Source: an uncultured Bdellovibrionales bacterium
GTDB taxonomy: Bacteria > Patescibacteriota > Minisyncoccia > Moranbacterales > UBA1568
Assembly (NCBI GenBank): GCA_964444815.1
Contig: CAYUIR010000001.1
Span: 78,031 to 142,030, forward strand
Direction: 5' to 3'
Length of the DNA stretch: 64,000 bases
Part shown: positions 1 through 64,000 of the stretch, in pieces
Position numbering within the stretch: position 1 is the stretch's first letter
How the letters are laid out: each line of letters starts with the position of its first letter
Made by a program: the position numbers and the translations under genes
The notes under the pieces: generated by a model
The model's database searches: none
Seen by the model: only the letters and a program-made list of their open reading frames with translations
Told to the model about the DNA's origin: nothing

Positions 1-279
1 AGCAATATCTTTCTTGAAGTCTGGCTCGGGAGTGGCTTCTTGGGACTCGCGGCTCTCGTAGGGCTCCTCTCCTATTTCAGTCTGCGACTCCTTCAGGGCG
101 TGATGGGAGCGCCCATGACGGAAGAGGCGATGCTCGCTGCCAGTATACTTTCGATACTCCTTGGTCTGACAGTATTTAACCTCTTTAATTCAGGCATTCT
201 CCTCGGGTTTTACTTTATGTTTTTTGCAGTCGCGGCGCTCCTGGTGGAGCGAGATATCTCTTCACACTCTCAACTATGA
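1..279 (+). CDS. partial CDS (5' end outside window), hydrophobic C-terminal segment of a polytopic membrane protein
   Basis: Frame 1 is open from base 1 to TGA 277-279. The tail forms TM-like helices. The stop overlaps the next ATG (ATGA). Confidence 0.5.
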   Translation, partial: SNIFLEVWLGSGFLGLAALVGLLSYFSLRLLQGVMGAPMTEEAMLAASILSILLGLTVFNLFNSGILLGFYFMFFAVAALLVERDISSHSQL

Positions 280-1424
280 ACAGTCAGATTCGTGCTATTG
301 ATGTGAGACTCCTCGGCCGAAAGCGAACGGGGGATGAGACCGTGTTTTTTAATTTGACCAAAGAGCTTTTGGCGCAAGACAAGGACCATGAGTACTGGCT
401 GCTTACGGATGAGCGCGATGAGGCGACACTCGACACGCTCCGGGAGCGACTCGGTATCGTCGGTGCTACTCATGTGCGCCTCGTGACGCTCCCGGGTCGG
501 AACCGTTTTGTCTGGAATCTCGTCACTCTCCCGTGGTTTCTCCTGACACACAACGTGGCAGTCTTTCACACTCAGTATATTCTCCCGCTCTTTGTACCGG
601 CGCGGACCAAAGTCGTTGATCACATCCACGATGTGTCATTTGCTGCATTGCCTCAGTATATCGGCTGGAGTGACCGATTGTTTCTCTCTGTGTTTATCCC
701 GCTTGCTCTGAGACGAGCAGACCGGGTGGTTGTGCCATCGCAGTTCACGAAGGACGAGATCATCCGCTACTATGGGACCAGTGGAGACAAAATTGTACTC
801 GTACCCAATGCGCTCTCCCTAGAGTTTCAGGCGCTTTCCCAGCCGAGCTTCGAAGCAATACGCCAAGCATACGGACTCCCAGAGCAGTACATCATTTCCG
901 TAGGAACGCTCCAGCCTCGGAAGAATCTCCCGCTGCTTATTAGGGCTTGGGCCAAGCTACGAGAGCGTCTCCCTGAGGTGCGTCTCGTACTGGTGGGCAA
1001 TCGTGCGGGGCATCATTTTGATCTCGACATTGATCGAGCCATCGCTGAGTGTAAAGGTGAAGAAGGAGTGATATTCCCGGGTTATATCAAGGCATCGGAC
1101 TTGCCGGCCGTGATACGAATGGCCAAGGTGTTCGCCTTTCCCTCGCGCTATGAGGGTTTTGGTATCCCGCTTCTTGAGGCCATGAGTCAGGATGTCCCGG
1201 TCGTAGCCTCGGATATCCCGTGTCTCTCGGAAGTAGCCGGGCCAGCGGCGCTCTATTTCGACCCAATGAGTGTTGCCACTTGTGAGGAAAAATTGTATAC
1301 TCTTCTTACTGACAACAATGTACGAGAAAACGCCATCTCTCTCGGGAGAGGGCGGGTCTCACTATTTTCCTGGCGGGCCAGTGCCACCAAGCTCTTGTCG
1401 CTCTATGAAGAGCTCAGTCGCTGA
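276..1424 (+). CDS. glycosyltransferase family 1 (GT4-type)
   Basis: 382 aa. C-terminal EGFGIPLLEAM...VPVVASD motif typical of GT1/GT4 retaining transferases. Confidence 0.85.
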   Translation: MNSQIRAIDVRLLGRKRTGDETVFFNLTKELLAQDKDHEYWLLTDERDEATLDTLRERLGIVGATHVRLVTLPGRNRFVWNLVTLPWFLLTHNVAVFHTQYILPLFVPARTKVVDHIHDVSFAALPQYIGWSDRLFLSVFIPLALRRADRVVVPSQFTKDEIIRYYGTSGDKIVLVPNALSLEFQALSQPSFEAIRQAYGLPEQYIISVGTLQPRKNLPLLIRAWAKLRERLPEVRLVLVGNRAGHHFDLDIDRAIAECKGEEGVIFPGYIKASDLPAVIRMAKVFAFPSRYEGFGIPLLEAMSQDVPVVASDIPCLSEVAGPAALYFDPMSVATCEEKLYTLLTDNNVRENAISLGRGRVSLFSWRASATKLLSLYEELSR

Positions 1425-1454
1425 CACGTCATTCAATTCATTATCGTTTACGTT

Positions 1455-2675
1455 ATGTATACACCGAAGTCAACCGATGCCTCGCTCGGCGAAGGAAAAG
1501 CATCGACCAAGAAGCGTGTTATCCGGGTGGCACTCTTTGGTCTGGCTCTCCTCCTCATTGCAGGGGGTGCCTTTGCTTGGAAGACAGGGATTACTCTCGA
1601 CAAAATTTCACAGGGTGATGCCAATATCTTCAAGTCCCTTGTAAAAACGCTCCCGGGCGTCGAAAAGACTTTGAGTGGTGAAGCAGAAGGCCGAATCAAC
1701 ATTCTCCTCCTCGGCATGCGAGGCGAGGGCGTCGCAGGTGGTGGACTCCTCGCGGATACCATCATGGTTCTTTCGATTCATCCCAAGAACGGCGAGGGGG
1801 ATATGAGCAAGGCCTCGCTCATTTCTATCCCGCGCGACCTCTATGTCAAGGTGCCTGGTCGTGACGAACAGCGCAAAATCAATGCTGTCTATGCCCTCGG
1901 TGAAGAGCGTTCGCGTGGCGGTGGCGGTATCGAGGATATGCGCACCATCGTCGGTGAAGTGACGGGACTCGATATCTCGTACGGTGTCACTATCAACTTC
2001 CAGGGCTTCAAGGACCTCGTCAATGCCATTGGTGGTATTACGATTACGCTTGAACAGCCGTTTGAAGAAGGGATGCAGTTCCGTGGCCTCGAAAAGCGCT
2101 GTGATGGCATCACCTATACGGTGCCATCCGGGAGCTATGAGGAAAAGCGTATTCAGCGTAAAAATGGCACCTACTATGCCAATCCGAAGCGCTACCCGCT
2201 CTGCTTTGAAAAGATGACTACGTCTGCTATCGCAGAACTTGAGTGTGGCGGTAACTTCAAACTGCCAGCGGGTGAGAACTTGCTCGATGGTGACAAGGCG
2301 CTCTGCTATGCTCGCGCTCGGTATACGTCGAGTGACTTCGATCGAGCTCGGCGTCAACAAGAGGTCATCAAGCTGATCAAGGACAAATCCTTGTCACTTG
2401 GTACGCTGACGGATTTCTCCAAGGTCACAGCTATGCTCGATAGCCTCGGGAACAATGTCAGTACCAACCTCGAAGCCTGGGAGATGAAACGGATGCTCGA
2501 GTTGTACCAAAAGGCTGGAGACGCAGGCAATATCAACCAGAAGGTGCTTGAAAACTCCGAGGAGGGACTGCTCTACAATCCACCTCAGACCAAGGAAACT
2601 GGGTACATCCTCCTCCCGATTGGAGATAACTACGATCGAATCAAAGAGTTGTTTCGGAACTCTCTCAACTACTAA
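1455..2675 (+). CDS. LytR-CpsA-Psr (LCP) family cell-envelope polymer transferase
   Basis: N-terminal TM helix, then NILLLGMRGEG...ADTIMVLSI...SIPRDLYV...KINAVYALG, the LCP core. Confidence 0.85.
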   Translation: MYTPKSTDASLGEGKASTKKRVIRVALFGLALLLIAGGAFAWKTGITLDKISQGDANIFKSLVKTLPGVEKTLSGEAEGRINILLLGMRGEGVAGGGLLADTIMVLSIHPKNGEGDMSKASLISIPRDLYVKVPGRDEQRKINAVYALGEERSRGGGGIEDMRTIVGEVTGLDISYGVTINFQGFKDLVNAIGGITITLEQPFEEGMQFRGLEKRCDGITYTVPSGSYEEKRIQRKNGTYYANPKRYPLCFEKMTTSAIAELECGGNFKLPAGENLLDGDKALCYARARYTSSDFDRARRQQEVIKLIKDKSLSLGTLTDFSKVTAMLDSLGNNVSTNLEAWEMKRMLELYQKAGDAGNINQKVLENSEEGLLYNPPQTKETGYILLPIGDNYDRIKELFRNSLNY

Positions 2676-2708
2676 GGCATTCCGGGGAGAGGTCTCTCTG
2701 GTACGAAC

Positions 2709-3533
2709 ATGTCAGAAAAAGCGCTTACTATTGCCGTCAATGGGTATCGGAGTCCAGAAATCTTGCGACTCTGTCTTCAGTCTATAGAACGAGAGATGAC
2801 GGGGAGCGGCATAGACTACGAGGTGATTGTGGCTGATAGCGCCACAGAGGAGGCTACCGAGATGCTCATGCGGGAAGAATTTCCAAAAATGAGATTCTTT
2901 CCCTTTGTTCACAATGTCGGCTTCAAGAAGCTCGTGAACGTGTCCATCGAAGAAGCACGCGGGGAATACGTTTTTCTTATCAATAGTGACATCGTGCTCA
3001 GTCCGGGTGCGGTGCCGGAAATGCTCACCTACCTCAAGGCCCATCCAGAAATCGGACTCCTGGGACCCAAACAGTACAATTTCAACGGCAGTCTCCAGCA
3101 GAGTTGTTTCCATTTTTATCGACCCGAGACCATCCTCTATCGCCGGACCTGGCTCGGACGACTCCCATTTGGCAGGAACCATCTGCGCTGGTTTACTCTG
3201 GCAGACCTCGATTTGAGTCGGCCTCAAGCTGTCGACTGGATTATCGGATCAGCTATGCTCGTGTCTCGAGCCAAAGCCAAGGAAGTGGGACCGATGGACG
3301 AACGTTTCTTTCTCTATATGGAAGATGTTGACTGGTGTCGCCGCTTCTGGGAGCACGGATTTAAGGTGGTGCACTATCCGAATACGTTTGTCTACCATTA
3401 CCATGGCAAGGGGAGTGCGCGGGGCGGGTTCTTTGGTTCGCTCCTTGGGAATCGTCTAACGTGGTATCATATCGAGAGTGCCCTCAAATACTTTTGGAAG
3501 TATCGTGGGAAATCATTACCAACAGTACACTAA
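2709..3533 (+). CDS. glycosyltransferase family 2
   Basis: 274 aa. GT-A fold N-terminus (IAVNGYRS...VIVADSATEE) with FLINSDIV and DVDWCRR motifs. Confidence 0.8.
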   Translation: MSEKALTIAVNGYRSPEILRLCLQSIEREMTGSGIDYEVIVADSATEEATEMLMREEFPKMRFFPFVHNVGFKKLVNVSIEEARGEYVFLINSDIVLSPGAVPEMLTYLKAHPEIGLLGPKQYNFNGSLQQSCFHFYRPETILYRRTWLGRLPFGRNHLRWFTLADLDLSRPQAVDWIIGSAMLVSRAKAKEVGPMDERFFLYMEDVDWCRRFWEHGFKVVHYPNTFVYHYHGKGSARGGFFGSLLGNRLTWYHIESALKYFWKYRGKSLPTVH

Positions 3534-3542
3534 CAGCAACAT

Positions 3543-4820
3543 ATGACAGAGACAAACCAGGTTCCGCTGACCACACCAGAAAAGAAAGAGCAGGGCCATC
3601 GCCTCTTCAAAAAAGCGTTCCTTGCTTTTTTTATCCTCCTCTTGTTTGGCGTGACCTACTACACAGGGTATGAAAATGGGCGTGAAATGGGAGACGTCAC
3701 TGCTTCGGAAGTGCTCTCCCCAGAGGACGCCATCATCGTCAACAAAAAAAGTGCTGATACGACGATTGATTTCTCGCTCTTCTGGAAGGTGTGGGAGCTC
3801 CTCAAGGACAAATATGTCGATCGAACTGGTCTTGATGCCCGAGAACTCTTTTATGGGGCTATTGATGGGATGCTCGCTGCCACTGGGGACCCGTATACGA
3901 CCTTTTTTAGCCCAGAAGAGAATCGAGAGTTCAATGAAGATATATCGGGGGTCTTTGAGGGTATCGGGGCCGAGATGGGCATGAAGGATAATATCATCAC
4001 CATCATTGCGCCGCTTGAGGGGATGCCTGCAGAAAAGGCCGGACTCCTCCCGGGTGATAAAATCGTCAAGATCGATGATGTGGCTTCGAGTGGTTACTCG
4101 CTTGATGAGGCAGTCAAGCGTATTCGAGGAGCCAAGGGGACCTCGGTCAAGCTCACTATATTCCGCGAGGGTGATGAAGAAACTCGTGATATCACCGTAG
4201 AGCGAGGCATTATTTCTGTGAAGAGTGTTCGTTCTGAAACAAAAGAGGGCAATATTGCGTACATTCGCGTCAGTCGATTTGGCGAGGACACCGATGCACT
4301 GTTTACGGAAGCTGTCCGAAAGGCAGCCAGTGACCAATCCGAAGGGGTGATTATCGATCTCCGGAGTAACCCAGGCGGATTTCTCGATACGGCCGTAGAG
4401 ATGGCGAGTTTTATGCTCCCATCGGGACAGATTGTGGTCATCGAAGAGGACGGTGCTGGCAAGCGCAAAGAGCTCAAAGCACGAGGCGGAGATATCTTGA
4501 GTGCTCTTCCGACGGTCGTTCTCATCAATGAGGGTAGCGCGAGTGCTTCTGAGATTCTCGCTGGGGCCTTGAGTGAGAACCGGGACAATGTGACCCTTAT
4601 CGGCAAAAAGTCCTACGGTAAAGGATCTGTGCAGGAGCTGATACCAGTAGGCAAGGATACGGCGGTCAAGATTACCGTCGCACGGTGGTTGACGCCAGAA
4701 GGACACCAGATCAATAAGGCCGGTATCAGTCCGGATATAGAAGTCGGTATGACCGCTGAAGATCGTGAAAATAAGCGTGACCCACAGCTTGATCGCGCTC
4801 TCGAGGAATTGAAAAAATAA
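3543..4820 (+). CDS. S41 carboxy-terminal processing protease (Ctp/Prc-like) with PDZ domain
   Basis: TM anchor, PDZ (PAEKAGLLPGDKIVKID), catalytic region GVIIDLRSNPGGFLD and SASASEILAGAL. Confidence 0.9.
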   Translation: MTETNQVPLTTPEKKEQGHRLFKKAFLAFFILLLFGVTYYTGYENGREMGDVTASEVLSPEDAIIVNKKSADTTIDFSLFWKVWELLKDKYVDRTGLDARELFYGAIDGMLAATGDPYTTFFSPEENREFNEDISGVFEGIGAEMGMKDNIITIIAPLEGMPAEKAGLLPGDKIVKIDDVASSGYSLDEAVKRIRGAKGTSVKLTIFREGDEETRDITVERGIISVKSVRSETKEGNIAYIRVSRFGEDTDALFTEAVRKAASDQSEGVIIDLRSNPGGFLDTAVEMASFMLPSGQIVVIEEDGAGKRKELKARGGDILSALPTVVLINEGSASASEILAGALSENRDNVTLIGKKSYGKGSVQELIPVGKDTAVKITVARWLTPEGHQINKAGISPDIEVGMTAEDRENKRDPQLDRALEELKK

Positions 4821-4829
4821 CGGGCCGTC

Positions 4830-4858
4830 TTGACCAGTAGAGGGAGTTTTTCTATACT
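4830..4858 (+). promoter_or_regulatory. sigma70-like promoter of groES (TTGACC-17-TATACT)
   Basis: TTGACC 4830-4835, 17-nt spacer, TATACT 4853-4858, 30 nt upstream of the groES ATG. No CIRCE element here. Confidence 0.55.
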
Positions 4859-4887
4859 GTGAGGTGCATAACCCGTAAGAAAACTCT

Positions 4888-5166
4888 ATGAAGAAAACGA
4901 ATGTACAACCGCTCGGTGAGAATATCTTGATTCAACTCGAAAAGCCTGAACAGAAAACGGAAGCCGGTATCTACCTGCCAGAAACAGCCAAGGAAGAGCG
5001 TTCCCAGTTTGGGAGAGTCGCCGGTGTCGGTGAAAGCGATCGTATCAAAGTAAAGTCAGGTGACCGAGTCATCTTTCGACTGTACGGCGGTGAAGAAGTC
5101 ACTATCATGGATGCGTCGTACCTCATCTGCAACTACAAGGACGTCCTCGCCGTAGTCGAAGACTAA
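4888..5166 (+). CDS. groES: co-chaperonin GroES
   Basis: 92 aa. VQPLGENILIQ...TEAGIYLPETAKE...GRV..VG matches the Cpn10 pattern. Confidence 0.9.
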   Translation: MKKTNVQPLGENILIQLEKPEQKTEAGIYLPETAKEERSQFGRVAGVGESDRIKVKSGDRVIFRLYGGEEVTIMDASYLICNYKDVLAVVED

Positions 5167-5175
5167 GACAAAACA

Positions 5176-5202
5176 AAAAGCACCCGGGAGGGTGTTTTTT
5201 TT
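5176..5202. terminator. bidirectional rho-independent terminator between groES and the rhodanese gene
   Basis: AAAAAG-CACCC-GGGA-GGGTG-TTTTTTTT. Stem 5181-5185/5190-5194, flanked by an A-run and a T-run. Confidence 0.8.
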
Positions 5203-5203
5203 G

Positions 5204-6031
5204 CTACGGTTCGATGGGGAGACCGCTCTCTTTTTTGAGATAATCACTGCCAGCGAGCGTCTTGCCAGTAAAGATATTGAGATCGGCTAATCTGACACCA
5301 CCTTGAAATGAGGTCAGTTCGTTTTCGCCATAGACCACGATGGTACTACCTGCTGGGATCTCGCCTGAGCGCTTCTCTAATTCTTTGAGCGGAATATGAA
5401 AGGCTCCTCGAATATGAGCCCGTTCATAGGCTTCCGTCGTCTGTACATCGAGGAGCAAGAGATTGGTTGGGGGATTAAAATAGAGCTTTTTAAACTCATC
5501 CAAACTGATGTAGGTCACTTTAGATTGATCGAGAAATGAGTTGGGATTGCCCTCTGAAATGAGTTGATTGCCACCTCGCTTCCAAGCCTCGATGCCACCT
5601 TTCAACATGAAAACAGGGTAGGATTTCTGACGGAGGATAGTCTCAGTCGTTTCTCGTGTATTTTTATCCTGAGCCGAGAAAACAATGATGACCGTACTGC
5701 CTTCTTCTGGCACAAAGGTAGCGAGGGCTCCTGTTGAAATGGATCGGGATCCGAGGAGGTGTTCACTCTCAAAGTCAGCCTGGCCACGGACATCCACTAA
5801 GACGAGCTGTTCTTTGTTCATGAGCTTTTGCCGGATGGTATTGGCATCGAGTTCAGGGATCGGGTTACTTTCTGCGGGAGAAGGGAGGGCAGCGGAGATG
5901 TCTTCTTCTTTGGGAGTATCTTTAAAAAGCGTTCGTCCGATGAAGTAGCCACCGACTAAGAGCACGAGCAAACCGCCTACGAGTACGGCTCGAGCATTTT
6001 TCTTTTCTTGTGAAGTGGGGAGTTCGCGCAT
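5204..6031 (-). CDS. membrane-anchored tandem rhodanese-homology-domain protein (no cysteine at all)
   Basis: N-terminal TM helix. Two RHOD-like repeats (LVDVR...FESEHLLGS; LLDVQTTEAYERAHIRGAFHIP). The protein contains no Cys. Confidence 0.7.
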   Translation of the reverse strand: MRELPTSQEKKNARAVLVGGLLVLLVGGYFIGRTLFKDTPKEEDISAALPSPAESNPIPELDANTIRQKLMNKEQLVLVDVRGQADFESEHLLGSRSISTGALATFVPEEGSTVIIVFSAQDKNTRETTETILRQKSYPVFMLKGGIEAWKRGGNQLISEGNPNSFLDQSKVTYISLDEFKKLYFNPPTNLLLLDVQTTEAYERAHIRGAFHIPLKELEKRSGEIPAGSTIVVYGENELTSFQGGVRLADLNIFTGKTLAGSDYLKKESGLPIEP

Positions 6032-6042
6032 AAGAGTGGGTG

Positions 6043-7122
6043 CTACTCGAGGAGAGTACCGACAAAACCTTCGTTGCCATTGAGAAATTCCCGAATGGGG
6101 AGGGGTGATTTGCCTTCTAGTTGGACTGTCTCGAGGAAGAGTATACCGTTGCCTGTTTGAACACCAATTTTTTCACCGATTTCACAGACCATGCCGATAG
6201 GTTGCTTGAGACCAGGATTCAACTTTTGGACCGAAACGGTGAGGAGCTTGAGGCGGAGGAGATTGTCCTTTTTGTGCCAGTAAGCAAAGATACCTGGCCA
6301 AGGAAAGAGCGCTCGATAGCGGTTGTAGATACTCTCGGCATCGTCACTCCAGACGATCTTGCCGTCACTCCGTTCGATGAGCTGGCAGAGAGTCGCATCT
6401 TCATGGTTTTGCTTCTTTGGGGTGATGCGACGCTCTACCCAGTCTGGGAGGGTAGAGAGGAGGAGGTCACGGCCAGCCATCGTAAGTTTGTCTGTGAGAG
6501 TCTCCGTAGTATCATCTGGGGCAATCGGGACCGTCACTTGGGTCAAGATATCACCCGTATCCATCCCGCGGTCCATGAGCATGATGGTGACACCAGTTTC
6601 GCTGGCACCGGCAAGGAGCGCGTTTTGGATCGGAGAGGCGCCTCTCCAGAGTGGGAGAAGTGAGGTATGAAAGTTGATACAGCCGAATCCTGGGAGATTG
6701 AGGACCGATTCGGGGAGAATTTTGCCATAGGCAGCGACCATAATGAGATCTGGCTTCCAGTCTGTCAGTGTTTTGAGTGTAGCATCATCCATCCGTTCAG
6801 GCTGGAGGAGCGGGAGGGCGCGTTCGACGGCAAGTTTTTTGACTGGACTCTCTTCAATCTCTCGTTTTCGACCGGCCGGCTTGTCTGGTTTGGTGACGAC
6901 ACCGACGATGTTGTACTTGGCATCGAGGAGTGCCTGGAGGAGTGTGGCGGAAAGTGTCGGCGTACCCATAAAGACTACCCGGACCTTGGGTGGGCCTTGC
7001 TTGTCGGCGACAGTGGGCTTTGTGCTATGAGGAGAGCGCTTATCCTTTGAGTGATGCACCATCACTTTGTGGCCGCGGGTAGGCCAGAAATGCTCGACAA
7101 AGCGTCTAAAGAGGCTGGTCAT
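6043..7122 (-). CDS. fmt: methionyl-tRNA formyltransferase
   Basis: VVFMGTP...NIVGVVTKPDKPAGR, GCINFHTSLLPLWRGASPIQ motifs. Start is uncertain: ATGs at 7182, 7122 and 7062. 7182 would overlap def by 77 nt. Confidence 0.85.
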   Translation of the reverse strand: MTSLFRRFVEHFWPTRGHKVMVHHSKDKRSPHSTKPTVADKQGPPKVRVVFMGTPTLSATLLQALLDAKYNIVGVVTKPDKPAGRKREIEESPVKKLAVERALPLLQPERMDDATLKTLTDWKPDLIMVAAYGKILPESVLNLPGFGCINFHTSLLPLWRGASPIQNALLAGASETGVTIMLMDRGMDTGDILTQVTVPIAPDDTTETLTDKLTMAGRDLLLSTLPDWVERRITPKKQNHEDATLCQLIERSDGKIVWSDDAESIYNRYRALFPWPGIFAYWHKKDNLLRLKLLTVSVQKLNPGLKQPIGMVCEIGEKIGVQTGNGILFLETVQLEGKSPLPIREFLNGNEGFVGTLLE

Positions 7123-7591
7123 AAGGTAGATTTTTTTGTTTTTTCTCTTGTTTGAGGAAACGATGAAGGATGAGCACACCATCTAAGTGATCGACTTCGT
7201 GCTGGATGACTGTCGCGAGGAATCCGCTAGCGCGCAACTTCTTCGGGAGGCCCTTTTCATTGATATAGCGGACTGTGACCGTCTCGGAACGGAGAATGGG
7301 AAAGAATTCGCCTGGGAGACTGAGGCAACCCTCTTCTGAAACGATGAGCTCTTGTGAGCGGGATGTGATCTCGGGATTGATGAGGAAGTACTGTTTCTTC
7401 TCGACCTCAGCGACTGCGAGCCGGAGTGGGATATTGATCTGAGGCGCCGCCAAACCGACCCCGTGCTCCGTGTGCATGGTCACTATCATCTTGGGGAGGA
7501 GTTCCTGTATCTCAGGAGAGAGCGGGTCTGTGACCAGCTGGGTTTTTTGACAGAGGATGGATTTGTCCTCGCCAGTAACGAGTGGAAGCAT
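7106..7591 (-). CDS. def: peptide deformylase
   Basis: GVGLAAPQI, EGCLSLPG and HEVDHLDG motifs. ORF trimmed to the ATG at 7591, 10 nt after the priA stop. Confidence 0.9.
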   Translation of the reverse strand: MLPLVTGEDKSILCQKTQLVTDPLSPEIQELLPKMIVTMHTEHGVGLAAPQINIPLRLAVAEVEKKQYFLINPEITSRSQELIVSEEGCLSLPGEFFPILRSETVTVRYINEKGLPKKLRASGFLATVIQHEVDHLDGVLILHRFLKQEKKQKNLPYDQPL

Positions 7592-7601
7592 AGGGAGTCG
7601 T

Positions 7602-9563
7602 TTAGCGGAGAGAGAGTGGATCAATATCAATGATGAGGTCCTTGCTATTTTTTTCGAGAAAGATGCGGATATCAGGTGGAAGCGTCTCGCGGAATCGGAG
7701 GAGTGTCGTCGACTCAAACCGACCACGCTTTTTCGGTCGATCTACACTCTTCGTCGGATAGAGTCGACAGTCCTTGGTGAGGAGCGGTGAGAGTGCCCTC
7801 GCGAGGTGTTCACTCTTTTTGTGGACCTCTTGGGCTGACTTCCCAGTTGTGCCGAGAGCGACAAAACGCGCAAAGGGCGGATAAGCAAAGTCTCGTCTCT
7901 CTTCAACGAACTTGGCCAAGATACTCGAGCTCCCCTCAGTCACTATTTTTTGGAAAAAGGCGTGTTCTGGATGAAAAGTTTGGACGATGACTCGCCCAGA
8001 AGGGGAGGATACGGTCTGGCGCATGGCTCGGGAAATGTCCCGAAAAAGGCGCTCATCAGCCTGAAAATCAGGAAAAAGAAGGAGACTATCCGCATCAATC
8101 ATAGCAACGAGCGCGAGTTTCGGCAAGGGTGGATCTTTGAGGGCCATCTGGGTACCGATGATGATATCGAGCTCTCCGGCAAGGCCACGAGAGATGATCG
8201 CTTGCAGCGCTCCAGTTGATTTTTGGGTAGAGCTATCGAGGCGCGCGATACGAGCTGGCGGAAAACGCTTGCGGATTTCACGCTCAACCTTTTCGGTGCC
8301 AAAGCCCACATGACGAAACACGAGGTGGCCACAGCTTGGGCAGTTGGGAAAACTCCCGGTCTCAAAGGAGCAATTGAGACAGCGGAAACCACCATCTACG
8401 GTATTGATGAGGGGGTGATCACATTCCTTACAGCGGAAAACTTCTTTACAGCGCTCGCACACGGAGAACGCACTCAGACCCTGACGATTGATATAGAGGA
8501 GAATTTGCTCGCGCCGGGAGAGTGCCTCATCGATACGGAGCGCGAGCTCCTCGGAAACTGGGGAGTAATTCCGACGGTAGCGCTCGAGGCGCAGGTTCAC
8601 CACCGAGAGCCGACTCCCAAAGGGTGGATGGAGTGGTATCGGTGCGACTGGTAGCATATCGCCACGTTCTATCCGAGCCAGAGTCTCAACACTCGGAGTA
8701 CCAGAAGTCAATATGAGGGTGGCTTGGTGGATGTGAGCGAGTAGCTCGGCGACGCGTTTGCCGTGATAACGTGGGCTCATGTCCCATTGCTTATAACTCT
8801 CGTCTTGCTCCTCAGTGACAATGATGGCGCCTAGATTCTTGAATGGGGCAAAGAGGCCCTGGCGAGTCGAGAGGATAATCCGGGCTTCGCCACTTCGCAC
8901 TCGTTCCCAGGCAGAAAAGTAGGCACCGTCGGAGAGATGGCTCTGGAGCGTGGCAATTTTCGCGGCGGGGAAAGCACTCTCTAGAGCTCGGAGAAGGATG
9001 GGAATGAGCGTGATTTCCGGAACCAAGACGAGGACTTGTTTCTGAAACTTTTCGTAATGCTTGATGGCGAGAAGAAGCGAACGCTTGGCTCCAGTATCGC
9101 GCGAGGTATCGATGAAGAGCGGTCGCTCACTCTGTGCCCAGAATGGATTCGCCATGAGGACACGTTCTTCCTTGGTGAGTCGGATGACTTTCAGTACTAC
9201 GGTATGGGCTCCAGATTTTTTGGTGAGGCGCTCTTTGACCCGTTTGGCGATAAAATGTTTGAGTGTCTTCCCAAGCGGAGTAAAATATTCGGTACTGATT
9301 TCTTGGGCGAGTGCGCACTGTGCCCCATTAAGGAGAGCTGGTTCTATAACGTCGGTGACAAATTTCATCCAAGTAGGTCTCCGTCCTGGGAGAGCCTGAC
9401 ACTGAAAGACGATGCCTTGCCCCATCTGACGTCCAAACGATATGGAAACGAGTGAACCAGGCTCGACGGGTACGGTGCTTGCATAGCTAAAAAGCGGTGA
9501 CCGCGCGAGAGGCAGGATCATGAGGGGGGCCACTTCGAGGCGATAGAGCGAAGAGTCTTTCAT
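7602..9563 (-). CDS. priA: primosomal protein N' (PriA) homologue with degenerate helicase motifs
   Basis: VLVLVPEITLIP (motif Ia), Cys-rich Zn region CERCKEVFRCKECDHPL...CLNC...CPSCG, IIIGTQMALK (motif V). Walker A and B are not canonical (see findings). Confidence 0.85.
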   Translation of the reverse strand: MKDSSLYRLEVAPLMILPLARSPLFSYASTVPVEPGSLVSISFGRQMGQGIVFQCQALPGRRPTWMKFVTDVIEPALLNGAQCALAQEISTEYFTPLGKTLKHFIAKRVKERLTKKSGAHTVVLKVIRLTKEERVLMANPFWAQSERPLFIDTSRDTGAKRSLLLAIKHYEKFQKQVLVLVPEITLIPILLRALESAFPAAKIATLQSHLSDGAYFSAWERVRSGEARIILSTRQGLFAPFKNLGAIIVTEEQDESYKQWDMSPRYHGKRVAELLAHIHQATLILTSGTPSVETLARIERGDMLPVAPIPLHPPFGSRLSVVNLRLERYRRNYSPVSEELALRIDEALSRREQILLYINRQGLSAFSVCERCKEVFRCKECDHPLINTVDGGFRCLNCSFETGSFPNCPSCGHLVFRHVGFGTEKVEREIRKRFPPARIARLDSSTQKSTGALQAIISRGLAGELDIIIGTQMALKDPPLPKLALVAMIDADSLLLFPDFQADERLFRDISRAMRQTVSSPSGRVIVQTFHPEHAFFQKIVTEGSSSILAKFVEERRDFAYPPFARFVALGTTGKSAQEVHKKSEHLARALSPLLTKDCRLYPTKSVDRPKKRGRFESTTLLRFRETLPPDIRIFLEKNSKDLIIDIDPLSLR

Positions 9564-9620
9564 ATGCTGTCAGTGTAGCAAATTATTGCTCTTTTGGCTT
9601 TTTTGCGCTACTCTTCCGTC

Positions 9621-10169
9621 ATGAACAAGACTCGAAGACTCTTTGTCGGCCTTCCGCTCTCGCGGGAGCTCAAGAAACGCCTCGTGCGTGAAATGGACGC
9701 TTTCCCAAAGGAAGCGTCGCTTTTGACACGCGAAGAGAATCTTCAAGTGACTGTCTTTTTCCTCGGGTTTGTCCATGAGGGAGAGGTGGCCGATGTCTGT
9801 GCCCGGGTTGGGGCCGTCTGTACGGATCTCGAAGCGTTCGAGCTTGCCTTTACCGGGATAGAGCTCATCGACAGTGATGAGAATCCCAAAAAGATAGAGC
9901 TCAAGGGAGAGGCCAGTGAAGGGCTCAAGTTACTGCGAGAAGAAATCGAAAAGGAGTTTGCTTCGTTTGTGACCGAGAAGAAACTCTACCGTCCGCATAT
10001 CACACTTGCCAAAATCAAGAAACAGCGTTGGCTCGCTTTGCCGGAGAAGCCCGTGCTCAAGGACAAACTGCACCTCATGGAACCAATTGACACGGTGTGT
10101 GTCTACGAAAGTCTCACTATCGACGGCAAACGTCGCTACGAACCGATTGACACCTTCTCGCTCAATTGA
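9621..10169 (+). CDS. thpR: 2H phosphoesterase (RNA 2',3'-cyclic phosphodiesterase ThpR/LigT family)
   Basis: RLFVGLPL N-terminus. Second HxTx motif is present (RPHITLAK). The first is QVTV instead of HxTx. Start set at ATG 9621. Confidence 0.7.
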   Translation: MNKTRRLFVGLPLSRELKKRLVREMDAFPKEASLLTREENLQVTVFFLGFVHEGEVADVCARVGAVCTDLEAFELAFTGIELIDSDENPKKIELKGEASEGLKLLREEIEKEFASFVTEKKLYRPHITLAKIKKQRWLALPEKPVLKDKLHLMEPIDTVCVYESLTIDGKRRYEPIDTFSLN

Positions 10170-10179
10170 AGCAGGAGAT

Positions 10180-10890
10180 ATGAATACAGAAATACTTGGT
10201 GTTGATGTGAGCAATACTTCGCGAGCAGAGATACTCGCTCAGGTGATGACACTTTTAGGTGAACCCAGGTTTCACCGCATTGCGACGGTTAATCCTGAGT
10301 TCTTGGTCATGGCCGATAATGACCCGGACTTTAAGCTATCACTCCTCTCGGCCGATCTGTGTGTAGCAGATGGCATCGGTATCGTACTCGCTGGACTACT
10401 CAAGGGAAAGAATGTCACACGATTTCCCGGTGCGGACCTCCTCCATGACATCCTCACCATCGCTGAACGAGATGAACATCCTGTCTTCCTCGCTATCAAA
10501 AAAGACGGTCTCTCTTCATATCAAGTAATCCGCGTGTCTCTTCTCAAAAGGTATCCGAAACTTTCTGTTGCGGGGGTAGAGGTTATCATGACGGAACCCT
10601 GGGAACACTACCAGCTAAAAGCCAAAAGCTATAAGCTCGTTTTGTGCAATTTCGGTGCCCCAGCCCAAGAACTCTTTCTCGAAAGTCTGCGAGTCAATCC
10701 GGGCAATATTCGTCTCGCTATGGGTGTAGGTGGTAGCTTCGACTTCCTGACTGGCAGACAAAAGCGCGCGCCGCAGTGGCTCCGTACCCTCGGCCTCGAA
10801 TGGCTCTGGCGCTTCATCCTCCAACCCAAACGTTTCATTCGTATCTGGAACGCAGTGGTCGTTTTTCCGCTCAAAGTATTGATTAAATAG
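10180..10890 (+). CDS. WecB/TagA/CpsF family glycosyltransferase
   Basis: ATVNPEFLVMA...ADLCVADGIGIV...LCNFGAPAQELF...GVGGSFDFLTG...RAPQW...GLEWLWR. GGAG Shine-Dalgarno 4 nt upstream of ATG 10180. Confidence 0.85.
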   Translation: MNTEILGVDVSNTSRAEILAQVMTLLGEPRFHRIATVNPEFLVMADNDPDFKLSLLSADLCVADGIGIVLAGLLKGKNVTRFPGADLLHDILTIAERDEHPVFLAIKKDGLSSYQVIRVSLLKRYPKLSVAGVEVIMTEPWEHYQLKAKSYKLVLCNFGAPAQELFLESLRVNPGNIRLAMGVGGSFDFLTGRQKRAPQWLRTLGLEWLWRFILQPKRFIRIWNAVVVFPLKVLIK

Positions 10891-10936
10891 TGAAAAAAGG
10901 TTATAATAAAGCCACAAATCCGTATAGTAGTGTTTT

Positions 10937-12433
10937 ATGTCAAACGTTCGAGTCAGATTTGCCCCATCGCCAACAGGATTTCTCCATGTTGGGAGTCTTC
11001 GGACTGCACTCTATAACTATCTTTTCGCCAAGAAGCAGGGTGGAACTTACGTTCTCCGCGTCGAGGACACCGACCAAAAGCGTTATGTTGAGGGCTCAAT
11101 GGAAAGCTTGATACGTTCTTTGGATAGCATGTTTGTCGGGGCTGACGAAGGGGTGGTGCTCGAAAACGATGCGGTCATAGAAAGGGGTGCTCATGGCCCG
11201 TATGAACAATCCAAGCGCCTGCCTCTATATCGTGAATACGTAGACAAACTATTGGCGAACAAACAAGCCTACTACTGTTTTTGCACGCATGAGCGACTCG
11301 AGGAGCTCCGGAATGAGCAGTCCAAAAATAAGCAAGCACCTAAATATGACAAGCGTTGCCTCGCTCTCACAATGATTGAGAGAGCAGCCAAGACTCATGA
11401 GGGTGCTCCATTTGTGGTTCGCCTCAACGTCAATCCGGAGCGGGGAGCAGTAGTGTTTCAGGATATGGTCCGAGGCAAAGTGAGTATTCACACCAAGGAT
11501 GTTGACGATCAGGTTCTCATGAAATCTGATGGTTTTCCGACCTATCACTTGGCCAACGTTGTTGATGATCACCTCATGCAAATTACACATGTCATTCGTG
11601 GTGAAGAATGGCTCCCAAGTACTCCGAAGCACGTCCTTCTCTACGAAGCGTTTGGATGGGAAGCGCCACAGTTTGCGCATCTGCCGCTCCTCCTCAATGC
11701 AGACAAAAGCAAGCTCTCGAAGCGTCAGGGTGATGTGGCAGTGGAGGACTACCTTAAAAAAGGCTATCTCAAAGAAGCGCTCCTTAACTTTGTCGCGCTC
11801 CTTGGATGGAATCCTGGGAAGGGGAGTACCCGGGAAATATTCTCTCTCGATGAATTGGTGGAGGCATTTGATTTCGCTCAGATCCATAAAGGTGGCGCTG
11901 TCTTTGACTTGAAGAAGCTCGACTGGATGAATGGTGAATACCTGAAGAAACTCTCTGTCGATGAGCTCTACACTCGGGCGCTTGAGTTTGGCCAGTTTCA
12001 AAACGAATTTTTTGCGACGGTAGGGGAAGCATTGAAATCCGAGACTTATCTCAAACGTGTCCTGACCGTCGAGCGTGATCGACTGGCCCGTCTCACAGAC
12101 ATTGGGCTCCACAATCCCTTCTTCTTTGTTTTGGGGGAATATGAGGCCAAGATGCTCAACTGGAAAGACAATGATGCCAGTATGACGCGTGCTTCTTTGG
12201 AACAAGCAGAGAAGCTCCTTGAGAACTTTGACGATGCTACCTGGTCAACCCTCACTCTCGTTGAAGAAAAATTGCTCGCGGAAGCTGGCGATAAGCGTGG
12301 TGACTTTCTCTGGCCACTTCGGGTAGCACTCACCGGAGCCGAACGTTCACCTTCACCAGGCCAGGTTGCCTGGGTTCTTGGGAAAGCCGAGAGTCTCGCA
12401 CGCCTCAAACAAGCCATCGCCAAGCTGGTGTAG
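10937..12433 (+). CDS. gltX: glutamyl-tRNA synthetase
   Basis: RFAPSPTGFLHVGSLRTALYNY (HIGH region) and KLSKRQG (KMSKS). Confidence 0.95.
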   Translation: MSNVRVRFAPSPTGFLHVGSLRTALYNYLFAKKQGGTYVLRVEDTDQKRYVEGSMESLIRSLDSMFVGADEGVVLENDAVIERGAHGPYEQSKRLPLYREYVDKLLANKQAYYCFCTHERLEELRNEQSKNKQAPKYDKRCLALTMIERAAKTHEGAPFVVRLNVNPERGAVVFQDMVRGKVSIHTKDVDDQVLMKSDGFPTYHLANVVDDHLMQITHVIRGEEWLPSTPKHVLLYEAFGWEAPQFAHLPLLLNADKSKLSKRQGDVAVEDYLKKGYLKEALLNFVALLGWNPGKGSTREIFSLDELVEAFDFAQIHKGGAVFDLKKLDWMNGEYLKKLSVDELYTRALEFGQFQNEFFATVGEALKSETYLKRVLTVERDRLARLTDIGLHNPFFFVLGEYEAKMLNWKDNDASMTRASLEQAEKLLENFDDATWSTLTLVEEKLLAEAGDKRGDFLWPLRVALTGAERSPSPGQVAWVLGKAESLARLKQAIAKLV

Positions 12434-12487
12434 TACCAGATATGGGTATGGTATACTGAGAGTTACGGAGCTTGACCAAAACCAACC

Positions 12488-13741
12488 ATGCCCAAAAGAA
12501 ATACTTTCATTCAATCATTTTTTCTCCTCGCGCTTCTCTCTGGAGGCCTGGTTTCTACGTTTTTGGTCCGGGCGAGTGATAGTGTGACGACGCTCTCTGA
12601 TGCCCAGCAAAAGGCGCTCGAAGACAAGGAGGACGAGCTCGAGGAAATTGACGCCAAGATCAAGGCCTACAAACAGATTATCGATCTCAAACAGCGACAG
12701 GGGGCTACACTCGCCGAACAAATCGAAGGGCTACAGGCCCAGGTAGACAAGCTCGAACTTGAGATCAAGACAACAACCAAACAAATCAACGAGCTGGAAG
12801 GGCAGATTCGGGACTTGTCGCTCCGCGTCGCTGAGAAAAGCATTCTGATTGACCGTCAAAAGCGTATCCTCTCTGAGCTCATGCGTGTCTACTATAGCGA
12901 GTACTCGGGTGACAGTCAGCCGGTATTTTTGGCTTCGGCTGAGAGCCTGCTGTATTTCAAAACCGAGGGCTGGACCGCAAGTATCAGCGACCGAGTGAGC
13001 GAGCTCCTCGATTCCGTCAAAACTCTCCGTGATAGCCTCACCAAAGAGCAACAAGAAGTGAGTGAGAAAAAGGCGGAGGTGGATGCCCTCTACAAGGATC
13101 TTGCCGGTCGCAATGCCAATCTCGAAGCCACCAAAAAAAGTAAAGCATCACTTCTCGCCAAGACGCAGGCCGAAGAAACCAAGTATGATGGCCTTGTCGA
13201 TGACCTCCAGAAACAGCGCGATGATATCGAGAATGAAATCAATGACTTGGAATCCGGACTCTCGACGGATGGACTGCCGAGCTCGTCAAAGAGCCTGCTC
13301 GCGTACCCGGTGAAAAGCGTCAAAATTACTCAGAATTATGGCAAGACAAGCTTTTCCAAGAAGGCCTATGCCTCTGGCAAACACAACGGCGTGGACTTTG
13401 GTGGACCCTACGGCACGACAATTTATGCCGCCGCCGATGGCAAGGTGATCGGTATCGGAAATCTTGGTAAATATGCCTACGGTCGATGGATCGCTATCGA
13501 CCATGACAACGGTATGATTACGCTTTACGGCCACTTGAGCTCTCAGAGCGTCAGTAAAGGAGATAAAGTATCAAAAGGGGAGCAGATTGGCAAAATGGGG
13601 AGTACTGGTTATTCCACCGGGAACCACCTCCATTTCACTGTTTTCTCAGAAAAATCCTACGATGTCGTACCATCGAAGACCGTGAAAGGTCTCAATATTC
13701 CGATTGGTGCCACCGTCAATCCGATGAACTATCTGCCATAA
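12488..13741 (+). CDS. M23 family metallopeptidase with long N-terminal coiled coil (EnvC-like)
   Basis: Signal/TM, about 250 aa of heptad-rich sequence, then HNGVDFGGPYGTTIYAAADGKV...STGNHLHFTV. Confidence 0.85.
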   Translation: MPKRNTFIQSFFLLALLSGGLVSTFLVRASDSVTTLSDAQQKALEDKEDELEEIDAKIKAYKQIIDLKQRQGATLAEQIEGLQAQVDKLELEIKTTTKQINELEGQIRDLSLRVAEKSILIDRQKRILSELMRVYYSEYSGDSQPVFLASAESLLYFKTEGWTASISDRVSELLDSVKTLRDSLTKEQQEVSEKKAEVDALYKDLAGRNANLEATKKSKASLLAKTQAEETKYDGLVDDLQKQRDDIENEINDLESGLSTDGLPSSSKSLLAYPVKSVKITQNYGKTSFSKKAYASGKHNGVDFGGPYGTTIYAAADGKVIGIGNLGKYAYGRWIAIDHDNGMITLYGHLSSQSVSKGDKVSKGEQIGKMGSTGYSTGNHLHFTVFSEKSYDVVPSKTVKGLNIPIGATVNPMNYLP

Positions 13742-13779
13742 GCGGCTTTTATAGCTTCTTAGAAGAAAGAATCACCAGA

Positions 13780-14541
13780 ATGAAGAATAAATCATTCCCA
13801 ATCAGAACACGTTTTGCAAAGGACATCGTAGCGGAAGTACAGTTGCCAGAGCGCCAAATTGGGAAGATAGCTATTATTGCGAGCGGACTCCCCTCTGCCC
13901 CTGTTAAAAAGGAGTTTCTGCACTTTCTAGCTGCGCATGGTTATGTCGTTATCTTTCCTCGCTACCGCGGTACTTGGGAGAGCGATGGTGCATTTTTACG
14001 TGAATCGCCAGCGAAGGACATCGCTGATATTCTTTCTCAACTTGCGAAGAAGAAAAGCATTGTAGATCTCTTCACCAAAGAGAATATTTCTATAAAAGTT
14101 TCGACAGTTCATTTGTTCGGCTCATCATTTGGAGGACCGGCCGTACTACTAAATAGCAAGCATCCACTGGTCAAAAAAGTTATTGCTATTGCTCCTGTTA
14201 CAAATTGGCGTGTCGAAGGGGAGTCTGAGTCTTTTGTAGAGCATGTTCGTTCTACTCAGGCGACATTTGGTATGGCCTTTCGTCCGAATCATGATGGTGA
14301 TTGGTTGAAATTAATCCGGACTAATTTTTATAATCCCATTGATCATCTCGATCAAATCGATGGCAGTAAAGTCTTCATCATTCATGCTCAAGACGACACG
14401 CTTGTTCCAATCAGACCCTCGGTTGATTTCGCACAAAAAACACAATCAGCCATTTATATCAAACCGAGTGGCGGACATGGACTTCGTATGACCCACGGAT
14501 TTCTTTGGAAGAAAGTTGAGGCCTTTCTCAAGAAGCGATAG
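13780..14541 (+). CDS. alpha/beta hydrolase (S9/dienelactone-hydrolase-like)
   Basis: Nucleophile elbow GSSFGG, acid HAQDDTLVP, His in SGGHGL. Confidence 0.7.
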   Translation: MKNKSFPIRTRFAKDIVAEVQLPERQIGKIAIIASGLPSAPVKKEFLHFLAAHGYVVIFPRYRGTWESDGAFLRESPAKDIADILSQLAKKKSIVDLFTKENISIKVSTVHLFGSSFGGPAVLLNSKHPLVKKVIAIAPVTNWRVEGESESFVEHVRSTQATFGMAFRPNHDGDWLKLIRTNFYNPIDHLDQIDGSKVFIIHAQDDTLVPIRPSVDFAQKTQSAIYIKPSGGHGLRMTHGFLWKKVEAFLKKR

Positions 14542-14560
14542 CAATAAAAATTTGACATGA

Positions 14561-14602
14561 GACTCCCCTGGCGATTTTTTGAAAAAAGAGGGGAGTCTTT
14601 TT
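14561..14602 (+). terminator. rho-independent terminator after the hydrolase gene
   Basis: GACTCCCCT (14561-69) pairs with AGGGGAGTC (14589-97), followed by TTTTTA. Confidence 0.75.
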
Positions 14603-14856
14603 ATGCTCCGTACTATTGATAATACATCAAAATATTCGGATCGTTTTGATGGTATCTTTATCTCATGTCTGAGTATTCATGATTCAAGCAAAGGAGGAGG
14701 GATAGATGTATACCCCCGTAGATTCAAATGCCTCACAATCGATTATACGCATTCGTATATTCATAAAAATACAAAGCGCCAGTGGAGTACGATGATTGTA
14801 CGTGGTAGCGGATTATCTCTCTCTGGCTCTTCCTTACGTAATGTCCTATAAGTTAC

Positions 14857-14900
14857 ATTGTGAGACGTATAGACAATACTTCTCTCAAATAAGCCACGGA
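14857..14900 (+). repeat. direct repeat R1 (left copy) flanking AT-rich island I
   Basis: ATTGTGAGACGTATAGACAATACTTCTCTCAAATAAGCCACGGA. 42/44 identical to 16922-16965, with weaker similarity for about 150 nt further. Confidence 0.85.
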
Positions 14901-15095
14901 TCAAAGCTCGGTCTGGATATACCCTGTACCCATGACATACGCCACGCGTCTTTCCCCTACTACGATGGTCGGAAAAAACGAGAGTGGTATTTTGAATAAT
15001 AAAACAGAATGTAGCAAAAAATCTTCGAAAAAATCACTTCAATTTCGTAACCACCCCCCCCTACTTTTTCTTGCTTTGCGGGGGATTTACTAGAA

Positions 15096-15125
15096 AATAA
15101 AAAAGCCATCACTACAGATAGATGG
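15096..15125 (-). terminator. terminator of the ImmA-like/TM operon
   Basis: CCATC (15106-10) pairs with GATGG (15121-25). On the minus strand it is followed by a T-run. Confidence 0.6.
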
Positions 15126-15141
15126 TTTCTATAGGTCGACT

Positions 15142-15525
15142 CTATTTATTAGAATACGGATGGTTATTATATTTAATATCTGTAAAAATCCATCTCACCA
15201 TTATTTTTACGATTAAGACCGTTTCTCCCAGAGTGCCTAATGTTAATACTGAAAGAAAAGGCTGTAAATCAAAGACGTATGGTGAGTCTTTATACGTATA
15301 AAATATTACCCATATAAATACATACGTGATAATATTCTGCACCAACAGAAAAATAGGAAAAGCATATGCAAAAAACTTTCTGATGGTAAGTTTAAAAGCG
15401 GCATCTTTTTGCCATGTCTCCATTATAGAGGCAATGGCCTGATCTTTTTTGCTAGAAAAAACTTCCGCTTGTTCGGAGTAACTGAAATCACCGTTGTCTT
15501 CTGTTATTTGTGGTTCAGCAGGCAT
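15142..15525 (-). CDS. small membrane protein (2-3 TM), translationally coupled to the ImmA-like protease
   Basis: 127 aa. Acidic N-terminus then hydrophobic helices (FAYAFPIFLLVQNIITYVFIWVIFY; FLSVLTLGTLGETVLIV). Start overlaps the upstream stop by 11 nt. Confidence 0.6.
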   Translation of the reverse strand: MPAEPQITEDNGDFSYSEQAEVFSSKKDQAIASIMETWQKDAAFKLTIRKFFAYAFPIFLLVQNIITYVFIWVIFYTYKDSPYVFDLQPFLSVLTLGTLGETVLIVKIMVRWIFTDIKYNNHPYSNK

Positions 15526-16027
15526 AATCAGTTAATCCAAGATTTTTCAATCTATAAGCCATTGCAGTTTGGGAAACACCAAAGACACTTGCAATTAATG
15601 TTACATCCTTGGTTTTTGACCACCATATTTCTATTAAAGGTTTCGGCATCAGTAGACTTGCAGCAAAAGTATTTGCTTCTGCTTCTTCAGTCTTATCCTG
15701 CATTTCTAGATTCACAGTGTCTAGTCTCCAAAAAGTGTCTTTTTGTTTATCTTTGTGTAAGATGTAGTGCCCTAATTCATGAGCAATAGTAAATGACACT
15801 CTAGGAAAATACTCACCATCTGCAACATATATAGTTTTTGATACTCGATCTAGCTGTCCTAAAGCATCGGGTTCAGAAAAGTTAACCTTTTTTAAGGACA
15901 GGCCATATTTTTTAGCAACTTTCCCCAGATCTACTGGCGGAACAATTTGTTCTTCGCCATAAACTTCCGCAAGAACATCGGCTGCTTGAGCTTCTAAAGT
16001 ATTGAGTTTTTCTTGGCTGAGTTTCAT
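15515..16027 (-). CDS. ImmA/IrrE-family (COG2856-like) zinc metallopeptidase
   Basis: HEXXH as AHELGHYILH, downstream EEAEANTFAASLLMP, and a C-terminal VFGVSQTAMAYRLKNLGL tail typical of the family. Confidence 0.75.
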   Translation of the reverse strand: MKLSQEKLNTLEAQAADVLAEVYGEEQIVPPVDLGKVAKKYGLSLKKVNFSEPDALGQLDRVSKTIYVADGEYFPRVSFTIAHELGHYILHKDKQKDTFWRLDTVNLEMQDKTEEAEANTFAASLLMPKPLIEIWWSKTKDVTLIASVFGVSQTAMAYRLKNLGLTDYAC

Positions 16028-16111
16028 ATATAACTAGTTTACTACGCTTTCAGTATACCACAGGGATTGTTCCCTTTCCGCCTATTGAGTAGGTGTTATT
16101 TTTTCTATCTA

Positions 16112-16786
16112 CTAAGGAGTTGAAGATGGCGTCGTAGTAGGAATTTTATTTGGAAACTCGTAGATGATTTTTAGTAACATTTCAACAAAAGAGAGAAGAT
16201 TTTTTGCTTCTTCTTCAGTCATGATTGTAATCTCGTGATTAGCTTCATTTCCCTTTTGACGAATGTGGTCTACCCACCCTTTCGATGCCGGTGGAATATA
16301 GTTCTCATCAGATAGATATTCAACGTATTGAAGAAAGTTCAAATTTTGTGCGGCACCTTTATCTACAGCAACATGCATGAGTAGTTTTCGGCAAGATAGT
16401 ACCGTTGCAGTAAATGCATTTTTCGAATAAGCATCCCTTGCTTCTGTATAGAGATTTTTTACACCGTTGTCCGTAATTCCATTTACATCCCCACCTGGCC
16501 TAATACCAGGAGTTTGTTTTCTAGCTGCATCAAAAAATGTTGGCCTATAACAGTGATGGCAAATGTAAATTTCACCTTTTCTATCTCCACGACCATCTTC
16601 AAGTTCCCCTCGAAAAAAACCAACATTTGAAGCTAAGGAATTATTACAATAGCCACATGTATAGCTTTTTGAATTGAGAATACTCGTATTACTCCAAAAA
16701 TAGCTCATTCCATTAAAACGCTCAATATATTTATATCTTATTATACCACCAAAAATATAGTTGTAATATTTGATAAAATATGACAT
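16112..16786 (-). CDS. zinc-ribbon + DUF4145-like domain protein
   Basis: CGYC...CHHC ribbon, then a helical C-terminal domain (LSCRKLLMHVAVDKGA...WVDHIRQKGNEANHE...EEAKNLLSFVEMLLKIIYE) recalled as DUF4145. The start could be the second MSYF (16708). Confidence 0.55.
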   Translation of the reverse strand: MSYFIKYYNYIFGGIIRYKYIERFNGMSYFWSNTSILNSKSYTCGYCNNSLASNVGFFRGELEDGRGDRKGEIYICHHCYRPTFFDAARKQTPGIRPGGDVNGITDNGVKNLYTEARDAYSKNAFTATVLSCRKLLMHVAVDKGAAQNLNFLQYVEYLSDENYIPPASKGWVDHIRQKGNEANHEITIMTEEEAKNLLSFVEMLLKIIYEFPNKIPTTTPSSTP

Positions 16787-16827
16787 ATTCTTAAAATTAT
16801 ATTTATGTTCCTTTATTTAAGCCTTTT

Positions 16828-16851
16828 GTCCTTTAAATGAAATTAAAGGAC
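16828..16851. promoter_or_regulatory. 9-bp perfect inverted repeat upstream of the DUF4145 gene
   Basis: GTCCTTTAA-ATGAAA-TTAAAGGAC, 42 nt upstream of ATG 16786. Confidence 0.5.
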
Positions 16852-16921
16852 ATTTTTGTTTTAGGAGAAAACCGACTCAATTTATTTCTATTTTTACTGC
16901 CCTGCTGGTCGTTTAACTAGA

Positions 16922-16965
16922 ATTGTGAGACGTATAAACAATACTTCTCTCAAACAAGCCACGGA
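16922..16965 (+). repeat. direct repeat R2 (right copy) flanking AT-rich island I
   Basis: ATTGTGAGACGTATAAACAATACTTCTCTCAAACAAGCCACGGA. 42/44 identical to R1. Confidence 0.85.
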
Positions 16966-17127
16966 CTAAAAAGATACAGTACCGCATGTGTATTGCGCTC
17001 GATTTCCTGTTTATCCCCCTGCCCAGATGGCGTCAGATTTCAATGAGTACTTTTAAATATTGAATGAGGAAAGTTTCGGAAATTTTATGGTAAAAAATAT
17101 CGCGAGTTTTATATGCTACCCCCTACT

Positions 17128-17159
17128 GAAAATGAAAATTCCGGTGGTGGAGTCCGGAA
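17128..17159 (-). terminator. hairpin + T-run downstream of the 39-aa ORF
   Basis: TTCCGG (17139-44) pairs with CCGGAA (17154-59). The minus strand continues TTTTCATTTTC. Confidence 0.55.
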
Positions 17160-17207
17160 ATTAAAAAAAGCCCCGTGAATACGGAGCTTGGCGTTCAATT
17201 TGATTCT

Positions 17208-17327
17208 TTAGCGGAAGGCTCGGAGGACCAAGATGACGAGGATGACGACTACAGCGAGGCCGACACAACCACAGCCACGTCGACGACGGAGGCCACCTCC
17301 TATACTATTACGAAATCTTCCAAACAT
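17208..17327 (-). CDS. possible 39-aa basic/hydrophobic peptide (MFGRFRNSIGGGLRRRRGCGCVGLAVVVILVILVLRAFR)
   Basis: ATG 17327, stop 17208. Sits between two minus-strand terminators. No clear Shine-Dalgarno. An acidic ORF (17175-17384) lies antisense to it. Confidence 0.3.
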   Translation of the reverse strand: MFGRFRNSIGGGLRRRRGCGCVGLAVVVILVILVLRAFR

Positions 17328-17390
17328 ATGAGCATGCAAATGACTTATTTTGTATACAATAAGTATATCACAACTCCAATCTGAGTAAGA

Positions 17391-17418
17391 AAAAACCGGT
17401 CGGTACGCGATGCGTACC
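17391..17418 (-). terminator. terminator of the GGDEF gene
   Basis: GGTACGC-GAT-GCGTACC (17402-17418). The minus strand continues GACCGGTTTTTTTC. Confidence 0.75.
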
Positions 17419-17433
17419 TTCCGGTGGTCGGTT

Positions 17434-18345
17434 CTACTCGATAGCGTCAAGGTTGATATCGAGCGCTGTGTGGAGCACCGACTGGGTCGAGATGCAGACG
17501 GTATTTCCGCCTTTCTTTTTGGCGCGGTACATGGCCTCATCGGCTAGGCTCATCAGCCTGCTCAGAGTCACTGCGATATCGGACCCCGGCTCAATACTGC
17601 CGTCCATGATGCCGATGGAAGCAGTTACCTGTGGCTTACCTTCGATGAGCTGGAAGCGCCCATCCTGAGACATCTGCATGAGGAGCCGCTGTGCGCGTTC
17701 GCTGGCAAATGATGCATTCGCATTGAATGCCGCTAGCACGAACTCATCTCCACCTCGTCGACCAATGAGGTCTGTTCCCCGAGGGAAGCATTCACGAACG
17801 AGCTGGGCAAAGGCACACAGCACGCGATCGCCACCATCGTGTCCCTCGCTATCGTTGTAGATCTTGAAACCATCGAGGTCCACGTAAAGGACTGAGACAT
17901 CCGCGGTCGACTGAGGGTATGACGCTCGGAGCTGGTTCTGAGCCTCGGCGAAAAAGAACTCTTCGAATCCAGAGCGACTCAGAAGGCCCGTCAAAGGGTC
18001 TCTCGTTGAGCGTTCTTCGGCCAACCTGAGAGCGTTTGCAAGAGACGCTACCTGAGGCCGGAGACGTTTGATTTCCTGCTGTGCCTGATCGAGCTCGCTG
18101 ATCAGTCCCTCGAAGGTGTGTGCGCCGGTCTCCGTGGCCGCAGCCTCGTTGTGCCTCATCGTTTCAATACCCGCAAGGAGCGCCTTGTTCGCTTCCTCTA
18201 GCTTGCTGAGCTTATCTTCCAGAGCTTTCTCCGTCATCGCGTGTCGCTCCTCCGCTCTTGTGGCGGCGACACGGGCAATCCAGAGAAGGACAGTCAGAAG
18301 CAGAACGAGCACGCCGAGAAGCATGCTGGCGACAAAATAATCCAT
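17434..18345 (-). CDS. membrane-anchored diguanylate cyclase (TM + coiled coil + GGDEF)
   Basis: N-terminal TM helix, coiled coil, then LLSRSGFEE...VLYVDLDGFKIYNDSEGHDGGDRVL...RGTDLIGRRGGDEFVL. The RxxD I-site lies 5 residues before GGDEF. Confidence 0.85.
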   Translation of the reverse strand: MDYFVASMLLGVLVLLLTVLLWIARVAATRAEERHAMTEKALEDKLSKLEEANKALLAGIETMRHNEAAATETGAHTFEGLISELDQAQQEIKRLRPQVASLANALRLAEERSTRDPLTGLLSRSGFEEFFFAEAQNQLRASYPQSTADVSVLYVDLDGFKIYNDSEGHDGGDRVLCAFAQLVRECFPRGTDLIGRRGGDEFVLAAFNANASFASERAQRLLMQMSQDGRFQLIEGKPQVTASIGIMDGSIEPGSDIAVTLSRLMSLADEAMYRAKKKGGNTVCISTQSVLHTALDINLDAIE

Positions 18346-18511
18346 GGATGGTCCCCTTTTGGGATGTTGGGTTGGTGGGCTGGGTTGGAAAAGGACAACG
18401 TTTTATTCTGGCATGGAATCGATGCTTTGTCAAGGTTACGCGACCAGGTTTTCTTGATAAGATATGAGTAGCTTTAGACCTTATTTGGCCCATCCTTACT
18501 TCATCCCTCCT

Positions 18512-19669
18512 ATGCGTATCTCCTATTCGAGTGTCGGCACGTACCAGACCTGTCCACTCAAGTACAAGTATCAGCACGTCGACCGAATCCCTGAGCCCAA
18601 GAGCAAGGAGGCTGTCTTTGGGACACTCGTCCATGCGGTCATGAAGTATATCCACACCCCTGCCCTGCTCTCACCCACGGTCGAGCAAGCACTCGACTAT
18701 TTCGCCAAGGGTTGGAACAGCGAAGTCTACGAAGATGAACTCGAGGAGCGAGCGGCATTCTCGCAGGGTGTCACTATCATCCAGGACTATCTCTCACGGA
18801 ACAAGCCGAGCGACTACACGATTGTTGATCTCGAGAGTCGGTTCGCTATCGAGATAGGTGATGAAGTCTCGGGCAAGCATATCGTCTCTGGGATCATCGA
18901 CCGGATTGACCGGACCAAGGATGGTTATGAAATCATTGATTACAAAACGACACGCAAGATGCCGAGTCAGGACAAAGTCGACAATGACCTCCAGCTCTCT
19001 ATTTACCTCAAGGCCTTTCTTGCTCGCTACCCCAAAGAAATTGCCAATCTCGATAAAATAACCGTCAGTCTCTACTATTTGAAGCACGGGGTCAAGCTCT
19101 CAAGTACTCGGACGCGGGAACAGCTCGACCGCGTGGATGAGACGTTCCTCGGTGTGATCAAGTCTATCGAGGAGGCCAAATTTGAACCGATTCTCTCGCC
19201 CTTGTGTGACTGGTGTGGCTACCAGAAAATTTGTCCCCTTTGGAAGCACAAATTTGCTGAGACACGTCGAGTTGAAACGGAGGATGTGAAGCAGGCGGTC
19301 GCAGAATACCTCGATCTCAAGGGAAAGCTCTCGGAAGAAAAATTGCGTCTGGGGAAACTTCAGTCGCTCATTCTGGAGTATATGGAACAAGAAGGTGTGG
19401 ACCGAGTCTTTGACGAAGCCGGCATCATTGGCAAATCAATGCGCAAGACCTACAAATACGATGCCGAGAAGCTCCGTGCCGTCCTCGAACCGCTCGACAA
19501 GTGGGAATCAGTACTCAAAGTTGATGGTATCGCCCTCCGTACTATCCTCGCTACCCTCCCCTCCTCGACCCAAGACGAGGTCGAAATGGCCAAGGTGCTC
19601 GACAAGGAAAGTACTAGTCTGACGGTCAAGAGAAACAAAATAGAGGTTGATGACGAGCTCAGCCTCTAG
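18512..19669 (+). CDS. PD-(D/E)XK nuclease (RecB/Cas4-like, Fe-S cysteines) with C-terminal extension
   Basis: YSSVGTYQTCPLKYKY, GTLVHAVM, IIDRIDR...YEIIDYKT, CDWCGYQKICPLW. Start set at ATG 18512. Confidence 0.7.
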   Translation: MRISYSSVGTYQTCPLKYKYQHVDRIPEPKSKEAVFGTLVHAVMKYIHTPALLSPTVEQALDYFAKGWNSEVYEDELEERAAFSQGVTIIQDYLSRNKPSDYTIVDLESRFAIEIGDEVSGKHIVSGIIDRIDRTKDGYEIIDYKTTRKMPSQDKVDNDLQLSIYLKAFLARYPKEIANLDKITVSLYYLKHGVKLSSTRTREQLDRVDETFLGVIKSIEEAKFEPILSPLCDWCGYQKICPLWKHKFAETRRVETEDVKQAVAEYLDLKGKLSEEKLRLGKLQSLILEYMEQEGVDRVFDEAGIIGKSMRKTYKYDAEKLRAVLEPLDKWESVLKVDGIALRTILATLPSSTQDEVEMAKVLDKESTSLTVKRNKIEVDDELSL

Positions 19670-19687
19670 CTTCTTCCGTTTCCACAA

Positions 19688-20119
19688 TTATTCGCCGGAC
19701 TCGAGTGTACTCCCGTCATCCGGACAAGGGGCAAATTGGCACTCAGGGCCGACTTTGCCGACGAAACTGCCATCAGGGCAAGTTTTGACTTCTTGAGTGC
19801 AAACAAGCGATTCTTTGCCCTTGGTTTTGGTGGTGGGAGTCGGGACTTCGAGCGGTGCATCGATGATGCCTCGACGGTTGGGCAACCCATCAGGACACGG
19901 AGCAAACTGACAGTACGGACCACTGCGACCGACGGCACTCCCGTCTGGACACATCATAGCTTCCTCTGTGCAAGCAATACCGAGATCGTTCCCCTGATGA
20001 GTGAAGTCTACATACGACAAAACGAAAGCCCCCAGGAGAAAAACAAAGAGTATCAAAATCGAGAACAACATCGTGTCAGGATGGAGTGTGTGATGCCACT
20101 TGGTGTGTTTGTGTTTCAT
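19688..20119 (-). CDS. membrane-anchored protein with two CPDGS-x-VG-x2-GP-x-CQFAPCPD repeats
   Basis: 143 aa from ATG 20119. His-rich N-terminus and a TM helix. Two near-identical Cys-rich repeats, about 27-29 aa each, separated by a roughly 33-aa linker. Confidence 0.6.
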   Translation of the reverse strand: MKHKHTKWHHTLHPDTMLFSILILFVFLLGAFVLSYVDFTHQGNDLGIACTEEAMMCPDGSAVGRSGPYCQFAPCPDGLPNRRGIIDAPLEVPTPTTKTKGKESLVCTQEVKTCPDGSFVGKVGPECQFAPCPDDGSTLESGE

Positions 20120-20153
20120 GACTGTAGTATATATCGGAGTGAAGTGTGTGTAA

Positions 20154-20187
20154 ATAAAAAAGAGGCGCCCGTCGTTGCGGTGCGCCT
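20154..20187 (-). terminator. terminator of the 156-aa gene
   Basis: AGGCGC (20163-68) pairs with GCGCCT (20182-87). T-run on the minus strand. Confidence 0.6.
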
Positions 20188-20204
20188 GTGGTGGTGTGCG
20201 GCGC

Positions 20205-20675
20205 TTAGGCCGGCACTGCGTCATTGAGCGAGTGGAGCTCGCCGACGGGCTTGTGACGGAGGGCAATGCAATGTGCCACCAGCCGGTCCAGAGCTTCTGT
20301 GTTGTCGGCGGCTACCATGGCGCGCTTGAGCACATCGGGTACGCACTCCGGATCCTGGACGAGTGACCGCAGCCAGGTGGAGACGTCGGCCTCGGGAATC
20401 ACGCCACGATCAGCGAATTCGTGAGTGATCTCGAGGTAGGTATCGAGTCCGGTAGATGCCCCGACCCATACCTGGCAGTTGGTCGGGTCTATTCGATCGC
20501 AGACGGCGCGACCGAGGGTGAGCAATGCCTCCTGAGCCTTTGGCGCCAGTGGCGCACCATGCTCTGGCAGACGCACATCGCTCCACGGCACCAGCACCAT
20601 CTCCGAGCAGTGCTTCTGACTGCCGGGTGGGCAGTCACCGCACGGACCAGTGCATGCAATACGAAAGACTTTCAT
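20205..20675 (-). CDS. hypothetical protein, Cys-rich N-terminus
   Basis: 156-aa ORF (MKVFRIACTGPCGDCPPGSQKHC...) followed by its own terminator. No family recognised. Confidence 0.5.
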   Translation of the reverse strand: MKVFRIACTGPCGDCPPGSQKHCSEMVLVPWSDVRLPEHGAPLAPKAQEALLTLGRAVCDRIDPTNCQVWVGASTGLDTYLEITHEFADRGVIPEADVSTWLRSLVQDPECVPDVLKRAMVAADNTEALDRLVAHCIALRHKPVGELHSLNDAVPA

Positions 20676-20748
20676 GGTTTCTCCTAGAAGGGAGGGTGGG
20701 AATATTGCGCCCCCATTATACCTCCAATTCGCTATTTGGCAAGGGTCA

Positions 20749-20775
20749 ACAAAAAAGCCCTTCTGAGGGCTTTTG
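20749..20775. terminator. bidirectional terminator
   Basis: AAAAAAGCCCT-TCTG-AGGGCTTTT. Confidence 0.7.
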
Positions 20776-20815
20776 GGTTATATGTTGTGAAAATAGGACG
20801 ATGATGGAGATCATC

Positions 20816-21442
20816 CTACTCAAAAATCAAAGCGTCGCCATCTTTTAGAGTTTTATAAGGAATCTTGTTTTCAATGCAATACTGTACTTCTTTGTAAATG
20901 TCAGCTGATTCAGGATGGTCAGAATCAAAGTGTGGTAAGAATGCATAATCAATCAGACCAAGCCCCTCCCAAATTGCTTCTTTTTGACCAGCATACGGAA
21001 GATCTGTTGGATCATCAACGATAGCATATCCCCTCAAAGATGGAGAGAGCACGCATCCCGCGGCACTATAGCCAGCGTAAACAAAATCTTTTTGAGTTTT
21101 ATTATACTCTCGCAATATAGTATCGAGCCCACTAAGTCTCATCGCTTGGCGGAGTATAAAAGTATTTCCCCCGCTTATAAAGATTCCTCCTAAGTTCTCT
21201 AATTTTTCTTTGAGCTTAACTTCATTGTCAAAGTAATTTTTTAAATCAAGGACCTCTACTCGAAGTCCAACGTCAGCCAGACTCTGCATATCACTTGTTA
21301 CATGCTTTTCTCGTCTTTGCGGATCAGCTCCGGTAAAGTCCAATGCATTCGGTATATATCCCACCCTTTTATTTTCTGAAAACAATGCTAAAAGCGATTC
21401 TGGATGATTACCAATTTTATATGACGACAGATAGAATTTCAT
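20816..21442 (-). CDS. peptidase S51 (dipeptidase E-like) family protein, AT-rich
   Basis: GGIFISGGNTFILRQAM and the nucleophile context YAGYSAAGCV. GC clearly lower than the flanks. Confidence 0.7.
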   Translation of the reverse strand: MKFYLSSYKIGNHPESLLALFSENKRVGYIPNALDFTGADPQRREKHVTSDMQSLADVGLRVEVLDLKNYFDNEVKLKEKLENLGGIFISGGNTFILRQAMRLSGLDTILREYNKTQKDFVYAGYSAAGCVLSPSLRGYAIVDDPTDLPYAGQKEAIWEGLGLIDYAFLPHFDSDHPESADIYKEVQYCIENKIPYKTLKDGDALIFE

Positions 21443-21448
21443 ATGTTG

Positions 21449-21473
21449 TGCTGGGGAGGAAGGGAAATCGAAC
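21449..21473 (-). repeat. duplicated 3' end (T-loop + acceptor) of tRNA-Gln
   Basis: Minus sense GTTCGATTTCCCTTCCTCCCCAGCA, against GTTCGATCCCTTCCTCCCCAGCA in the intact gene. It abuts the S51 gene ATG. Confidence 0.8.
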
Positions 21474-21512
21474 TGCTCTCCGCCGGCTGGCGGATGCGCT
21501 CTATAGGGCTTC

Positions 21513-21532
21513 CCTGCCTACCGGCAGGCAGG
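21513..21532. repeat. 20-bp GC-rich palindromic element
   Basis: CCTGCCTACCGGCAGGCAGG. Confidence 0.85.
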
Positions 21533-21591
21533 CGCCCTCTAGTCCGGCAGTGCCGGTCACCTCAAACGGGCAAACAGGTATTTTCCCGACC

Positions 21592-21611
21592 CCTGCCTGC
21601 CGGTAGGCAGG
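21592..21611. repeat. 20-bp GC-rich palindromic element (inverse orientation of the centre)
   Basis: CCTGCCTGCCGGTAGGCAGG, the reverse complement of the 21513 copy. Confidence 0.85.
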
Positions 21612-21644
21612 CCTTTCCTCGTTCGATCTCTTCCATCATAACAC

Positions 21645-21669
21645 AAACAAAAAAGCCCCTGAAGGGACC
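21645..21669 (-). terminator. terminator after tRNA-Gln
   Basis: Minus sense GTCCC-TTCA-GGGGC followed by TTTTTTG. Confidence 0.6.
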
Positions 21670-21684
21670 TTTTGTTTGCGTATG

Positions 21685-21756
21685 CTGGGGAGGAAGGGAT
21701 CGAACCTTCGCATGGTGGGACCAGAACCCACTGCCTTACCGCTTGGCTACTCCCCA
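21685..21756 (-). tRNA. tRNA-Gln (anticodon CUG)
   Basis: Hand-folded cloverleaf: acceptor TGGGGAG/CTCCCCA, D-arm GCC/GGC, anticodon arm GTGGG-TTCTGGT-CCCAC, T-arm GAAGG-TTCGATC-CCTTC. U1-A72 as in bacterial tRNA-Gln. CCA not encoded. Confidence 0.9.
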
Positions 21757-21760
21757 GTAT

Positions 21761-22012
21761 CTATAAACTACCCAGTATTTCTTTGAGCTCCCTTCGTCCA
21801 CTCCTTGTTTTTAGGTAGAGCTCTCTCTTACGTGCTTTGTCCAGACTATCAAATCTTTCAGAGTAAATCAATCGTAGAGGCCTTCGATTCATCGTGGCCT
21901 TACACTTACCAGTATTGTGTTCTTCCAACCTTCTTTTTAGGTTATCTGTTGAACCAGTATAGGTTCGATTGTCATTTAGACTCAGAAGAACGTACACCCA
22001 GTTTTTTTGCAT
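21761..22012 (-). CDS. GIY-YIG domain nuclease (83 aa)
   Basis: WVYVLLS...YTGSTDNLKRRLEEHN...RPLRLIYSE...ARKRELYLK. ATG 22012 lies 2 nt after the tRNA-like segment ends. The stop is 4 nt from the tRNA 5' end. Confidence 0.8.
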   Translation of the reverse strand: MQKNWVYVLLSLNDNRTYTGSTDNLKRRLEEHNTGKCKATMNRRPLRLIYSERFDSLDKARKRELYLKTRSGRRELKEILGSL

Positions 22013-22014
22013 AA

Positions 22015-22110
22015 GACCAGAACCCACTGCCTTATCCGTCCTCGTTACGCTCGGCCGAGACAAGCCGCTTGGTTTACCTCGGCTCGCTATGCGAGACGGG
22101 CTACTCCCCA
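22015..22110 (-). pseudogene. decayed copy of the 5' half of tRNA-Gln with two hairpin insertions
   Basis: Minus sense TGGGGAGTAGC-[27 nt]-CCAAGCGG-[30 nt]-TAAGGCAGTGGGTTCTGGTC. All three blocks are identical to the intact gene up to the anticodon arm. Confidence 0.8.
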
Positions 22111-22167
22111 GTGAAAAAGCCTCCTTATCCTAGCGAAAAAGAGGCTTCTGGTCAAGATTGTCTCATC

Positions 22168-23082
22168 CTAAACCTTGAGGTAACGGCGGATAGCGATGCT
22201 ACTCGAGAGGACACCGAGCGCGATACCGAGAAGGAGGATGCCGCCAAACACTGGGAGAAAGAAACTAATATAGAGCCCCATGAAATTCCCCTGCGGGATA
22301 GCCCCCTCGGTGAGTGGCGAGATGAAGTAGGCAGCCCCAAAGAGAGCGACGGCAGTAGCAAGGGCGGCCGCGATACCATAGAACACTCCCTCGAAAACAA
22401 ATGGCATGCGTACGTAGATGTTCGACGCACCGACGAGGCGCATAATCTCAAACTCCTGACGGTGTGAGTAGATGGTGATACGGATGGTATTGAAGGTAAT
22501 AAGGACCGCGATAAAGATGAAAGCGGCGCCGAGGCCCAAACCAATCTTCTGGGTAGTCTGGTTGATGCGCTCAAGATTGGCAAAAATCTTTTTGTTCTTG
22601 TCGTAGTTGATGCGACTGATATCACTCTGAAAGGTCGAGCGCTCGAGCTGATTGACGATGACCTCATAGTATTCTGGGGCCACAGCCTTGATGACGAGTG
22701 ACGCCAGGAGTGGATTCTCCCCTATTTCTTCGATAGCCTGAGTGACAGCCACGTTATTCTTGTTTTCAGCGAGGAAAGTCTCAAGCGCCGCGTCACGGGA
22801 AACATATTCGACTGAAGAGATTTCCTTTTTGTATTTGGAGAGTTCGTCACGGATCTCAAGCATGCGGTATTCTGGGACGTCAGGGTTGAATGAGACGTTG
22901 ATGCTCACTTTGTCACGCATGTTCTGGAGCATGTAGTGAGTGGTCAGTCCGAGGAGCGACGAGATGCCCACGATGAAGAGTGAGAGTGTCAAGATGCTGA
23001 CCGTGGCAAATGACAACCAACCGTTGCGACGAAAGTTCTGCCACCCTTCACGAAATGTGCGCCACAGTTTGAGAGTCTTCAT
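22168..23082 (-). CDS. ftsX: cell division permease-like protein FtsX
   Basis: FREGWQNFRRNGWLSFATVSILTLSLF, a large extracytoplasmic loop, and 3 C-terminal TM helices. Confidence 0.9.
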   Translation of the reverse strand: MKTLKLWRTFREGWQNFRRNGWLSFATVSILTLSLFIVGISSLLGLTTHYMLQNMRDKVSINVSFNPDVPEYRMLEIRDELSKYKKEISSVEYVSRDAALETFLAENKNNVAVTQAIEEIGENPLLASLVIKAVAPEYYEVIVNQLERSTFQSDISRINYDKNKKIFANLERINQTTQKIGLGLGAAFIFIAVLITFNTIRITIYSHRQEFEIMRLVGASNIYVRMPFVFEGVFYGIAAALATAVALFGAAYFISPLTEGAIPQGNFMGLYISFFLPVFGGILLLGIALGVLSSSIAIRRYLKV

Positions 23083-23115
23083 ACCAAAAGAGAACCGCTT
23101 ATCACTTATGTTTGT

Positions 23116-23817
23116 CTATTGTAGCATATATTTTCCCTTGCTCTCGTCATGGGCGATGCGACCACCATTTACGATGATGACGCGCTTACCGAGCTTGTCG
23201 ACGATACCCTTGTTGTGAGTCGCGAGGATCACCGTGGTTCCGAATGAGTTGATCTCGAGAAGAAGTCGGATGATTTCGTTCGATGAAACGGGGTCGAGGT
23301 TGCCGGTCGGTTCGTCAGCAATGATGACCTTGGGACGATGGATGAGAGCCCGAGCGAGGGAGACGCGCTGTTGCTCTCCACCAGAGAGTTCCTTGGGGAA
23401 CTGGTGCATCTTGCCACCGAGGCCGACAATCTCGAGGATTTCTGGCACTTCGGCATCAATTTCTTCCTGACTACGACCATCGACTTCGAGGGCATAGGCG
23501 ACGTTTTCAAAGGCTGTTTTGTTCGGCAATAGTTTAAAGTCCTGGAATACCGTCCCGATATTGCGTCGATAAAATGGCAAGTGCTTGCGATTGATAGCAC
23601 CGAGTGGTCGCTCGTTGAAGTACACCTCACCCTCGGTCGGCACTTCTTCGGCATAGATGAGCTTGAGGAGAGTCGACTTGCCGACCCCACTCGCACCGAC
23701 GAGTGAGAGGAATTCGCCCGGGTAAATAACCAGATTCACCTTGTTCAAAACAGGGGCATTTTCGAGATACGTTTTGGTGACATTTTCGAATCGGATAATC
23801 GGCTTCTTTTCTGGCAT
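23116..23817 (-). CDS. ftsE: cell division ATP-binding protein FtsE
   Basis: Walker [10 protein letters not shown], signature LSGGEQQRV, Walker B VIIADEPT. Confidence 0.9.
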
Positions 23818-23837
23818 AAGATTATATAAATTTGCTA

Positions 23838-24924
23838 TTAGTTTGTTTTGAGATAACGTAGGGTGCTTTCGATAAAGGGTTCCAGGCCACCATCGAGGAC
23901 CTTACTGGTATCACTCGTCTCGACGTTGGTGCGGTGATCTTTGACCATGGTGTAGGGATGGAGCACGTAGGAGCGAATCTGATTCCCCCACTCAGCACTT
24001 TTGAACTCGCCTCGTAGCGCCCGTTTGGCCTCGGCCTCGGCTTCGAGTTTCTGCTGGAGGAGTTTGGAGCGGAGGAGCTTCATGGCTTGCTCACGATTCT
24101 GGAGTTGCGAGCGTTCGGTCTGGCAGGCGACGACAGTGTTCGTAGCGAGATGTGTGATACGGACGGCGCTCTCGGTCTTGTTGACGTTTTGACCCCCTGC
24201 CCCTGATGAGCGATACGTATCGATGCGGAGGTCTTCGGGTTTGAGTACGATAGCCGTGTCATCATTTTCGATCACCGGCATCACTTCAACCGAAGCAAAT
24301 GACGTCTGCCGAAGCGAGTTGGCATTGAACGGTGAGAGTCGCACCAGTCGATGGATACCCGCTTCACCGCGGAGATAGCCATAGGCATAGGCACCATCAA
24401 TTTCAAGCGTCACACTCTTGATACCCGCTTCACTACCACGAGTCTCATCGAGGACGCTCGACCGGAAACCATTTTGTTCGGCATAGCGGAGATACATGCG
24501 CATGAGCATCTCAGCCCAGTCCTGGGCATCGACGCCTCCGGCGCCACTCCGTACCGTAAGGAGAGCCGGAGCACTATCATACTCCCCACCGAGGAGGGTC
24601 CGGAACTCAAGCGAGCGAATCGTCTCCTCGGCGCTCTCATACTCTGGTGTGATGAGGGCCATGTCGACCCCTTCTTCCTCGGCAAAGAGCGCGAGGTTCG
24701 CGAGGGTGTCGCGGAGCGTATCAAAAGACTGGCGTTCGCGCTGGAGCGTCTCTATTTCTTGCATCACCCGTCCAGCCTTTTTGGGGTCATCCCAAAACGA
24801 CGGGCTCTCACTCTCTTTCTTGAGGACAGTGACCCGCTCGGCCTTTTTGGCAAAGTCAAAGATAGTCCTGGAGCTCCAGGAGTTTTTGTTGAAGAACGGC
24901 GACTTTTTGACTCATGTCATTCAT
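23838..24924 (-). CDS. prfB: peptide chain release factor 2, with programmed +1 frameshift
   Basis: ATG 24924, 22 codons, then TAT CTT TGA C (24864-24855). The +1 frame continues to 23838. SPF and GGQ (SGAGGQNVNK) motifs. Confidence 0.92.
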
Positions 24925-25056
24925 AGGAAAAGTATACCATATTCCGCTCTGCTCTTGAACCTTTTGAAAAACTGCGCTAGACTTTCCGAAGTGCAGAGGG
25001 AGCGGCGCACTTCAGCCAAAGGCTGATAAACTCCACGCGCAAGTCATTTTTTGAGA

Positions 25057-25129
25057 GCCGTCTTAGCTCAGTTGGTAGAGCGTGGCATTCGTAACGCCAA
25101 GGTCCGGAGTTCGATCCTCCGAGACGGCT
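25057..25129 (+). tRNA. tRNA-Thr (anticodon CGU)
   Basis: Acceptor GCCGTCT/AGACGGC, D-arm GCTC-AGTTGGTA-GAGC, anticodon loop TTCGTAA, T-arm CGGAG-TTCGATC-CTCCG. TTGAAC-17-TAGACT promoter about 80 nt upstream. Confidence 0.9.
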
Positions 25130-25146
25130 CTCAGAAAATAACACGC

Positions 25147-25196
25147 AGGTCTCAGGTTCCCTGCCCGCCTTTGGAGGGGATCCTGGAAGGTGGCTC
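25147..25196 (+). pseudogene. tRNA 3'-half-like remnant with a hairpin inserted in the T-loop
   Basis: AGGTCTCAGGTTC-[CCTGCCCGCCTTTGGAGGGG]-ATCCTGGAAGGTGGCTC. T-stem CAGG/CCTG is retained. Confidence 0.5.
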
Positions 25197-25215
25197 AAAA
25201 GTAAATATGACTGGG

Positions 25216-25276
25216 GTAACGCCAAGGTCCCAAGTTCCCTGCCTGCCGGCAGGCAGGAATCCCGGTCATCGGCTCC
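25216..25276 (+). pseudogene. tRNA-Thr 3'-half copy with the 20-bp palindrome inserted in the T-loop
   Basis: GTAACGCCAAGGTCC is identical to tRNA-Thr positions 35-49. It continues CAAGTTC-[CCTGCCTGCCGGCAGGCAGG]-AATCCCGGTCATCGGCTC. Confidence 0.7.
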
Positions 25277-25280
25277 ATAG

Positions 25281-25309
25281 AAAAAACGCCTTCATAAAGG
25301 CGTTTTTTT
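25281..25309. terminator. bidirectional terminator
   Basis: AAAAAACGCCTT-CATA-AAGGCGTTTTTTT. Confidence 0.85.
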
Positions 25310-25315
25310 GATGAG

Positions 25316-26353
25316 TCATTTCGCTAATTCGGTTTCGATGGCAGATTGGATGTCCTCACGGCTGACAGCGCCGTCGAGGAAAGTACCGTTCACAAAGGTG
25401 GCTGGAGTTGCTGCAATGTTGAGAGACGACGCCTCTTCCTTATCACGAGCTACTTGTTCACGAGGGGCTCCAGTTGCGAGGCAGGCAGTAAAAGCGCGAC
25501 CGTCGAGCTTGAGCCACCAGGCATAGTCTTTGAACTTCTGAGTACCCTTGGCCTTGCTCCACTCCCCTTGTTTGGTAAAGAGATAGTCAGCATAGGTATC
25601 AAACTTACCCTGCGCATGAGCACAGAGTGAGGCGACGGCTGCATTTTCGGCCTGGGCATGAAACGACAATGGCAAGTGTTTGTAGACTACCCGGACCTGA
25701 TCGCCAAATGGAGCGACAGCTTGCTTGAGGGTCTCACGGTAGGTACCGCAGTGAGTACACTCAAAGTCAGTATAGGTGACGATAGTGACTGGAGCATCTG
25801 CTCCACCACGGACGATGTCTCCTTCGCCGACAGTCGGAAGCTTGAGATATCGTCCAGCCGGGAGTCCGATGCGACTCATATCAAAGAAATACTGGCCATC
25901 CTGTCCCGCGAAGAGACTTGAGGCCTGTGAGTAAAAATTGGTATGGAGGATGTCTTTCGAAAAGATAAAAGCTGGGAGGGTCACAATATCAAATCGTTCG
26001 GCCAAACGCTTCCCGTACTCATCACCGATGTCGACCCGGACCGCATCAAGGGTCGGGATGACACGACGGAGCCACACCAGGGCCTCGTTCGGGTCGCAAG
26101 CATAACAGTTCTTGTCGGTAATAACCGTGAGATCAACTTTGGGATCGGCATAGCCCACCCAAGTCTTGCCACTCGTTTCGAGAACATTGTGAGTTTTGGT
26201 GGCATAGGAAGAGAATCCTTCCCCGCTCACCAGCTGAACAAAATCCACCGCGAGGCTTCCGAGAAACAGTCCACCCAAGATAATCGCCAACGCCAGGAGA
26301 TTCTGGGCATCATACTTTGGCTTGGCTTCACTCATCTTGGATCCTTCGTTCAT
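25316..26353 (-). CDS. membrane-anchored DsbA-family thiol:disulfide oxidoreductase
   Basis: TM anchor. Thioredoxin fold with FECTHCG (CxxC). An N-terminal second thioredoxin-like half contains CYAC. Confidence 0.8.
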   Translation of the reverse strand: MNEGSKMSEAKPKYDAQNLLALAIILGGLFLGSLAVDFVQLVSGEGFSSYATKTHNVLETSGKTWVGYADPKVDLTVITDKNCYACDPNEALVWLRRVIPTLDAVRVDIGDEYGKRLAERFDIVTLPAFIFSKDILHTNFYSQASSLFAGQDGQYFFDMSRIGLPAGRYLKLPTVGEGDIVRGGADAPVTIVTYTDFECTHCGTYRETLKQAVAPFGDQVRVVYKHLPLSFHAQAENAAVASLCAHAQGKFDTYADYLFTKQGEWSKAKGTQKFKDYAWWLKLDGRAFTACLATGAPREQVARDKEEASSLNIAATPATFVNGTFLDGAVSREDIQSAIETELAK

Positions 26354-26363
26354 ACAGGTGATG

Positions 26364-26684
26364 TTATTCGGTTACTACCTCGGCGCAAGACTCTCCTTGT
26401 GGGACTACAGACCGCTCCGTACTCGATGTGCTGGTGCGGATCAGTTCTTTTTCGAGGAGATTCAAGTCGAGCGTACCAGCACGGCTCGTCAGACGATAGT
26501 CATCGTAACCGATAGTGAGGCGATTATTGGCTACGGATTTGATACCAGCACCGAGAAGCGTCGCTATGAGAAACAGGATGGCGAGCGCTCGGGGCGTGTA
26601 TTCTCGTTTGGTGGCATTGCCAAGGATGGTCCTCAGTCGGAGGAGTTGCCTACTACCTTTTGCGAGCCACGGTGCCAAGTCCAT
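26364..26684 (-). CDS. hypothetical single-TM protein upstream of dsbA-like gene
   Basis: 107 aa from ATG 26684 (LAILFLIATLLGAGI helix). The longer ORF version overlaps the neighbouring gene. Confidence 0.45.
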   Translation of the reverse strand: MDLAPWLAKGSRQLLRLRTILGNATKREYTPRALAILFLIATLLGAGIKSVANNRLTIGYDDYRLTSRAGTLDLNLLEKELIRTSTSSTERSVVPQGESCAEVVTE

Positions 26685-26736
26685 AGGGTATGAAGTTTGA
26701 AGAATCACCGTATCATACTGGTCATTTTTTGACAAT

Positions 26737-26806
26737 CCCTTCGACGGGCTCAGGATCAACCATTCGACATGGGGAGGATAAACCCTTCGACTTCGCTCAG
26801 GGTAAA
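26737..26806 (+). repeat. three tandem 23-24-nt repeats with CCMTTCGAC core
   Basis: cccttcgacgggctcaggatcaa / ccattcgacatggggaggataaa / cccttcgacttcgctcagggtaaa. Confidence 0.8.
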
Positions 26807-26842
26807 GAAAAAGCACCTGGGCTAAAAGCGCAGGTGCAGAGG

Positions 26843-27607
26843 CTACTTCTTGAGGGCGTCTGGAGTGCGGATGGTCTGCCACTCGCCGTCCTTGGCTGGG
26901 CCATACCACCGCGAGAGGTGACCCTCGCAGTTGTTACTCTTTTGGCAAGTAGAGTCGAACTCGTTGTAGGCACTCGAGACTTCGCGCCAGTAATCGATAC
27001 CCATCTGGAGTCTCGCAAGGCCAGAGAGCTTGACTTCCATCTCAACCAGATAGTTCATCCCTGGCTTGGTCGCGACCTTGGGGTCGGTCCAGCCATGATA
27101 TATACGTGTTGGTGACTGAGCCAGGTCAATGACGAGATTCGATCCATCACTTGAAAGCATCGAGCCAGCCTTCTCCGAGCCCCCTGCATACCAACGAGGA
27201 GTACGCGGATAGAGTTCGCCATCAAATCGGAAAGCCCCCTTCTTCTGAGAAAAGTCCGTGACTTCGCTCACGACCGCTTCGATTCCCGTTTCAGGATTGC
27301 GCTCGATGAGACGAATGGCCCGGATGGCGATCTTGGCTTCTTGGCCTGGTTGCATCGAGCATGGCGCAACGCTAGTCACTTGCATCAGTGCCAGCACAGC
27401 ATGGAAGTTCTCCGGGGCTGACTTCCGCCACACAACTTCATCACGATGTTGTGCGCCGAACGGGACGTCGAACATGCTCGTGACGGCTGGTGCCTTTTCA
27501 TTGAAAGCACAGATCACTTTGGTGGTCTCGAGTGATTGCCCGTACGACCGCACACAAAAGGTGATGAGACCGACGAGAACAGCGAATAGTATCCAGGTTC
27601 TTTTCAT
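26843..27607 (-). CDS. secreted hypothetical protein
   Basis: Signal peptide MKRTWILFAVLVGLITFCVRSYG. 254 aa, no family recognised. Confidence 0.55.
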   Translation of the reverse strand: MKRTWILFAVLVGLITFCVRSYGQSLETTKVICAFNEKAPAVTSMFDVPFGAQHRDEVVWRKSAPENFHAVLALMQVTSVAPCSMQPGQEAKIAIRAIRLIERNPETGIEAVVSEVTDFSQKKGAFRFDGELYPRTPRWYAGGSEKAGSMLSSDGSNLVIDLAQSPTRIYHGWTDPKVATKPGMNYLVEMEVKLSGLARLQMGIDYWREVSSAYNEFDSTCQKSNNCEGHLSRWYGPAKDGEWQTIRTPDALKK

Positions 27608-27663
27608 GACTGACTCCTTGTTAAGGAAGTTGATGTCGTTTCAAAAGGCGACTGTATATTGAA

Positions 27664-28071
27664 TCACGCTTTGTCATGACTGTCAAGGAGGTCGATATCA
27701 TCGAGGACACTGTCGAGATCATCGATACTCCGCGAGCCGATACCATCAGCCTTGCACGATGGATTATCGAGTTCAGAGCGCACTTTCTCCACGACTGATA
27801 TCGGAGCTACTCCCCGGATAATATTGTCATTCACAGCGATATTTGGGCCCATACCGCATCCGGAGAGACAGCGAGAAGCCGGCATTACCAGTGCCTCCTC
27901 TGGGGCAAATCCAAGCTTGAGAGCGCGCAATACGTTCTCGGCGCCCCTTTGGCAACAACTGGGCTCAAGGCAGACCTTGATAGTCGCACGAGCGTCTGGT
28001 TTGGGAGTGGTTTCATTCATATCGACATACTGTACCACGATTTCCCTATCTTGACAATCCCTCTTGAGCAC
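27664..28071 (-). CDS. thioredoxin-like [2Fe-2S] ferredoxin domain protein
   Basis: C-x4-C (CLEPSC) and C-x3-C (CLSGCGMGPN), the spacing seen in NuoE-type 2Fe-2S domains. The start may be ATG 28020. Confidence 0.6.
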   Translation of the reverse strand: MLKRDCQDREIVVQYVDMNETTPKPDARATIKVCLEPSCCQRGAENVLRALKLGFAPEEALVMPASRCLSGCGMGPNIAVNDNIIRGVAPISVVEKVRSELDNPSCKADGIGSRSIDDLDSVLDDIDLLDSHDKA

Positions 28072-28094
28072 GGTATATAGTCTCTATCCCCCCA

Positions 28095-28367
28095 ATGGAG
28101 AAGTCCATGCCAAAAACTGTGGCGTGGACCCCTCCATGCCCACCGCGTCCCCCGTACTTTGTCTACGCCTGTCGCGCCTGTGGTAGCGAACTCGTATTCA
28201 TGGAACGATCTGAACACTCCGATCACCGAGTGTGCGTGACCTGCTTAGAGTCCCTGCTCGCTCGTCCAGGAGTTATTCCTAGGGCTGATAGGGCGTACTT
28301 CTGGCGTCTTGTCAAAGCGCAACGATCAAGGAGGCAAGTGATGGCCATCGACCCGAAGCGGCAATGA
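28095..28367 (+). CDS. small zinc-ribbon protein (CRAC...CVTC)
   Basis: 90-aa ORF. TTGACA-17-TATATA promoter about 20-45 nt upstream. Confidence 0.5.
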   Translation: MEKSMPKTVAWTPPCPPRPPYFVYACRACGSELVFMERSEHSDHRVCVTCLESLLARPGVIPRADRAYFWRLVKAQRSRRQVMAIDPKRQ

Positions 28368-28456
28368 CCGCCTCGGGATTATTTTTTAGTTTGACTTTGG
28401 ACCCGAGGAAGCATATAAAGTAGGTATGTCCGGTCCGCCGGTTCGTTCACAACCAG

Positions 28457-29056
28457 ATGGAGACTTTCGCCATGTCCATGACGACTGTTAGAGTTCCGGT
28501 TCGTGTGCATTGCATCGGACCAGACGATCAACTCCCCACGGAGCCTGACCAACTCGAAAGAGCACTCACCGAGCGCGAATCACTGCTCGAAGATGTCCGA
28601 GGTGAGTACCTCAATCCTGATCTCAGGTTCGACACCCCCGACTCGTACTGGATTCTTGCCTATCGCCTACAGCATGGCGAGCAACCGGCAGAACCCATGT
28701 GCTTCATGAACATGCGTCTGCATCCCGGACGAGCGTTCTGCATCGGGGTCATCGCCTCTCCCCGCTTTCCATCACGGCATCGTCGACCACTCAAGCTGGC
28801 TTGGCGAGAAATGCAGTTGATTCTCCTGGAGCTACTCGACTTTCTGAGCAATTTGAACGAGAAACGAAAACAAGAAAATCTCGCGCCAATCGGTGTGCTC
28901 TCCATATGCGCTACTCCAGTCGAAGAGATGGCTATGCAGGGCAATGAGGCATTGCTCAAGACCGGCTTCCGTCAATGCTCCGAAAGCATCTACGATGCGC
29001 CAGGCAGTTGCTCGATGTATCTACGATCGCTCGGTCTCCAATCACTGATGCTGTAA
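28457..29056 (+). CDS. hypothetical protein
   Basis: 199-aa ORF. TTGACT-17-TATAAA promoter upstream and a hairpin + T-run terminator at 29063-29089. Confidence 0.5.
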   Translation: METFAMSMTTVRVPVRVHCIGPDDQLPTEPDQLERALTERESLLEDVRGEYLNPDLRFDTPDSYWILAYRLQHGEQPAEPMCFMNMRLHPGRAFCIGVIASPRFPSRHRRPLKLAWREMQLILLELLDFLSNLNEKRKQENLAPIGVLSICATPVEEMAMQGNEALLKTGFRQCSESIYDAPGSCSMYLRSLGLQSLML

Positions 29057-29090
29057 CCACCACGGTTCGGGATTCCCGAATCGTTTTTTC

Positions 29091-29969
29091 TTACTCTTTT
29101 TCCTTTTCCGGCTCCACTGCTGGTACCGGCGTAGATTTTTTGGGGAAGTTCAAGAGGGTTGCGATCGTGAGAACCAGTGTAAAGGCAAACGGCATTCCCA
29201 TCACTCCAAAGAATGAGAGGAGGAGGTGATAGCCAAGCGGGAGCGGGAGGAGAAAGAGTCCAGTGAGATAGGCTCGACCATAGGACAGTGAGTACTCTCG
29301 ATAACGCGCCACAAGTAAGACGACGACGGCACCCAAGATGAGATAGACGAGATAACCGACAAAATACCATCCGTAGAGTATGAATGGCATGAGACAGAGC
29401 CCGATCAGGATGGTGAGTTTGAGGTAGCGCGAGGCCTGAGCTACAAAATTACTATACGTCGACTCGTCTACGGTGAAAGTCTCGCGTCCCAGCAATCGCG
29501 TCAAATCATAGATGCGGTATTCGCTTTTCTCGGCATTGTAAAACCCAGCACTCTGCTCCCCGAGGATGAACCAGGTATCGTGGCGGGTAAAATCACTCGT
29601 AGAAATTGCTCGGGTCGTATCGATGACGAGGAGATTCTCTGGCATGTCAGCTTCGGTCGTGCGCCACTCAATTGGGATCGGGAGCGTGTACGGTTCATCG
29701 ACATTGGTTGAGACGACACCTTGCTTGACCGTGAGCTCCAACTCCTCTGGAAAAAGTTCCGTGACGTTTGCTACCTCACGGTCCCAGCGCTCCGAAAGAA
29801 TCTCATGCACGAATCGGACGGTCCCCGGGAGAGCGATGACTACTTGAGCGATGACGAGGACACCAATCAGCCCCGCATAAAATTTCAACCCCTGCTTGAG
29901 TGTAAAAGACTGCTCAACGAAAAACGCTGGTCGATAGACTTGATCTTTGACCCAGGTCCATAGTTTCAT
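29091..29969 (-). CDS. polytopic membrane protein (DUF1189-like architecture)
   Basis: N-terminal TM, a roughly 150-aa loop, and 4-5 C-terminal TM helices. The family call is from memory. Confidence 0.55.
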   Translation of the reverse strand: MKLWTWVKDQVYRPAFFVEQSFTLKQGLKFYAGLIGVLVIAQVVIALPGTVRFVHEILSERWDREVANVTELFPEELELTVKQGVVSTNVDEPYTLPIPIEWRTTEADMPENLLVIDTTRAISTSDFTRHDTWFILGEQSAGFYNAEKSEYRIYDLTRLLGRETFTVDESTYSNFVAQASRYLKLTILIGLCLMPFILYGWYFVGYLVYLILGAVVVLLVARYREYSLSYGRAYLTGLFLLPLPLGYHLLLSFFGVMGMPFAFTLVLTIATLLNFPKKSTPVPAVEPEKEKE

Positions 29970-29987
29970 AGAGTTGACGTAAAGTGA

Positions 29988-30284
29988 TTAGGCTTCAAAA
30001 CCAATTTTGTTGGTTGGTCCTTCCGATGGAGTGACATTACCAAACTGAGCCTCGTATTTGCCAAGGTTGTCTGTCATCGCGACGAGGAGGCGTTTGAAAT
30101 GGCCAGGGTTCAGGATAATCCGAGCATTGAGCGTACCAGTCGGTGGGAAGACGTTCAGGAAATCAATCACAAACTCTTCCTGGGTATGGAGGACATTGGC
30201 CATGTTGGAGTAGAGTCCCCGGAGGGCTTCATCACTCGCTTTAATCTGAATATTATTTTGATTCGATGGTGCCTCTGTGGCCAT
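29988..30284 (-). CDS. DUF3467 domain protein
   Basis: LYSNMANVLHTQEEFVIDFLNVFPP...ARIILNPGHFKRLL pattern. TATAAT upstream. Confidence 0.65.
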   Translation of the reverse strand: MATEAPSNQNNIQIKASDEALRGLYSNMANVLHTQEEFVIDFLNVFPPTGTLNARIILNPGHFKRLLVAMTDNLGKYEAQFGNVTPSEGPTNKIGFEA

Positions 30285-30399
30285 AGGGTTGTTTCAAACA
30301 GTTATGTCCCTATTATACCACTTCTGACTCTCCCGCTTGACAAAAGACCTGTTTGCGAGACAATGCAGGCATCCCAAACACTTTCCAGAAAGGAGCGGG

Positions 30400-30702
30400 A
30401 TGGACACGAAAGTTCATAAGCAGAGTCTCCGTCGCGCCGCCTTGGAAGAGGTTGAATACTGGCTGATGGCTGATTTTGAGAAACACCCCAATCTCCCCAT
30501 CATCTTGGTAGCGCCTCCCGGGAGTCAGCACAAGCCGATCTTCGACCAGGTGTACCGGTCGATGCGAGAGTATTATTTCCACTTGTCTCTCACGACACTG
30601 GAGTGCCACCTCACCATTGAAGAGCTAAGCGACGCCCTGATCCGAGTAGCTCGCATCTATAGCAAGGTCGAGTTGACATCTACCACCACCCCACCCCGGT
30701 AA
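30400..30702 (+). CDS. hypothetical protein (100 aa)
   Basis: AGGAG Shine-Dalgarno 4 nt before ATG 30400. The terminator hairpin CCCGG/CCGGG + T-run overlaps the stop. Confidence 0.5.
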   Translation: MDTKVHKQSLRRAALEEVEYWLMADFEKHPNLPIILVAPPGSQHKPIFDQVYRSMREYYFHLSLTTLECHLTIEELSDALIRVARIYSKVELTSTTTPPR

Positions 30703-30736
30703 ACTTGACCGGGCTTTTTCTTGTCAATAATTTAAT

Positions 30737-30757
30737 TACGTAATTAGTTACGTAATT
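30737..30757. promoter_or_regulatory. TACGTAATT-AGT-TACGTAATT site A
   Basis: Part of the near-palindrome AATTACGTAATTAGTTACGTAATT, directly after a terminator. Confidence 0.6.
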
Positions 30758-30852
30758 CTTCTTTCACTTGACCATTGACGAAGGCGGCATTTCATGCCAA
30801 GGTATGAACATTCGACAAGAAAATTCTTGTTGCAAACCACACAGGAGGTGCG

Positions 30853-31206
30853 ATGAATTGGAGAATTGAGCGAGCCCACCAAGAGCTCCCGGCCGAGTTG
30901 GCCATCTTTGCCCGACGAGCGTTCGTCCGCAGCTGTGAAAAGGTATACGGAGTGGCAGTACCAATCGAGCACGTCGTTGCCTGTACCCTCCAAACGAGCA
31001 GCCTGACACGGTTCTTTGTACTAATCTGGCTAACCGAAGATTCGATGAGGATACTTGCAAAGGGGAACTTCTATCTCACGACATCAGGCGGACAATTGGT
31101 AATGCGCTTTCTCCAAACCGCCGATTGGAAACGTGTCGCCGTCGACCGGGCACGCCGGGATAACTACATCAATTCGGGTGGATTCCCCTCGATTACCGGG
31201 CCCTGA
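30853..31206 (+). CDS. hypothetical protein (117 aa)
   Basis: Strong Shine-Dalgarno ACAGGAGGTG 4 nt before the ATG. Terminator GCCG..CGGC + TTTTTC downstream. Confidence 0.55.
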   Translation: MNWRIERAHQELPAELAIFARRAFVRSCEKVYGVAVPIEHVVACTLQTSSLTRFFVLIWLTEDSMRILAKGNFYLTTSGGQLVMRFLQTADWKRVAVDRARRDNYINSGGFPSITGP

Positions 31207-31258
31207 GCCCACCAACCGCCGACCCTAAACTGAAGGCCGGCGTTTTTCTTTTCTTTGA

Positions 31259-31789
31259 TTATTTCGGCTCTGAAATTTCGGCTGAATTAAACAGCACGGA
31301 AAAGTCCCCACACCACGTAAGAGCATAGCGATACTGTGAGATATCTATCCCCTTCGGTACGGTGTAATTGATATTGCCCTCTGTCCCCTTGATTGGTCCG
31401 AGGTCGACATACTCTTTGGCTGCCAAGTCCTTGGCGAGGTAGACTCTCACATCGGGACCATTGATGGTCTTGTAGTTTTCATATCGAAGAATCGTTTCGT
31501 CTGCATTCCTCACGATACGGACTACACCCGAAGCAGGATGGGCGGGAGTATCGACAATCGGAAATGGTCCGGATATAACTGGTGCTGTCTCTCTGCTTGG
31601 ATCAGGCTCCCCGACTGCAATCGACTGAGGCAGTTCTTTTGATGGGCTCGTCTCTGGTGTCGCTACAGGCAAAACATCATTCACCACTTTGTTTAGGAAA
31701 AGCGGTGATAGTGCGTACCAAGCGACCGCCACGAGGACTGACATACCGAGCGCAATCAAAATGTGCTTTTTTTGTATACCAGCACTCAT
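31259..31789 (-). CDS. membrane-anchored DM13 domain protein
   Basis: TM helix, then GVVRIV...ILRYENYKTINGPDVRVYLAKD...YRYALTWCGDFSVLF, recalled as the DM13 pattern. Trimmed to ATG 31789. Confidence 0.65.
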   Translation of the reverse strand: MSAGIQKKHILIALGMSVLVAVAWYALSPLFLNKVVNDVLPVATPETSPSKELPQSIAVGEPDPSRETAPVISGPFPIVDTPAHPASGVVRIVRNADETILRYENYKTINGPDVRVYLAKDLAAKEYVDLGPIKGTEGNINYTVPKGIDISQYRYALTWCGDFSVLFNSAEISEPK

Positions 31790-31921
31790 ATATCTGAATC
31801 GAGAATAAATTAGCAGTACATTCCTCAATTGTGTTGACAATCCCCCTTTGTTACTGGCATTATACCACCAATCGACAGGGTCCCTGTCGATACCACAGCA
31901 CCTTACAGATTGGAGTTCGCC

Positions 31922-32491
31922 ATGATCATCGGCCTCTACAAGGATCATCACCATCTGCCATTCTGGCACAGCCCGCAACTGCCGTTCGAGCTCTTCAGCC
32001 CCGAAACCCACAGGGCAAGGGTCTTTACCTTCTATCACGGTTCCGACCGGGAAAAGAAACAGCCCGTGCCTGAAAGCTGGATCTGGCCTGTCCTCATTGG
32101 CCTCCACATGGTGGACATCCCTGTCATGGCTCACGTGTCTACCTTCTGTGACCACGAAGGTCCCGACATCTGGCATTACCCCAAACGTGTTTGGGTCCAG
32201 ATTTCGACACTACCCGATGTCGTCAATGAAGCTGGAATCCCGGTCACCGTCGTCGATGGAAAGACCGTGGTGCAGGGTCTCTGGGGTTGGGACAATGGCA
32301 CCTACACCCCCTACGAGCTCCTTCCCAAGGACCAGCAGAAGCCTTCTCCCGAAAACGCTCGGCCGGAGTTCTGGCGCGACTTCTTCGTGGCACAGCTCAA
32401 GAGCGTGAAGATTGCTGCCACCGCAGCTCGCACCAAGGCAGTCGCCGAAGCGGAAGCAGCGACAAATCTCCTGGCCGTCATTCCCGATTGA
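31922..32491 (+). CDS. hypothetical protein (189 aa)
   Basis: GGAG Shine-Dalgarno 6 nt before ATG 31922. His/Trp-rich N-terminal half and an Ala-rich tail. T-run terminator downstream. Confidence 0.5.
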   Translation: MIIGLYKDHHHLPFWHSPQLPFELFSPETHRARVFTFYHGSDREKKQPVPESWIWPVLIGLHMVDIPVMAHVSTFCDHEGPDIWHYPKRVWVQISTLPDVVNEAGIPVTVVDGKTVVQGLWGWDNGTYTPYELLPKDQQKPSPENARPEFWRDFFVAQLKSVKIAATAARTKAVAEAEAATNLLAVIPD

Positions 32492-32563
32492 CAAGCGGAC
32501 AGCCCGAGCACAAAGCAGAACTCAACGCCGACTCTCCACGTGAGGGCCGGCTTTTTTCTTTGT

Positions 32564-32584
32564 TACGTAATTAATTACGTAATT
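32564..32584. promoter_or_regulatory. TACGTAATT-AAT-TACGTAATT site B
   Basis: Lies within the perfect 20-nt palindrome TTACGTAATTAATTACGTAA (32563-32582), directly after a terminator. Confidence 0.6.
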
Positions 32585-33160
32585 CTATTGCATATAAATT
32601 TCTTCCGTTGATTGTAAAAGGTCCATTATCTCATCGTTGTGCATACCACGCGCCACAGCGTACTCCAGATACTTAAGAGAATTTTCATGCTGTTCGGCAT
32701 CATAGGCATCGACTCCATCGAGGGCCAAGATGACTTCATAGTCACGCATGTAGGCGTCGATAGCGGTCGTTCGGACGCACGTCATCGTATTGATACCAGT
32801 GAGAATGAGCGTATCAATGCCCTTTGCTACCAAGTAGGTTTCGAGGTCGGTATTGAAAAATGAACTAAAACGCTTTTTTACTATCTCTCTGTCGTCGGCA
32901 TCACGGTGCAGTTCGGGCAGCAACCTCACACCATCAGTACCCTCTATGGTCACCGGCTTGTTGTGCTTGCGATTGTAGAGTGGAGCATCAGAGAGATCGG
33001 CTTTGTATTCCTGACGTATCCAAATGACCGGGATGCCTCGAGTGTGAGCCCTATCCACAAGTGCATTCACCGAGTTTGTGAGCTTTTCCCGGCGTTCTGC
33101 TAACGGACCGCTAAGGAAAAATTCTTGCTGCAGATCAATAACGAGTAACGCTGGTTGCAT
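32585..33160 (-). CDS. isochorismatase-family cysteine hydrolase (nicotinamidase-like)
   Basis: ALLVIDLQQEF, IPVIWIRQEY, LTGINTMTCVRTTAIDA (catalytic Cys context). Start set at ATG 33160. Confidence 0.8.
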   Translation of the reverse strand: MQPALLVIDLQQEFFLSGPLAERREKLTNSVNALVDRAHTRGIPVIWIRQEYKADLSDAPLYNRKHNKPVTIEGTDGVRLLPELHRDADDREIVKKRFSSFFNTDLETYLVAKGIDTLILTGINTMTCVRTTAIDAYMRDYEVILALDGVDAYDAEQHENSLKYLEYAVARGMHNDEIMDLLQSTEEIYMQ

Positions 33161-33290
33161 AGGTTTGAAAATGCTATTCAAATAATTCAACTTCAGGCTC
33201 ATTTTAGCACATCTGTTCACTATTGACTTTTATGCTGAAATGTGCTATCATAAAAAGTTCGTAAGCTCACGAACGCAACGAGGAAGCGCT

Positions 33291-33569
33291 ATGACTGGTG
33301 ATGAGTTCTACACTGTTGCGGCGGCCCAGAAGTGGTTCGCAGAGCAACTCAAGCAATTTCCTGCCCTGCCCGGACTCACGGCAACAAAGCAGGAATTGCT
33401 GAACCTGAACAACGGTGATGCCGAATTGCCGCAGTTGTACGAGGCGATGGTCGGCTATCGTTGGCACCTTCAGCTGGCCCACAACGATCAATTGTCCTTG
33501 GTGGACGTCGTCGTGGCGTTCACAGCGGCCGCCCAAGAAGCGGGCAAGCTCACGATCATCGAGGGCTGA
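33291..33569 (+). CDS. hypothetical protein (92 aa)
   Basis: TTGACT-17-TATCAT promoter (33223-33251), AGGAAG Shine-Dalgarno, hairpin terminator 33601-33628. Confidence 0.5.
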   Translation: MTGDEFYTVAAAQKWFAEQLKQFPALPGLTATKQELLNLNNGDAELPQLYEAMVGYRWHLQLAHNDQLSLVDVVVAFTAAAQEAGKLTIIEG

Positions 33570-33627
33570 GCGACCGCCGGTAACCGCCGGCAAACCAAGA
33601 AACGGCAGTACCTAACAAGGCTGCCGT

Positions 33628-34149
33628 TTAAATTTTCTCTTTTAGAATTTTGTTGATGAACTCTAGCTTTCTTCGATAATATTCTCGCGTTGATAGGCCG
33701 TTGCCAGACTCTTTCAATCTTCTGTATTCTTCCAGCTTGGCTGGGTCGCTTCGCAGGATAGTCTCAAATTTTACCAAGTTTTTCCAGTCGACACTCTCTT
33801 CATTGATCGGGAAAATGTCGATATGTTTGCCGTTTTCCTCTGTAACAAACCGGGCTCGTTTCAGAGGGTAGAAACTTCTGGGCTCACCAAAGCGTGACTT
33901 CAAAGCCTCGACTAACGCTTCAAATCTCGCTGGACTTACTGGGAGGTACACATCAATTTCGTCCTGACCAGATATACCGAGACTCGTCGCGCCATGATGC
34001 TCTATCCTGACATCCTGTCCCAAAGCCTCCTGTATCTTGGCTCTTACCCTTTGAAACTTCTCTTCCGCCGTAATATCAAATGGAACTATCGTGATAGTTT
34101 TGATATCCGATAGGCGTGCAATCCACTTTTCCTGTTCAGGTGTTAACAT
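33628..34149 (-). CDS. GrpB-like nucleotidyltransferase-fold protein
   Basis: IEHHGATSLGISGQDEIDVYLPV...HIDIFP pattern recalled from the GrpB family. The start overlaps the upstream stop (TAATG). Confidence 0.6.
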   Translation of the reverse strand: MLTPEQEKWIARLSDIKTITIVPFDITAEEKFQRVRAKIQEALGQDVRIEHHGATSLGISGQDEIDVYLPVSPARFEALVEALKSRFGEPRSFYPLKRARFVTEENGKHIDIFPINEESVDWKNLVKFETILRSDPAKLEEYRRLKESGNGLSTREYYRRKLEFINKILKEKI

Positions 34150-34439
34150 TATTTACTTTTTCTAAGCTTCACTTCTAGAATAAGTGCTGAACCAATAAAG
34201 AGTATGAAGTCAAAAAGAAGCTTAGCTACTGAAAAGCCATACTCTTTTTCAAAAGTGTAGGCACCTATGTAGACTTCATTCGGACCTTCCCAAATAAATG
34301 GGAGCGGAAAACCCACTATTACTTTTGGTGAGTCTGCAGTAAGCATAAGAGGAATTAGCTGCAAAGTTAGCCCGATGAGTATTGTGACAATCAATAGAAA
34401 GAGTTTACTTGGTCTCATAGAACTATGGCCTCTCACCAT
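34149..34439 (-). CDS. small membrane protein (96 aa, 3 TM)
   Basis: Hydrophobic helices. Coupled to the GrpB-like gene by a 1-nt overlap. AT-rich. Confidence 0.5.
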   Translation of the reverse strand: MVRGHSSMRPSKLFLLIVTILIGLTLQLIPLMLTADSPKVIVGFPLPFIWEGPNEVYIGAYTFEKEYGFSVAKLLFDFILFIGSALILEVKLRKSK

Positions 34440-34476
34440 TCTTGTTGGCGATAGAGAGGATGAAGTTTATATTAAG

Positions 34477-35025
34477 CTAAGCAATAGTTATAAGCTGAAC
34501 TCCGGCTGGAATTTTTGCTTCTACAATCTCATGAACAAGGCCTATGTTCTTCGCTTCTTCTGAGGAGATAATCCCCCCTTTTCTCATTAAGTCATCAATT
34601 ACTTTATAATCAATCCCGGTAAAGTCACTAACATTCTTTGCGATGTTCTCTCTGTCTCGTCTAAGAGTAGCCAATCTTTCACCTAACTGCTCTTCAGTTA
34701 AGCTGGACTGCCCGAAGTTTGCCATGACCCCGTGAAATAAAAAGGATGAGTTTTTCTGAGCGAGACGCTTAGTGCCAGCAGAAAATATCACGCTTGCAAT
34801 TGAATCAATTTGTCCAACATTATGGACATTAATTGGTATCGGCGAAGACTTGATAAGAGTCGCAATATTCATACCATCAAAAACGCTTCCACCGGGAGAC
34901 GAGATAAGAATATTAATTTCAGTAAATTGGCTATTGATAGCAGTTGTAATTGCACCAAGAAGCTGTCCAGCAGACTGAGAGTTTACGCCAGCCTGAAAAA
35001 TTATATATAGTTGCTTCATATCCAT
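34477..35025 (-). CDS. ClpP-fold serine protease-like protein (stand-alone)
   Basis: ISSPGGSVFDG, GQIDSIASVIF (compare ClpP GQAASMG), FLFHGV (compare MIHQP), EEAKNIGLVHEIV (compare EA..YGL.D). Confidence 0.65.
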   Translation of the reverse strand: MDMKQLYIIFQAGVNSQSAGQLLGAITTAINSQFTEINILISSPGGSVFDGMNIATLIKSSPIPINVHNVGQIDSIASVIFSAGTKRLAQKNSSFLFHGVMANFGQSSLTEEQLGERLATLRRDRENIAKNVSDFTGIDYKVIDDLMRKGGIISSEEAKNIGLVHEIVEAKIPAGVQLITIA

Positions 35026-35690
35026 TATTGCTTAGCTATCTTTCTAATTACATCTACTGCCGGAGAATTATAAATAAATTCTACCTGCGAACTTACCTCC
35101 GTAAGAATACTGTGTGCATTTCCAGTTGCCGTAAACTCGATGTGGATCTGTCCGGGTTGTGGCATGGGTTGACCGGGGACATTCATTGCTTGTAAACCAG
35201 GTTGAACAATAACTGGTGCGCTTGTTGTAGACTGAACTGGAGAAATCTTCTGATCTGCAATTCTTCTAATCAAATAGTCAAGAAACTCTACACTGGAATA
35301 GAATCGACTTATAGTATCTGCTCCGGTTTCCTCAAGTTCTGAGATGAACAAATGTATACTATTGTTCCAACTATTTGTTGGTAAAAGGGTGTGTGATAAT
35401 CGATAGGTATGGTTATTTAATCTGGCTTCTCTAATCTTTTGTTCCGCACTACGTATTTCTTGGAGGATGAGACTAGCAATATCGCGTTTCTGGTCCTGCT
35501 TTTGTTTCAAATACAAATAGTAAGCAACAAATGCTGTAAAAAGAGTTAGGACAGCCACGAAAAACTGAGAATTAAGTGCCAACCAAACTTTTGGAAAGTT
35601 TTCAATTACGGCACTTAATATAAAGATTGCCCCAGCTAATAGCGCCGATGAAGTAACTACATATGTTGCAATGTTAAATACTTTTTTCAT
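35025..35690 (-). CDS. 2-TM membrane protein with helical/Pro-Gln-rich ectodomain
   Basis: 221 aa, two N-terminal TM helices. The stop overlaps the ClpP-like ATG by 1 nt. Confidence 0.5.
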   Translation of the reverse strand: MKKVFNIATYVVTSSALLAGAIFILSAVIENFPKVWLALNSQFFVAVLTLFTAFVAYYLYLKQKQDQKRDIASLILQEIRSAEQKIREARLNNHTYRLSHTLLPTNSWNNSIHLFISELEETGADTISRFYSSVEFLDYLIRRIADQKISPVQSTTSAPVIVQPGLQAMNVPGQPMPQPGQIHIEFTATGNAHSILTEVSSQVEFIYNSPAVDVIRKIAKQ

Positions 35691-35716
35691 ACAGTTTAGT
35701 ATTTAGTTAATTATAT

Positions 35717-35775
35717 AAAAGCGGGGCGAAATGCCCCGCTTTTATGCTACTCTTATTTCTTTTCTTCTTCAACTT
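35717..35775 (-). repeat. copy r1 of the dnaK 3' end + terminator repeat
   Basis: AAAAGCGGGGC-GAAAT-GCCCCGCTTTTATGCTAC-TCTTATTTC..., also serving as terminator of the 217-aa gene. Confidence 0.8.
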
Positions 35776-36406
35776 TGCTTTCAGGCGCCCCGTCTGAAGC
35801 CGAGGTAGGCTCAGATTGTACTACTTCTGAAAGCTGTGGTCTTGATGGCACATATGGGGATAAGAGATTCTCACTCCCCTTATGTTCCGGCGACAATTGA
35901 GTGAGATTCTTAGGTTCACCGTTCATATTATTAAAGTTAATGGCAGAAAAGATAAGAATTGAAACAAGGGCGAAAATAAATGTCGATATAGTTATATAGT
36001 TTGTTCTTGTGATACTTTTACCGTACTTCCGTGGAGGAATAAACCCAACAATACTACTACTATTCATAAACATCCGGTCCATGGGAGAGATATCTGCATA
36101 CCACTTGTCTAACGATAGAATTTGATCTTCACTTTGCCAAGTGCTCAACAGATACCCAATTATCTGTGATACTATTGAAATGCTCAGTAGTATCCAAGAA
36201 ATAAAGAGAAGTGATGTGAAATCAAAATGGAGATTCGTATTAAATACGACATTAACAGAGAGAACAAAAACACCTGTAACTAGGTAGAGCAACATCTTAT
36301 CAAGAGCGTTTTGAGAAGAAAGATGATGTGTACGGGCCTGCTCTCTAGTTCTGTTGTAATAATCTTGAGCCTCTTCAAAACTTAAGTTTGGCATATGTTT
36401 ATCCAA
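35753..36406 (-). CDS. polytopic membrane protein (217 aa)
   Basis: 3-4 TM helices and a C-terminal acidic/Ser-rich tail ending EEEKK. AT-rich. Confidence 0.5.
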   Translation of the reverse strand: MDKHMPNLSFEEAQDYYNRTREQARTHHLSSQNALDKMLLYLVTGVFVLSVNVVFNTNLHFDFTSLLFISWILLSISIVSQIIGYLLSTWQSEDQILSLDKWYADISPMDRMFMNSSSIVGFIPPRKYGKSITRTNYITISTFIFALVSILIFSAINFNNMNGEPKNLTQLSPEHKGSENLLSPYVPSRPQLSEVVQSEPTSASDGAPESKVEEEKK

Positions 36407-36463
36407 AAGCGGGGCATTTCGCCCCGCTTTTATGCTACATCTTATTTTTTCTCTTCGCTAGGC
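36405..36463 (-). repeat. copy r2: dnaK terminator + last dnaK codons
   Basis: AAAAGCGGGGC-ATTTC-GCCCCGCTTTTATGCTAC-ATCTTATTTT. The loop is the reverse complement of the r1 loop. Confidence 0.8.
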
Positions 36464-38364
36464 TTTTCCTCTGCAGGCTCGGTCTCGGCGTCCTTCGGAG
36501 CATCAGCCGTACCCTCGGCCTTAGCTTCACCGGCAGCACCCTGCTTGGCGGCCTCAGCTTCGGAAGTGGCCTTATACAGCTTCTCGCCAATCTTCTGAGC
36601 TGCTTGGGAGAGGACTTCGGTCGCTTTCTTGATAGCGTCGAGGTCGTCACCGTTCTTCACCTTGTTGAGCTCTGTGATGGCATCCTCTACCGGCTTCTTC
36701 TCTTCGGCCGTGATCTTGTCACCGGCGTCTTTCATGGCTTTCTCTGTGGTGTATGAGAGCGTGTCGGCCATGTTGCGAGCTTCGATGAGGGCCTTCTTGT
36801 TCTTGTCTTCTTCGGCGTGGAGCTCGGCATCTTTCTTCATGCGCTCGATTTCGTCTTTCGACAAACCGGTCGATGATTCGATGCGGATGTTTTGGCTCTT
36901 GCCAGTCGCTTTGTCCTTGGCGGACACGGTGAGGATACCAGAGGCATCGATATCAAATGTCACCTCAATCTGTGGCACACCCCGGGGAGCCGGCATGATG
37001 CCATCGAGGATAAACTGACCGAGCGACTTGTTGTCCCCTGCCATCTCGCGCTCACCCTGGAGCACATGGATCTGGACCGACGGCTGATTGTCAGAGGCGG
37101 TCGAGAATACCTGGGAGCGACTGACTGGCACCGTGGTGTTGCGGTCGATGAGCGGGGTACGGACTCCGCCCATGGTCTCGATACCAAATGTGAGCGGAGT
37201 AACATCGAGGAGGAGGACATCTTTGACTGAGCCTTCGAGCACACCACCCTGGATAGCGGCACCGAGAGCGACCACTTCATCCGGGTTCACCGTGATGTTG
37301 GGCTTCTTGCCAAAGAATTTCTCTACTTCGGCGAGGACGAGAGGCATGCGGGTCATACCACCGACCAGGACCACTTCGGAGAGGTCCTTTACATCAATCT
37401 TGGCATCGGCGAGGGCCTTCTTCACTGGTTCAAACGAAGCCTTGACTAAATCCCCGACCAATTCTTCGAGCTTGGCCCGAGAGAGTTTGATGAGAAGGTG
37501 CTTGGGACCAGAGGCATCGGCGGTGATAAACGGCTGGTTGATTTCGGATTCCTGCGCGGTCGAGAGTTCAATCTTGGCCTTTTCAGCGGCTTCCTTGATG
37601 CGCTGGAGGGCGAGTGGGTCCTTGGACAGGTCGAGTCCTTCTTGCTTCTTGAATTCATCGAGGATCCAGTGGATGATGCGCTGGTCAAAGTCGTCACCAC
37701 CGAGATGCGTATCACCATTGGTCGAGCGGACTTCTACGGTGTCTTCGGATACTTCGAGGATAGAGATATCGAACGTCCCACCACCGAGGTCATAGACGGC
37801 GATCTTCTCGTCTTTCTTCTTATTGAAGCCATAGGCGAGAGCAGCAGCCGTCGGCTCGTTGATGATACGACGGACATTGAAGCCAGCGATTTCTCCGGCT
37901 TCCTTAGTCGCCTTGCGCTGTGAGTCATCGAAGTAAGCCGGGACCGTGATGACGGCATCGGTGATTTTCTCCCCGAGCTTTTCCTCAGCATCGGCCTTGA
38001 GCTTGGCCAAGACCATGGCGCTTATCTCCTGTGGGCTATACTCCTTGCCACCCATGACGATCTTGACGCCTTCACCGGCCTGGACCACCTTGTACGGCAG
38101 GGTCTTCATATCACGCTGGGCATCTTCGTCACTAAAGTGTCGTCCGATGAGACGCTTGACCGAGAAGAGTGTATTCTCTGGGTTGGTCACACTCTGACGC
38201 TTGGCGAGGAGCCCCACCAGACGCTCACCAGTTTTTGACACGGCGATCATCGACGGAGTCGTGCGATTACCTTCTTTGTTCTCGATAATGGTCGGGGTCC
38301 CACCCTCCACGAATGCCATGGCAGAGTTGGTTGTCCCGAGATCGATTCCTAATATCTTGGCCAT
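36442..38364 (-). CDS. dnaK: molecular chaperone DnaK (Hsp70)
   Basis: [27 protein letters not shown], full-length 640 aa. Confidence 0.98.
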
Positions 38365-38384
38365 ATGATTATATTTACTACTTT

Positions 38385-38405
38385 AATTACGTACTCAATT
38401 ACTTA
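38385..38405. promoter_or_regulatory. TACGTAATT-like site C just upstream of dnaK
   Basis: Plus strand AATTACGTA-CTC-AATTACTTA, which in minus sense is TAAGTAATT-GAG-TACGTAATT. Lies 21-41 nt upstream of the dnaK ATG. Confidence 0.5.
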
Positions 38406-38465
38406 TTATTGGCGATAGCCCCGCTCATGAGCTCCCCCACACTGGTGAGGGAGCCGAGCGCGTGG

Positions 38466-38873
38466 CTACTTCACCGATACCGTGACCTTCTTGGGTTTCA
38501 CGGATTCCTCCTTGGGCATCGTGATGGTGAGAACGCCCTTGTCATAGTGTGCTTGGGCGTCACTTCCCTTCACGGCCATCGGGAGGACGACTGAGCGAGA
38601 GAAGCTCCCGGTGCGGACTTCCTTCCGGTAATAGTCCTCACGCTTCACTTCCTGCTTTTCCTCAGAGCTGCCGCTCACGGTCAGAACATCATTTTCGATA
38701 GTGATGTCGACCTTGGCGGGATCGATACCTGGGACGGAGAGTTCGGCCACGACGTTGTCCTTGTCCTGATAGACATCGAGCGCCGGGAAGAAATCTACTG
38801 CCCCGAGGAACTCATCTCCGAAGAATCGGCTGAGGTCGTTCGTTGGCATAAATGGGATAAGATGGCGTGTCAT
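38466..38873 (-). CDS. Hsp20/alpha-crystallin small heat-shock protein
   Basis: ALDVYQDKDNVVAELSVPGIDP...GVLTITMPK. Start set at ATG 38873, which has AAAGGAGGTGA 7 nt upstream. Confidence 0.88.
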   Translation of the reverse strand: MTRHLIPFMPTNDLSRFFGDEFLGAVDFFPALDVYQDKDNVVAELSVPGIDPAKVDITIENDVLTVSGSSEEKQEVKREDYYRKEVRTGSFSRSVVLPMAVKGSDAQAHYDKGVLTITMPKEESVKPKKVTVSVK

Positions 38874-38933
38874 ATGGTTCTCACCTCCTTTCATTGCATT
38901 GATGATTGTTAACGGTAGATTGTCGATTGAATA

Positions 38934-39563
38934 CTACGAAACGCTCACTCTGGCTGGCCTGACTACTTTCGTACCTACTTTGTATCCCTTCTGAAGTACC
39001 TTGGCGATTTTATGTCCTTTCTCTTCGCTTCCCTCTGCACCTTCGACAGGCTCTGGACCTCCAGTTCCTTCGGAACTTACGGCTTCATGAAGACTGGGGT
39101 CAAAGAGTTCGCCGGGTGTGGCATCTATCATAGTCACTCCATTTTCTGTCAGTACTGTTTCCAATTGTTTCTCAATGTACTGGATACCCGTCACCCAAGG
39201 ACTGTCCTTTTGTTCGGGTGGGACATGCGACGTCGCGGCGCGGAAGTTGTCGAGGACCGGGACGATATCGAGTACAAGCTTCTCTATGAGATATCCGCCG
39301 AGCTCCTTCTGCGATTCTGCCTGCCGTTTCTTGTAGTTTTCAAAGTCCGCTTGGGTCCGCTTTAGGTCGGTCAAATATTCTTCTGCTTTGACCTGCCACT
39401 CCGACTTTTCTTCATCAGTGTTTTCATTCGTCATCGGCTCTTCGCCTGCTTGCTCCTTGCTACTCTCTTCTTCCTCCTCATTCATTGTTGGTTTTTTCTT
39501 AAGCATATGTTTGCGCATTATTTTATTAGGATGAGCGAGTGAGAGCACTCTTGGCGATTTCAA
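38934..39563 (-). CDS. grpE: nucleotide exchange factor GrpE
   Basis: YLTDLKRTQADFENYKKR...VLDNF...H.A. Several in-frame ATGs, so the N-terminus is uncertain. Confidence 0.88.
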   Translation of the reverse strand: MKSPRVLSLAHPNKIMRKHMLKKKPTMNEEEEESSKEQAGEEPMTNENTDEEKSEWQVKAEEYLTDLKRTQADFENYKKRQAESQKELGGYLIEKLVLDIVPVLDNFRAATSHVPPEQKDSPWVTGIQYIEKQLETVLTENGVTMIDATPGELFDPSLHEAVSSEGTGGPEPVEGAEGSEEKGHKIAKVLQKGYKVGTKVVRPARVSVS

Positions 39564-39623
39564 ATTGTCTTTGGCGTTCTTCTTCAGTCATGACCTCTGG
39601 TTCTTCTGCTTCGGTGTCTTGGT

Positions 39624-40370
39624 CTACCATACCTGTGGGATGAAGATAATCATCACTCCCATCGAGGTCCCGAGGAACTTGCGCATGTATTCGATGAGGG
39701 ATTTGTTCTTGGCGTAGTCCATCCGCTTGGGTCCGATGATAGCGAGCATCCCGCGTCCTTCGTCAGTCTGGTACGGCGCGACGATCATCGAGCAGTTGTC
39801 GATACCAGTGATAGGATTCTCATTGCCGATAAAGATGCGCGTTTCGCCGTCTTTGAGCGTAAGCATGATACCGTCGAGCTTTTCATCCAGCGTATCAAGC
39901 GTTTCTACTAGGCGACACAGTTCATCGATTTCTTGGAATTCTGGCTTCTCGATCATCTCTCGCATCCCAAAATCATAGAGCTCGTCCTTGCCTACCATGC
40001 CCGATACCGCAAGGTTGCCTGAGAACGCAGAGAGGAGCTTGGCGGTACTCCGACTGAGGCGAGTGTTCTTGGCCTTCATCATGAGGAGCTCTTTCTGGAG
40101 TCGGCGCTGATCCTCACGCGAGAGATCGGTATCACCCATCATTTCCTCCACATACATCCGATACCCGAGGTCAGTCGGGATGCGTCCAGCGGAGACGTGG
40201 GGCTGGTAGAGGTACCCGGCTTCTTCGAGCGATGCCATGTCGTTCCGGAGGGTCGCGCTACTCACACCGAAGTCATAGTGCTCAAGGAGCGCTTGGGACC
40301 CTACCGGCACGGCGGTCTTGGTGTAGAGCTCGACGATAGCGGAGAACAATTGTTTTTGACGATCGATCAT
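39624..40370 (-). CDS. hrcA: heat-inducible transcription repressor HrcA (short, 248 aa)
   Basis: Winged-helix N-terminus (LFSAIVELYTKTAVPVGSQALL...SSATLRNDMASLEEAGYLYQPHVSAGRIPT). CIRCE lies upstream. Confidence 0.88.
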   Translation of the reverse strand: MIDRQKQLFSAIVELYTKTAVPVGSQALLEHYDFGVSSATLRNDMASLEEAGYLYQPHVSAGRIPTDLGYRMYVEEMMGDTDLSREDQRRLQKELLMMKAKNTRLSRSTAKLLSAFSGNLAVSGMVGKDELYDFGMREMIEKPEFQEIDELCRLVETLDTLDEKLDGIMLTLKDGETRIFIGNENPITGIDNCSMIVAPYQTDEGRGMLAIIGPKRMDYAKNKSLIEYMRKFLGTSMGVMIIFIPQVW

Positions 40371-40448
40371 AGGAAGAAGCTTTTAGCTTATAGGCATTAG
40401 CTTGTAGGAAATACCCCGGGAAATATCATAAAACTTCAATACAATTTC

Positions 40449-40489
40449 ATTATAATAAGTGGTTAGCACTCTGTCAAGTCGAGTGCTAA
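40449..40489 (-). promoter_or_regulatory. hrcA operon promoter (TTGACA-17-TATAAT) overlapped by a perfect CIRCE
   Basis: CIRCE TTAGCACTC-N9-GAGTGCTAA at 40463-40489. The -35 TTGACA (40477-40472) lies in the CIRCE spacer. The -10 TATAAT is at 40454-40449. Confidence 0.9.
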
Positions 40490-40507
40490 TTGGAAGTTTT
40501 TGGCACG

Positions 40508-40570
40508 CCACCACACCAATATTAAAGCTTTATAAAAGCAATTTTTCGAGAGTGGTCATTGGTGTGGTGG
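40508..40570. repeat. 13-bp inverted repeat with AT-rich 37-nt loop
   Basis: CCACCACACCAAT (40508-20) and ATTGGTGTGGTGG (40558-70). Confidence 0.7.
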
Positions 40571-40573
40571 AAT

Positions 40574-40626
40574 AAAAAAAGCCCGCCCGAATCGCAATGA
40601 TAAGTTGCGAATCGTTGCGGGCGGGC
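40574..40626 (-). terminator. long hairpin terminator of the yidD-led operon
   Basis: GCCCGCCCGAATCGCAA...TTGCGAATCGTTGCGGGCGGGC, with a T7 run on the minus strand. Confidence 0.75.
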
Positions 40627-40668
40627 CCTCTGGAGAGCCTCCATTGGACTTATTGAACCAGGCCTGAG

Positions 40669-40872
40669 TTAGCCCGGCTTGCAAGCATGCTTGCAATCGA
40701 TAGTGCAGACATTGCTCCGCGGGTCAAAGTGCCGGCGCGCCAACTTTGGCACGAGGCTAATGACCGTTGAGGCATGCTGTTTGCGAGTTGCTTCACGGCA
40801 GGGCACTTCTCTCCCCTTGCCACCATGGGAGGCCGTGCGATGCTTCGACTTCACTGAATGACTCTTGCCCAT
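40669..40872 (-). CDS. small basic protein with C-terminal CTIDCKHAC (67 aa)
   Basis: GGAGGAA Shine-Dalgarno 5 nt before ATG 40872. Last gene before the terminator. Confidence 0.5.
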   Translation of the reverse strand: MGKSHSVKSKHRTASHGGKGREVPCREATRKQHASTVISLVPKLARRHFDPRSNVCTIDCKHACKPG

Positions 40873-40884
40873 GTTTTCCTCCTG

Positions 40885-41106
40885 TCATTGACCAGGGCGG
40901 TTGAGGGCAATGGCCACGCGGTGGCACAAGGGATGATCCGGACACGGCCTCGTGCTGTAGGCACACGGTTCTGAGCTGTACTGCCACGATGCATGACGGA
41001 GATTCGTACTCACACCGAGACGATTGCACCAGGTGCCCTGCTCAGGGAGTATAGTCACCGCCTCGACATCGGACGGAGTCATTCCGGACATGAGTGTTGT
41101 CTGCAT
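40885..41106 (-). CDS. small Cys/His-rich protein (73 aa)
   Basis: AGGAGA Shine-Dalgarno 4 nt before ATG 41106, 9 nt after the upstream stop. Confidence 0.5.
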   Translation of the reverse strand: MQTTLMSGMTPSDVEAVTILPEQGTWCNRLGVSTNLRHASWQYSSEPCAYSTRPCPDHPLCHRVAIALNRPGQ

Positions 41107-41114
41107 GCTGTCTC

Positions 41115-41510
41115 CTAACGGTTGTGGGTGTGGGGACGATTGGAGCGGTGCCAGGGCCAGCGTCGATGATGCGCGGGACCATAGGGTGAATACCCCGACG
41201 TTGACCGCATGACGCGCTTTGTACGAGAAAGCACAGTCACTGCCGGCTCGACAAAGGTGAGGTTGTCGAGCCTCAGCTCCCCGAGGTCGGGGCACTGGTC
41301 CAAATCACCCGCGACAGCCTCGAGGAGTTGTGCTATCGCATCGCTGTCCGCGAAAATGCGGACGCGACCGGTGGACACGCGCCCAAAGAGGGCGCCGGGT
41401 TCACGCAGAGAATCTGCTTGCTCATCGGTCAAGAAGACCACACCGACATGCACGGCCAACCCAGCCGTGACAACCACGGCGGGGTCCTGATCATTTTCAT
41501 CGATCATCAT
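41115..41510 (-). CDS. hypothetical protein (131 aa)
   Basis: GAGGAGG Shine-Dalgarno. ATGA overlap with the upstream gene. The Arg/His/Pro-rich C-terminal tail looks odd. Confidence 0.45.
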   Translation of the reverse strand: MMIDENDQDPAVVVTAGLAVHVGVVFLTDEQADSLREPGALFGRVSTGRVRIFADSDAIAQLLEAVAGDLDQCPDLGELRLDNLTFVEPAVTVLSRTKRVMRSTSGYSPYGPAHHRRWPWHRSNRPHTHNR

Positions 41511-41794
41511 GCCTCCTCGAATTTTTCAAGAAATCGCTGGGCCCGCTCGTTCCGTCTTGCCAGTGCCAGTTCGTCAAGCCTGTCTTCACAGGCCTTCGAA
41601 CAGGTACCTGAAAAACGACTACTCTTTCCCGGTACATCGTGTCGACCGTACGGGAATTGGAACCCGGCACCACACACGATGCAGTGTCCATTGATGAGCG
41701 GAAGAGATTCTGCGGGCGCATGCCCGACTTCTGTGGCCTTCACTGCCTTACTCCAGTTTGTTAACGATCTATACGACAGGGTCATAGCCCCCAT
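41507..41794 (-). CDS. zinc-ribbon protein (HCIVCG...GTCSKAC) with helical tail
   Basis: 92-95 aa. The start (41785 or 41794) overlaps the yidD 3' end in another frame. Confidence 0.5.
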
Positions 41795-42005
41795 CGTTCC
41801 ACGGATGGCAGCGGATGATGCGCTTGGCACCGATCCAACTTCCTCGGAAGACTCCATACCGGGCGATAGCCTGATAGGAATACTCTGAGCAGGTAGGATA
41901 GAAGCGACAGAACCGCATCGGTATGACTCGACCGATAATCCCATGATCAAAAGAAAGGGTCTTTTGATACATGCGGATGATGCCGAGAGCGATACTTTTG
42001 AACAT
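41769..42005 (-). CDS. yidD: membrane protein insertion efficiency factor YidD
   Basis: IRMYQKTLS...[19 protein letters not shown]...[20 protein letters not shown]. Confidence 0.9.
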
Positions 42006-42019
42006 ATCGTCATTGTCCC

Positions 42020-42048
42020 TTGTTTCCAGCTTTTGTCAATGGTATAAT
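42020..42048 (+). promoter_or_regulatory. corA promoter (TTGTTT-17-TGGTATAAT)
   Basis: Extended -10 TGGTATAAT, with the TATAAT hexamer at 42043-42048. Confidence 0.5.
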
Positions 42049-42108
42049 GTTGAGGAAACAAACACAAAAAGATTCTCAGCCCACAGGGCTGATGAGTCCT
42101 CTGGCTCA

Positions 42109-43017
42109 ATGAAAACGATACAACACAAAAACCTTACGTGGATTGATTTCGAGGACCCGAGTCCCGATGATATCACCTACCTCCAGGAGAACTTCAATAT
42201 CCACCCCCTCGCTATCGAGGAACTGGTCACCCCAACCTATCAGCCCAAAGTCGTCCAGTACGATGGTTGTTTGTTTTTTTCGATTCATATCCCCCTCTTT
42301 GATACCAAACTCCGCACTACGTATCCTGGTGAGCTCGATATCATCCTGACCAAGGAGCACCTCATCACCAGTCATCGCCACACCATCTACCAACTCTCAA
42401 GCTTTTTCGATTTGCTCGAACAGAGTGAGGGCAAACGCCGCCTCTACCTCGAGCACAGTCCGGCCCGGCTCCTCCATCACATTCTCGAGATCCTCCTCAA
42501 TTCTTGTTTCCCCAAACTCGATCACATTACGGAAAAGCTCGACTTTATCGAGATGCAGGTATTCTCGGGCAAAGAGAAAGAGATGGTGCTCGAGATCTCG
42601 GTACTCAAGCGCGATATCCTCAACTTCCGTCGAACACTCAAGCCCCAGCGGGCCATCATCGAGTCGCTCATCCAGCGTGACCATCCCCATATCCCGAGCG
42701 AACTCACCGTCTACTACCAGGACCTCATCGGGACCAATATCCGACTGTGGAACCTCCTTGAGAGCCAAAAGGAGACCATCGAAGCGCTCGAGGATACCAA
42801 CAACTCGCTCCTCTCAAACAAACTCGATCAAACCATGAAGGTGCTCACCATCTTTTCGGCTATCCTCCTCCCGCTCACTGCCTATTCCAACATGATGTCG
42901 ATGAATGCCGCTGTGCCCTTTATTCACAACGACTTTGGGTTTTGGATTCATCTCTTCATAATGGGGCTCATCTCGATTATCACCTTTGCCATCTTCAAGG
43001 TCCGCAACTGGCTGTAG
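42109..43017 (+). CDS. corA: CorA-family divalent cation transporter (SMN instead of GMN)
   Basis: Cytoplasmic domain plus 2 C-terminal TM helices. LLPLTAYSNMMSMNAAVPF occupies the position of the YGMNF motif. Start set at ATG 42109. Confidence 0.8.
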   Translation: MKTIQHKNLTWIDFEDPSPDDITYLQENFNIHPLAIEELVTPTYQPKVVQYDGCLFFSIHIPLFDTKLRTTYPGELDIILTKEHLITSHRHTIYQLSSFFDLLEQSEGKRRLYLEHSPARLLHHILEILLNSCFPKLDHITEKLDFIEMQVFSGKEKEMVLEISVLKRDILNFRRTLKPQRAIIESLIQRDHPHIPSELTVYYQDLIGTNIRLWNLLESQKETIEALEDTNNSLLSNKLDQTMKVLTIFSAILLPLTAYSNMMSMNAAVPFIHNDFGFWIHLFIMGLISIITFAIFKVRNWL

Positions 43018-43134
43018 CATGTAGAGCAGAATGTAGAACGTAGAAAGGAGAATGACGAGAAAAACCGACTACTCGGCTTGCTTTGGGCCTCGTTTTTCTT
43101 TATGCTGTATTCAAGAATCACTATTCTCTATTCC

Positions 43135-44547
43135 ATGCAACTCTACAATACCCTCACCAAGCAAAAGGAAGAATTCACCCCGCTCCATACTGGCAAAGTG
43201 GGCATGTATGTCTGTGGGCCGACCGTCTATGACTACATCCACATCGGCAACATCCGCGCCTATACCTTTGCGGATACCCTCCGCCGGGTGCTCGAGGATA
43301 TCGGCTACGAAGTGCGCCTGATCAAAAACATCACCGACGTCGGCCACCTCACGGCCGATGATATCGCCCAGGGCGACAGTGGTGAAGACAAGGTCGCCAA
43401 AAAAGCAGCCAAAGAACACAAGACTCCTGAGGAAATTGCTCGGTTCTACGAGGAGTATGCTCTCACGACCGAGAAGCAGATGAACATTGAGCCGGCTCAT
43501 TACTTTCCCCGGGCCACGGCACATATCAAGCAGATGATCGTGCTCATCGAAGAGCTCATCGTCAAGGGTCACGCTTACGAGAAGAATGGCAATGTTTTCC
43601 TCGATGTGACGACCTTTCCCGACTATGGTCGCCTCTCCGGCAACACCCTCGCCAATCTCGAAGTGGGCGCCCGGCTCGAAGAACATCCCGACAAGCGAAA
43701 TCCCTGGGACTTCGCGCTCTGGCTCCACGCCCCCGAAGGACACCTCATGCATTGGTCCTCCCCTTGGAGCGAGGGCTATCCTGGCTGGCACATCGAGTGT
43801 AGCGCCATGAGTATGGAGTATCTCGGGGACACGCTCGATATCCATACTGGTGGTGAAGACAATATCTTTCCGCATCACGAAGCAGAAATCGTCCAGTCAG
43901 AGGGGGTGACCGGCAAGCCATTTGTACGGTATTGGCTCCACACGCGCCACATGCTCGTCGACGGCACCAAAATGTCCAAATCCAAAGGGAACTTCTATGT
44001 CCTCGAGGACCTCATCACCCGGGGCTATACCCCGATGGATTTCCGCATGCTCCTTACGAGCGCTCACTATCGGAGCCAGATGAATTTCACTTGGGAGTCG
44101 CTCGAGCAGGCCAAGAAAAACAAGGAAACGCTCTTTGCTATCGTCAGTCGCCTGTCTGATATTCCTGCTACCGAAAACGATGCTACGGGATTCGATGGAG
44201 CTGAGTCGCTCAGTGCGATGCGGAGCGCCATGCAAGACGACCTGAATACTCCGGAAGCACTTGCCCTCACACTCGAACTCTCGAAGAAAATTAACACCCT
44301 CCTTGATAGTAACGAGCGGGTCAATGCTACCATACTCGGACTCGTCTTTGAAAAAATATTCTTCTTTTTTGGACTAGCTCTCGAGAATCAGGTGATTCCA
44401 GAGGCTATCCATGCCCTCGCCAAAGCCCGTGACACCGCCCGCGAGAATCGTGACTGGGCCGAGTCCGACCGTCTGCGCGATGAGATAGCGACCGCGGGCT
44501 ACAAAGTCGAAGACACCGCCCGAGGCTACCGTCTGAAAAAGTTATAA
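43135..44547 (+). CDS. cysS: cysteinyl-tRNA synthetase
   Basis: [16 protein letters not shown] (HIGH), [17 protein letters not shown]. Confidence 0.95.
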
Positions 44548-44585
44548 CTACTTAGAAGCCTCGCTTCTCAGTAGAAAGAATAAAG

Positions 44586-44620
44586 AAAAACGGGAGGGTC
44601 CACGTAGGACACTCCCTTTT
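44586..44620. terminator. bidirectional terminator between cysS and the lipoprotein gene
   Basis: AAAAAC-GGGAGGGTCC-ACGTA-GGACACTCCC-TTTTG. Confidence 0.75.
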
Positions 44621-44637
44621 GCTTGGCTGAACTCAGC

Positions 44638-45117
44638 CTACTTCTTGGTCGAAGGCTTCGACGGCAGAACCTGCTCGCGCTTGCCCTTGAACCTCAGTTC
44701 TTCGGAAAAACGTTCGACGTGATGGACACACCGTCCCCGGTAGTAGGTGAGGACCAAGGGACCGTGAGTTGCGTACTGCTTGAGCTTGGTGAGCTCAGCC
44801 GGAATAAGGCGACACATCGCGTAGTCGCTGACCTTCCCCCGGGCCACCACGACTCTGGCCACTGCATCAGTCGCGTTCCCGATCTCTTCGTAGAGCAGAA
44901 GCTCGCGCTCCGCTTGTTGAAGAAGCAAAGCGAGATCGCTCGCCGTCTGTTTGGCATCGGTCTCCGCTCGTGTCGGTACGGGTGCTTGCCGTCGCTCGTC
45001 CGGTGGCGTAACGAGCTCAACGCGGTCCATCGGCTTGCTTTCAGGCAAGCTGCCACAAGCAGTAACGAAGCTGGTCAAAGCGACCAGGGCTAAAGAAAGG
45101 AACTGTTTGATATGCAC
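44638..45117 (-). CDS. putative lipoprotein
   Basis: GTG start. Lipobox-like LTSFVTAC. TTGACA-18-TTAATA promoter upstream. Confidence 0.55.
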   Translation of the reverse strand: MHIKQFLSLALVALTSFVTACGSLPESKPMDRVELVTPPDERRQAPVPTRAETDAKQTASDLALLLQQAERELLLYEEIGNATDAVARVVVARGKVSDYAMCRLIPAELTKLKQYATHGPLVLTYYRGRCVHHVERFSEELRFKGKREQVLPSKPSTKK

Positions 45118-45264
45118 TGTGCGTGCTCCGGTTGTACACCTCCCACGAGGTGTTCAAAGTATTAACGCATACTTTGTTCGGTATGTCAAGTCTAAATTAG
45201 CTCTAGAAAGTTTGCGAGCCGGACAATCACGATGTGATGCCGGCTCTGGTTCGGTGGATCCCTC

Positions 45265-45447
45265 TTACAACTGAGGGGGCTTGGGTGGTGACCCGAAGAT
45301 GTGACCTGGTGCCTCACCGAGTCCCAGCTGACGTTGGGCCATCTCTTGAGACTCCTGCTGTCGGGTTCTCTTTGCACCTGGGAGATGCCATGTGACAAGT
45401 GTCACCAGCGCCAACACGGGCGCCAAAAGGATTGAAGCGATCTTCAT
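45265..45447 (-). CDS. small secreted/membrane protein (60 aa)
   Basis: GGAGGGG Shine-Dalgarno before ATG 45447. N-terminal hydrophobic helix MKIASILLAPVLALVTLV. Confidence 0.5.
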   Translation of the reverse strand: MKIASILLAPVLALVTLVTWHLPGAKRTRQQESQEMAQRQLGLGEAPGHIFGSPPKPPQL

Positions 45448-45493
45448 TTCTTCCCCTCCAGGAAGTTTTCGTTGCGGGTCGGTTTCTCGCGCG

Positions 45494-45628
45494 CTATGCA
45501 CGCTCTTGGTAACGCTCAGCTACGAGCTGATCCGCTTGGGCGACGGCTCGGTCCAGCCGCTGCCAAGCCCGTTCCGGGAACAGGTGTTCTAGACACCTCC
45601 TCCAGTATGATCCAAAGAACTTGCTCAT
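45494..45628 (-). CDS. 44-aa ORF not in the supplied track (MSKFFGSYWRRCLEHLFPERAWQRLDRAVAQADQLVAERYQERA)
   Basis: AGGAGA Shine-Dalgarno 7 nt before ATG 45628. TAGACA-17-TATAAT promoter about 25 nt further upstream. Confidence 0.45.
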   Translation of the reverse strand: MSKFFGSYWRRCLEHLFPERAWQRLDRAVAQADQLVAERYQERA

Positions 45629-45696
45629 CGTATTTTCTCCTGGTTGGTTTGTTTATATTATACACCTTTTTGAGTATTTTGTCTAGTGGTAGTACC

Positions 45697-45746
45697 ACCC
45701 TATGAAATACGGCTTTGCCTGTCGCTTACGGCGAATTTCATAGGGT
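45697..45746. repeat. 12-bp inverted repeat in the dnaB upstream region
   Basis: ACCCTATGAAAT (45697-708) and ATTTCATAGGGT (45735-46), with a 26-nt loop. Confidence 0.7.
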
Positions 45747-45829
45747 AAATATCCACATGTGCACCAAAGCTGGCTCTCTTTTGGTCCACACGGTATAATG
45801 CTCTCGTAACAGACCTATCTTTCACCACT

Positions 45830-47182
45830 GTGGCTCCCAAAACTGATCACCTGCGCGTTCCCCCACACAACCTCGAAGCCGAAGCCTCGGTCTTGGGCTC
45901 ACTCATGCTCGACAAAGACGCGGTCATCAAGATCGCTGACCTCTTGAAGCTCGGTGATTTCTACAAGGACGATCACAACCTGATCTACGAAACGATGCTC
46001 GCTCTCTACGAAGAACGCGAGCCAATTGACGTCCTGTCACTCTCAAACAAACTGGAAGAAAAAGGCAAACTCGAAAAAGTCGGTGGCTCAAGCTATCTCG
46101 CGTCACTCGTGAACACCGTGCCATCGGCCGTGAACGTGGTCCACTATGCCAAGGTAGTCCAGAAAAAGGCCCTGCTCCGTCGGCTCATCACGGCAGCGAG
46201 TGACATCATCGAGCTCGGCTATGACGAATCCGAGGACGCCCAGAAGCTCCTCGATGAAGCCGAACAAAAAATCTTTGCGGTGTCACAGAAGTACATCAAG
46301 CAGGACTTTATCCCTATCAAGTCTATTCTCGAACTCGCCTTCAACCGGATTGATGAGCTCCACAAGAGTGACAATGCTTTCCGTGGCGTCGAGACCCACT
46401 ACCCTGACCTCGACAATCTCCTCGCCGGACTCCAGAAGTCCGATCTCATCATCCTCGCGGCGCGACCATCGGTCGGTAAGACAACCTTTGCTCTCGACCT
46501 CGCCCGTCAGGTGGGAGTCCACAGCAAGGTTCCGGTCGGAATATTCTCGCTCGAAATGGGTGCGGACCAGCTCGTCGACCGTATGATCGCGGCCCAGGCC
46601 GGGGTCGACCTGTGGCGACTCCGCACCGGCAAGCTCTCAAGTGAAGGCGCTGGCAACGACTTTGAGAAAATCTCTGATGCCATGGGTGTCCTCTCCGAGG
46701 CTCCTATATTCATCGACGACTCGGGCTCGCTCAACATCATGGAGATGCGGACTATGGCCCGTCGCCTCCAGGCTGAGCACGACCTCGGTCTCATCATCGT
46801 CGACTACCTCCAGCTCATGGAGGGACGGAGTTCCAAGGGCGACAACCGGGTCCAAGAAATTTCTGAAATCTCTCGTGGCCTCAAGCAACTGGCTCGTGAA
46901 CTCAATATCCCCGTCATCGCCCTCTCGCAGTTGTCGCGTGCCGTCGAATCCCGCCCAGACCAAATCCCGAAACTCTCCGACCTCCGTGAATCTGGATCTA
47001 TCGAACAAGACGCTGACGTGGTCATGTTTCTCTACCGTGAAGACCGGGTAAAGCCCGATACCCCGAACAAGGGCATCGCTGATGTCATCATCGCCAAGCA
47101 CCGTAACGGTCCCGTCGGCAAGATCTCGCTCTACTTCGATGAGAATTCAACGACGTTCCGTTCACTCGAAACCAGTCACTAG
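45830..47182 (+). CDS. dnaB: replicative DNA helicase DnaB
   Basis: PPHNLEAEASVLGS, Walker A ARPSVGKT, IIVDYLQLM, SQLSR. GTG start. Confidence 0.95.
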   Translation: MAPKTDHLRVPPHNLEAEASVLGSLMLDKDAVIKIADLLKLGDFYKDDHNLIYETMLALYEEREPIDVLSLSNKLEEKGKLEKVGGSSYLASLVNTVPSAVNVVHYAKVVQKKALLRRLITAASDIIELGYDESEDAQKLLDEAEQKIFAVSQKYIKQDFIPIKSILELAFNRIDELHKSDNAFRGVETHYPDLDNLLAGLQKSDLIILAARPSVGKTTFALDLARQVGVHSKVPVGIFSLEMGADQLVDRMIAAQAGVDLWRLRTGKLSSEGAGNDFEKISDAMGVLSEAPIFIDDSGSLNIMEMRTMARRLQAEHDLGLIIVDYLQLMEGRSSKGDNRVQEISEISRGLKQLARELNIPVIALSQLSRAVESRPDQIPKLSDLRESGSIEQDADVVMFLYREDRVKPDTPNKGIADVIIAKHRNGPVGKISLYFDENSTTFRSLETSH

Positions 47183-47183
47183 T

Positions 47184-47780
47184 ATGCAATATCCCAAAGC
47201 GTTTCAGTCGCTTATCGCGCATTTTTCTGCCCTCCCATCGGTCGGTCCCAAGATGGCTGAGCGTATCGTGCTCTACCTCTTCAAGCAAGATGCCGAGAAG
47301 CTCCAGAGCTTTGCTGAGAGTCTCGAAGAACTCCCTCGGCTCAAGAGCTGTACCCGCTGCTACCACATCGCCGAAAGCGAACTCTGTAGCATCTGTGCTG
47401 ACAGTCGGCGTGATACCACCGCACTCTGCGTCGTCGAGGAGCCCCTCGATGTCATCGCGCTCGAACGCCTCGGCATCTACTCTGGTCTCTACCATGTACT
47501 CGGCGGACTCCTCGAAACAGGCAAAAATGACAACAGTGGCAATCTCCGCATCAGCGAACTTCTCGACCGTGTCGCCCATGATGGGGTCGTCGAAGTAATT
47601 CTCGCCACCAACCCGACGACTGAGGGTGATCTGACGGCTCTCTATCTCAAGAAGAAACTCGAGGCCTCAGGGGTCAAAATTACGCGTATAGGACGAGGTC
47701 TCGCAACGGGAGGTGACATCGAGTACGCCGATGAGCTCACCCTTAGTGCCGCCTTGACAAATCGCAAGGAACTGGCATAA
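47184..47780 (+). CDS. recR: recombination protein RecR
   Basis: LPSVGPKMAERI (HhH), C4 zinc finger CTRCYHIAESELCSIC, Toprim segment. ATG 1 nt after the dnaB stop. Confidence 0.93.
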   Translation: MQYPKAFQSLIAHFSALPSVGPKMAERIVLYLFKQDAEKLQSFAESLEELPRLKSCTRCYHIAESELCSICADSRRDTTALCVVEEPLDVIALERLGIYSGLYHVLGGLLETGKNDNSGNLRISELLDRVAHDGVVEVILATNPTTEGDLTALYLKKKLEASGVKITRIGRGLATGGDIEYADELTLSAALTNRKELA

Positions 47781-47809
47781 TTATCGTATCTCAATCAGAG
47801 GAGACGCAC

Positions 47810-48073
47810 ATGCGAGAGTTTTCGCTGTTTAATCCCGATACCAGTACGCCACCAGCCAGCCGTAGCAACACGGTCGTGGTGGACCCATTGGTCACGCAGG
47901 CAGACCAGGAGGCACTCATGTCAGCGCAGTTTGCCGCACTGCATGGAGAGCCGTGGGTCGCTCGTGCGCAAGTCGATGATCCACGCTTCCCACCCCTCAC
48001 CCAGAGAATGGGATTGGTCGGGATGGGCGGTAGCAACGACACGTACCTGCGTCAGTTTGCATTCAACGCGTAG
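47810..48073 (+). CDS. hypothetical protein (87 aa)
   Basis: GGAGA Shine-Dalgarno. Terminator hairpin 48083-48104 + T-run. Confidence 0.45.
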   Translation: MREFSLFNPDTSTPPASRSNTVVVDPLVTQADQEALMSAQFAALHGEPWVARAQVDDPRFPPLTQRMGLVGMGGSNDTYLRQFAFNA

Positions 48074-48123
48074 GCCAACCAAGCGGATCCGAACACGGAC
48101 CCGCCTTTTTCTTTGCTGGAACG

Positions 48124-48145
48124 AAAAAACCACCCTTTCGGGTGG
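48124..48145 (-). terminator. rplU terminator
   Basis: CCACCC-TTTC-GGGTGG, with a T-run on the minus strand. Confidence 0.75.
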
Positions 48146-48154
48146 CTTTGAAAT

Positions 48155-48463
48155 TTAGGCGGAAATCTTGGTGATTTCGACTTCGGTATAGGCCTGGCGA
48201 TGGCCATAGCGGACCAAGTAGCGCTTCTTTGGCTTGTGCTTGATACCCTTCACTTTGTCGTGACGATCCTGGGCGACAACTTTGCCCTCTACCACAGCCT
48301 TTTCAAGGACAGGAGTCCCGACATGAGCCACAGTCTCATCCCCAACAAAGAGCACCTCAAACTTCACGAGGCCGTCAATTTCGGTGTCGAGTTTTTCAAT
48401 CTTGACCTTGTCTCCCTCTGAGACTTTGTATTGTTTGCCACCCGTTCTGATAATCGCGAGCAT
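48155..48463 (-). CDS. rplU: 50S ribosomal protein L21
   Basis: MLAIIRTGGKQYKVSEGDKVKIEKL...HRQAYTEV. Confidence 0.93.
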   Translation of the reverse strand: MLAIIRTGGKQYKVSEGDKVKIEKLDTEIDGLVKFEVLFVGDETVAHVGTPVLEKAVVEGKVVAQDRHDKVKGIKHKPKKRYLVRYGHRQAYTEVEITKISA

Positions 48464-48530
48464 ATGCCTTTCGTAAGCCAATAATATACTTGTCCACTGT
48501 ACCGGATTTGCCCGATTCTGTCAATGACGC

Positions 48531-50297
48531 CTAGGCGAGGACTGCTTTGATACGCCTGACCCCGGCAGAACTGGCTTCTTCTTTCACTATTTTGAAGGTG
48601 CCAAAGGTGGCGATATCAGCCGTAGTGACGACATGAGGGCCACCACAGAGTTCGCGCGAATAGACCGTCCCATCAGGAGCCACTACCTGGTACACGGTCA
48701 CTTTTTCTGGATACTTCTCCCAGAAACTCCCCTCTACCCCTTCACTTTTGGCGACGTCCTTGTCCATGACCGTCGTCCCCACAGTGGCACCAGCTTTGAT
48801 CGCTTCGTTGACGTAGCTTTCCACCCGATCGAGGACCTCACGAGACACCTTTTCCGGGTAGGTAAAGTCAAATCGCGTACGCTCTTCGGTGATGTTGGAT
48901 CCGGCCTGATGCACTCCGTCACCAAGCTCCTTGCGGAGAGCAGCGAGCATGAGATGGGTCGCAGTGTGGTAGGCGGTCACTTTGGCACTGTGATCCGCGA
49001 GACCGCCCTTGAACTTGCCGGCACTCGCAGTACGCGAGAGGTCCTGGTGCTTCTTGAATTCGGCCTGAAAAGCGACCTTGTCGATGGTTACTCCCTTCTC
49101 TCGTGCCAATTCTTCGGTCATTTCGAGGGGGAAACCGTAAGTAGAAAACAATTCAAAGGCATCCTCTCCGGTGAGTGTCCCAGCTTCTGTCCGTCGCGCT
49201 ACTTCCTTGAGCCCTTTTGAGATTGTGGCTCGAAACTTGGACTCCTCGCGCGTCAATTCACTCAAAATAGTTGCCTCGCCTCGTTTGACTGAGTCGTAGA
49301 CAGGAGCAAAGAGGGTGATATAGGACTGGGCGATTTGTGCTACCACGGGCTCTTCATAGCCCATCTTGTAAAACTCGCGGATGGCTCGACGAATGAGCCG
49401 ACGAAGGATATAGCCCTGGTCGACATTCTTCGGTACCACCCCGTCGGCTATCATATGGGTGGCCGCCCGCAAATGGTCTGCAATAATCCGACCCGAACGT
49501 TCAACATAGCGCTCGGGTCCCACGAGCGTCCGAATCTCTTGGAGTACCGGTGCAAAAGCATCGGTTTCGTAGACATTCTTCTGGCCGTTCAAAGTCACAA
49601 TAGTACGCTCAAGTCCCATGCCAGTATCCACACATGGGGCTGGCAGTGTATCGAGTGTGTCGGCATCAACCCGGTTGTACTGCATGAACACGTTGTTCCA
49701 GATCTCCATCCACTGCTTCGGATGAGTCCCCTTGTTCCCCTGTGGTTCCCCCTCGCCCACCCAGTAAAATATCTCTGTGTCGGGTCCACAAGGTCCAGTC
49801 GGTCCCGCTGCCCACCAGTTGTCTTCGGCCGGGAGATAGGCAATGCGTTCGACTGGTACCCCGAGAGACTGCCAAATACCGGCTGATTCTTCATCTCGCG
49901 GAGCGTTGTTATCTCCTTCAAAGACCGTGACCGACAGCATAGCCGGATCGAGCGCGAGCCACTCTCGGCTGGTCAAAAACTCCCAGGACCAGGTAATAGA
50001 TTCTTGCTTGAAATAGTCACCGAGTGACCAGTTGCCAAGCATCTCAAAAAATGTCAGGTGTGTATCGTCGCCAACATCATCGATATCGCCGGTCCGGACA
50101 CACTTCTGGACATCCACGAGGCGCTTGCCCATCGGATGAGGCTTGCCGAGGAGGTACGGCACGAGCGGTTGCATCCCAGCTGTATTGAACAGAACCGATG
50201 GATCGTTCTCTGGTACGAGTGGAGCCGAGGGTATGACCGCGTGTTCCTTGCCCTTAAAAAACTGGAGGTATTTCTCACGGAGTTCGTTCGTGTGCAT
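48531..50297 (-). CDS. alaS: alanyl-tRNA synthetase, compact form (588 aa, no C-Ala domain)
   Basis: FNTAGMQ, FFEMLGNWS, DTGMGLERT, and editing-domain HTATHLM and CGGPHV. Ends right after the editing core. Confidence 0.9.
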   Translation of the reverse strand: MHTNELREKYLQFFKGKEHAVIPSAPLVPENDPSVLFNTAGMQPLVPYLLGKPHPMGKRLVDVQKCVRTGDIDDVGDDTHLTFFEMLGNWSLGDYFKQESITWSWEFLTSREWLALDPAMLSVTVFEGDNNAPRDEESAGIWQSLGVPVERIAYLPAEDNWWAAGPTGPCGPDTEIFYWVGEGEPQGNKGTHPKQWMEIWNNVFMQYNRVDADTLDTLPAPCVDTGMGLERTIVTLNGQKNVYETDAFAPVLQEIRTLVGPERYVERSGRIIADHLRAATHMIADGVVPKNVDQGYILRRLIRRAIREFYKMGYEEPVVAQIAQSYITLFAPVYDSVKRGEATILSELTREESKFRATISKGLKEVARRTEAGTLTGEDAFELFSTYGFPLEMTEELAREKGVTIDKVAFQAEFKKHQDLSRTASAGKFKGGLADHSAKVTAYHTATHLMLAALRKELGDGVHQAGSNITEERTRFDFTYPEKVSREVLDRVESYVNEAIKAGATVGTTVMDKDVAKSEGVEGSFWEKYPEKVTVYQVVAPDGTVYSRELCGGPHVVTTADIATFGTFKIVKEEASSAGVRRIKAVLA

Positions 50298-50307
50298 AGT
50301 GGAGTCG

Positions 50308-50568
50308 TTACAGGGTGTTCATCTTGCGTTTATGGCGGGCGATTTCATCAGTGAGCGTAGCAATCTTTCGCTCAAGTTCATGGCTTTCGGCTACTTTGAC
50401 CTCGAGGTCGCCCTGCAAATGCCCGATATCGGTCTTCAACTTGCGGATAGCTATCGTAGCGTCTTCATGAAGGCGCGTGAAGCGACTCTTGTCTCCCTCA
50501 AATACAAAGAGTTCGGACTGGAGTCGGCGTCTCATGGCTTGTGCTTCGGCATCCTGAGGATCAATCAT
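50308..50568 (-). CDS. small coiled-coil protein
   Basis: 86 aa, heptad-like, no TM. Function unknown. Confidence 0.45.
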   Translation of the reverse strand: MIDPQDAEAQAMRRRLQSELFVFEGDKSRFTRLHEDATIAIRKLKTDIGHLQGDLEVKVAESHELERKIATLTDEIARHKRKMNTL

Positions 50569-50622
50569 AGCGTAAAAGTTGGTGCTTTATCGTAGCAAAA
50601 TATAGGAAGAAACTCAAGTACT

Positions 50623-52530
50623 TTATTCCTGACCGGGTTCAATGAGTACCGTCACCCGACTGTTTGAGCTGGGGACCGTCCTCGTGAACCACTGGGGCTT
50701 GAAGGCAATCTCAATTTTCTTGATCTCTGGGAATGACGCCAAGACTTCATCGATACCCTTCTCATCTTTACCGAGGATGGCTTCTTCGAACACGTCGCGA
50801 TTGATCACTGACTCTGAAATTACCTTGGCATGAGTCTTTAACTTGACTGTCCGAGCGTCGAAATCGGGTACTGCCTCTCCATAACTTAGGACCACATCGA
50901 CTGGTTGAAACGATACGCCAGAAACCATATTCTTCCCCTGCGAGAGTATATACTGCTTGATGGCTTCTTCTGAGTACACGAAGCCTCGTATCCGATAGGT
51001 GTTTTCGTACTCAAACGATGTCGCCACTGTACCCGAAAGTGGTAACGTGGCGTCGCTCAATGAGATGATATCGAGATTCTCCTCCAGGATACGTTCACCC
51101 GGCAAAAGCTCTGACTTGGCGCTTTCGAGAAATACCTCTCGCGCCCTAGTCCGTGCTTCGAGCGAGGCTTTTTCAAGGTCGGACTTGGCAATAACGGTTT
51201 GATTAGCACTACCACTCCCATCACTGCCGCCAGCCATGGCCTTGACGATTCGGGCCGAGAATTTATCATACTTGGGACTCCCCTTGAAACCAGGGATGGT
51301 AAAAGTTCCCGAAGAAATATTGTAACTCGTACCTGTCTGATCGGCGATGACGCTCGCCTCGATGGTCCCAGGAGTCGTCCCCTTCATCCCCGGCACTGTT
51401 ACGCCCTCAGTGAGACGAAATACCTTGCCATCAGCGGTCTCAAATCGAGTCGTAGCCACGAGAGACTGTGGATCACTGCTAAACGTGTTCGAGATAGCTA
51501 TCGTCCCGCGAGCTTTCTGAGTGGTACCAGCGGCGGTACCAGTCGCCTCGACTGAAAGTTTGGCCTTCTGTTCTTTTTCAATGATACGAACGGGCACCGT
51601 AAGAGTATCAGATGGTTCTACATCAGCCCGACCCTCAAATGGGAGGTCAACTTCTTGCACCGTTCGGTATGGTACGACGTGCACCTCTGCTTTGGGGAGA
51701 AAAAGAAATGTCCCCACACCGATGAGTGACATAAGCGAAATACCTCCAAGTATGGCAAAAATTCGGCCAGCCTTGGGCGATGTCACGGGGATGCGAGGCG
51801 CGGATGAAGGGGTCACTTCGGCCAACTTTGGCTCTGACTCATTTCTCGGTACGCCACCTTGGGTAAAAAAATTGCGGAGACGAGCTTCTCTACCGGTTTG
51901 AGTGGCCTCGCGATTCGCTCCACGTTCGCTTGGGGTCGGAGGCACGACAGGCATCGAGCGCTCAATCGGGAGTACTATCTGTGGTCGGAGACCCTGCGGA
52001 GCGGGTTTCGCTTGCATACTCGGCGCACCATCAAAGCGCTTAGAATTGAGACTCGGTGGCCGTTCGGGTGTAGCATTGCGGATACGAAGTGTCCGAGCTC
52101 CGGGCGCCGCTGGCTCTCGAGCGGGCGCACTCTTTGGAGGCTTGATCCCCCCTCCGTAAAAATCACTACTCCCGATATCTTGAGATCGGAGTCCACCGAG
52201 CGTGGGCTTGATGGTAGAAAGAGGCGCAGGTGTCACTTCCGGGGTGAGTTCGATATGCTCTGCAGCGCGTGAAAAATCGTCCGTATAGCGCTCGGCCGTG
52301 AGCCCAGCCTTCTCAGCGAGGAGCATCCCAGCCTCGTCTTGGGTCACGATCACGATACGTTTGCCAAGCTTTTCTGCTTCACGCTGAAAGAGTCGTAGGT
52401 TGACAATACTCTGGAGGACTAGCGCGCGCTTGGGAAAGACAAAGTAATTCTCCTCGGATGATGAGCGACGCAATCGCCCAATCACGGAGATAATTTCTTC
52501 GTCGTTTTCGATATAAAATGTCTGAGGCAT
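50623..52530 (-). CDS. bitopic membrane protein: small cytoplasmic domain, Pro-rich linker, TM, large ectodomain
   Basis: 635 aa. TM IFAILGGISLMSLIGVGTFLFL near aa 255. The start lies 4 nt after the ftsA-like stop. Confidence 0.6.
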   Translation of the reverse strand: MPQTFYIENDEEIISVIGRLRRSSSEENYFVFPKRALVLQSIVNLRLFQREAEKLGKRIVIVTQDEAGMLLAEKAGLTAERYTDDFSRAAEHIELTPEVTPAPLSTIKPTLGGLRSQDIGSSDFYGGGIKPPKSAPAREPAAPGARTLRIRNATPERPPSLNSKRFDGAPSMQAKPAPQGLRPQIVLPIERSMPVVPPTPSERGANREATQTGREARLRNFFTQGGVPRNESEPKLAEVTPSSAPRIPVTSPKAGRIFAILGGISLMSLIGVGTFLFLPKAEVHVVPYRTVQEVDLPFEGRADVEPSDTLTVPVRIIEKEQKAKLSVEATGTAAGTTQKARGTIAISNTFSSDPQSLVATTRFETADGKVFRLTEGVTVPGMKGTTPGTIEASVIADQTGTSYNISSGTFTIPGFKGSPKYDKFSARIVKAMAGGSDGSGSANQTVIAKSDLEKASLEARTRAREVFLESAKSELLPGERILEENLDIISLSDATLPLSGTVATSFEYENTYRIRGFVYSEEAIKQYILSQGKNMVSGVSFQPVDVVLSYGEAVPDFDARTVKLKTHAKVISESVINRDVFEEAILGKDEKGIDEVLASFPEIKKIEIAFKPQWFTRTVPSSNSRVTVLIEPGQE

Positions 52531-52534
52531 ACCA

Positions 52535-53824
52535 CTATCCTATTATGTGTTTGACTATTTTTTTTTCAAGTGATTCCATACTCCGATGGAGGATAGCAGA
52601 GAGCATCTTTTCTTCCTCAATAGCATCGAGAAGCGCCAGATGAGCGAGGCCAATCGGGGTCATATCCTGGGGATTATTGAGTTCACCCGTCTCATCGGTG
52701 ATACTCGCTACATCATGAGGCTGGAGAAAAGAAACCTGGGGTGGCTTGGAAAACGGCAGCGTCCCAGCCCATTCTGGAGTAAGGAGTGACTGTTTGATAC
52801 CCGGGAGCGCCGAACCACCACCACAGAGAAAAATACGTGATGGCAGGAGATCAGTCTCAGCAAACTCCATAAGGGAGAGCTCTACTCCACCGAGCCAAAT
52901 CCGACAGTCATCGGCAAACAGCGCTGCCACCCGCTCGGCATCATCGCTCTTGAGTCTCCCGTTGGCGTAGTCGAGTTTCATAGTTTCGGCCAGCTCAAAA
53001 GACAGACCGAACTCTTGGGCCAAGCGTTTGGTAAAAGCACGACCGCCGAGAGCAAACATTTTGGTCCCTTCGAGACCGCCATTTCTGACGACTGCGATAT
53101 CGGTCGTCCCACCACCGACATCAATAAATATGGCACTAAAATCCATCATATCCTCAACCTCAACCGAACGGGCGACCGCGTAGGGCTCGGCCGCTACTGA
53201 GAGGAGGTCGAGATCAAGCTCATCAGCAATCGTCTCGAGAGCTCCCAAGTGAATCATTGGGGCGTAGGCGTTAAACACGCTCATTGATACTGACCGGCCC
53301 TGGAAATCTATGGGGTTCAAGACATGATAGCCATCGATACGGACATCTACCATGGCAGCATTGATGAGCTTCACATCGATATCATTCTGACCCGTCTCCC
53401 ACGACAGCTGGCGTTTGATACGTTCATAGGCCTTTTCCTGGACCTTTTGGATGATCATCTTGAGCTCGGACACGCCGATGTGCATCTCTGGATTGACTCG
53501 CTCATAGTGCACGGTCGTTGTCGTCCCCTTGACGAGCTCACCTGCGATACCGATAATACTCTTCTCAATACGCTTGACCCCTGCCTTTTCCTTGGCGATA
53601 GTGATGGCCTCTCGCGCGGATTCAATCACGCCGCTGATGTCAGAGACGGCGCCACTTTGCATATTGCCAATCTTCTGGGCTGTCCGACCGACGCCAATGA
53701 CCACCCCTCGCCGAGCACCCTTTTCAATACGAAGAATAAGCGCTTTGACCACCTCGGTCCCGATATCAAGCGCCAAGACCAAATCTGAATCTTTACGAAA
53801 TGAGAGACTACCAAAAAGACCCAT
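52535..53824 (-). CDS. ftsA: actin-fold ATPase, FtsA-like (FtsA/PilM family)
   Basis: LALDIGTEVVKA, FIDVGGGTTDIAV, LCGGGSALPG. Confidence 0.8.
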   Translation of the reverse strand: MGLFGSLSFRKDSDLVLALDIGTEVVKALILRIEKGARRGVVIGVGRTAQKIGNMQSGAVSDISGVIESAREAITIAKEKAGVKRIEKSIIGIAGELVKGTTTTVHYERVNPEMHIGVSELKMIIQKVQEKAYERIKRQLSWETGQNDIDVKLINAAMVDVRIDGYHVLNPIDFQGRSVSMSVFNAYAPMIHLGALETIADELDLDLLSVAAEPYAVARSVEVEDMMDFSAIFIDVGGGTTDIAVVRNGGLEGTKMFALGGRAFTKRLAQEFGLSFELAETMKLDYANGRLKSDDAERVAALFADDCRIWLGGVELSLMEFAETDLLPSRIFLCGGGSALPGIKQSLLTPEWAGTLPFSKPPQVSFLQPHDVASITDETGELNNPQDMTPIGLAHLALLDAIEEEKMLSAILHRSMESLEKKIVKHIIG

Positions 53825-53859
53825 AGTATACGCGAAATGTTTGTGTTTCTATTATAGCA

Positions 53860-54885
53860 CTACCCGAGTCGTTCTGGGGCGATACTCTTTCTCATGGTCT
53901 CCATCGTTGACTCATCGAGGAGCCCCTCGATGGCACCATACTCCCCGACGACGCTTCCGCTATTGGCAATCCCACAGGCAAGCGCCTCAGGCAGTGTCCG
54001 GCCAGCTAAGTGCGCCCCAAAGAAGCCTGATCCAAACGCGTCACCTGCTCCGGTACTATCTACTACCGTAGTGCGTGTATGAATCGGACAGTACCAGAGT
54101 TCCGTCCCGTCATAGCCCCAAGCCCCCCGTTTGCCATCAGTCATCCCAATCATCTTGACACCATGACGGGCGAGACTCCGGAGGAGAAAAGCTTCGTCGT
54201 TCAGTTCATCATCAGTCGGTCGAGGACTCGATTGCATGAGGAGCTCGATGGCTTCGTCCTTATTGAGGAGAAGCACGTCGACCTCGGGAAGCATCTCAAA
54301 GATATACTTGGCATCCTCACGGATATTGTGTTGCCCCGGATTGAGCGCGAGCTTTTGTCCATACTGCTTTTTGGCCTCGCGTATAGCCAAGAGATTAGCG
54401 TGCCAATCGCCATTTAAAGCACTAACAAAGAGCCACTCTGCCCCCTTGAGTCGAGATGACTCGACGACGAGTCGTTCATTGGCATCACGATTGTGAAAGA
54501 TGGTACGCTCGCCAGTCTCCATGACCACAATGATAGCCGAGAGGTCAGTCTTGGCATCGGGATACGTCGTAAGGAGGTCTGTGGCGACACCGATACGGTC
54601 GAGTTCGTGCACGATGTACCGACCAATTTCGTCTCCACCGATACAACTGTATGTTGCGACAGTGCGACCGAGTCGAGCCAAACCACAGGCGACATTGGCT
54701 GCTACGCCACCAATCGCTTCGTAGCGATCGGCGACGCGGTACTTGCCACCGAGCTCAAACGCGATTTTCTCTTTGGCCGTGATATCATCAGGCGTCTCGA
54801 TAATGATGCCTTCATCGGTCGGAAAAAATATATCCTTGGAGGATGATCCGATACAAATAACCTCTGGACTTTTATGAAACCACAT
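53860..54885 (-). CDS. PfkB-family carbohydrate kinase
   Basis: GGVAANVA and DSTGAGDAFGSGF motifs. Confidence 0.85.
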   Translation of the reverse strand: MWFHKSPEVICIGSSSKDIFFPTDEGIIIETPDDITAKEKIAFELGGKYRVADRYEAIGGVAANVACGLARLGRTVATYSCIGGDEIGRYIVHELDRIGVATDLLTTYPDAKTDLSAIIVVMETGERTIFHNRDANERLVVESSRLKGAEWLFVSALNGDWHANLLAIREAKKQYGQKLALNPGQHNIREDAKYIFEMLPEVDVLLLNKDEAIELLMQSSPRPTDDELNDEAFLLRSLARHGVKMIGMTDGKRGAWGYDGTELWYCPIHTRTTVVDSTGAGDAFGSGFFGAHLAGRTLPEALACGIANSGSVVGEYGAIEGLLDESTMETMRKSIAPERLG

Positions 54886-54896
54886 AGTGGACTCGC

Positions 54897-56207
54897 TTAC
54901 TCAGTTAGTGTGACAGGTATCTCAACCTTCTGCAGCTCTTGATAGATTTCGGAGAGGCGATTGTACTTGGCGAGGCGTTCACCTCGGGAGAGCGAGCCTG
55001 ATTTGATGAATTCAGCCCCCGTCCCGACAGCCAAATCAGCAATGAAATCATCCGGTGTCTCACCAGAACGATGAGAGATAATGCGGTTCATGCTATTTGC
55101 TTGAGCAAGGCGCATACAATCCAGGGTCTCCGACACCGTTCCGATCTGATTGACTTTGATGAGGACGGCATTGCAGGCCTTTTCAGCAATCGCTTTTTCC
55201 AATCGAGAGACATTGGTCACCAGGAGATCATCACCGATGAGCATGACGGTCTGGTGCCATGAGGCTGGCTCACGCTCGAGCTTTTCCTTCATAGCGGCCC
55301 ATCCCTGCCAGTCTTCTTCATGGAGACCATCCTCGATCGACACGATAGCGTGCTTGGTCATCCATTCGCGATAGAGATTGACCAGCGATTCTCGTGACAG
55401 CTTTACGTCTTCGGGCTTCAAAAGATACTGATCCTCAGTCTTATCATAAAATGAATCAGCTGCCACATCGAGCCCGATATAGATCTGCTCCCCGAGCACA
55501 TAACCTGCCTCACGCACCGCCTCACCGATGAGTTCGAGTGCCTGAGCATGTCCCTCCACTCGTGGAGCAAATCCACCCTCATCGCCTACCGCGGTGGTGA
55601 AGCCTCGTTGATGGAGCAGTTCTTCCAAGGCGTGAAAAATCTCACTCCCAGCCCGGAGCTGCTCAGGAAATGAGGCAATACCAAAGGGAACAATCTTGAA
55701 TTCCTGCACTGAGAGCCCAGAATCGGCGTGTTTACCACCATTCACGATGTTGAACATCGGGACTGGGAAATGCCCCTTGGCTTCTTTCTTGCCATACAAA
55801 CTGGCGATATGAGTATGAAGTGGTACACCTGCGGACAAGGCGGCAGCACGACAGACAGCAAGTGACACCCCGAGGATAGCGTTCGCCCCGAGTCGCCCCT
55901 TGTTGGGTGTCCCATCGAGCGTCCGCATCGCCTGGTCAAGCTCGGTCTGCTTCGATGCCTCCATGCCTCGCACCGTATCAGCTATGATCGTATTTACGTG
56001 CGCCACGGCCTGAAGCACGCCTTGGCCACGGTAGCGTCTGGTGTCGCCGTCACGAAGCTCCAATGCCTCAAAAGCACCGGTTGACTTCCCCGAAGGGACC
56101 CCTGCCTTGGCCACGGTGCCATCGTCGAGTGTCACCCGAACCTCGACGGTCGGATCTCCCCGTGAATCAAGAATTTCACGCGCCCAAACTTCCAAAATCT
56201 TTGCCAT
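54897..56207 (-). CDS. eno: enolase
   Basis: REILDSRGDPTVEV, SHRSGETPD, LLIKVNQIGT-like segment. Confidence 0.97.
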   Translation of the reverse strand: MAKILEVWAREILDSRGDPTVEVRVTLDDGTVAKAGVPSGKSTGAFEALELRDGDTRRYRGQGVLQAVAHVNTIIADTVRGMEASKQTELDQAMRTLDGTPNKGRLGANAILGVSLAVCRAAALSAGVPLHTHIASLYGKKEAKGHFPVPMFNIVNGGKHADSGLSVQEFKIVPFGIASFPEQLRAGSEIFHALEELLHQRGFTTAVGDEGGFAPRVEGHAQALELIGEAVREAGYVLGEQIYIGLDVAADSFYDKTEDQYLLKPEDVKLSRESLVNLYREWMTKHAIVSIEDGLHEEDWQGWAAMKEKLEREPASWHQTVMLIGDDLLVTNVSRLEKAIAEKACNAVLIKVNQIGTVSETLDCMRLAQANSMNRIISHRSGETPDDFIADLAVGTGAEFIKSGSLSRGERLAKYNRLSEIYQELQKVEIPVTLTE

Positions 56208-56272
56208 ACACTTGTATAAAGCCCAAAAATCAAATCACAAAATCCAATGTCCTCACATTACACTTCATTATA

Positions 56273-57322
56273 TCACGCCTGGAGAGCCACGAGTCCAGGG
56301 AGACTGTCTCCACTCAAGTACTCAAGCATCGCTCCACCACCAGAAGACACAAAACTGATCTTGCCGATAGCACCAGCTTTTTCGAGTACCGCGAGTGACT
56401 CTCCACCACCGATGACTACGTACGCATCACTTTTCAAAATGGCGTGGAGGATAGCGTCAGTCCCGATGTCATAGGGCTTTTCTTCAAACTTACCCATCGG
56501 TCCATTCCAGATGATGGTCTTGGCGGTTGCAATAATCTGAGTGTAGTAGCCGATGGTTTGCGGTCCGATATCCAGACGGAGCGATGAATCAAAGTCATTT
56601 GGAAGGAGCACTCGCTCTGAGAATGCAATTTTCTGATCCAGTGCCTCATTGGCGATTCTCCCACCCACCAAGACCGCATCATAGCTCTGCTCGAGCGCCT
56701 GAATGAGCGGGAGTTTGGTCTCGATCTTGGCACCACCGATGATAGCGATGGCCGGATGCTCGGGAGCCGTCCGCACCCGATCAAGCTCGGTCAACTCCTC
56801 CACGAGCCTCAGTCCAGCGTAGGATGGCAGGAGCCTGGTCACGGCCTCGACCGAGGCATGAGCGCGGTGACAGACGCTAAACGCCTCATTGACGTAGTGA
56901 GTAAACGGAGTCACGAGTCGCTTGGCAAATTCTCCGTCGTTCTTTTCTTCTTCGCCGTAAAAACGGACATTTTCGAGGAGAAGCACCTGCCCCGGGAGGA
57001 GTGCCTCCAGTGCTGTCACGACTGAATCCCCGACGCAGTCAGGCACAAAGACGACTTCGCGGTCGAGCGCTCGGGCTACAGCATTGGTAAGTTTGGCCAC
57101 CGAATACGCTTGGTCCGGCCTGCCATCCGGACGGCCAAAATGAGTGAGGAGAGCGATTTTGACATGGGCACTTTCAGCAATCCGGTCCACGGACTTCTTG
57201 ACGATATCCAGTCGGAAATGTTCTTCGATGTCACCGATATTACTCTGCTCGATATTGAAATCCACTCGCATGAGGACACGTGCACCGGAAAAATCTACCC
57301 CCTCCATACTGCGCAGTTCCAT
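56273..57322 (-). CDS. pgk: phosphoglycerate kinase
   Basis: VLMRVDFN, LTHFGRP, WNGPMGKFE, GGGESL. Start set at ATG 57322, after the mraY stop. Confidence 0.92.
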   Translation of the reverse strand: MELRSMEGVDFSGARVLMRVDFNIEQSNIGDIEEHFRLDIVKKSVDRIAESAHVKIALLTHFGRPDGRPDQAYSVAKLTNAVARALDREVVFVPDCVGDSVVTALEALLPGQVLLLENVRFYGEEEKNDGEFAKRLVTPFTHYVNEAFSVCHRAHASVEAVTRLLPSYAGLRLVEELTELDRVRTAPEHPAIAIIGGAKIETKLPLIQALEQSYDAVLVGGRIANEALDQKIAFSERVLLPNDFDSSLRLDIGPQTIGYYTQIIATAKTIIWNGPMGKFEEKPYDIGTDAILHAILKSDAYVVIGGGESLAVLEKAGAIGKISFVSSGGGAMLEYLSGDSLPGLVALQA

Positions 57323-57351
57323 AGGTTTCTCGTCTTCAAAAATTACTGAAA

Positions 57352-58488
57352 TTATTCGCCCATGCCGAGGATGCCGATCATGACACCAATGAGCGCGGTC
57401 AGTGCTGTAAATATCCAGGCGCGCATAACAATCTTGGGCTCTGGCCATCCCTTGGCTTCAAAATGATGGTGGATGGGAGCAGCGAGAAATACTTTGCGAC
57501 CAAAGAAACGCTTGGAAAAGAGCTGAATGGCGACACTCCCTGACTCAATGGAGTAGATAGCCACGATCACAAAGAGGACGAGAGCAGAATTCGTGAGCAT
57601 CGCGACCACCCCGAGTGTCGTCCCGAGCGCAATGGCACCCGTATCGCCCATAAAGAATCGTGCCGGGTAGATGTTGAACCAGAGAAACGCGAGGAGTGCT
57701 CCAGCGAGCGCTGCGCAGAACGCTGCGAGATCCATCTTGTTGTGTACAAAGGCAATGAGCGAAAAGGCGCTAAAGGCGATGAGTAGTACTCCGCCGTTTA
57801 ACCCATCAAGTCCGTCGGTTTCATTGGAGGAAATAGCTGCAAACAGAATAACAAAGATAAAAAGCGGAACATACCACCAGCCGATAGTGAAGTCACCGAC
57901 AGCCGGGATATGAATCTCATCCCAACCAAGCTTGCTATAAAACCACCAGGCCCCAAATCCTGCGATAAGAAACAGCCACCAGAACCGAAAAGCGAAACGC
58001 ATCCCGCCACCCTTGTTGGTCCCTTTGCCGCGGACGCTCATGTAGTCATCGAGGAGGCCAAGGAGGCCTGCCGTGACCAGTACAAAGAGTGGGAGCCACA
58101 CCTGAGAGCGCTTGAAGAAATCCAGCCGAGCGATGAAGTTCGTGTTGGTCCATTCAGCGATAAACGGGAAAACATAGTGCGAGAGGAGTACGAGAAGGAG
58201 TACTGTCACCCAGACGATGACTCCCCCCATAGTTGGTGTCCCCGCTTTGCCAGCATGGAGCTTGTTCACAAATGTGAGCTGCTCACCATTAACTGAGCGC
58301 TCTTTGATCTTGATGCCAAATTTGTACTTGTAGAGAAGATACGTCCACAGCGGCGTCAATCCAAACGCGATAAGAAACGCCAAGAGACCCGTGGTCAGTA
58401 CTTTGAGCACGTTTATGATCGTGGGAACACTCTGAATCTGCGCAATCTGTATAGCATCCATACCAAGTAATTTAAAAACTATTTCCAA
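57352..58488 (-). CDS. mraY: phospho-N-acetylmuramoyl-pentapeptide transferase MraY
   Basis: GTPTMGG, NETDGLDGL, FMGDTG, APIHHHFE. An alternative ATG at 58461 would remove the 10-nt overlap with dac. Confidence 0.93.
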   Translation of the reverse strand: MEIVFKLLGMDAIQIAQIQSVPTIINVLKVLTTGLLAFLIAFGLTPLWTYLLYKYKFGIKIKERSVNGEQLTFVNKLHAGKAGTPTMGGVIVWVTVLLLVLLSHYVFPFIAEWTNTNFIARLDFFKRSQVWLPLFVLVTAGLLGLLDDYMSVRGKGTNKGGGMRFAFRFWWLFLIAGFGAWWFYSKLGWDEIHIPAVGDFTIGWWYVPLFIFVILFAAISSNETDGLDGLNGGVLLIAFSAFSLIAFVHNKMDLAAFCAALAGALLAFLWFNIYPARFFMGDTGAIALGTTLGVVAMLTNSALVLFVIVAIYSIESGSVAIQLFSKRFFGRKVFLAAPIHHHFEAKGWPEPKIVMRAWIFTALTALIGVMIGILGMGE

Positions 58489-59522
58489 TCATGCGCCTGA
58501 AAACTCCAGTCAAACATAGACCGAATACTCTGCCAGCGTGACTGATCATCGAGGACTACGGCCACTACTTTGTGATTCGCAGTATAGTCAGTCGCTACGG
58601 CGAGCAGCGAGTATCCAGCGAGCGGGGTAAAGCCCGTCTTGGTGCCGATGAGATTCGGGAATTGACCGAGCAGTTCATCCGTATTGAAAATTTCATGTTG
58701 GTAGCGACCATCAGCCGACGAGATAAACTGCTTTTCATTGCGCATAATTTCCCAAATTTCCGGGTATTCGAGAGCATGGATAGCCACTTTCGCGATATCT
58801 GCCGCCGAAGAATAACACTCTTCCTCACGTCCATCTGGCTCCAGTCCTGAGGGCGTACAGAAGTTTGAATTTTCTAGCCCGAGCTCCTTCGCTCGCTCAT
58901 TCATGATCTTGGCAAAGCCATCCTGGGTCTTGCCAATGTGCTTGCCTAAAGCGATAGCAGCGTCATTGGCGCTATTCATAAGGGCGGCCTTCAAGAGATT
59001 TCGAACACTCATTTGCTCCCCCGGCTTGAGACGAACGCCGTTACAGAACCCGGAGCGTGGACATCCGACTCGTGTCCCCTCCGCATAGACCGCTTCTTCA
59101 TCGATGGTCACGAGTTCATCAAGATCCTTGACCCGCTCCATGACAATAGTAGCCGTAAAGAGCTTGGTAAGCGAAGCAATCTGACGCTGTTCGTGAGCAT
59201 TACGTTCGTAGAGCACTTTGCCTGATTCAGCATCCATGATGATCGAAGCATGCGCCGTTACTATAGCCAGACGAGGCGAATATTCTTTCAGTTCTGGTTG
59301 AAAACTAGTAGCGAGCTCCCGACTTTCTTCCACTACTGGCTGTACTTCTTGCGTGACGCCGAGCACCGCCCCTGCTACCGGAGCATCAAATCGGTCCGCT
59401 TCAGAAAAATAAGCATCGATCGTTGACTCGAACCACGCGAGAAGTGGCTGACTCCCACCGCTGTACCACCCAAAAGCAAAGGCGGTTGCGACAAGCATAA
59501 GACTGAGTAAGAAAAAGCGCAT
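58479..59522 (-). CDS. D-alanyl-D-alanine carboxypeptidase (S11, PBP5/6-like)
   Basis: SLTK, SAND (SxN) and KTGFT motifs. N-terminal TM. Confidence 0.88.
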   Translation of the reverse strand: MRFFLLSLMLVATAFAFGWYSGGSQPLLAWFESTIDAYFSEADRFDAPVAGAVLGVTQEVQPVVEESRELATSFQPELKEYSPRLAIVTAHASIIMDAESGKVLYERNAHEQRQIASLTKLFTATIVMERVKDLDELVTIDEEAVYAEGTRVGCPRSGFCNGVRLKPGEQMSVRNLLKAALMNSANDAAIALGKHIGKTQDGFAKIMNERAKELGLENSNFCTPSGLEPDGREEECYSSAADIAKVAIHALEYPEIWEIMRNEKQFISSADGRYQHEIFNTDELLGQFPNLIGTKTGFTPLAGYSLLAVATDYTANHKVVAVVLDDQSRWQSIRSMFDWSFQAHDWK

Positions 59523-59525
59523 AGA

Positions 59526-60134
59526 TTATTCTTCGATGGGTGATGACTTTTTTGTTTGTGTCTCCTCTTCAGATGCGACATCTGGCTGTCCAGCCAAGAT
59601 GAGTTTGAGTCGTTCATCTTGCGAGAGAGTCTCAAAATCCGGTAACTCCGAAATCTGCCCCAATCCCAATGACTCAAGAAATCGAAACGTCGGGCGGTAG
59701 AGATACCCCCGACTGTCACTCGGATTCCCCTCACGTGAAATAAGGTCTCGGAGAAGGAGGTTGCGGAGCGTAAAGCTACAGTTGACTCCCCGGATGGCAT
59801 CAATCTCAGAGCGAGATATCGGGGAGCGATACGCGACAATCGAGAGCACTTCTAGCGCCGCTTTGCTCAGGTTCTCTTGGAGCTCGCTTTTGGTCAGGGC
59901 CTCAACGATTGGGGCGTGCTCAGGTTTGGTAGCCATAAGAAACGACTCACCATCCGAAAGAATCATGAGTCCGCGCAAAGCATTACTCTGATAGTCTACC
60001 GCCAATGCTTGTCCTGCTACTCGTATCTCATCTTTGGGTGCACCGAGAATTTTCTCCAGACGAGTGAGAGACAGTGCCTCTCCACTGACAAAAAGGAGCG
60101 CTTCGAGTGATGACTGGAGGGAGGATTGAGACAT
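59526..60134 (-). CDS. scpB: segregation and condensation protein B
   Basis: LEALLFVSGEALSL...AALEVLSIVAYRSPISRSEIDAIRGV. Confidence 0.9.
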   Translation of the reverse strand: MSQSSLQSSLEALLFVSGEALSLTRLEKILGAPKDEIRVAGQALAVDYQSNALRGLMILSDGESFLMATKPEHAPIVEALTKSELQENLSKAALEVLSIVAYRSPISRSEIDAIRGVNCSFTLRNLLLRDLISREGNPSDSRGYLYRPTFRFLESLGLGQISELPDFETLSQDERLKLILAGQPDVASEEETQTKKSSPIEE

Positions 60135-60137
60135 AGG

Positions 60138-60845
60138 CTAAGAAACCAATCTTTTTATACGGATATCGCTAAAATACTTCTCCTGCTCCACCGAGATAAA
60201 GCGCTGTTTGATGAGCTCAAGCATAGCGAGAAATGAAACGATGACTTCCACCCGATTCTCGGCATTTTCGATAATCTCTCGGAACGATGACTCTACCCGC
60301 GCGCCGAGGGTCGTCTGGAGATGTGAGATTTTTTCCTCAAGCGTAATCACGAGGGCGATTTCCTTTTCTGGCAGGACTTCAAATACAGGAATATCACCGA
60401 GGACATCGACAAAATGCTGGCGAAGCATTTCTTTGGTCAGACCCTTGGGGGGATAAAAAACCACCTGTGTACCGAGAAAACTCTCACGATGATAAGCGCT
60501 TTTCCTCGTCCGAAAAAAGTTTCCCAGTCCCTGCGAGGCCTCACGAAACAAGCGATAGGCTTTGAGATGATACTCGAGGTCTTCCATCGCCTCTTCTTCT
60601 TCGTCACTAAAGGTAAGAATTGGGAGGAGCGCTCGCGACTTGATCAGGATGAGCCGAGCCGCGATGGTGAGAAACGCCGAAAGATTCTCAAGCGACAGAT
60701 GCTCTTCATCTCGAATGTAGGCAAGGTACTGATCGGCTACCTGGGCAAGACTGACTTGGGTAATATCCATCTTCTCCTTTTCGATGAGCGTGAGGAGGAG
60801 ATCAAGTGGTCCCTCAAACTTTTCCAGATGAAATTGATACGCCAT
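60138..60845 (-). CDS. scpA: segregation and condensation protein A
   Basis: FEGPLDLLLTLIEKEKMDITQVSLAQVADQYL. Start set at ATG 60845 (the ORF extends to 60872). Confidence 0.88.
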   Translation of the reverse strand: MAYQFHLEKFEGPLDLLLTLIEKEKMDITQVSLAQVADQYLAYIRDEEHLSLENLSAFLTIAARLILIKSRALLPILTFSDEEEEAMEDLEYHLKAYRLFREASQGLGNFFRTRKSAYHRESFLGTQVVFYPPKGLTKEMLRQHFVDVLGDIPVFEVLPEKEIALVITLEEKISHLQTTLGARVESSFREIIENAENRVEVIVSFLAMLELIKQRFISVEQEKYFSDIRIKRLVS

Positions 60846-60943
60846 AAGAGTCAAAACGGAGTAAAAGCGCACAAACGAAAGAGGAAATGGGACAATCCAC
60901 TTCCTCTCTACGATACCATTTTTAGCCTATTTTTGAAACTCCC

Positions 60944-62722
60944 CTACTTCCCATTCACATTGGACTTTATATCACACGCAAAGTTGAAGTAGCCTTGGGT
61001 AGCGGTGAGATTGAGGAAGGGCTTATCGGGACTCGCCGTGTCTACCAAGATAGTCAAGATGACATTGACTATGAGGTAGGCAGAGAGCATCACGGCAAAG
61101 CCAATGAGAGAAGCTATCATGCCTCCTTTGGCCGTTTGCATCATGCCACTATTCCCCGCTGAGAGGATGTAGAGGACTCCCATGGCAAAGATGACGGTAA
61201 TGGCTATGATCGCCATGATCTTGAGTCCCCAGGCAACGAGGCCTTGACCTCCTAAGACGATGTGACAGAGGGTGCAAGGTTTGGTTTCGTCTATATCAGT
61301 CGTATTCTTGTTGTCGATGTTTCGGCCACAAGGGATGAGAGAGGGAGAGTCGGCAGAGGGAGATGGGGCTGGAGTAGGATTGGGAGGTGCGATAGGACTA
61401 GGACCAGGACCAGGGGCCGGTGACGGACCGGGGCCAGGGGATGGAGCAGGTCCCGGCGTAGGAGTTGGCCCAGGACCGCCCGATGGCTTCCCTTCATTAC
61501 AAAGCGCTCGTGTCCCACCACTGATACCATCGCAATTCCAGTACCAGTTGCCCCCATCTTCTTGTGGAGTTGAGCTGGTTCCGGCTAAACAATTGTTGTG
61601 GGTCGGAGCGCACCTACCATCAATCGGACCACCCCCTCCACCGCCGGTTCCACCTCCACCACCACTGCCTCCACCACTGCCACCCACGGTCACCGTAACA
61701 GATTTTTTGCCCGCTGAGACACCATTAGAATCCAAGCAATCCAGATAATACGTAGTGGTAACACTCACAAACTGTACGGCCGACCCATTGGGAAGATCGG
61801 TGATATTGCCATTCCAACCACCAGAGGCAAAGCAGCCAGCGACACCACTGGTTTGCCAAGAAAGAGTGGCCTGGCCAGGAGCAGGCAGCGATGTCACACT
61901 CCCGGTAAATATGACACTGGGTTTGCCTGGGGCCGACGCCGTACACGATGTCTGCGTCGGTTCTGAAAATACGCCATCCATACAACTATAGGTCGTACTC
62001 CCGATGTAGCCAGGTTGTGTGTTGGCGACAGCTTTGGATTTGCCTGATTCGAGGGTCTCCGAAACATAGGCGCTACAGTTGGTCATCCACACCAGATTGC
62101 CCATAAACGTACAAGGGGCTCCTGGTGTCACCGTAACAGGGACAGATCTCGTTGGACTACTCTCGCGAGGAGAGCCGTTAACATAATTCACGCACGTCAT
62201 CGTATAGGTGGTTGATTCAGTCGGATACAGTTGTTTGCTCCCGTTCTGCTGTTGCGGGCCGATTGGACCTCGTGAATCATTCAAGAAACACACCACATCA
62301 CTCCCTCCGGTAGAGCTCCATGTCACAGTAACTGGATTTCCCGCCTTGACGGAGGTAGGATTAGCAGAAAGGTCGAGTGTAACATCAGATACTTGGGTTA
62401 CCAATACACGTTCACCACTTGATGCATTTGTATTGTCCCAGCACTCGAGATAATAGGTAACTTGCTTCGTAACGACTACCTTCATCGAGCCACTAGTTGT
62501 TGGCCACGGTCCAGTCCACGGAGAGTTGTCAGTGGCTGTACAACGTGTGGCACCACTGATAGTCCAGATAATATCTATACTCGTCCCTGACGGAACCGTT
62601 GCCGGACTCGGATTCGATGTCAGTGTCACCACTGGAGCAGCCCAAACCAGCTGTGGCATGAAAAACCATGTCACTCCCAATACTCCTCCACCCAGCCACT
62701 GCCAAAGTCTCGATGTTGTCAT
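60944..62722 (-). CDS. large surface protein: signal peptide, repeated Ig-like Cys-pair modules, poly-Gly and Pro-rich linkers, C-terminal TrbC/VirB2-like pilin TM hairpin
   Basis: Three roughly 70-aa modules (..W.xSGAxxC...TYYLxC..). GGSGGGSGGGGGTGGGGGG. GPGPTPTPGPAPSPGPGPSPAPGPGPSP. C-terminus IMAIIAITVIFAMGVLYILSAGNSGMMQTAKGGMIASLIGFAVMLSAYL. Confidence 0.7.
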   Translation of the reverse strand: MTTSRLWQWLGGGVLGVTWFFMPQLVWAAPVVTLTSNPSPATVPSGTSIDIIWTISGATRCTATDNSPWTGPWPTTSGSMKVVVTKQVTYYLECWDNTNASSGERVLVTQVSDVTLDLSANPTSVKAGNPVTVTWSSTGGSDVVCFLNDSRGPIGPQQQNGSKQLYPTESTTYTMTCVNYVNGSPRESSPTRSVPVTVTPGAPCTFMGNLVWMTNCSAYVSETLESGKSKAVANTQPGYIGSTTYSCMDGVFSEPTQTSCTASAPGKPSVIFTGSVTSLPAPGQATLSWQTSGVAGCFASGGWNGNITDLPNGSAVQFVSVTTTYYLDCLDSNGVSAGKKSVTVTVGGSGGGSGGGGGTGGGGGGPIDGRCAPTHNNCLAGTSSTPQEDGGNWYWNCDGISGGTRALCNEGKPSGGPGPTPTPGPAPSPGPGPSPAPGPGPSPIAPPNPTPAPSPSADSPSLIPCGRNIDNKNTTDIDETKPCTLCHIVLGGQGLVAWGLKIMAIIAITVIFAMGVLYILSAGNSGMMQTAKGGMIASLIGFAVMLSAYLIVNVILTILVDTASPDKPFLNLTATQGYFNFACDIKSNVNGK

Positions 62723-62745
62723 AATACAAACTTATCTCTTATGTG

Positions 62746-64000
62746 TTACCCAAAAAACTGAGCCACCTGAGTCACCATGACCAGAGCTGCGAGAGCAATA
62801 GCGATAGCGATGGTAGCATAGGTCACGATCTTCTTGCCTGTTTCTGCCTTACCCTCGTCTCCCCCAGCGGTGAGGTACATGAGACCACCGATAACCAGCA
62901 TGATGATCGCGATGATGCCTACGATGGAGAGGAGGAAGCTTAAGACCTTAGAGGCTATCTCAGTAAAGGTTTGAGCTTCTTCGACTACTTGGGTGACTTC
63001 TATCCAGCCTAAGAGTTCTCCAATTTCTTTGAGGAAGGCAGGAGCAGCGATAGCGAGAGCGAGACCAACCATAGAGGCAGTGATGGCTACTTTAGCCTGA
63101 GTGACTCGTGATTCATTGCCAGCCGAGAGGATATACATGACCGCTCCTACGATAATCATGATGATAGAGAGGACGACTACGATACTCTGAAGGGTTGAGA
63201 GGACGGCGGTTAAGACACTGTCTAAGGAATTGTATTTGAGAGGGTTAAAGTAGCCCACTCCAGGAGAAGGGAGGGCGAGAGGGGTACAGCAGGAGGCTCC
63301 GGTATCACCACAGGTGCCTGAAGCTTGAGTGTACTTGTCAGGGGCACATCCTCCTGAGACACAGGTGTTTGGGGCTTGGCAGGTGCCATCGCCTAAGGGA
63401 GGAGCGGGAGGTCCAGGGGGAAGAGGTGGGGCTGGAGGACCCAGGGGGAGAGGAGGCGGAACGGGGCCGCTACAATCGTTTTTGGCACAAGAAGAGCTAC
63501 ACTCAGCGGGACAGAAACCATTACTTCCGGTTCCCCTATCACAGGCTTCACCGGGATCTATCTTGCCATTGCCACATTTGCGGGGATCAACCTGAGGAGG
63601 CGTAAATGACCCACCATCAGAGTCACGAAACACTGCCTCCGTGGTCGCCCGAAATGTACCCCATTTATTGGTACACTCGATACTAAAAGTCCGCGGGGCT
63701 GTGACAGAAAATGGGGTCGATCGATGGTAGCCCGAGATATCCACTGGACCATCCCGATTGAGGGTGGCGCTCCCATTGTCAAGCCAGTCTACTGCCTTAC
63801 ACGTTGCCGGAGGGTAGACCCCATTATCATAGACCTGCCAGATGATGACTCCTTGTCCACCAGGAACGGTATAACCGCCTGGCGAGAGCGCAATATACAC
63901 GCTTGGATAATTTGGTAGGCCATTATCGACTGTCACGCTCAAGTTGGCACTCACGCTGTCCTCTGGCGTGAGGTAGCCCCGAGCAGCGATGACGGCCTCG
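62746..64000 (-). CDS. partial CDS (5' end outside window): surface protein with Ig-like module, Cys-rich and PPAPPLP linkers, and two tandem pilin-like TM hairpins
   Basis: The frame stays open upstream of the GTG at 63954 to the window edge. MYILSAGNESRVTQAK... and MYLTAGGDEGKAETGK... modules. Confidence 0.7.
   Translation of the reverse strand, partial: EAVIAARGYLTPEDSVSANLSVTVDNGLPNYPSVYIALSPGGYTVPGGQGVIIWQVYDNGVYPPATCKAVDWLDNGSATLNRDGPVDISGYHRSTPFSVTAPRTFSIECTNKWGTFRATTEAVFRDSDGGSFTPPQVDPRKCGNGKIDPGEACDRGTGSNGFCPAECSSSCAKNDCSGPVPPPLPLGPPAPPLPPGPPAPPLGDGTCQAPNTCVSGGCAPDKYTQASGTCGDTGASCCTPLALPSPGVGYFNPLKYNSLDSVLTAVLSTLQSIVVVLSIIMIIVGAVMYILSAGNESRVTQAKVAITASMVGLALAIAAPAFLKEIGELLGWIEVTQVVEEAQTFTEIASKVLSFLLSIVGIIAIIMLVIGGLMYLTAGGDEGKAETGKKIVTYATIAIAIALAALVMVTQVAQFFG

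What the first reader, a model, noticed from the sequence alone, without database searches (positions are those of the whole stretch)
33628..35690. AT-rich island III: two translationally coupled membrane-protein + enzyme pairs (TM + ClpP-fold protease; TM + GrpB-like nucleotidyltransferase)
Downstream of dnaK, on the same strand, lie four AT-rich genes arranged as two TAATG-overlapping pairs.
- A 221-aa 2-TM protein is followed by a 182-aa ClpP-fold protein. The latter retains the Ser (GQIDS) and His (FLFHG) contexts but has no ClpX/ClpA partner.
- A 96-aa 3-TM protein is followed by a 173-aa GrpB-like nucleotidyltransferase-fold protein.

Together with the ImmA-like + TM pair in island I, this makes three enzyme + small-membrane-protein couples confined to AT-rich accessory DNA. 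That architecture is typical of abortive-infection and defence modules (sensor or enzyme plus membrane effector). I do not recognise these combinations as described systems.
Basis: inference. Interest (0 to 1): 0.66.

Follow-up and report, generated by a model that had tools for sequence, protein, structure and literature searches.

The report
Peptidase plus membrane-protein cassette beside dnaK
The membrane protein and truncated ClpP protease next to dnaK are one variant of an undescribed two-gene cassette, widespread in Patescibacteria, in which the same membrane protein pairs with different peptidases and often sits beside restriction-modification genes, whereas the small membrane protein plus GrpB pair is only strain-specific cargo.

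Summary
**Observation.** Confirmed: the ORFs, strand, TAATG overlaps, AT-richness and the CLP_protease and GrpB domains are all there. Three corrections:
- A fifth AT-rich ORF (217 aa, 3 TM) lies between dnaK and the 221-aa gene.
- The small ORF has 2 TM, not 3, and probably starts at M8 (89 aa).
- Absence of ClpX can only be stated for this window.

**Pair 1 is a real module.**
- The 221-aa protein belongs to an unannotated membrane-protein family found almost only in Patescibacteria (590 clusters at 50% identity).
- In 80 informative non-redundant loci, the adjacent gene is:
  - an SDH-type Clp-fold protease (51 loci);
  - an N-truncated ClpP, as here (7);
  - a trypsin-like peptidase (1);
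  - a MATCAP peptidase (1);
  - a 308-aa family with only a weak proteasome-beta match (13).
- The cassettes are usually more AT-rich than their flanks.
- Their nearest neighbours are enriched in DNA methylases (18/134 against at most 5/140 further out).
- Two cassettes sit between hsdM and hsdS.
- In the window's lineage, the ClpP variant is inherited stably just after the dnaK terminator.

**Best reading (unproven).** A proteolysis-controlled membrane effector, probably defence-related.

**Pair 2.** The small TM protein plus GrpB occupy a variable slot, and nothing supports them as a system.

No protein of either pair matches PADLOC.

The parts
35025..35690 (-). 221-aa membrane protein: 2 N-terminal TM helices, then a cytoplasmic domain. 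It belongs to an unannotated, Patescibacteria-wide family with invariant LILQEIRxAE and LLPTNSW motifs, a variable P/Q-rich linker and a conserved C-terminal EFIYNxPA..LRKI helix.
   Evidence: ORF. TM helices. Family alignments. 590 clusters at 50% identity. No hit in Pfam, NCBIfam, PHROGs, PADLOC or PDB.
34477..35025 (-). 182-aa N-terminally truncated ClpP-like serine peptidase. Ser75 and His98 are conserved; there is no conserved third acidic residue. This is the peptidase partner of the cassette.
   Evidence: Pfam CLP_protease 78 bits. All NCBIfam ClpP models fall far below their cut-offs. Best solved relative is 9UXT, PpClpP1: E 3.8e-32, TM-score 0.89, rmsd 1.9. AF2 model pLDDT 94.5. Invariant residues.
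35715..35743 (-). Second copy of the dnaK terminator hairpin (GCGGGGC-loop-GCCCCGC plus a T run), immediately upstream of the 221-aa gene. It separates the cassette transcriptionally from whatever lies upstream.
   Evidence: Sequence. Motif search. The same hairpin lies between dnaK and the membrane-protein gene in L024, L012 and L008.
36405..36436 (-). dnaK terminator hairpin (first copy), directly after the dnaK stop codon.
35753..36406 (-). 217-aa 3-TM ORF. This is a lineage-specific insertion flanked by a ~73-bp duplication of the dnaK 3' end plus terminator. It is not part of the conserved cassette.
   Evidence: Absent from L001 and L024. Its last codons (...SKVEEEKK*) and its terminator equal the dnaK end of L001/L024. 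TM helices. No family hit.
34149..34439 (-). Small 2-TM ORF (96 aa as listed, probably 89 aa from M8 at 34418). Variable cargo, not part of the cassette.
   Evidence: Replaced by an unrelated 88-aa lipoprotein in L001/L024.
33628..34149 (-). 173-aa GrpB-family nucleotidyltransferase-fold protein with a G-x-S...D-x-D motif. Variable cargo, not part of the cassette.
   Evidence: Pfam GrpB 65 bits. Singleton 90% cluster. Absent from relatives, which have CutA1 instead. No relative found in viral contigs, plasmids or PDB.
36442..38364 (-). dnaK: the conserved landmark after which the cassette sits in this lineage.
40463..40489 (.). Perfect CIRCE operator (TTAGCACTC-N9-GAGTGCTAA) upstream of the hrcA-grpE-hsp20-dnaK cluster.
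   Evidence: 0 mismatches, expected 0.02 by chance.

Best explanation
**What it is.** Genes 35690-34477 form one two-gene cassette: a membrane-anchored protein whose conserved domain faces the cytoplasm, and a cytoplasmic, N-terminally truncated ClpP-type serine peptidase. It is the ClpP-type variant of a modular 'peptidase + membrane protein' cassette that is widespread in Patescibacteria. In that cassette the same membrane-protein family is paired with unrelated peptidases: SDH-type Clp-fold, truncated ClpP, trypsin-like, MATCAP, and a 308-aa family of uncertain fold.

**Proposed mechanism (inferred).**
- Peptidases of different folds are interchangeable, while the membrane protein keeps two conserved blocks joined by a hypervariable, P/Q-rich, probably disordered linker.
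- The membrane protein is therefore most likely the substrate or effector, and the peptidase its processing enzyme.
- Cleavage in the linker or tail would switch the membrane-bound part on or off.
- The truncated ClpP, by analogy with PpClpP1 (a tetradecamer with a wide-open pore that does not bind ClpX), could take up such a disordered segment without an unfoldase.

**Proposed role.** The cassettes are compositionally foreign, sit beside R-M genes and recombinases, and twice lie inside type I R-M operons. The most likely role is accessory, in defence or abortive infection. In this lineage the cassette has settled in a variable hot spot just after the dnaK terminator.

**The other genes.** The 96-aa ORF plus GrpB, and the 217-aa ORF, are separate, strain-specific cargo in that hot spot, not systems.

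**Shown versus inferred.**
- Shown: the gene pairing, the family distribution, the composition, the neighbourhood enrichment and the ClpP subtype.
- Inferred: cleavage of the membrane protein, the trigger, the membrane effect and the defence role.

**What the confidence covers.** The figure given is for the functional reading. That pair 1 is a genuine conserved cassette I hold at about 0.9.
For: **Pairing with the ClpP-like gene**
- The membrane protein and the ClpP-like gene are adjacent (0-18 nt apart) in the window.
- They are also adjacent in L001-L006, L012-L016, L018, L024-L026, L085 and L117, and 195 nt apart in L050, where the ClpP-like gene looks disrupted.
- This holds both at dnaK and at unrelated sites.

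**Family census**
- There are 92 non-redundant groups, of which 80 are informative.
- 51 have an SDH protease, mostly within about 30 nt upstream; a few lie 0.1-1 kb away or behind an intervening ORF.
- 13 have the 308-aa family upstream.
- 7 have the truncated ClpP downstream.
- 4 have a 100-aa protein downstream.
- 5 have none of these. Among those, L058 has a Trypsin_2 peptidase upstream and L037 an ATP-grasp/MATCAP protein upstream.
- SDH identity: Pfam PF01972 2.6e-15 and NCBIfam NF047768.

**Composition**
- The pair is more AT-rich than its flanks in 20 of 31 long loci.
- The difference is -0.12 to -0.15 for three of the four ClpP-type loci measured (L016, L024, L085) and -0.05 for L012.

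**Neighbourhood**
- Among 134 proteins within two genes of the pair: 18 DNA methylases, 2 HsdS, 4 GmrSD, 5 HNH, 2 ResIII and 2 restriction endonucleases.
- Among 140 proteins further out in the same loci there are at most 5 methylases. Fisher p = 0.004.
- L028 reads hsdM-SDH-TM-hsdS.
- L041 has the same layout with the 308-aa family.
- Serine recombinases lie a few genes away.
- L085 carries toxin-antitoxin-like small genes after the pair (judged by eye).
- L117 has an IS200-like transposase nearby.

**ClpP subtype**
- The closest structure is PpClpP1.
- Its properties are taken from PMC12900304.

**Topology.** Positive-inside reading of the sequence.

**Cargo status of the other genes.**
Against: - There is no experimental evidence, and no hit to any PADLOC model.
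- The R-M enrichment comes from the SDH-type and 308-aa-type loci. The ClpP-type loci have no R-M neighbours.
- In the window's lineage the pair is inherited vertically next to dnaK across deep divergence: CLPt 78% with DnaK 79% full-length, and CLPt 61% with DnaK 65% over a C-terminal stretch. This fits a stable host function better than typical defence turnover.
- A related truncated ClpP without the membrane partner is inserted between grpE and dnaK in another lineage, which hints at a chaperone or proteostasis link.
- Other members of the truncated-ClpP family stand alone.
- The structure of the membrane protein could not be predicted (pLDDT 53). Cleavage, pore formation and docking are therefore all untested.
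- The 308-aa family's peptidase nature is unconfirmed: the Pfam Proteasome match is 6.8e-4, below cut-off, and hhalign against HslV was negative.
- The enrichment control uses the same loci, not random Patescibacteria loci.
Confidence: 0.42

Rival explanations
1. **Stress proteostasis.** The pair is a membrane-tethered, ATP-independent ClpP-like protease. The 221-aa protein acts as its anchor or adaptor, and the pair works with the DnaK chaperone system in quality control of membrane or unfolded proteins in a reduced genome.
For: - Conserved position directly after dnaK in the hrcA-grpE-dnaK cluster in three lineages.
- A perfect CIRCE operator lies upstream of the cluster.
- Another truncated ClpP was inserted independently between grpE and dnaK in L022/L023.
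- The similarity pattern is vertical: DnaK, ClpP-like and TM identities fall together.
- Most family members end in a basic-aromatic or hydrophobic tail ([KR][KR]WYQLF, FLFIF) that could dock on a barrel protease.
Against: - A strong, sequence-conserved terminator hairpin separates dnaK from the pair in every lineage.
- The pair is 12-17 points lower in GC than dnaK in all lineages.
- The same pair occurs away from dnaK in L016, L050, L085 and L117.
- Most family members sit beside R-M genes, not chaperones.
- One adaptor docking on four or five unrelated peptidase folds is hard to picture.
- The window's lineage lacks the C-terminal tail.
Confidence: 0.25
2. **R-M control or addiction module.** The peptidase degrades a restriction subunit or a labile partner, and the membrane protein is a toxin or regulator. 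This would resemble restriction alleviation by ClpXP-dependent HsdR degradation in E. coli (from my own knowledge). The cassette would serve to establish or stabilise mobile R-M islands rather than to sense phage.
For: - The pair is embedded between hsdM and hsdS in L028 and L041.
- Methylases are concentrated within two genes of the pair.
- Serine recombinases lie nearby.
- Toxin-antitoxin-like genes follow the pair in L085 (by eye).
Against: - The ClpP-type loci, including the window, have no R-M genes beside them.
- Most R-M neighbours are type II methylases of varied families, so no single target is apparent.
- No evidence of toxicity.
Confidence: 0.1
3. **The reader's reading of pair 2.** The small membrane protein and the GrpB nucleotidyltransferase form a second, independent defence or toxin module.
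For: - One-base TAATG overlap and same strand.
- The nucleotidyltransferase motif is intact (sequence).
- The pair lies in AT-rich accessory DNA.
Against: - The slot is variable: a congeneric genome has an 88-aa lipoprotein plus CutA1 there.
- The small protein has only two homologue clusters among 5.8 billion. The non-identical one follows a YbaK-like gene, has lost the C-terminal TM, and is not followed by GrpB.
- GrpB is a singleton cluster.
- The two genes differ in composition, 0.38 against 0.44.
- No PADLOC hit.
Confidence: 0.06
4. **Prophage remnant.** The ClpP-like gene is a decayed phage head-maturation (prohead) protease.
For: The best PHROGs hit is head maturation protease (phrog_94, 2.1e-27). 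The NCBIfam Clp_rel_HeadMat model is its top hit.
Against: - The score of 64 bits is well below the 120-bit cut-off.
- There are no capsid, portal or terminase genes in the island.
- No member of the membrane-protein family was found in 2.9 million viral contigs.
- The protein is closer to the cellular truncated ClpP1 (9UXT) than to anything else solved.
- It is conserved as an intact gene with an invariant Ser/His across lineages.
Confidence: 0.03

Closest known systems
PpClpP1 of Pseudomonas plecoglossicida (PDB 9UXT; PMC12900304)
   Same: - Similar length (183 aa against 182 aa).
- It lacks the N-terminal axial-loop region.
- It keeps the Ser and His but has no acidic third residue.
- It is the best sequence match (E 3.8e-32) and the best fold match (TM-score 0.89) among solved structures.
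- The paper reports a tetradecamer with a 42.7 A pore, weak peptidase activity and no ClpX binding.
   Different: - Only 25% identity in the structural alignment.
- PpClpP1 works as a paralogue that forms mixed rings with a canonical ClpP2. No canonical ClpP is seen in this window, and the gene is instead coupled to a membrane protein.
- The residue aligned with PpClpP1 Pro151 appears to be Gly here (my reading of the alignment).
Bacterial gasdermin + protease operons (works like; from my own knowledge)
   Same: A two-gene layout in which one conserved membrane-acting effector is partnered with interchangeable proteases of different folds. The effector has a C-terminal segment that a protease could remove. 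Both are found in defence islands.
   Different: - No gasdermin homology was detected, and the fold is unknown (pLDDT 53).
- The partner here is already membrane-anchored by TM helices.
- The peptidases are Clp-fold or trypsin-like, without recognisable sensor domains.
- Cleavage and cell killing are untested.
NfeD/stomatin (STOPP) operons (from my own knowledge)
   Same: A Clp-fold serine protease gene is coupled to a membrane-anchored protein whose C-terminal region is the protease's substrate.
   Different: - The partner has no SPFH/Band_7 domain.
- The NfeD1b_N match of the peptidase is insignificant (E 0.05, 13.6 bits against a cut-off of 40).
- The protease here is soluble, not membrane-bound.
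SDH family Clp-fold serine proteinase (Pfam PF01972, NCBIfam NF047768)
   Same: This is the commonest peptidase partner of the same membrane-protein family (51 of 80 informative loci). Like the window's peptidase it has a Clp fold.
   Different: It is a different family from the window's peptidase: ~341 aa with an extra C-terminal region, encoded upstream rather than downstream of the membrane protein. The Patescibacteria members score far below the NCBIfam cut-off (61 against 250 bits).
Genes embedded in type I R-M operons, such as the PrrC anticodon nuclease (from my own knowledge)
   Same: The SDH-type and 308-aa-type cassettes sit between hsdM and hsdS (L028, L041), the position typical of 'second-line' abortive-infection genes.
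   Different: No nuclease is present, the window's own cassette is not R-M-linked, and no functional data exist.
GrpB family (Pfam PF04229)
   Same: The 173-aa protein matches over the full model length (65 bits) and keeps the nucleotidyltransferase G-x-S...D-x-D motif.
   Different: It is divergent: no PDB or plasmid relative was found by sequence. It is not fused to CoaE, and the family's function is unknown in general.

Membership tests
Pfam CLP_protease (PF00574) superfamily | Score above the gathering threshold over the whole domain | tested here: met
   78 bits against 20.2. Residues 6-170 match model positions 17-181 of 182.
Canonical ATP-dependent ClpP (TIGR00493 and related NCBIfam equivalogs) | Score above the curated cut-off | tested here: not met
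   39.5 bits against 308.6 for TIGR00493. All 9 ClpP models fall far below their cut-offs.
Canonical ATP-dependent ClpP | N-terminal axial loops that gate the pore and dock ClpX/ClpA | tested here: not met
   The protein starts 4 residues before the first beta-strand. The Pfam match begins at model position 17. The best structural match is the N-truncated PpClpP1.
Canonical ATP-dependent ClpP | Ser-His-Asp catalytic triad | tested here: not met
   Ser75 and His98 are invariant. No invariant Asp or Glu occurs at the third position in 31 homologues.
Canonical ATP-dependent ClpP | Cognate AAA+ unfoldase (ClpX/ClpA/ClpC) in the genome | not testable with these tools
   Only 64 kb is available. No second ClpP-like ORF is in the window, and ClpX/ClpA were not searched for specifically.
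N-terminally truncated ClpP1-type (PpClpP1, 9UXT) | ~180 aa, no N-terminal region, Ser/His kept, closest by both sequence and fold | tested here: met
   E 3.8e-32, 13 orders of magnitude better than the next ClpP. TM-score 0.89, rmsd 1.9 over 183 columns.
N-terminally truncated ClpP1-type (PpClpP1, 9UXT) | Homotetradecamer with a wide pore; no ClpX binding | not testable with these tools
   Only a monomer model was made. These properties are known only for PpClpP1.
Phage ClpP-related head maturation protease (NF045542, phrog_94) | Score above the cut-off, and location in a head-morphogenesis gene cluster | tested here: not met
   64.2 bits against a cut-off of 120. No capsid, portal or terminase ORFs nearby. 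The partner family is absent from viral contigs.
Any known or candidate defence system in PADLOC-DB 2.0.0 | HMM match of at least one component | tested here: not met
   No hit at E <= 0.1 for the five window proteins. No hit for the SDH protease, the membrane-protein homologues or the 100-aa partner.
NfeD/stomatin operon | NfeD-type protease plus an SPFH/Band_7 partner | tested here: not met
   NfeD1b_N E 0.05, 13.6 bits against 40. No Band_7 match in the 221-aa protein.
Bacterial gasdermin-protease system | Gasdermin fold in the effector | tested here: inconclusive
   No Pfam or PADLOC hit. The AF2 model is too poor to compare (pLDDT 53).
Patescibacteria 'peptidase + LILQEIR-motif membrane protein' cassette (defined here) | Membrane protein with the LILQEIRxAE and LLPTNSW motifs, immediately adjacent on the same strand to a peptidase gene | tested here: met
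   Window protein: HMM score 238 bits with the invariant motifs present. Its adjacent ClpP-like gene overlaps by 1 nt.
GrpB (PF04229) | Score above the gathering threshold over the full domain | tested here: met
   65 bits against 25.5. Residues 19-170 match model positions 2-158 of 159.

The most novel reading that the evidence does not exclude
The LILQEIR-motif membrane protein is the common effector of a previously undescribed, Patescibacteria-wide family of anti-phage (abortive-infection-type) systems. Interchangeable peptidases (SDH-type Clp fold, truncated ClpP, trypsin-like and others) would activate it by cutting its variable linker, in a way analogous to gasdermin-protease systems. 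This would be one of the first large native defence families defined for the CPR, a group reported to have very few recognised defence systems beyond R-M.
Probability: 0.35. Interest if true: 0.8.

Novelty: new variant of a known kind. Interest (0 to 1): 0.6.

Why it matters
- **A gap in what is known about this phylum.** Patescibacteria (CPR) make up a large share of bacterial diversity. One paper read here (PMC12366544) notes that very few defence systems have been identified in them.
- **A testable hypothesis for an orphan family.** The membrane-protein family has 590 clusters at 50% identity. It is tied to peptidases of several folds and clustered with R-M genes. That suggests a proteolytic switch acting on a membrane effector.
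- **A possible partner for truncated ClpP.** The finding gives the poorly understood N-truncated ClpP class a candidate physiological partner. That class has so far been characterised only as PpClpP1.
- **If the proteostasis reading is right instead.** It would show how reduced genomes couple an ATP-independent Clp barrel to the membrane and to the DnaK locus.

Tried and rejected
1. **Canonical ClpP.** Rejected on NCBIfam scores, the missing N-terminus and the missing Asp.
2. **Prophage head-protease remnant.** Rejected: no structural genes nearby, and no viral contigs carry the partner family.
3. **NfeD/stomatin.** No SPFH domain in the partner.
4. **The GC-rich hairpin as a cassette recombination site or multi-copy repeat.** It occurs only at the dnaK terminator and in its local duplication.
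5. **Structure of the 221-aa protein.** AF2 with 10 sequences gave pLDDT 53, which is unusable.
6. **The 308-aa partner family as a proteasome or HslV homologue.**
   - Only sub-threshold N-terminal matches were found (Pfam 6.8e-4, NCBIfam 0.0059).
   - It is left as 'uncertain'.
7. **GrpB relatives.** Searched in viral contigs, plasmids and PDB; none found.
8. **Literature.** Searches for PF01972, the SDH protease, ClpP-like defence and the family's motif strings found nothing relevant. The Patescibacteria defence genes LdgA and DdgA of PMC12366544 could not be compared because no sequences are held.
9. **Promoter and terminator scan of the island.** Uninformative: the counts were close to those of shuffled sequence, and the scan missed the obvious dnaK hairpins.


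Full report
**1. What is in the window**

On the - strand, downstream of dnaK (36442-38364), lie five ORFs, not four:
- 217 aa (35753-36406)
- 221 aa (35025-35690)
- 182 aa (34477-35025)
- 96 aa (34149-34439)
- 173 aa (33628-34149)

After these come a + strand 109-aa ORF and an isochorismatase-family gene (32585-33220).

Both 'pairs' overlap by one base as TAATG (sequence).

GC and GC3 of the island genes and their neighbours:

| Gene | GC | GC3 |
|---|---|---|
| four island genes (217, 221, 182, 96 aa) | 0.38-0.40 | 0.31-0.35 |
| GrpB | 0.44 | 0.47 |
| dnaK | 0.55 | 0.67 |
| isochorismatase | 0.46 | 0.52 |

Family searches:
- Pfam gives CLP_protease (1.1e-21) for the 182-aa protein and GrpB (1.1e-17) for the 173-aa protein. 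It gives nothing for the three membrane proteins.
- PADLOC gives nothing for any of the five.
- Hydropathy gives 2 TM (221 aa), 2 TM (96 aa) and 3 TM (217 aa).

The observation therefore stands, with small corrections.

**2. The ClpP-like protein is an N-truncated ClpP**
- All NCBIfam ClpP equivalogs score far below their cut-offs, for example 39.5 against 308.6 bits.
- The best PHROG is a head-maturation protease, but the corresponding NCBIfam model is also below its cut-off.
- A profile of 31 homologues hits one solved protein far better than any canonical ClpP. That protein is 9UXT, ClpP1 of Pseudomonas plecoglossicida: E 3.8e-32, against 8.6e-19 for the next hit.
- The AF2 model (pLDDT 94.5) superposes on 9UXT with TM-score 0.89 and rmsd 1.9 A.
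- The paper on that structure (PMC12900304) describes:
  - a 183-aa ClpP lacking the N-terminal region;
  - a homotetradecamer with a 42.7 A pore;
  - a Ser-His-Pro 'triad' and weak peptidase activity;
  - no ClpX binding.
- In the family alignment Ser75, His98 and the SSxGG oxyanion motif are invariant. No acidic third residue is conserved.

**3. Pair 1 is conserved, and the dnaK position is lineage-specific**
- Close relatives (ClpP-like 84-86% identical) carry hrcA-grpE-dnaK-221aa-ClpPlike, then an 88-aa gene, CutA1 and isochorismatase.
- A Patescibacteria MAG at 61% identity has HSP70-207aa-ClpPlike.
- A Moranbacteria MAG (membrane protein 56% identical) has hrcA-grpE-x-x-dnaK-223aa-ClpPlike.
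  - The pair is 12-17 GC points below dnaK in each of these genomes.
  - A sequence-conserved terminator hairpin (AAGCGGGGC-ATTTC-GCCCCGCTT) always separates it from dnaK.
  - The same pair occurs at unrelated sites: L016 (near a divergent Band_7 gene), L050, L085 (after rpoD and dnaG, followed by small toxin-antitoxin-like genes) and L117 (near an IS200-like transposase). There it is again 13-15 points more AT-rich than its flanks in L016 and L085.
- A more distant truncated ClpP (40% identity) without this partner lies between grpE and dnaK in another lineage, together with DUF6941. It too is an AT-rich insert: GC 0.28-0.30 against 0.40-0.43.
- Other members stand alone (Dehalococcoidia) or sit in an integrase/HTH context.

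**4. The membrane protein family is the key**
- A word-indexed search found only 8 clusters.
- A pattern scan of GTDB species genomes with the family alignment found 28 loci. Those whose record titles name a lineage are nearly all Patescibacteria, spread across the phylum: Moraniibacteriota, Kazan, Yanofsky-, Shapiro-, Saccharibacteria, Gracili-, Paceibacterota, CPR2, Vogel-, Kaiser-, Peri- and Nomurabacteria. Some auto-labelled MAG titles (Bdellovibrionales, Gammaproteobacteria) are probably wrong.
- A metagenome scan added 80 loci.
- A full HMM search of 1.84 billion representatives found 590 clusters at E <= 1e-3.
- The family has the following features:
  - one TM helix in most members, two in the window's lineage;
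  - invariant LILQEIRxAE and LLPTNSW motifs;
  - a hypervariable P/Q-rich linker;
  - a conserved EFIYNTPA..KLRxI helix;
  - in most members, a basic-aromatic or hydrophobic C-terminal tail ([KR][KR]WYQLF, FLFIF), which the window's lineage lacks.
- It has no Pfam, NCBIfam, PHROGs, PADLOC or PDB relative.
- Its motif strings occur in no paper of the library.
- Positive-inside reading puts the conserved domain in the cytoplasm, with the signal-less peptidases.

**5. Its neighbour is almost always a peptidase, but not always the same one**

I clustered the neighbours, built HMMs and classified all loci. There are 92 non-redundant (90%) groups, of which 12 have flanks too short to judge.

| Adjacent gene | Groups (of 80 informative) |
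|---|---|
| ~341-aa SDH-type Clp-fold serine protease, upstream and mostly within about 30 nt (a few 0.1-1 kb away) | 51 |
| 308-aa family, upstream | 13 |
| truncated ClpP, downstream | 7 |
| 100-aa protein, downstream | 4 |
| none of these | 5 |

- SDH identity rests on Pfam PF01972 (2.6e-15) and NCBIfam NF047768.
- Among the five 'none' groups:
  - L058 has a Trypsin_2 peptidase upstream;
  - L037 has an ATP-grasp/MATCAP carboxypeptidase fusion upstream;
  - L091 has DUF6941 downstream, the same family that follows the ClpP-like gene in L022.
- The 308-aa family has only sub-threshold N-terminal matches to proteasome beta subunits, and I could not confirm it.
- Counting only secure peptidases, 60 of 80 informative groups have one adjacent. 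With the uncertain family the figure is 73 of 80.

**6. Genomic neighbourhood**

I took the two genes on each side of the pair in about 49 non-redundant loci, excluding the window's lineage (134 proteins). As a control I took 140 proteins lying at least three genes away in the same loci.

| Family | Within two genes (134) | Three or more genes away (140) |
|---|---|---|
| N6_N4_Mtase | 12 | at most 1 |
| EcoRI_methylase | 4 | at most 1 |
| N6_Mtase | 2 | 2 |
| C5 DNA methylase | not in the top-25 list | 1 |
| Methylase_S | 2 | at most 1 |
| GmrSD_N | 4 | at most 1 |
| HNH | 5 | at most 1 |
| ResIII | 2 | at most 1 |
| restriction endonucleases | 2 | at most 1 per family |
| Fic | 2 | 2 |
| large serine recombinases | 2 | 4-5 |

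- The sources are for the near set and for the control.
- All DNA methylases together: 18/134 against at most 5/140, Fisher p = 0.004.
- L028 reads hsdM-SDH-TM-hsdS. L041 has the same layout with the 308-aa family.
- The pair is more AT-rich than its flanks in 20 of 31 long loci.
- Caveats:
  - The control is internal, not a random-locus baseline.
  - The R-M signal comes from the SDH-type and 308-aa-type loci, not from the ClpP-type loci.

**7. The rest of the island is a variable hot spot**

Against the congeneric L024 (dnaK 92.6% and isochorismatase 94.6% nucleotide identity), the pair is 89% identical.
- The 217-aa ORF is an insertion flanked by a ~73-bp duplication of the dnaK 3' end and terminator. 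Its own C-terminus (...SKVEEEKK*) is the ancestral dnaK end.
- The segment 34478-33168 (96 aa, GrpB and the 109-aa ORF) is replaced in L024 by an unrelated 88-aa lipoprotein plus CutA1.
- The 96-aa ORF has only two homologue clusters:
  - one is from the same organism (L018, 99.96% identical DNA);
  - the other (80% identity) starts at the equivalent of M8, follows a YbaK-like gene, has lost the C-terminal TM and is not followed by GrpB.
- GrpB is a singleton 90% cluster with no relative in viral contigs, plasmids or PDB.

Pair 2 is thus not supported as a system.

**8. Mechanism**

Shown:
- A conserved two-gene unit made of a membrane protein and a peptidase.
- Peptidases of different folds substitute for one another.
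- The composition is foreign.
- The SDH-type and 308-aa-type variants cluster with R-M genes.
- The window's peptidase is of the open-pore, unfoldase-independent ClpP type, by homology.

Inferred:
- Unrelated peptidase folds substitute for one another, while the membrane protein keeps two conserved blocks joined by a variable, probably disordered linker. The simplest model is therefore that the membrane protein is the substrate or effector, switched by cleavage.
- This is comparable in logic to gasdermin-protease operons and to NfeD/stomatin.
- The accessory, R-M-linked context suggests a defence or abortive-infection role.

Against this stand:
- the stable vertical inheritance beside dnaK in this lineage;
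- a second, independent truncated-ClpP insertion in a dnaK operon;
- the lack of any experimental or PADLOC support.

A membrane-tethered proteostasis protease therefore remains a serious rival. I put the defence-type effector model at about 0.4-0.45, proteostasis at 0.25, R-M control or addiction at 0.1, and the rest lower.

**9. Novelty and verdict**
- The ClpP-like protein alone is a new member of a recently characterised kind (PpClpP1-type).
- The cassette is, as far as these libraries show, undescribed. By that I mean an orphan, CPR-wide membrane protein with interchangeable peptidases, often next to R-M genes.
- I rate it a new variant of a known kind (a protease plus membrane-effector module) of moderate to high interest.
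Its interpretation is partly supported for pair 1 and unsupported for pair 2.

Noticed in passing
window 35715-36477: The 217-aa 3-TM ORF is flanked by two copies of the dnaK 3' end plus terminator (~73 bp). The hairpin loop is inverted between the copies (GAAAT against ATTTC), and the ORF's last codons are the ancestral dnaK C-terminus. It looks like an insertion that recombined at the terminator palindrome.
   Followed up: partly
window 38383-38940 (hsp20, 38466-38894): An HSP20 gene lies between grpE and dnaK. It is absent from the congeneric L024, where grpE and dnaK are 26 nt apart. Its GC (0.54) is host-like, so this may be a deletion in L024 rather than an insertion here.
   Followed up: partly
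window 40463-40489: A perfect CIRCE operator (TTAGCACTC-N9-GAGTGCTAA) lies upstream of the hrcA-grpE-hsp20-dnaK cluster.
   Followed up: yes
window 15142-16786: AT-rich island I holds three genes. A Peptidase_M78 (IrrE/ImmA-type, HEXXH) gene at 15515-16027 overlaps by 11 nt a 127-aa ORF that looks membrane-spanning by eye, at 15142-15525. A DUF4145 protein lies at 16112-16786. This is another peptidase plus putative membrane-protein couple in accessory DNA.
   Followed up: partly
window 29988-30284; L017 1361-1645; L039 6575-6823: A DUF3467 protein is encoded ~5 kb from the cassette in the window. DUF3467 genes lie immediately next to members of the membrane-protein family in two other lineages: overlapping upstream in L017 and downstream in L039.
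   Followed up: partly
L022/L023 5001-6347; L091 4524-4913: DUF6941 follows a truncated ClpP-like gene inserted between grpE and dnaK (L022). It also follows a membrane-protein family member that lacks a recognised peptidase (L091). It may be a further interchangeable component of these cassettes.
   Followed up: partly
L085 7152-9579: After the membrane-protein/ClpP-like pair, the AT-rich island continues with small genes. By eye these resemble Phd/YefM-RelE and HicB-HicA toxin-antitoxin pairs.
   Followed up: no
L012, L008, L024 and window: dnaK terminator: The dnaK terminator hairpin is almost identical at nucleotide level (AAGCGGGGCATTTCGCCCCGCTT) in genomes whose DnaK is only 65-79% identical. 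A simple intrinsic terminator would not be expected to be this conserved.
   Followed up: partly
window 35025-35690 compared with L012/L024/L026: The cassette stays 5-15 GC points below its host genome in lineages that diverged long ago, although it appears to be inherited vertically. The expected drift toward host composition (amelioration) has not happened, and this is unexplained. Possible causes are recurrent replacement at the same site or selection for AT-rich sequence.
   Followed up: no

Follow-up and report, generated by a model that had tools for sequence, protein, structure and literature searches.

Members of the CPR/Patescibacteria possess tiny genomes with few recognisable mobile elements, and their gain of accessory genes is poorly understood. 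In integrons, attC sites carry R''-L''…L'-R' cores (RYYYAAC/GTTRRRY) together with extrahelical bases, and span 57-141 bp. The 'minute inversions' of chloroplast genomes represent the same class of change as the inversion of hairpin loops by template switching. The e14 and phage 21 elements found in E. coli icd are integrative elements that bring along their own version of the target gene's 3' end. The relationship of e14 to icd is discussed in PMC6379469. In T4-type phages, PeSL (promoter-early stem-loop) cassettes contain short, repeated regulatory modules with a terminator stem-loop that flank single ORFans in hyperplastic regions (Arbiol et al. 2010, PMC2839356; Comeau et al. 2014, PMC4122927), and recombination between these modules explains insertions, deletions and replacements among close relatives. 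Inversion of a loop by template switching is likewise a documented class of mutation (PMC8794818).

Here we describe a locus in the window, by which we mean the whole 64-kb stretch of DNA that was analysed, part of an uncultured Moranbacteria (CPR) genome. A module composed, in order, of the last dnaK codons, a stop, a GTAGCAT spacer and an 11-5-11 terminator hairpin is present as two direct copies around one ORF. The pattern of PeSL-type shuffling is seen when the window and loci L095, L098, L086 and L089 are compared with L090, L093 and L102.

The dnaK end is present twice in the window

The window dnaK gene (640 aa; 36442..38364, minus strand, from the ORF list) is the final gene of an hrcA-grpE-hsp20-dnaK heat-shock cluster, with GrpE, Hsp20 and HrcA as the neighbours of its product; DnaK homologues across Ca. 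Moranbacteria are 84-100% identical. The first-pass annotation had described a segment of ~55 nt that occurs twice, in direct orientation, around one membrane-protein gene. Both copies were found, at 36405..36477 (dnaK-proximal) and 35717..35789 (distal) of the minus strand, but the duplicated segment measured 73 bp when compared by blastn with the single dnaK end of L090. Positions 8887-8959 of L090 map twice in the window, to 36477-36405 and to 35789-35717, the latter match being collinear into the gene for a 221-aa membrane protein. The proximal copy contains the last 11 dnaK codons, the stop (36442-36444), the spacer GATGTAGCAT and a hairpin, and the distal copy contains a stop, the spacer GAGTAGCAT and a hairpin. 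On the plus strand, positions 35717-35743 read AAAAGCGGGGC-GAAAT-GCCCCGCTTTT and positions 36405-36431 read AAAAGCGGGGC-ATTTC-GCCCCGCTTTT; in both copies the hairpin is followed by ATGCTAC and then by (A)TCTTATTT, which when reverse-complemented reads as the stop and K/E codons.

The stem pattern occurs twice in the 64 kb compared to 0.01 occurrences expected, both times at the dnaK locus. Similarity outside the hairpin, on which the first-pass annotation had staked its claim of a duplication, was reproducible: among 45-mers drawn at random from the window, a fraction of only 1.5e-4 aligned as well as the 45-nt flank outside the palindrome, and among purine-rich 45-mers only 3.5e-4 did so. Since the same module structure and loop state were present in three further independent assemblies (L001-L003), the arrangement is not an assembly artefact. 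No decayed modules were found at the ends of other low-GC genes in the window, the only terminator there being an unrelated one after grpB.

Empty sites and dnaK-end alleles

We compared the region downstream of dnaK with that of relatives, for which the annotation had anticipated one hairpin and no cassette. That is the arrangement in L090-92, whose DnaK is 98% identical: dnaK is followed by one hairpin and then by the same downstream genes, with no cassette. In the window these downstream genes, encoding the membrane protein of 221 aa and a 182-aa ClpP-like protease, occupy 34477..35690 of the minus strand, and in the empty-site relatives they stand directly behind dnaK; both are low in GC, like the cassette. 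At the level of sequence, the comparison demonstrates an occupied-versus-empty insertion polymorphism at the dnaK 3' end. Insertion had been proposed to occur at the dnaK terminator; the 3' end of dnaK was correctly identified as the target, but the insertion lies inside the 3' coding tail rather than past the terminator.

The L090 dnaK gene ends in …APESKVEEEKK*, followed by GAGTAGCAT with the loop ATTTC, and this same sequence closes the window cassette ORF. The distal module is of the same type as the single end of L090 and the distal end of L095. Judged by this allelic typing, it is the ancestral dnaK end, a Y-type allele that now terminates the cassette ORF. The proximal dnaK end resembles the single dnaK ends of L093 and L102, being nearly identical to them except for the loop, and on the same typing is a 'replacement' dnaK end of the X type. 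The window dnaK has received an end of another allelic type, L093/L102-like apart from the loop. DnaK tails are mosaic beyond the conserved KDAETE motif, and a sliding-window comparison of the dnaK body with L090, L093 and L102 (92-97% identical throughout) revealed no clear break before the tail.

The cassette ORF and its DnaK-like tail

Cassette-specific DNA (35790..36404, minus strand) corresponds to the gap between the two blastn matches to L090 8887-8959. It consists of a 10 nt leader and the ORF body, and is absent from the empty-site relatives. The bracketed gene had been annotated as encoding 217 aa, the length obtained from an alternative TTG start at 36406 that overlaps the hairpin. 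The gene itself stands, but ATG 36394 is the likelier start, yielding an ORF of 213 aa (35753..36394, minus strand). In exact-product look-ups the 213-aa product was matched, being on record as P0121 in other samples, whereas the 217-aa product and the window DnaK were unmatched.

The cassette protein belongs to an uncharacterised family; about three long hydrophobic helices are followed by a charged, disordered tail, and 396 distant relatives were found for the 213-aa form. Its AF2 model (pLDDT 57) is helical with a disordered tail at residues 159-213, and is too poor for a fold search. Apart from a Clp protease domain, neither Pfam nor PADLOC gave a hit for the cassette proteins or the 221-aa/ClpP-like pair. 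Between the module and the ATG the gene strand showed no sigma-70-like site, although CPR promoters may differ. Viral contigs contained the bare hairpin in 8 cases, with unrelated flanks, and no homologue of the cassette protein.

The captured DnaK C-terminal tail (35753..35812, minus strand) comprises the last 19 codons and the stop of the cassette ORF (…EPTSASDGAPESKVEEEKK*), and dnaK-tail homology extends over these 60 nt of the ORF (35812-35753). About 105 nt at the 3' end of the ORF derive from dnaK. The tail is identical at 23/24 positions to the dnaK tails of L100/L098 and then at 35/37 to the dnaK end of L090, with the switch point near a short patch, GC(T/G)CCTGA, that is almost common to both alleles. 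These alignments identify the tail as a chimera of two DnaK-tail alleles, as expected of a crossover between cassette-borne and resident tails.

Recurrence behind dnaK

L086 and L089 carry 44%-identical homologues of the cassette behind dnaK, between duplicated modules that are lineage-specific (42 nt and 100% identical in L086). Their loops are direct, and the hairpin differs between lineages (GCGGGGC vs GAGCGGAGG). In L095/96 an unrelated 297-aa ORF, the last roughly 31 codons of which are DnaK tail, lies between the same two module types as in the window; the duplication in L095 extends over about 140 bp, compared to 73 bp in the window. L098 possesses a two-cassette array, dnaK-m1-357aa-m2-179aa-m3, in which the outermost module (m3) is decayed. 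The first-pass annotation had held that two copies around unrelated genes would point to a generic terminator family. Such copies are literally present in L095 and L098, but they point to a recurrent cassette hotspot specific to the dnaK end and not to a generic family.

Among 80 species-level dnaK loci the duplication was present only in the one carrying the homologue, and a profile built on the wider membrane-protein family turned up no additional member close to dnaK in the other 80 loci. Nearly all close relatives have a different gene beginning 9-30 nt past the hairpin. The core GTAGCATAAAAGCGGGGC (spacer plus hairpin, at most 3 mismatches; the loop and arm after it were read by eye) was found across ~110 loci only at dnaK or cassette ends, plus two unrelated chance matches. 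A metagenome scan for the module returned two loci only, L097 and L098, and synthetic concatenated DnaK-tail variants, used as bait for non-DnaK proteins with such tails, retrieved only the three known cassette proteins and no new cassettes. Taken together, these comparisons characterise the site behind dnaK as a small, hypervariable and recurrent insertion hotspot in the clade, with ORFans that differ by lineage.

Terminator hairpins and loop inversion

The window hairpins have 11-13-bp stems that include 7 G-C pairs, and they lie 10-11 nt past the stops. The proximal hairpin (36405..36431, minus strand; 11-bp stem, loop at 36416-36420) folds as RNA at -22.6 kcal/mol (z = -4.9), and the distal one (35715..35745, minus strand; 13-bp stem including A-U pairs, loop at 35728-35732) at -22.4 kcal/mol (z = -6.0). 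UUUU follows both hairpins (UUUUAUAUAAUU distal, UUUUGGAU proximal), the distal one with a U-rich tract. Both hairpins have the attributes of an intrinsic (Rho-independent) terminator and are predicted to support termination.

In the gene sense (minus strand) the proximal loop is GAAAT and the distal loop is ATTTC; in the mRNA these are GAAAU, the flipped state, and AUUUC, the common state. The report that one loop is the reverse complement of the other while the flanks remain direct was exact: the difference is an inversion of 5 nt between perfect inverted-repeat arms, such that the two 29-nt hairpins form a perfect inverted repeat and their flanks form direct repeats. Loop inversion is neutral for modelled hairpin stability, with both window hairpins folding equally well. 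At single-copy sites the loop is ATTTC in six lineages and GAAAT in L099, and one tail type can carry either loop (L097 vs L099; L093/L102 vs the window). The GAAAT/ATTTC pair also separates the L095 copies, where the flipped GAAAT allele lies upstream of the unrelated cassette, and modules m1 and m2 of L098 carry diverged loops, ATAAC and GTTAT, that are again exact reverse complements. Exact reverse complementarity and recurrence on the tree, by which minute inversions of hairpin loops are recognised, are both observed, and on this comparative evidence the loop has undergone minute inversion at least three times in the clade, once at a single-copy site.

The loop had been proposed to flip after insertion. 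That order is not shown: because the GAAAT allele is found in L095 and at the single-copy L099 site as well, the flipped loop of the window may have arrived with the incoming DNA. As to the route, we infer template switching or intra-palindrome recombination for the window flip. Neighbouring copies were in a flip-flop relation at 3/3 occupied GCGGGGC sites, compared to 1/7 single sites flipped (about 0.03 by Fisher's test without phylogenetic correction). This difference hints at a link between site occupancy and loop flipping that plain homologous recombination does not predict.

Searches for recombinases and mobile elements

No recombinase domain was found in the genes adjoining the modules or in 20 of the non-overlapping window ORFs that encode at least 110 aa and lie between 17.4 and 54.9 kb; three long ORFs (50.6-53.8 kb) and some short ones fall outside this set. 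The called genes of related loci likewise contained none, except for rve matches in L084 (faint, ~5 kb downstream) and L085 (weak). An integron cassette with an attC site was rejected, as the hairpin spans 27-31 nt, has a perfect stem and by inspection displays no core sites; an IntI gene adjoining the array was rejected as well, the upstream genes being hrcA, grpE, hsp20 and dnaK, with no recombinase among the scanned ORFs. A REP/BIME or other dispersed palindrome does not fit two copies in 64 kb and a core confined, in the loci compared, to dnaK and cassette ends. A transposon or MITE with target duplication was rejected because the direct repeat is found 5' of each hairpin, as in a tandem duplication, and not on the outer side of both inverted ends; there is also no transposase, and no other copies are present. 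Integrase-mediated integration of the e14/icd type was rejected on the grounds that the insert is one ORF without a Pfam domain and that junctions and duplication lengths vary, and a phage link was rejected given the unrelated flanks of the viral-contig hairpins.

Proposed mechanism and alternatives

Our preferred reading, which we consider probable, albeit by no means certain, is that a single-gene cassette was moved by homologous recombination through its portable dnaK tail and terminator homology. The portable unit would consist, in order, of a short leader, the ORF body, codons of the disordered DnaK tail with the stop, and the GTAGCAT spacer with the hairpin. Its 3' part would be homologous to the resident dnaK end, and a crossover would occur in the tail/terminator homology. 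A second crossover in dnaK itself, or a circular intermediate, would then place the cassette directly behind dnaK. In the product, dnaK would keep a tail, stop and terminator and the cassette ORF would end in the other copy, giving the module-ORF-module arrangement; the loop would invert between the stem arms by template switching or by intra-palindrome recombination. The cassette starts 10 nt past the hairpin, with no promoter detected, and read-through from the heat-shock operon probably accounts for its expression. Among the sequences compared we found no circular junction, donor or mosaic break inside the dnaK body.

Members of the 213-aa family are only 44% identical while their DnaK proteins are 87% identical, a difference also compatible with old vertical linkage and concerted evolution. 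On that account the gene stood behind dnaK before the lineages split, gene conversion kept the two modules of each genome alike, and most relatives lost the gene through deletion between the direct repeats. Three lineages do carry the 44%-identical homologues at the same position, with modules that match the local dnaK module and not one another, and in all three the DnaK-like tail begins at approximately the same point (…EP…), suggesting a single ancient fusion; direct repeats would also ease precise loss. The account nevertheless strikes us as rather unlikely. Only 3 clusters of the cassette protein turned up, compared to over 100 of DnaK at >=84% identity, the same architecture surrounds unrelated ORFs (297, 357 and 179 aa), the two window copies are different dnaK-end alleles that have not been homogenised, and the window cassette tail is chimeric for two alleles.

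We view as improbable a site-specific reaction in which the palindrome is an attC-like or Xer/dif-like site, an asymmetric spacer sets orientation and the recombinase is encoded elsewhere, the flip-flop loops then marking inverted sites or stabilised cassettes. It would suit promoterless single ORFs each followed by a hairpin, the one array, cassette-specific DNA that begins right past the hairpin, and flip-flop neighbours in 3/3 occupied type-1 sites. Neither attC nor dif fits a 5-nt spacer and a total length of 27 nt. The duplication reaches 40-140 nt into dnaK coding sequence with variable, chimeric junctions, the hairpin sequence is lineage-dependent, the loops of L086 and L089 are direct, and the flipped loop is also present at a single-copy site. 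Moreover, the element is a terminator of canonical form, U tract included, and no recombinase was found nearby among the scanned genes. A related idea, to which we give equally little credence, is that the dnaK module serves as the landing pad of a dedicated CPR gene-capture platform, integron-like but without a linked integrase. An unrecognised enzyme acting on hairpins, or hairpin-primed replication, would exchange promoterless ORFans at the 11-5-11 palindrome, with cassettes under read-through from the heat-shock operon and flip-flop loops as the insertion signature (cf. flip/flop hairpin transfer).

Local tandem duplication of the dnaK end and downstream DNA, followed by deletions that spared one gene and involving no foreign DNA, is a common kind of event, and module-gene-module is the geometry of a tandem junction. 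It is nonetheless very improbable here, given that the cassette ORF has no counterpart downstream in empty-site relatives, the two copies differ in allelic type, setting the ATG 10 nt past the hairpin would take a second, precise deletion, and the outcome would have to be repeated independently for the unrelated ORFs. Finally, although AAAAGCGGGGC…GCCCCGCTTTT is a typical intrinsic terminator and the bare hairpin recurs in the 8 viral contigs, a generic terminator family, chance similarity or an assembly artefact is refuted by the excess of stem copies over expectation, the significant flank and the identical structure in four independent assemblies.

Significance and comparison with known systems

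Homologous recombination through the preferred unit would make this locus a concrete, recurrent route for accessory-gene gain in the CPR. ORFans that ride on the tail and terminator of an essential, conserved gene could recombine behind dnaK in any related genome; such entry would be independent of the downstream genes, and heat-shock-driven transcription would probably be borrowed. A disordered protein tail and a terminator are seen here to be reusable as the C-terminus and terminator of unrelated proteins. The locus also provides a clean bacterial example of recurrent hairpin-loop inversion, and if the flip-flop proves to be tied to the mechanism, an undescribed hairpin-based insertion process would be indicated.

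Like integron/CALIN cassettes, those described here are promoterless single ORFs each followed by a hairpin repeat, new cassettes adjoin a fixed upstream transcription unit, and L098 forms an array. In contrast to integrons, no IntI was found, the hairpin spans 27-31 nt without R''/R' cores compared to 57-141 nt for attC, the duplication takes in part of the upstream coding sequence, and its junctions are variable. As with e14 and icd, the insert supplies an alternative 3' end, the gene remains intact and a diverged duplication of the end is present on both sides. However, those elements are multi-gene prophages with an integrase and a defined att core, whereas here single ORFs without a detected recombinase are involved and the displaced dnaK end now provides the inserted ORF with its C-terminus and terminator. 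The loops share with minute inversions and quasipalindrome template switches (PMC8794818, PMC7202029) their exact reverse complementarity, recurrence (homoplasy) and neutrality for the stem, but here the inversion separates paralogous bacterial terminator copies within one locus, with a 29-nt perfect inverted repeat around a gene. The PeSL cassettes share with the window repeated terminator modules around ORFans and insertion, deletion and replacement between close relatives. They differ in that the window case concerns a single site on a bacterial (CPR) chromosome, that its module lacks a detected promoter, that mini-circles were not observed in the assemblies, and that the module joins the 3' coding tail of an essential gene, dnaK, to a terminator instead of being a promoter-terminator composite. 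Taken together, these comparisons identify the locus as module-mediated cassette shuffling in a new variant.

The dnaK end is duplicated around a single membrane-protein gene

The host belongs to Candidatus Moranbacteria (CPR/Patescibacteria), and the DnaK of the window is closest to those of Moranbacteria MAGs (84-100% identity). Its gene lies on the minus strand (36442-38364) within an hrcA-grpE-hsp20-dnaK cluster adjoining cysS, corA and dnaB. Behind it we found both copies of the repeat that the first-pass annotation had placed around a membrane-protein gene, here called the cassette. We refer to the last dnaK codons, stop, spacer and terminator hairpin as the module. In gene sense, the proximal module reads dnaK …GAAGAGAAAAAATAA GATGTAGCAT AAAAGCGGGGC-GAAAT-GCCCCGCTTTT GGATAAACAT ATG…, and the distal module, at the end of the cassette ORF, reads …GAAGAAAAGAAATAA GAGTAGCAT AAAAGCGGGGC-ATTTC-GCCCCGCTTTT ATATAA…. 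In 64 kb the stem pattern would be expected 0.01 times, and it is present twice. The similarity proposed outside the hairpin is real: only about 1.5e-4 to 3.5e-4 of control 45-mers are as similar as the flank is. The loop is likewise inverted between direct flanks, as claimed: each 29-nt hairpin is the exact reverse complement of the other, and their RNA folds are strong and equally good (-22.6 and -22.4 kcal/mol). The gene is present but probably not at the 217 aa first assigned; we preferred the likelier ATG at 36394. The resulting 213-aa product is recorded in four other assemblies. In three of these, taken from different samples (L001-L003), both copies recur in the same loop states, which excludes an assembly artefact.

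GC content drops to 37-41%, versus about 52%, over 34000-36400, which takes in the cassette, the genes for a 221-aa membrane protein and a ClpP-like protease, and a 96-aa ORF.

The distal copy matches the dnaK end of empty sites

Insertion at the dnaK end was borne out by the empty site of L090-92 (DnaK 98% identical), in which one hairpin is followed directly by the 221-aa and ClpP-like genes that come after the cassette in the window. This pair, kept behind dnaK in L090-92 and lacking a PADLOC match, may be an older accessory module. By blastn, a 73-bp segment of L090 (8887-8959) hits the window twice (36477-36405 and 35789-35717), and window 35790-36404 has no counterpart in L090; the duplication is larger than the roughly 55 nt first given. 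The L090 dnaK end, …DAETEAPESKVEEEKK (stop) GAGTAGCAT…ATTTC…TTTTATA, is the sequence that closes the cassette ORF in the window, and as judged from this identity it is the distal copy that represents the ancestral dnaK end. What now sits on dnaK, the proximal copy with spacer GATGTAGCAT, is a different allele, found as the sole dnaK end in L093/94 and L102/103.

The cassette ORF carries 60 nt of dnaK-tail homology (35812-35753) that is itself chimeric. At 23 of 24 positions GAGCCTACCTCGGCTTCAGACGGG agrees with the dnaK tails of L100 and L098, and the following 37 nt are identical to the L090 dnaK end at 35 positions; the allele switch falls near GC(T/G)CCTGA, a short patch nearly common to both alleles. 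DnaK tails too are mosaics past a conserved KDAETE motif, with the same end types on different backbones.

Across the DnaK C-termini P0001-P0060, the last 8-30 residues are highly mosaic after …PKDAETEP, and the end types …EEKPSEEKK, …APESKVEEEKK and …DGK recur on different backbones, which suggests that the tail recombines frequently. At 3729-3776 of L098, between the dnaK stop and the first module, what remains of a second DnaK tail (47 nt; …GACGGGAAATAA, DGK and stop) looks like the scar of an earlier end replacement.

Cassettes recur behind dnaK

Close homologues of the 213-aa protein form only two clusters (44% identity). In both, the gene directly follows dnaK, and the duplicated modules that flank it have a different, lineage-specific hairpin. 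In L084-88 (DnaK 87% identical) AAATAAGGAGTATACTAAGAGCGGAGGTTTTTCCTCCGCTCT is present twice, with 42 nt at 100%, and the L089 repeat covers about 58 nt with a few mismatches and indels. An unrelated 297-aa membrane ORF occupies the site in L095/96 (DnaK 97% identical), between dnaK and a DUF6941 gene that stands directly behind dnaK in L093. Its last ~31 codons are a DnaK tail, first L093-type (52/55) and then L090-type (51/54), and the modules on its dnaK-proximal and distal sides have loops GAAAT and ATTTC, the layout thus being that of the window. L098 (DnaK 92% identical) holds an array: dnaK, module m1 (ATAAC), a 357-aa ORF, m2 (GTTAT), a 179-aa ORF and m3, which is decayed (TAA to TTA, plus stem and A-tract changes). 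The 357-aa ORF (3827-4900) has an HExxH motif (…IQHELIHAGQ…) without a Pfam match, and may encode a metalloprotease.

A duplicated dnaK end was present in 1 of 80 species-representative dnaK loci, L006 (the same as L086), which is also the sole carrier of a homologue. Barring two unrelated chance matches, the spacer-plus-hairpin core was confined to dnaK or cassette ends across all loci compared. Nearly all close relatives have a different gene 9-30 nt past the dnaK hairpin on the same strand (among them the 221-aa gene, DUF6941, DUF4145 and genes of 112, 470 and 97 aa), and this variable stretch is bounded by a conserved right flank (CutA1, DM13, DUF3467, DUF1189).

The variable region also contains a weakly matched KAP NTPase-like protein (L101 6823-8070) and a DUF4145 protein (L100 6034-6642), domains with a possible link to defence or abortive infection. 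Conserved in two relatives within this region is a perfect, AT-rich palindrome of 17-20 bp, ATGTA(T/C)CATAATTCCAC-GGCC-GTGGAATTATG(A/G)TACAT, which lies ~330 nt after CutA1 in L101 (9167-9210) and, in L099 (4567-4604), just after a glyoxalase gene ~2 kb upstream of YunG/CutA1. At the region's far end, a conserved 109-aa ORF runs on the opposite strand (window 33240-33569, plus; L098 7114-7443, minus).

The cassette protein itself has no Pfam or PADLOC match. For it AF2 predicts, at low confidence (pLDDT 57), three long helices and a tail that is disordered from residue 159 on. At E ≤ 1e-3, an exhaustive profile search returned 396 distant relatives. These small membrane proteins have charged tails and belong to no curated family; none was near dnaK in the other dnaK loci.

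Loop inversion is recurrent

Single-copy sites carry ATTTC in L090-92, L093/94, L005, L097, L101 and L102/103, and GAAAT in L099. Either loop occurs on the same tail type (L097 versus L099; L093/L102 versus the window), and m1 and m2 of L098 have a diverged loop in common, as exact reverse complements. By these comparisons, at least three loop inversions are needed within this small clade, with stems invariant. Loop inversion between perfect inverted repeats via template switching is a known class (PMC8794818; for quasipalindromes, PMC7202029), and the recurrent flip fits it. The proposed order of insertion followed by a flip was right in outline as to the insertion, given the empty site, but the flip need not postdate it, because the flipped allele also occurs upstream of the unrelated cassette in L095 and at the single site of L099. 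Neighbouring copies have oppositely oriented loops in 3/3 occupied sites with the GCGGGGC hairpin, versus one of seven single sites flipped (Fisher about 0.03, uncorrected and with non-independent lineages); where the hairpin is of the other type, both occupied sites have direct loops.

Cassettes may insert by portable homology

No recombinase domain was detected in 20 of the non-overlapping window ORFs of at least 110 aa between 17.4 and 54.9 kb, a set that excludes three long ORFs (50.6-53.8 kb) and several short ones, or in the module-adjoining genes. In related loci the only signals were rve matches, faint in L084 (~5 kb downstream) and weak in L085. A PD-(D/E)XK/Cas4-like nuclease (18464-19669) and a GGDEF protein (17434-18345), ~17 kb from the locus, are unrelated to the duplication.

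In the best-supported reading, a cassette would comprise leader, ORF body, DnaK-like tail, stop, spacer and hairpin. Its 3' part would be homologous to the dnaK end of any related genome and would serve as a portable right-hand homology arm, whatever genes stand downstream; left-hand homology would come from dnaK itself, or via circularisation between the two direct repeats. Carriage of such an arm would explain the module-ORF-module geometry, why the two copies can differ in allele and the tails are chimeric, why the length of the duplication varies (73 bp in the window versus about 140 bp in L095), and the L098 array with its older, decayed outer module. Neither a circle nor a donor was seen, and no mosaic break was found in the dnaK body.

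The cassette is probably expressed by read-through from the upstream operon, since only 10 nt separate hairpin and ATG and no consensus promoter was found ahead of the latter. A CIRCE-like inverted repeat (TTAGCACTC-N9-GAGTGCTAA type) at the hrcA start (L086 2383-2407; L004 3689-3721) is consistent with HrcA control of an operon that would read into cassettes. In L099 (64-981) and L101 (3061-3963), GrpE carries a fused N-terminal NUDIX domain in a product of 300-305 aa.

Comparison with known systems

The locus does not belong with integron/attC arrays, REP families or transposons with target duplication. Elements such as e14 or phage 21 in icd give their target gene a substitute 3' end, and are among the closest analogues of insertion at the dnaK tail. 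The other is PeSL-mediated modular shuffling in T4-type phages (PMC2839356). What is new here is a recurrent hotspot specific to the dnaK end, in which an essential gene supplies its tail and terminator as the module for shuffling, and inserted ORFs reuse both.

Follow-up and report, generated by a model that had tools for sequence, protein, structure and literature searches.

Two adjacent genes of an ultrasmall bacterium of the Candidatus Moraniibacteriota (CPR/Patescibacteria) encode predicted surface proteins in which variable heads of adhesin-like predicted fold are carried on a strongly conserved VirB2-like hairpin module. We propose, with a probability of about 0.6, that the hairpin docks with pilins or their machinery, while the heads recognize a host or surface. 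A role of these predicted surface proteins in cell-cell attachment is plausible.

Two adjacent genes encode predicted membrane-tethered surface proteins

In the window, by which we mean the whole 64,000-nt stretch of DNA analysed, two neighbouring ORFs, the pair pointed out in the sequence-only reading, lie on the minus strand. Gene 1 (60944-62722) is complete, with a product of 592 aa. Gene 2 (62746 to beyond 64000) runs past the window edge, leaving 417 of its codons in view. Two details of that reading had to be corrected: gene 2 had been placed downstream but is, with respect to transcription, the upstream gene of the pair, and the description of the proteins as giant is out of proportion for a gene 1 product of only 592 aa and for gene 2 orthologs (L017 and L018) that comprise 623 aa at full length and include a signal peptide plus three Ig-like domains. 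The gap between gene 2 and gene 1 is 23 nt long and contains no terminator-like site; the two genes are probably co-transcribed as one transcription unit. The neighbour of the locus is scpAB, both in the window and in the related locus L002, and not virB4. An identical copy of the gene 1 protein is present in other assemblies, and a DsbA-like oxidoreductase is encoded within the 64-kb window. The parts of the two genes are as follows.

62746-64000, minus strand: gene 2, visible portion; 5′ end cut by the window edge, 417 codons
63625-63999, minus strand: gene 2, last Ig-like domain (visible aa 1-125); Cys pair C67-C109; 60% identical to L017/L018
63469-63624, minus strand: gene 2, Cys-rich module, CGNGKIDPGEACD...CPAECSSSCAKNDC
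63391-63468, minus strand: gene 2, Pro-rich stalk, 26 aa; length differs among L017/L018
63256-63390, minus strand: gene 2, membrane-proximal six-Cys knot, shared with a short 240-aa tandem pilin of L002
63010-63255, minus strand: gene 2, pilin hairpin 1; NPLKYN motif, TM1, loop SAGNESRVTQAK, TM2; PF18895
62749-63009, minus strand: gene 2, pilin hairpin 2; TM3, loop TAGGDEGKAETGKK, TM4; best PF18895 stretch at aa 328-395
60944-62722, minus strand: gene 1, whole; signal peptide, three Ig-like domains, two Cys-rich modules, Gly and Pro stalks, single Cys-clamped VirB2-like hairpin
62639-62722, minus strand: gene 1, signal peptide (aa 1-28), ending in LVWA followed by AP, as read from the sequence
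62120-62638, minus strand: gene 1, Ig-like domains 1 and 2 (aa 29-201); Cys pairs C61-C94 and C145-C177
61931-62119, minus strand: gene 1, four-Cys module (aa 202-264), from the sequence; AlphaFold2 model unreliable, pLDDT <50
61685-61930, minus strand: gene 1, Ig-like domain 3 (aa 265-346); Cys pair C297-C329; AlphaFold2 pLDDT ~80-90
61625-61684, minus strand: gene 1, Gly-rich stalk (aa 347-366), from the sequence and TRF
61487-61624, minus strand: gene 1, four-Cys knot (aa 367-412), CAPTHNNC...WYWNC...C
61349-61486, minus strand: gene 1, Pro-rich stalk (aa 413-458), containing the homology breakpoints with loci that carry other heads
60947-61348, minus strand: gene 1, pilin module (aa 459-592); LIPCG...CTLCH, helix 1 (~486-520), loop SAGNSGMMQTAKGG, helix 2 (~525-562), tail with C583

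Both proteins are predicted to be Sec-exported and membrane-tethered surface proteins with two very different halves. The motifs quoted in the sequence-only reading all occur in them, namely IDIIWTISGATRCTA...TYYLEC, CGNGKIDPGEACD...CPAECSSSC, a 20-aa Gly run, GPxP and PPAPPLP stretches, and the loop motifs LYILSAGNSGMMQTAK in gene 1 and MYILSAGNESRVTQAK and MYLTAGGDEGKAETGKK in gene 2. Cysteines are even in number (18 in gene 1 and 14 in visible gene 2), and a scan of the TM helices of both proteins found none there.

The heads are predicted to form adhesin-like beta-sandwiches

The claim that the heads are Ig-like holds at the level of the fold: AlphaFold2 predicts three beta-sandwich domains with pLDDT of ~85-94 (80-94 for domains 1 and 2 of gene 1), and Foldseek matches them to GhpA, SiiE, FdeC, ICAM, and FnIII with E values of 1e-9 to 1e-7. 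Judged from these models, the head folds are adhesin-like. At the level of sequence, neither window protein matches the named Ig-like Pfam families Big_1, Big_2, fn3, or CARDB at E<=1, and Ig-like domains 1 and 2 of gene 1 are ~28% identical to each other. Like SiiE, FdeC, and Aureispira GhpA, the window proteins present strings of surface-exposed Ig-like beta-sandwiches; they differ from them in comprising only three domains, in showing an identity of merely 12-18%, and in their anchoring, which uses a pilin-type hairpin in place of T1SS retention, an outer-membrane barrel, or T9SS. The sortase signal LPXTG was searched for as LPx[TSA]G and is absent from both proteins.

The Cys-rich modules, together with the cysteine clamp of the gene 1 pilin module, are modelled at pLDDT <50. 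The four-Cys module and the four-Cys knot of gene 1 are 65% and 83% identical, respectively, to those of the ortholog P0002, and the Cys-rich module of gene 2 gave no match in Pfam and NCBIfam searches.

The C-terminal hairpins are VirB2-like

Two TM helices are predicted for gene 1 and four for gene 2, and AlphaFold2 folds them into one and two helical hairpins, respectively. In gene 2, the helices span module residues 11-43 and 48-82 in hairpin 1 and 97-128 and 134-168 in hairpin 2. The tandem arrangement asserted by the sequence-only reading is confirmed by a 50-nt direct repeat 258 nt apart, by the alignment of the two protein halves, and by two PF18895 stretches; the two hairpins are an internal duplication. 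The loops of gene 2 are basic and the linker between its hairpins is acidic. The gene 1 module has four invariant cysteines, three before helix 1 and one after helix 2.

The proposed similarity of the C-terminal modules to pilins is upheld for gene 2 and only in part for gene 1. Specifically, gene 2 scores 64.6 bits as a whole protein and 69.7 bits as an isolated module against Pfam PF18895 (T4SS_pilin), in two stretches and above the gathering threshold of 26.6 bits, while gene 1 stays under that threshold, reaching 20.9 bits at full length and 24.9 bits (E 2e-5) when its module is scored by itself. All 13 gene 1-type orthologous modules match PF18895 at E<=0.01 (best 6e-8), and the gene 1 family profile aligns to the tandem family with 97.8% probability and an E value of 1e-12 in hhalign. 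A direct search with TrbC/VirB2 (PF04956), the family named in the sequence-only reading, matched neither window protein at E<=1. Among 27 sampled relatives of gene 2, all match PF18895 and six also match PF04956 (best E 1.3e-14), the link of gene 2 to PF04956 being transitive only, through these six sequences. The NCBIfam model NF045849 (Mbov_0395 pilin-like) hits gene 2 only, in two stretches with 30.6 bits (E 2e-7), below its cut-off of 40. On these profile matches, the C-terminal modules fall within Pfam's definition of the VirB2-like pilin superfamily. A sequence search against solved pilin structures gave no match, and Foldseek gave none at E<=1e-3, a helical hairpin yielding little structural signal. 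The T4P family N_methyl (PF07963) was not matched either, and the prepilin motif G[FMY][TS][LI][IVL]E is absent from both proteins.

The layout of a VirB2-type pilin is present in the window proteins, as judged from hydropathy, sequence, and the AlphaFold2 hairpins: like members of the TrbC/VirB2/TraA family (PF04956), they combine a signal peptide with a pair of hydrophobic helices, which a short loop of polar or basic character connects. The small size is not matched, since such pilins have precursors of ~70-130 aa as compared with 592 aa for gene 1 and at least 417 aa (orthologs 623 aa) for gene 2, and the 64-kb window provides no T4SS operon context. TrbC and VirB2 undergo head-to-tail cyclisation, of which the predicted disulfide clamp of gene 1 might be a functional analogue. 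Mbov_0395, from the ICEs of Mycoplasma, likewise belongs to a monoderm lineage and resembles hairpin 2 of gene 2; unlike gene 2, it is a small protein of 80 positions and has no ectodomain. This monoderm origin accords with the affinity to MPF-FATA that has been proposed for the patescibacterial T4SS (PMC12102498).

Anchors are conserved while heads are exchanged

Between relatives, the anchors are 92-100% identical, while the heads are 40-60% identical or replaced. In particular, gene 1 and P0002 share 92.5% identity in the anchor and 40-45% in the Ig domains, and gene 2 shares 98-100% with L017/L018 in the hairpins and 60% in the head. The gene 1 anchors of the window and L002 are 94% identical, as compared with 75-97% for housekeeping proteins; the anchor is conserved at the level of enolase or MraY while heads turn over. 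In an alignment (A1) of gene 1-type modules that are 50-94% identical, 41 of 134 positions are invariant, including the loop GMMQTAKGG.

Heads of at least four kinds sit on anchors that are 91-99% identical, namely those of window gene 1, P0003, P0004, and P0005, the last grouped with a similar stretch in L017/L018. No head is present in a short form of 160 aa, found in L005-L007 and L019, whose anchor is 84-87% identical. In the syntenic scpA locus of L002, a gene 2-type head, homologous to the last Ig domain of gene 2, is joined to the gene 1-type anchor (P0003), and the tandem pilin is a 240-aa short form. DNA homology with gene 1 begins at 61416 for L002 and at 61422 for L017/L018, within the Pro-rich stalk, and these alignments place the breakpoints of head exchange in the stalk.

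The stalks also vary in length between near-identical alleles. P0001 differs from the gene 1 protein solely by a 2-aa deletion in the Pro-rich stalk, and the Pro-rich stalk of gene 2 measures 26 aa in the window, 23 aa in L018, and 14 aa in L017, next to anchors that are 98-100% identical. These allele comparisons lend indirect support to the instability that the sequence-only reading had suggested for the linkers. At the DNA level, however, the tracts do not form clean repeats: TRF reports a 12-mer with just 2.9 copies and 82% matches for the Gly tract of gene 1, and a second repeat, a 6-mer, in 3.5 copies.

A comparable diversification is presumed to tune host interaction in Bartonella Trw and the Anaplasma VirB2 paralogs, which are also surface-exposed proteins of the pilin family (as cited in PMC12102498). 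The pilin itself varies there, whereas in the window the pilin module is nearly invariant and the appended head is swapped as a cassette.

Fusions to the module are common

The gene 1 module family comprises 1965 relatives among cluster representatives, and the best 150 (50%-identity clusters) were examined for extensions. Fusion of an ectodomain to such a hairpin had been called unusual, a view that these counts reverse within this family: 111 of the 150 best representatives are extended by at least 100 aa at the N-terminus, the C-terminus, or both. Ectodomains are N-terminal in the window, L001, L002, and L008, C-terminal in L014 and 85 of the 150, and on both sides of the hairpin in 17. Database proteins reveal a fused build that is common in CPR/Patescibacteria; our literature search found no paper on ectodomain-fused or tandem-hairpin patescibacterial pilins.

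The extensions in relatives include lytic transglycosylases (SLT, SLT_3), subtilases (Peptidase_S8), NlpC/P60, and Ig-like domains. The sequence-only reading had stated that ordinary membrane anchors on unrelated proteins would speak against it, and the relatives come close to this picture. Because the same module carries SLT, S8, and NlpC/P60 enzymes, the hairpin may be a general anchor and not a device specific to adhesins.

Genomic context

A search of the 64-kb window for T4SS genes (VirB3, VirB4, VirB6, and VirD4) and T4P genes found none; the sequence-only reading had suggested looking for the ATPases of such systems nearby but outside the window, and the region upstream of gene 2 lies beyond it. 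No T4SS gene was recognized within ~10 kb around the module in the related loci, a screen that used ORF size and N-terminal sequence for most of them and Pfam for L005 only.

In related genomes, both module types also occur as ordinary short pilins, with lengths of 151-166 aa and 200-314 aa, and belong there to PF18895 arrays that comprise 5-7 genes. In short relatives of gene 1, the signal peptide immediately precedes the LVPCG pilin core. Gene 1-type genes head PF18895 arrays adjoining typA, without T4P genes, in L009-L016, and end a complete T4P operon (PilB, PilT, PilC, N_methyl pilins, prepilin peptidase, and minor pilins) in L001, L005, L006, L007, and L019. One MAG holds short and long versions of the same module (L004 and L007).

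These arrays of short pilins resemble the published VirB2 arrays of Patescibacteria, with which they share a high paralog diversity (Quinonero-Coronel et al. 2025, PMC12102498). Arrays of this kind lie inside the T4SS locus of Saccharibacteria, where they are essential (Wang et al. 2023, PMC10633639). The published pilins and those of the window share the phylum, the Pfam family PF18895, and the two-helix hairpin with a short polar loop. The published pilins, however, are treated as small, whereas the window proteins have an Ig-like and Cys-knot ectodomain of 250-450 aa and a stalk between signal peptide and pilin core; the tandem hairpin of gene 2 and the scpAB neighbourhood further set the window apart from published pilins near virB4.

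Proposed mechanism and alternatives

In the proposed mechanism, the hairpin would insert with both ends outside the cell and the short polar or basic loop in the cytoplasm. This topology is suggested because ectodomains occur at the N-terminus, the C-terminus, or both, because cysteines flank both ends, and because the loops of gene 2 are basic and the linker acidic. In gene 1, the three cysteines before helix 1 and the one after helix 2 probably clamp the extracellular ends. The Gly/Pro stalk of 20-46 aa would hold the head at a distance from the membrane and may be long enough to cross the cell wall. The hairpin could then dock to, or assemble with, further VirB2-like pilins of the same cell or the machinery of these pilins, and the heads would serve as exchangeable binding modules that recognize a host cell or surface in an epibiotic lifestyle.

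The PF18895-like hairpin could instead be merely a two-helix membrane anchor with no role in a filament or in secretion, the name pilin reflecting historical homology. The joining of the module to many unrelated domains at either end, enzymes included, fits such an anchor, as do the absence of T4SS genes from the window, their not being recognized near the related loci, and the lack of a structural match to solved pilins. However, an anchor of this kind would need hydrophobicity only, yet 41 of 134 positions are invariant, the GMMQTAKGG loop among them, and the anchors are conserved like enolase or MraY despite head turnover. Furthermore, the same module types stand free in multi-gene pilin arrays, which in Saccharibacteria are essential and lie within the T4SS locus (PMC10633639). 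We regard a passive anchor as possible, if on the unlikely side. Membership in the PF18895/VirB2-like family and the coexistence of long and short versions in one MAG (L004 and L007) are also compatible with decorated pili, in which the long forms would polymerize as minor or tip subunits in a VirB2-type filament of mainly short pilins, with the heads projecting on stalks. In F- and T-pilus structures, the pilin has both of its termini on the outside of the filament, which makes a head on a flexible 46-aa stalk sterically conceivable, and reviews speculate that Patescibacteria form a T4SS pilus (PMC12857230). However, VirB2-type pili have so far not been observed in Patescibacteria, assembly genes are absent from the window and none were recognized near the related loci, and the tandem four-helix form is without precedent among solved pilins. 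Heads of at least 450 aa on every subunit could not pack, leaving sparse incorporation only, and we consider such filaments unlikely.

That the gene 1-type module serves a T4P machine instead of a T4SS is suggested by its position as the last gene of a complete T4P operon in L001, L005, L006, L007, and L019. This seems very unlikely, given that the gene adjoins scpAB in the window and L002, that the arrays of L009-L016 adjoin typA with T4P genes absent, and that the gene 1 protein has no N-methyl/prepilin motif. A more far-reaching version would make the VirB2-like hairpin a universal display module of Patescibacteria. Its T4SS-type filaments or membrane arrays would bear heads that can be exchanged, namely Ig-like binders in the window proteins and, in relatives, VirB1-like lytic transglycosylases, subtilases, and NlpC/P60 peptidases, and would form an "armed" host-specific contact organelle. 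Cassette swaps would re-set its specificity, and a disulfide clamp would close the gene 1 type where other pilins use peptide cyclisation; we hold this version to be speculative and quite unlikely.

Implications

In a cultivated patescibacterium, VirB2-like pilins belong to the small number of gene sets with a demonstrated essential role in epibiotic life (PMC10633639). Current surveys regard VirB2 homologues as small proteins, whereas at least 111 divergent clusters related to the gene 1 module bear large extracellular domains. If the module is an anchor only, counts of patescibacterial "VirB2 pilins" would overstate pilus capacity. Under the preferred reading, in which the hairpin docks with pilins or their machinery, the heads are candidate host-recognition determinants, and the invariant hairpin and loop are a candidate surface of interaction with the machine. 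A conserved anchor with a swappable head predicts host specificity at the level of strains.

Organization of the two genes

The final 3 kb of the window contains two ORFs, both on the minus strand:

62722 to 60944, minus strand, gene 1, complete ORF of 592 aa
Open at the window edge, end at 62746, minus strand, gene 2, 417 codons visible

Because both ORFs lie on the minus strand, with gene 2 beyond gene 1, gene 2 is upstream in the direction of transcription, and the 23-nt gap between the genes contains no terminator-like site. Gene 1 is followed on the same strand by scpA, scpB, a DD-carboxypeptidase gene, mraY, pgk, eno, and pfkB. Full-length gene-2 orthologs, found on two metagenome contigs (L017 and L018), are 623 aa long and carry three Ig-like domains as well as a signal peptide. 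The same proteins recur in several independent assemblies, and on that ground an assembly artefact or chance ORFs were rejected.

Architecture and structure models

Gene 1 encodes the following segments:

aa 1-28, signal peptide
aa 29-112, Ig-like domain 1, one Cys pair
aa 113-201, Ig-like domain 2, one Cys pair
aa 202-264, four-Cys module
aa 265-346, Ig-like domain 3, one Cys pair
aa 347-366, Gly run
aa 367-412, four-Cys knot
aa 413-458, Pro-rich stalk
aa 459-592, C-terminal module: LIPCG...CTLCH, a helix, the loop SAGNSGMMQTAKGG, a second helix, and a tail with one further Cys

The visible part of gene 2 encodes an Ig-like domain followed by the module CGNGKIDPGEACD...CPAECSSSC, a Pro stalk of 26 aa, a knot with six Cys, and lastly four TM helices. 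These make up two hairpins that arose by internal duplication, as seen in a 50-nt repeat 258 nt apart and in two Pfam stretches.

For gene 1, AlphaFold2 predicts three beta-sandwiches with confidence (pLDDT about 80-94) and, at residues 486-562, a helical hairpin (pLDDT 70-78), the linkers and Cys-rich modules being unreliable, and four long helices arranged as two hairpins (mean pLDDT 82.6) for the tandem module of gene 2. Foldseek matches the heads to Ig-repeat surface proteins, including GhpA, SiiE, FdeC, ICAM, and FnIII, at E values of 1e-9 to 1e-7. The ORFs and both structural analyses bear out the architecture described in the sequence-only reading, but its gene order was wrong, and so was its size estimate: at 592 aa, and 623 aa for the gene-2 orthologs, the proteins are not 'giant', and a giant adhesin was rejected on length. 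Sortase, T4P-pilin, or lipoprotein anchoring was rejected because the respective motifs are absent, and assignment of the CGNG...C motif to a Myxococcus-type Cys-rich repeat or DUF4215 was rejected because there is no Pfam or NCBIfam match.

Membership of the T4SS_pilin family

Gene 2 matches Pfam T4SS_pilin (PF18895) in two copies with 64.6 bits (cut-off 26.6), and NF045849, a Mycoplasma ICE pilin-like family, with a sub-threshold 30.6 bits. Its tandem module has 145 relatives in a collection of 5.8 billion proteins; PF18895 is present in all 120 of the 145 that were listed, PF04956 (TrbC/VirB2) is present in many, and one carries the JGI name 'VirB2 component (pilin)'. Among sampled gene-2 relatives, PF18895 is found in 27/27 and PF04956 in 6/27 (best E 1.3e-14). 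The gene-1 module alone scores 20.9-24.9 bits against PF18895 (cut-off 26.6), while 13/13 orthologous gene-1-type modules match, and the gene-1 family profile aligns with the tandem family profile at 97.8% probability (E 1e-12). Membership of PF18895 can therefore be taken as established in the case of gene 2 and as well supported in that of gene 1, in line with the earlier reading of both C-terminal modules as pilin-like. Neither window protein matches PF04956 directly, and no solved pilin was retrieved by sequence or by Foldseek, helical hairpins offering little signal; the kinship of the modules with classical VirB2 is only transitive.

Conserved anchors bear exchangeable heads

Comparison of gene 1 with its ortholog P0002 gives identities of 40-45% for the Ig domains, 83% for the knot, and 92.5% for the anchor, and comparison of gene 2 with L017/L018 gives 60% for the head and 98-100% for the hairpins. 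Housekeeping proteins of the window and of the related locus L002 are 75-97% identical (enolase 88%, MraY 97%), so in their evolution the anchors behave like core proteins. Among 13 gene-1-type modules whose identity to the window module is only 50-94%, 41 columns do not vary; four Cys and the loop GMMQTAKGG are among them.

Locus L002 is syntenic, with, in this order, an MFS transporter gene, two pilin genes, scpA, scpB, S11, mraY, pgk, eno, and pfkB. Its tandem pilin is a 240-aa short form, consisting of a signal peptide, one knot, and two hairpins. P0003, which adjoins scpA, combines a head of the gene-2 type with an anchor of the gene-1 type, the latter 93-94% identical. DNA comparison of the window with L002 confirmed this mosaic:

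Window 63840-63466, aligns to the interior of P0003
Window 63390-62747, aligns to the short tandem pilin
Window 61416-54018, aligns to the anchor and housekeeping block

On L017/L018, the anchors are 98-99% identical to that of gene 1 (90.7-96% at the DNA level) and stand behind a different membrane-proximal module; DNA homology to the window begins at 61422, within the Pro stalk, and the gene-2 ortholog is located after, not before, the gene-1-type anchor gene. Taken with related comparisons, anchors at least 91% identical thus bear four or more different heads (those of window gene 1, P0003, and P0004, and the P0005/L017-like head); a 160-aa short form, with an anchor 84-87% identical, is headless.

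The stalks vary as well. P0001 is identical to gene 1 except for the loss of two residues (AP) in the Pro stalk, the gene-2 stalk is 26, 23, or 14 aa long across alleles with anchors 98-100% identical, and all head-swap breakpoints fall within the stalk. This cross-assembly comparison thus points to the stalks as hot spots for indels and recombination junctions. TRF detects only short, imperfect arrays in the Gly/Pro tract DNA, not a clean repeat, and simple repeat slippage was rejected as a major feature on that ground, the linker indels being kept as an observation. Common linker DNA as the recombination substrate was likewise rejected, since genes 1 and 2 share no linker repeat in the window; all that favours the idea is that the breakpoints lie in the stalk.

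Short pilins, arrays, and T4P operons

In other Moraniibacteriota, both anchor types occur as ordinary short pilins. In loci L009-L016, the gene-1-type short pilin (151-166 aa, with LVPCG directly after the signal peptide) is the first of 5-7 PF18895 genes in an array that ends with a single tandem pilin or a pair of them (200-314 aa). These arrays look like the VirB2 gene arrays of 2-11 genes reported in 383 patescibacterial assemblies (PMC12102498). In four further loci (L005, L006, L007, L019), the headless 160-aa pilin closes a complete type IV pilus (T4P) operon, and in L001 the 586-aa P0002 takes the same position, followed by a gene-2-like gene; thus, in five loci a T4SS-family pilin gene rides on a T4P operon. 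The operons (L005:1302-10420, L006, L007, L019, and L001:8-5018) encode PilB, PilT, PilC, N_methyl pilins, an A24 prepilin peptidase, minor pilins, and a Fib_succ_major pilin-like protein. A short and a long paralog (L007 and L004), with anchors 86% identical, coexist in one MAG.

A 617-aa protein (L014:7502-9355) has an N-terminal pilin core and a 430-aa C-terminal extension with HEQLGH, possibly an HExxH metalloprotease motif. In L003:1-12526, two giant proteins (at least 1858 aa, and 2067 aa) precede the tandem-pilin fusion P0013 (841 aa); they are built of FG-GAP/VCBS-like repeats with a basic KGTGKLK tail at the end, and a Y1 transposase gene lies between the two.

Frequency of fusions

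When 1.84 billion cluster representatives were searched exhaustively with phmmer, the gene-1 module had 1965 relatives at E<=1e-3. Architectures were counted on the best 150, cluster representatives at 50% identity.

Architectures of the best 150 of 1965 gene-1 module relatives
Short (220 aa or less): 33
Only C-terminal extension, 100 aa or more: 85
Only N-terminal extension, 100 aa or more: 9
Extensions on both sides: 17
Other: 6

Long forms thus make up 111 of the best 150, a proportion inflated by the 50% identity clustering, which favours variable long forms. Their domains are PF18895 (87), SLT (15), SLT_3 (8), CARDB (4), fn3 (3), Flg_new_2 (3), Peptidase_S8 (2), NlpC/P60 (1), and others. 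Even so, the gene-1-type module has clearly undergone many independent fusions, so fusion, earlier called unusual, is not unusual for this type. It is unusual for the tandem type, whose best 120 of 145 relatives are all 108-274 aa, with long forms seen only in P0008 (622 aa), P0013, and the gene-2 orthologs. A literature search turned up no account of PF18895 proteins that are tandem or fused to an ectodomain.

Among the 111 long relatives, 23 (within P0140-P0287) join the VirB2-like hairpin to a lytic transglycosylase, i.e. a VirB1-like enzyme on a VirB2-like module; other long relatives of the gene-1 module (60947-61348) carry a subtilase or NlpC/P60 domain.

Genomic setting

The 64-kb window contains no T4SS or T4P component. 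Its other genes serve housekeeping functions, among them those for tRNA synthetases, DnaK/GrpE/HrcA, DnaB, PriA, FtsA, FtsEX, RF2, glycosyltransferases, and a DsbA-like oxidoreductase. The last, a DsbA/thioredoxin-like protein of 345 aa (25316-26353, minus strand), fits the need of Cys-rich ectodomains for extracytoplasmic disulfide formation. Pfam gives no match at E<=0.001 for a 635-aa ORF (50623-52530, minus strand) located immediately upstream of the ftsA-like gene. Two low-GC islets (0.39-0.43 versus ~0.52 elsewhere), which may be acquired DNA, lie at 14001-18000 (M78/IrrE-like peptidase, DUF4145 protein, GGDEF protein) and 34001-36000 (ClpP-like protease and ORFs without a hit).

The closest genomic loci belong to MAGs labelled Candidatus Moraniibacteriota, some under an evidently automatic 'Bdellovibrionales' label. 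Loci L004-L008, L010, and L011, from several MAGs deposited as 'uncultured Bdellovibrionales', are clearly patescibacterial in Moraniibacteriota synteny and PF18895 arrays, and their label is probably a taxonomic mislabel.

A proposed model: display on a functional anchor

We infer that the hairpin would have both termini outside and a cytoplasmic loop, as VirB2 does, because ectodomains occur on either end, Cys are found next to both ends, and gene 2 has basic loops and an acidic inter-hairpin linker. Three of the invariant Cys of the gene-1 module precede helix 1 and one follows helix 2; they probably tie both extracellular ends together, in a part where the model is unreliable. The Gly and Pro stalks would let the heads reach across the wall. 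For the Ig-like heads, which are replaced rapidly, the simplest reading is that of binding modules for host or surface recognition.

We favour membrane display with a functional anchor, at a probability of about 0.6. A purely passive anchor is unlikely: the hairpin and loop are strongly conserved at specific positions, which speaks for a task of the hairpin beyond membrane retention; its role would most likely be docking to, or co-assembly with, other VirB2-like pilins or their machine. True incorporation of the long forms into a pilus seems slightly less likely again. A T4P-linked role is suggested by the five operons; we consider it improbable. These estimates are not fully separate, since display does not preclude sparse incorporation.

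Collectively, our comparisons suggest that genes 1 and 2 encode patescibacterial VirB2-like pilins with swappable ectodomains, and the earlier idea of an attachment apparatus is plausible. The finding would be weightier if the module were to serve generally for display on a T4SS-type filament.
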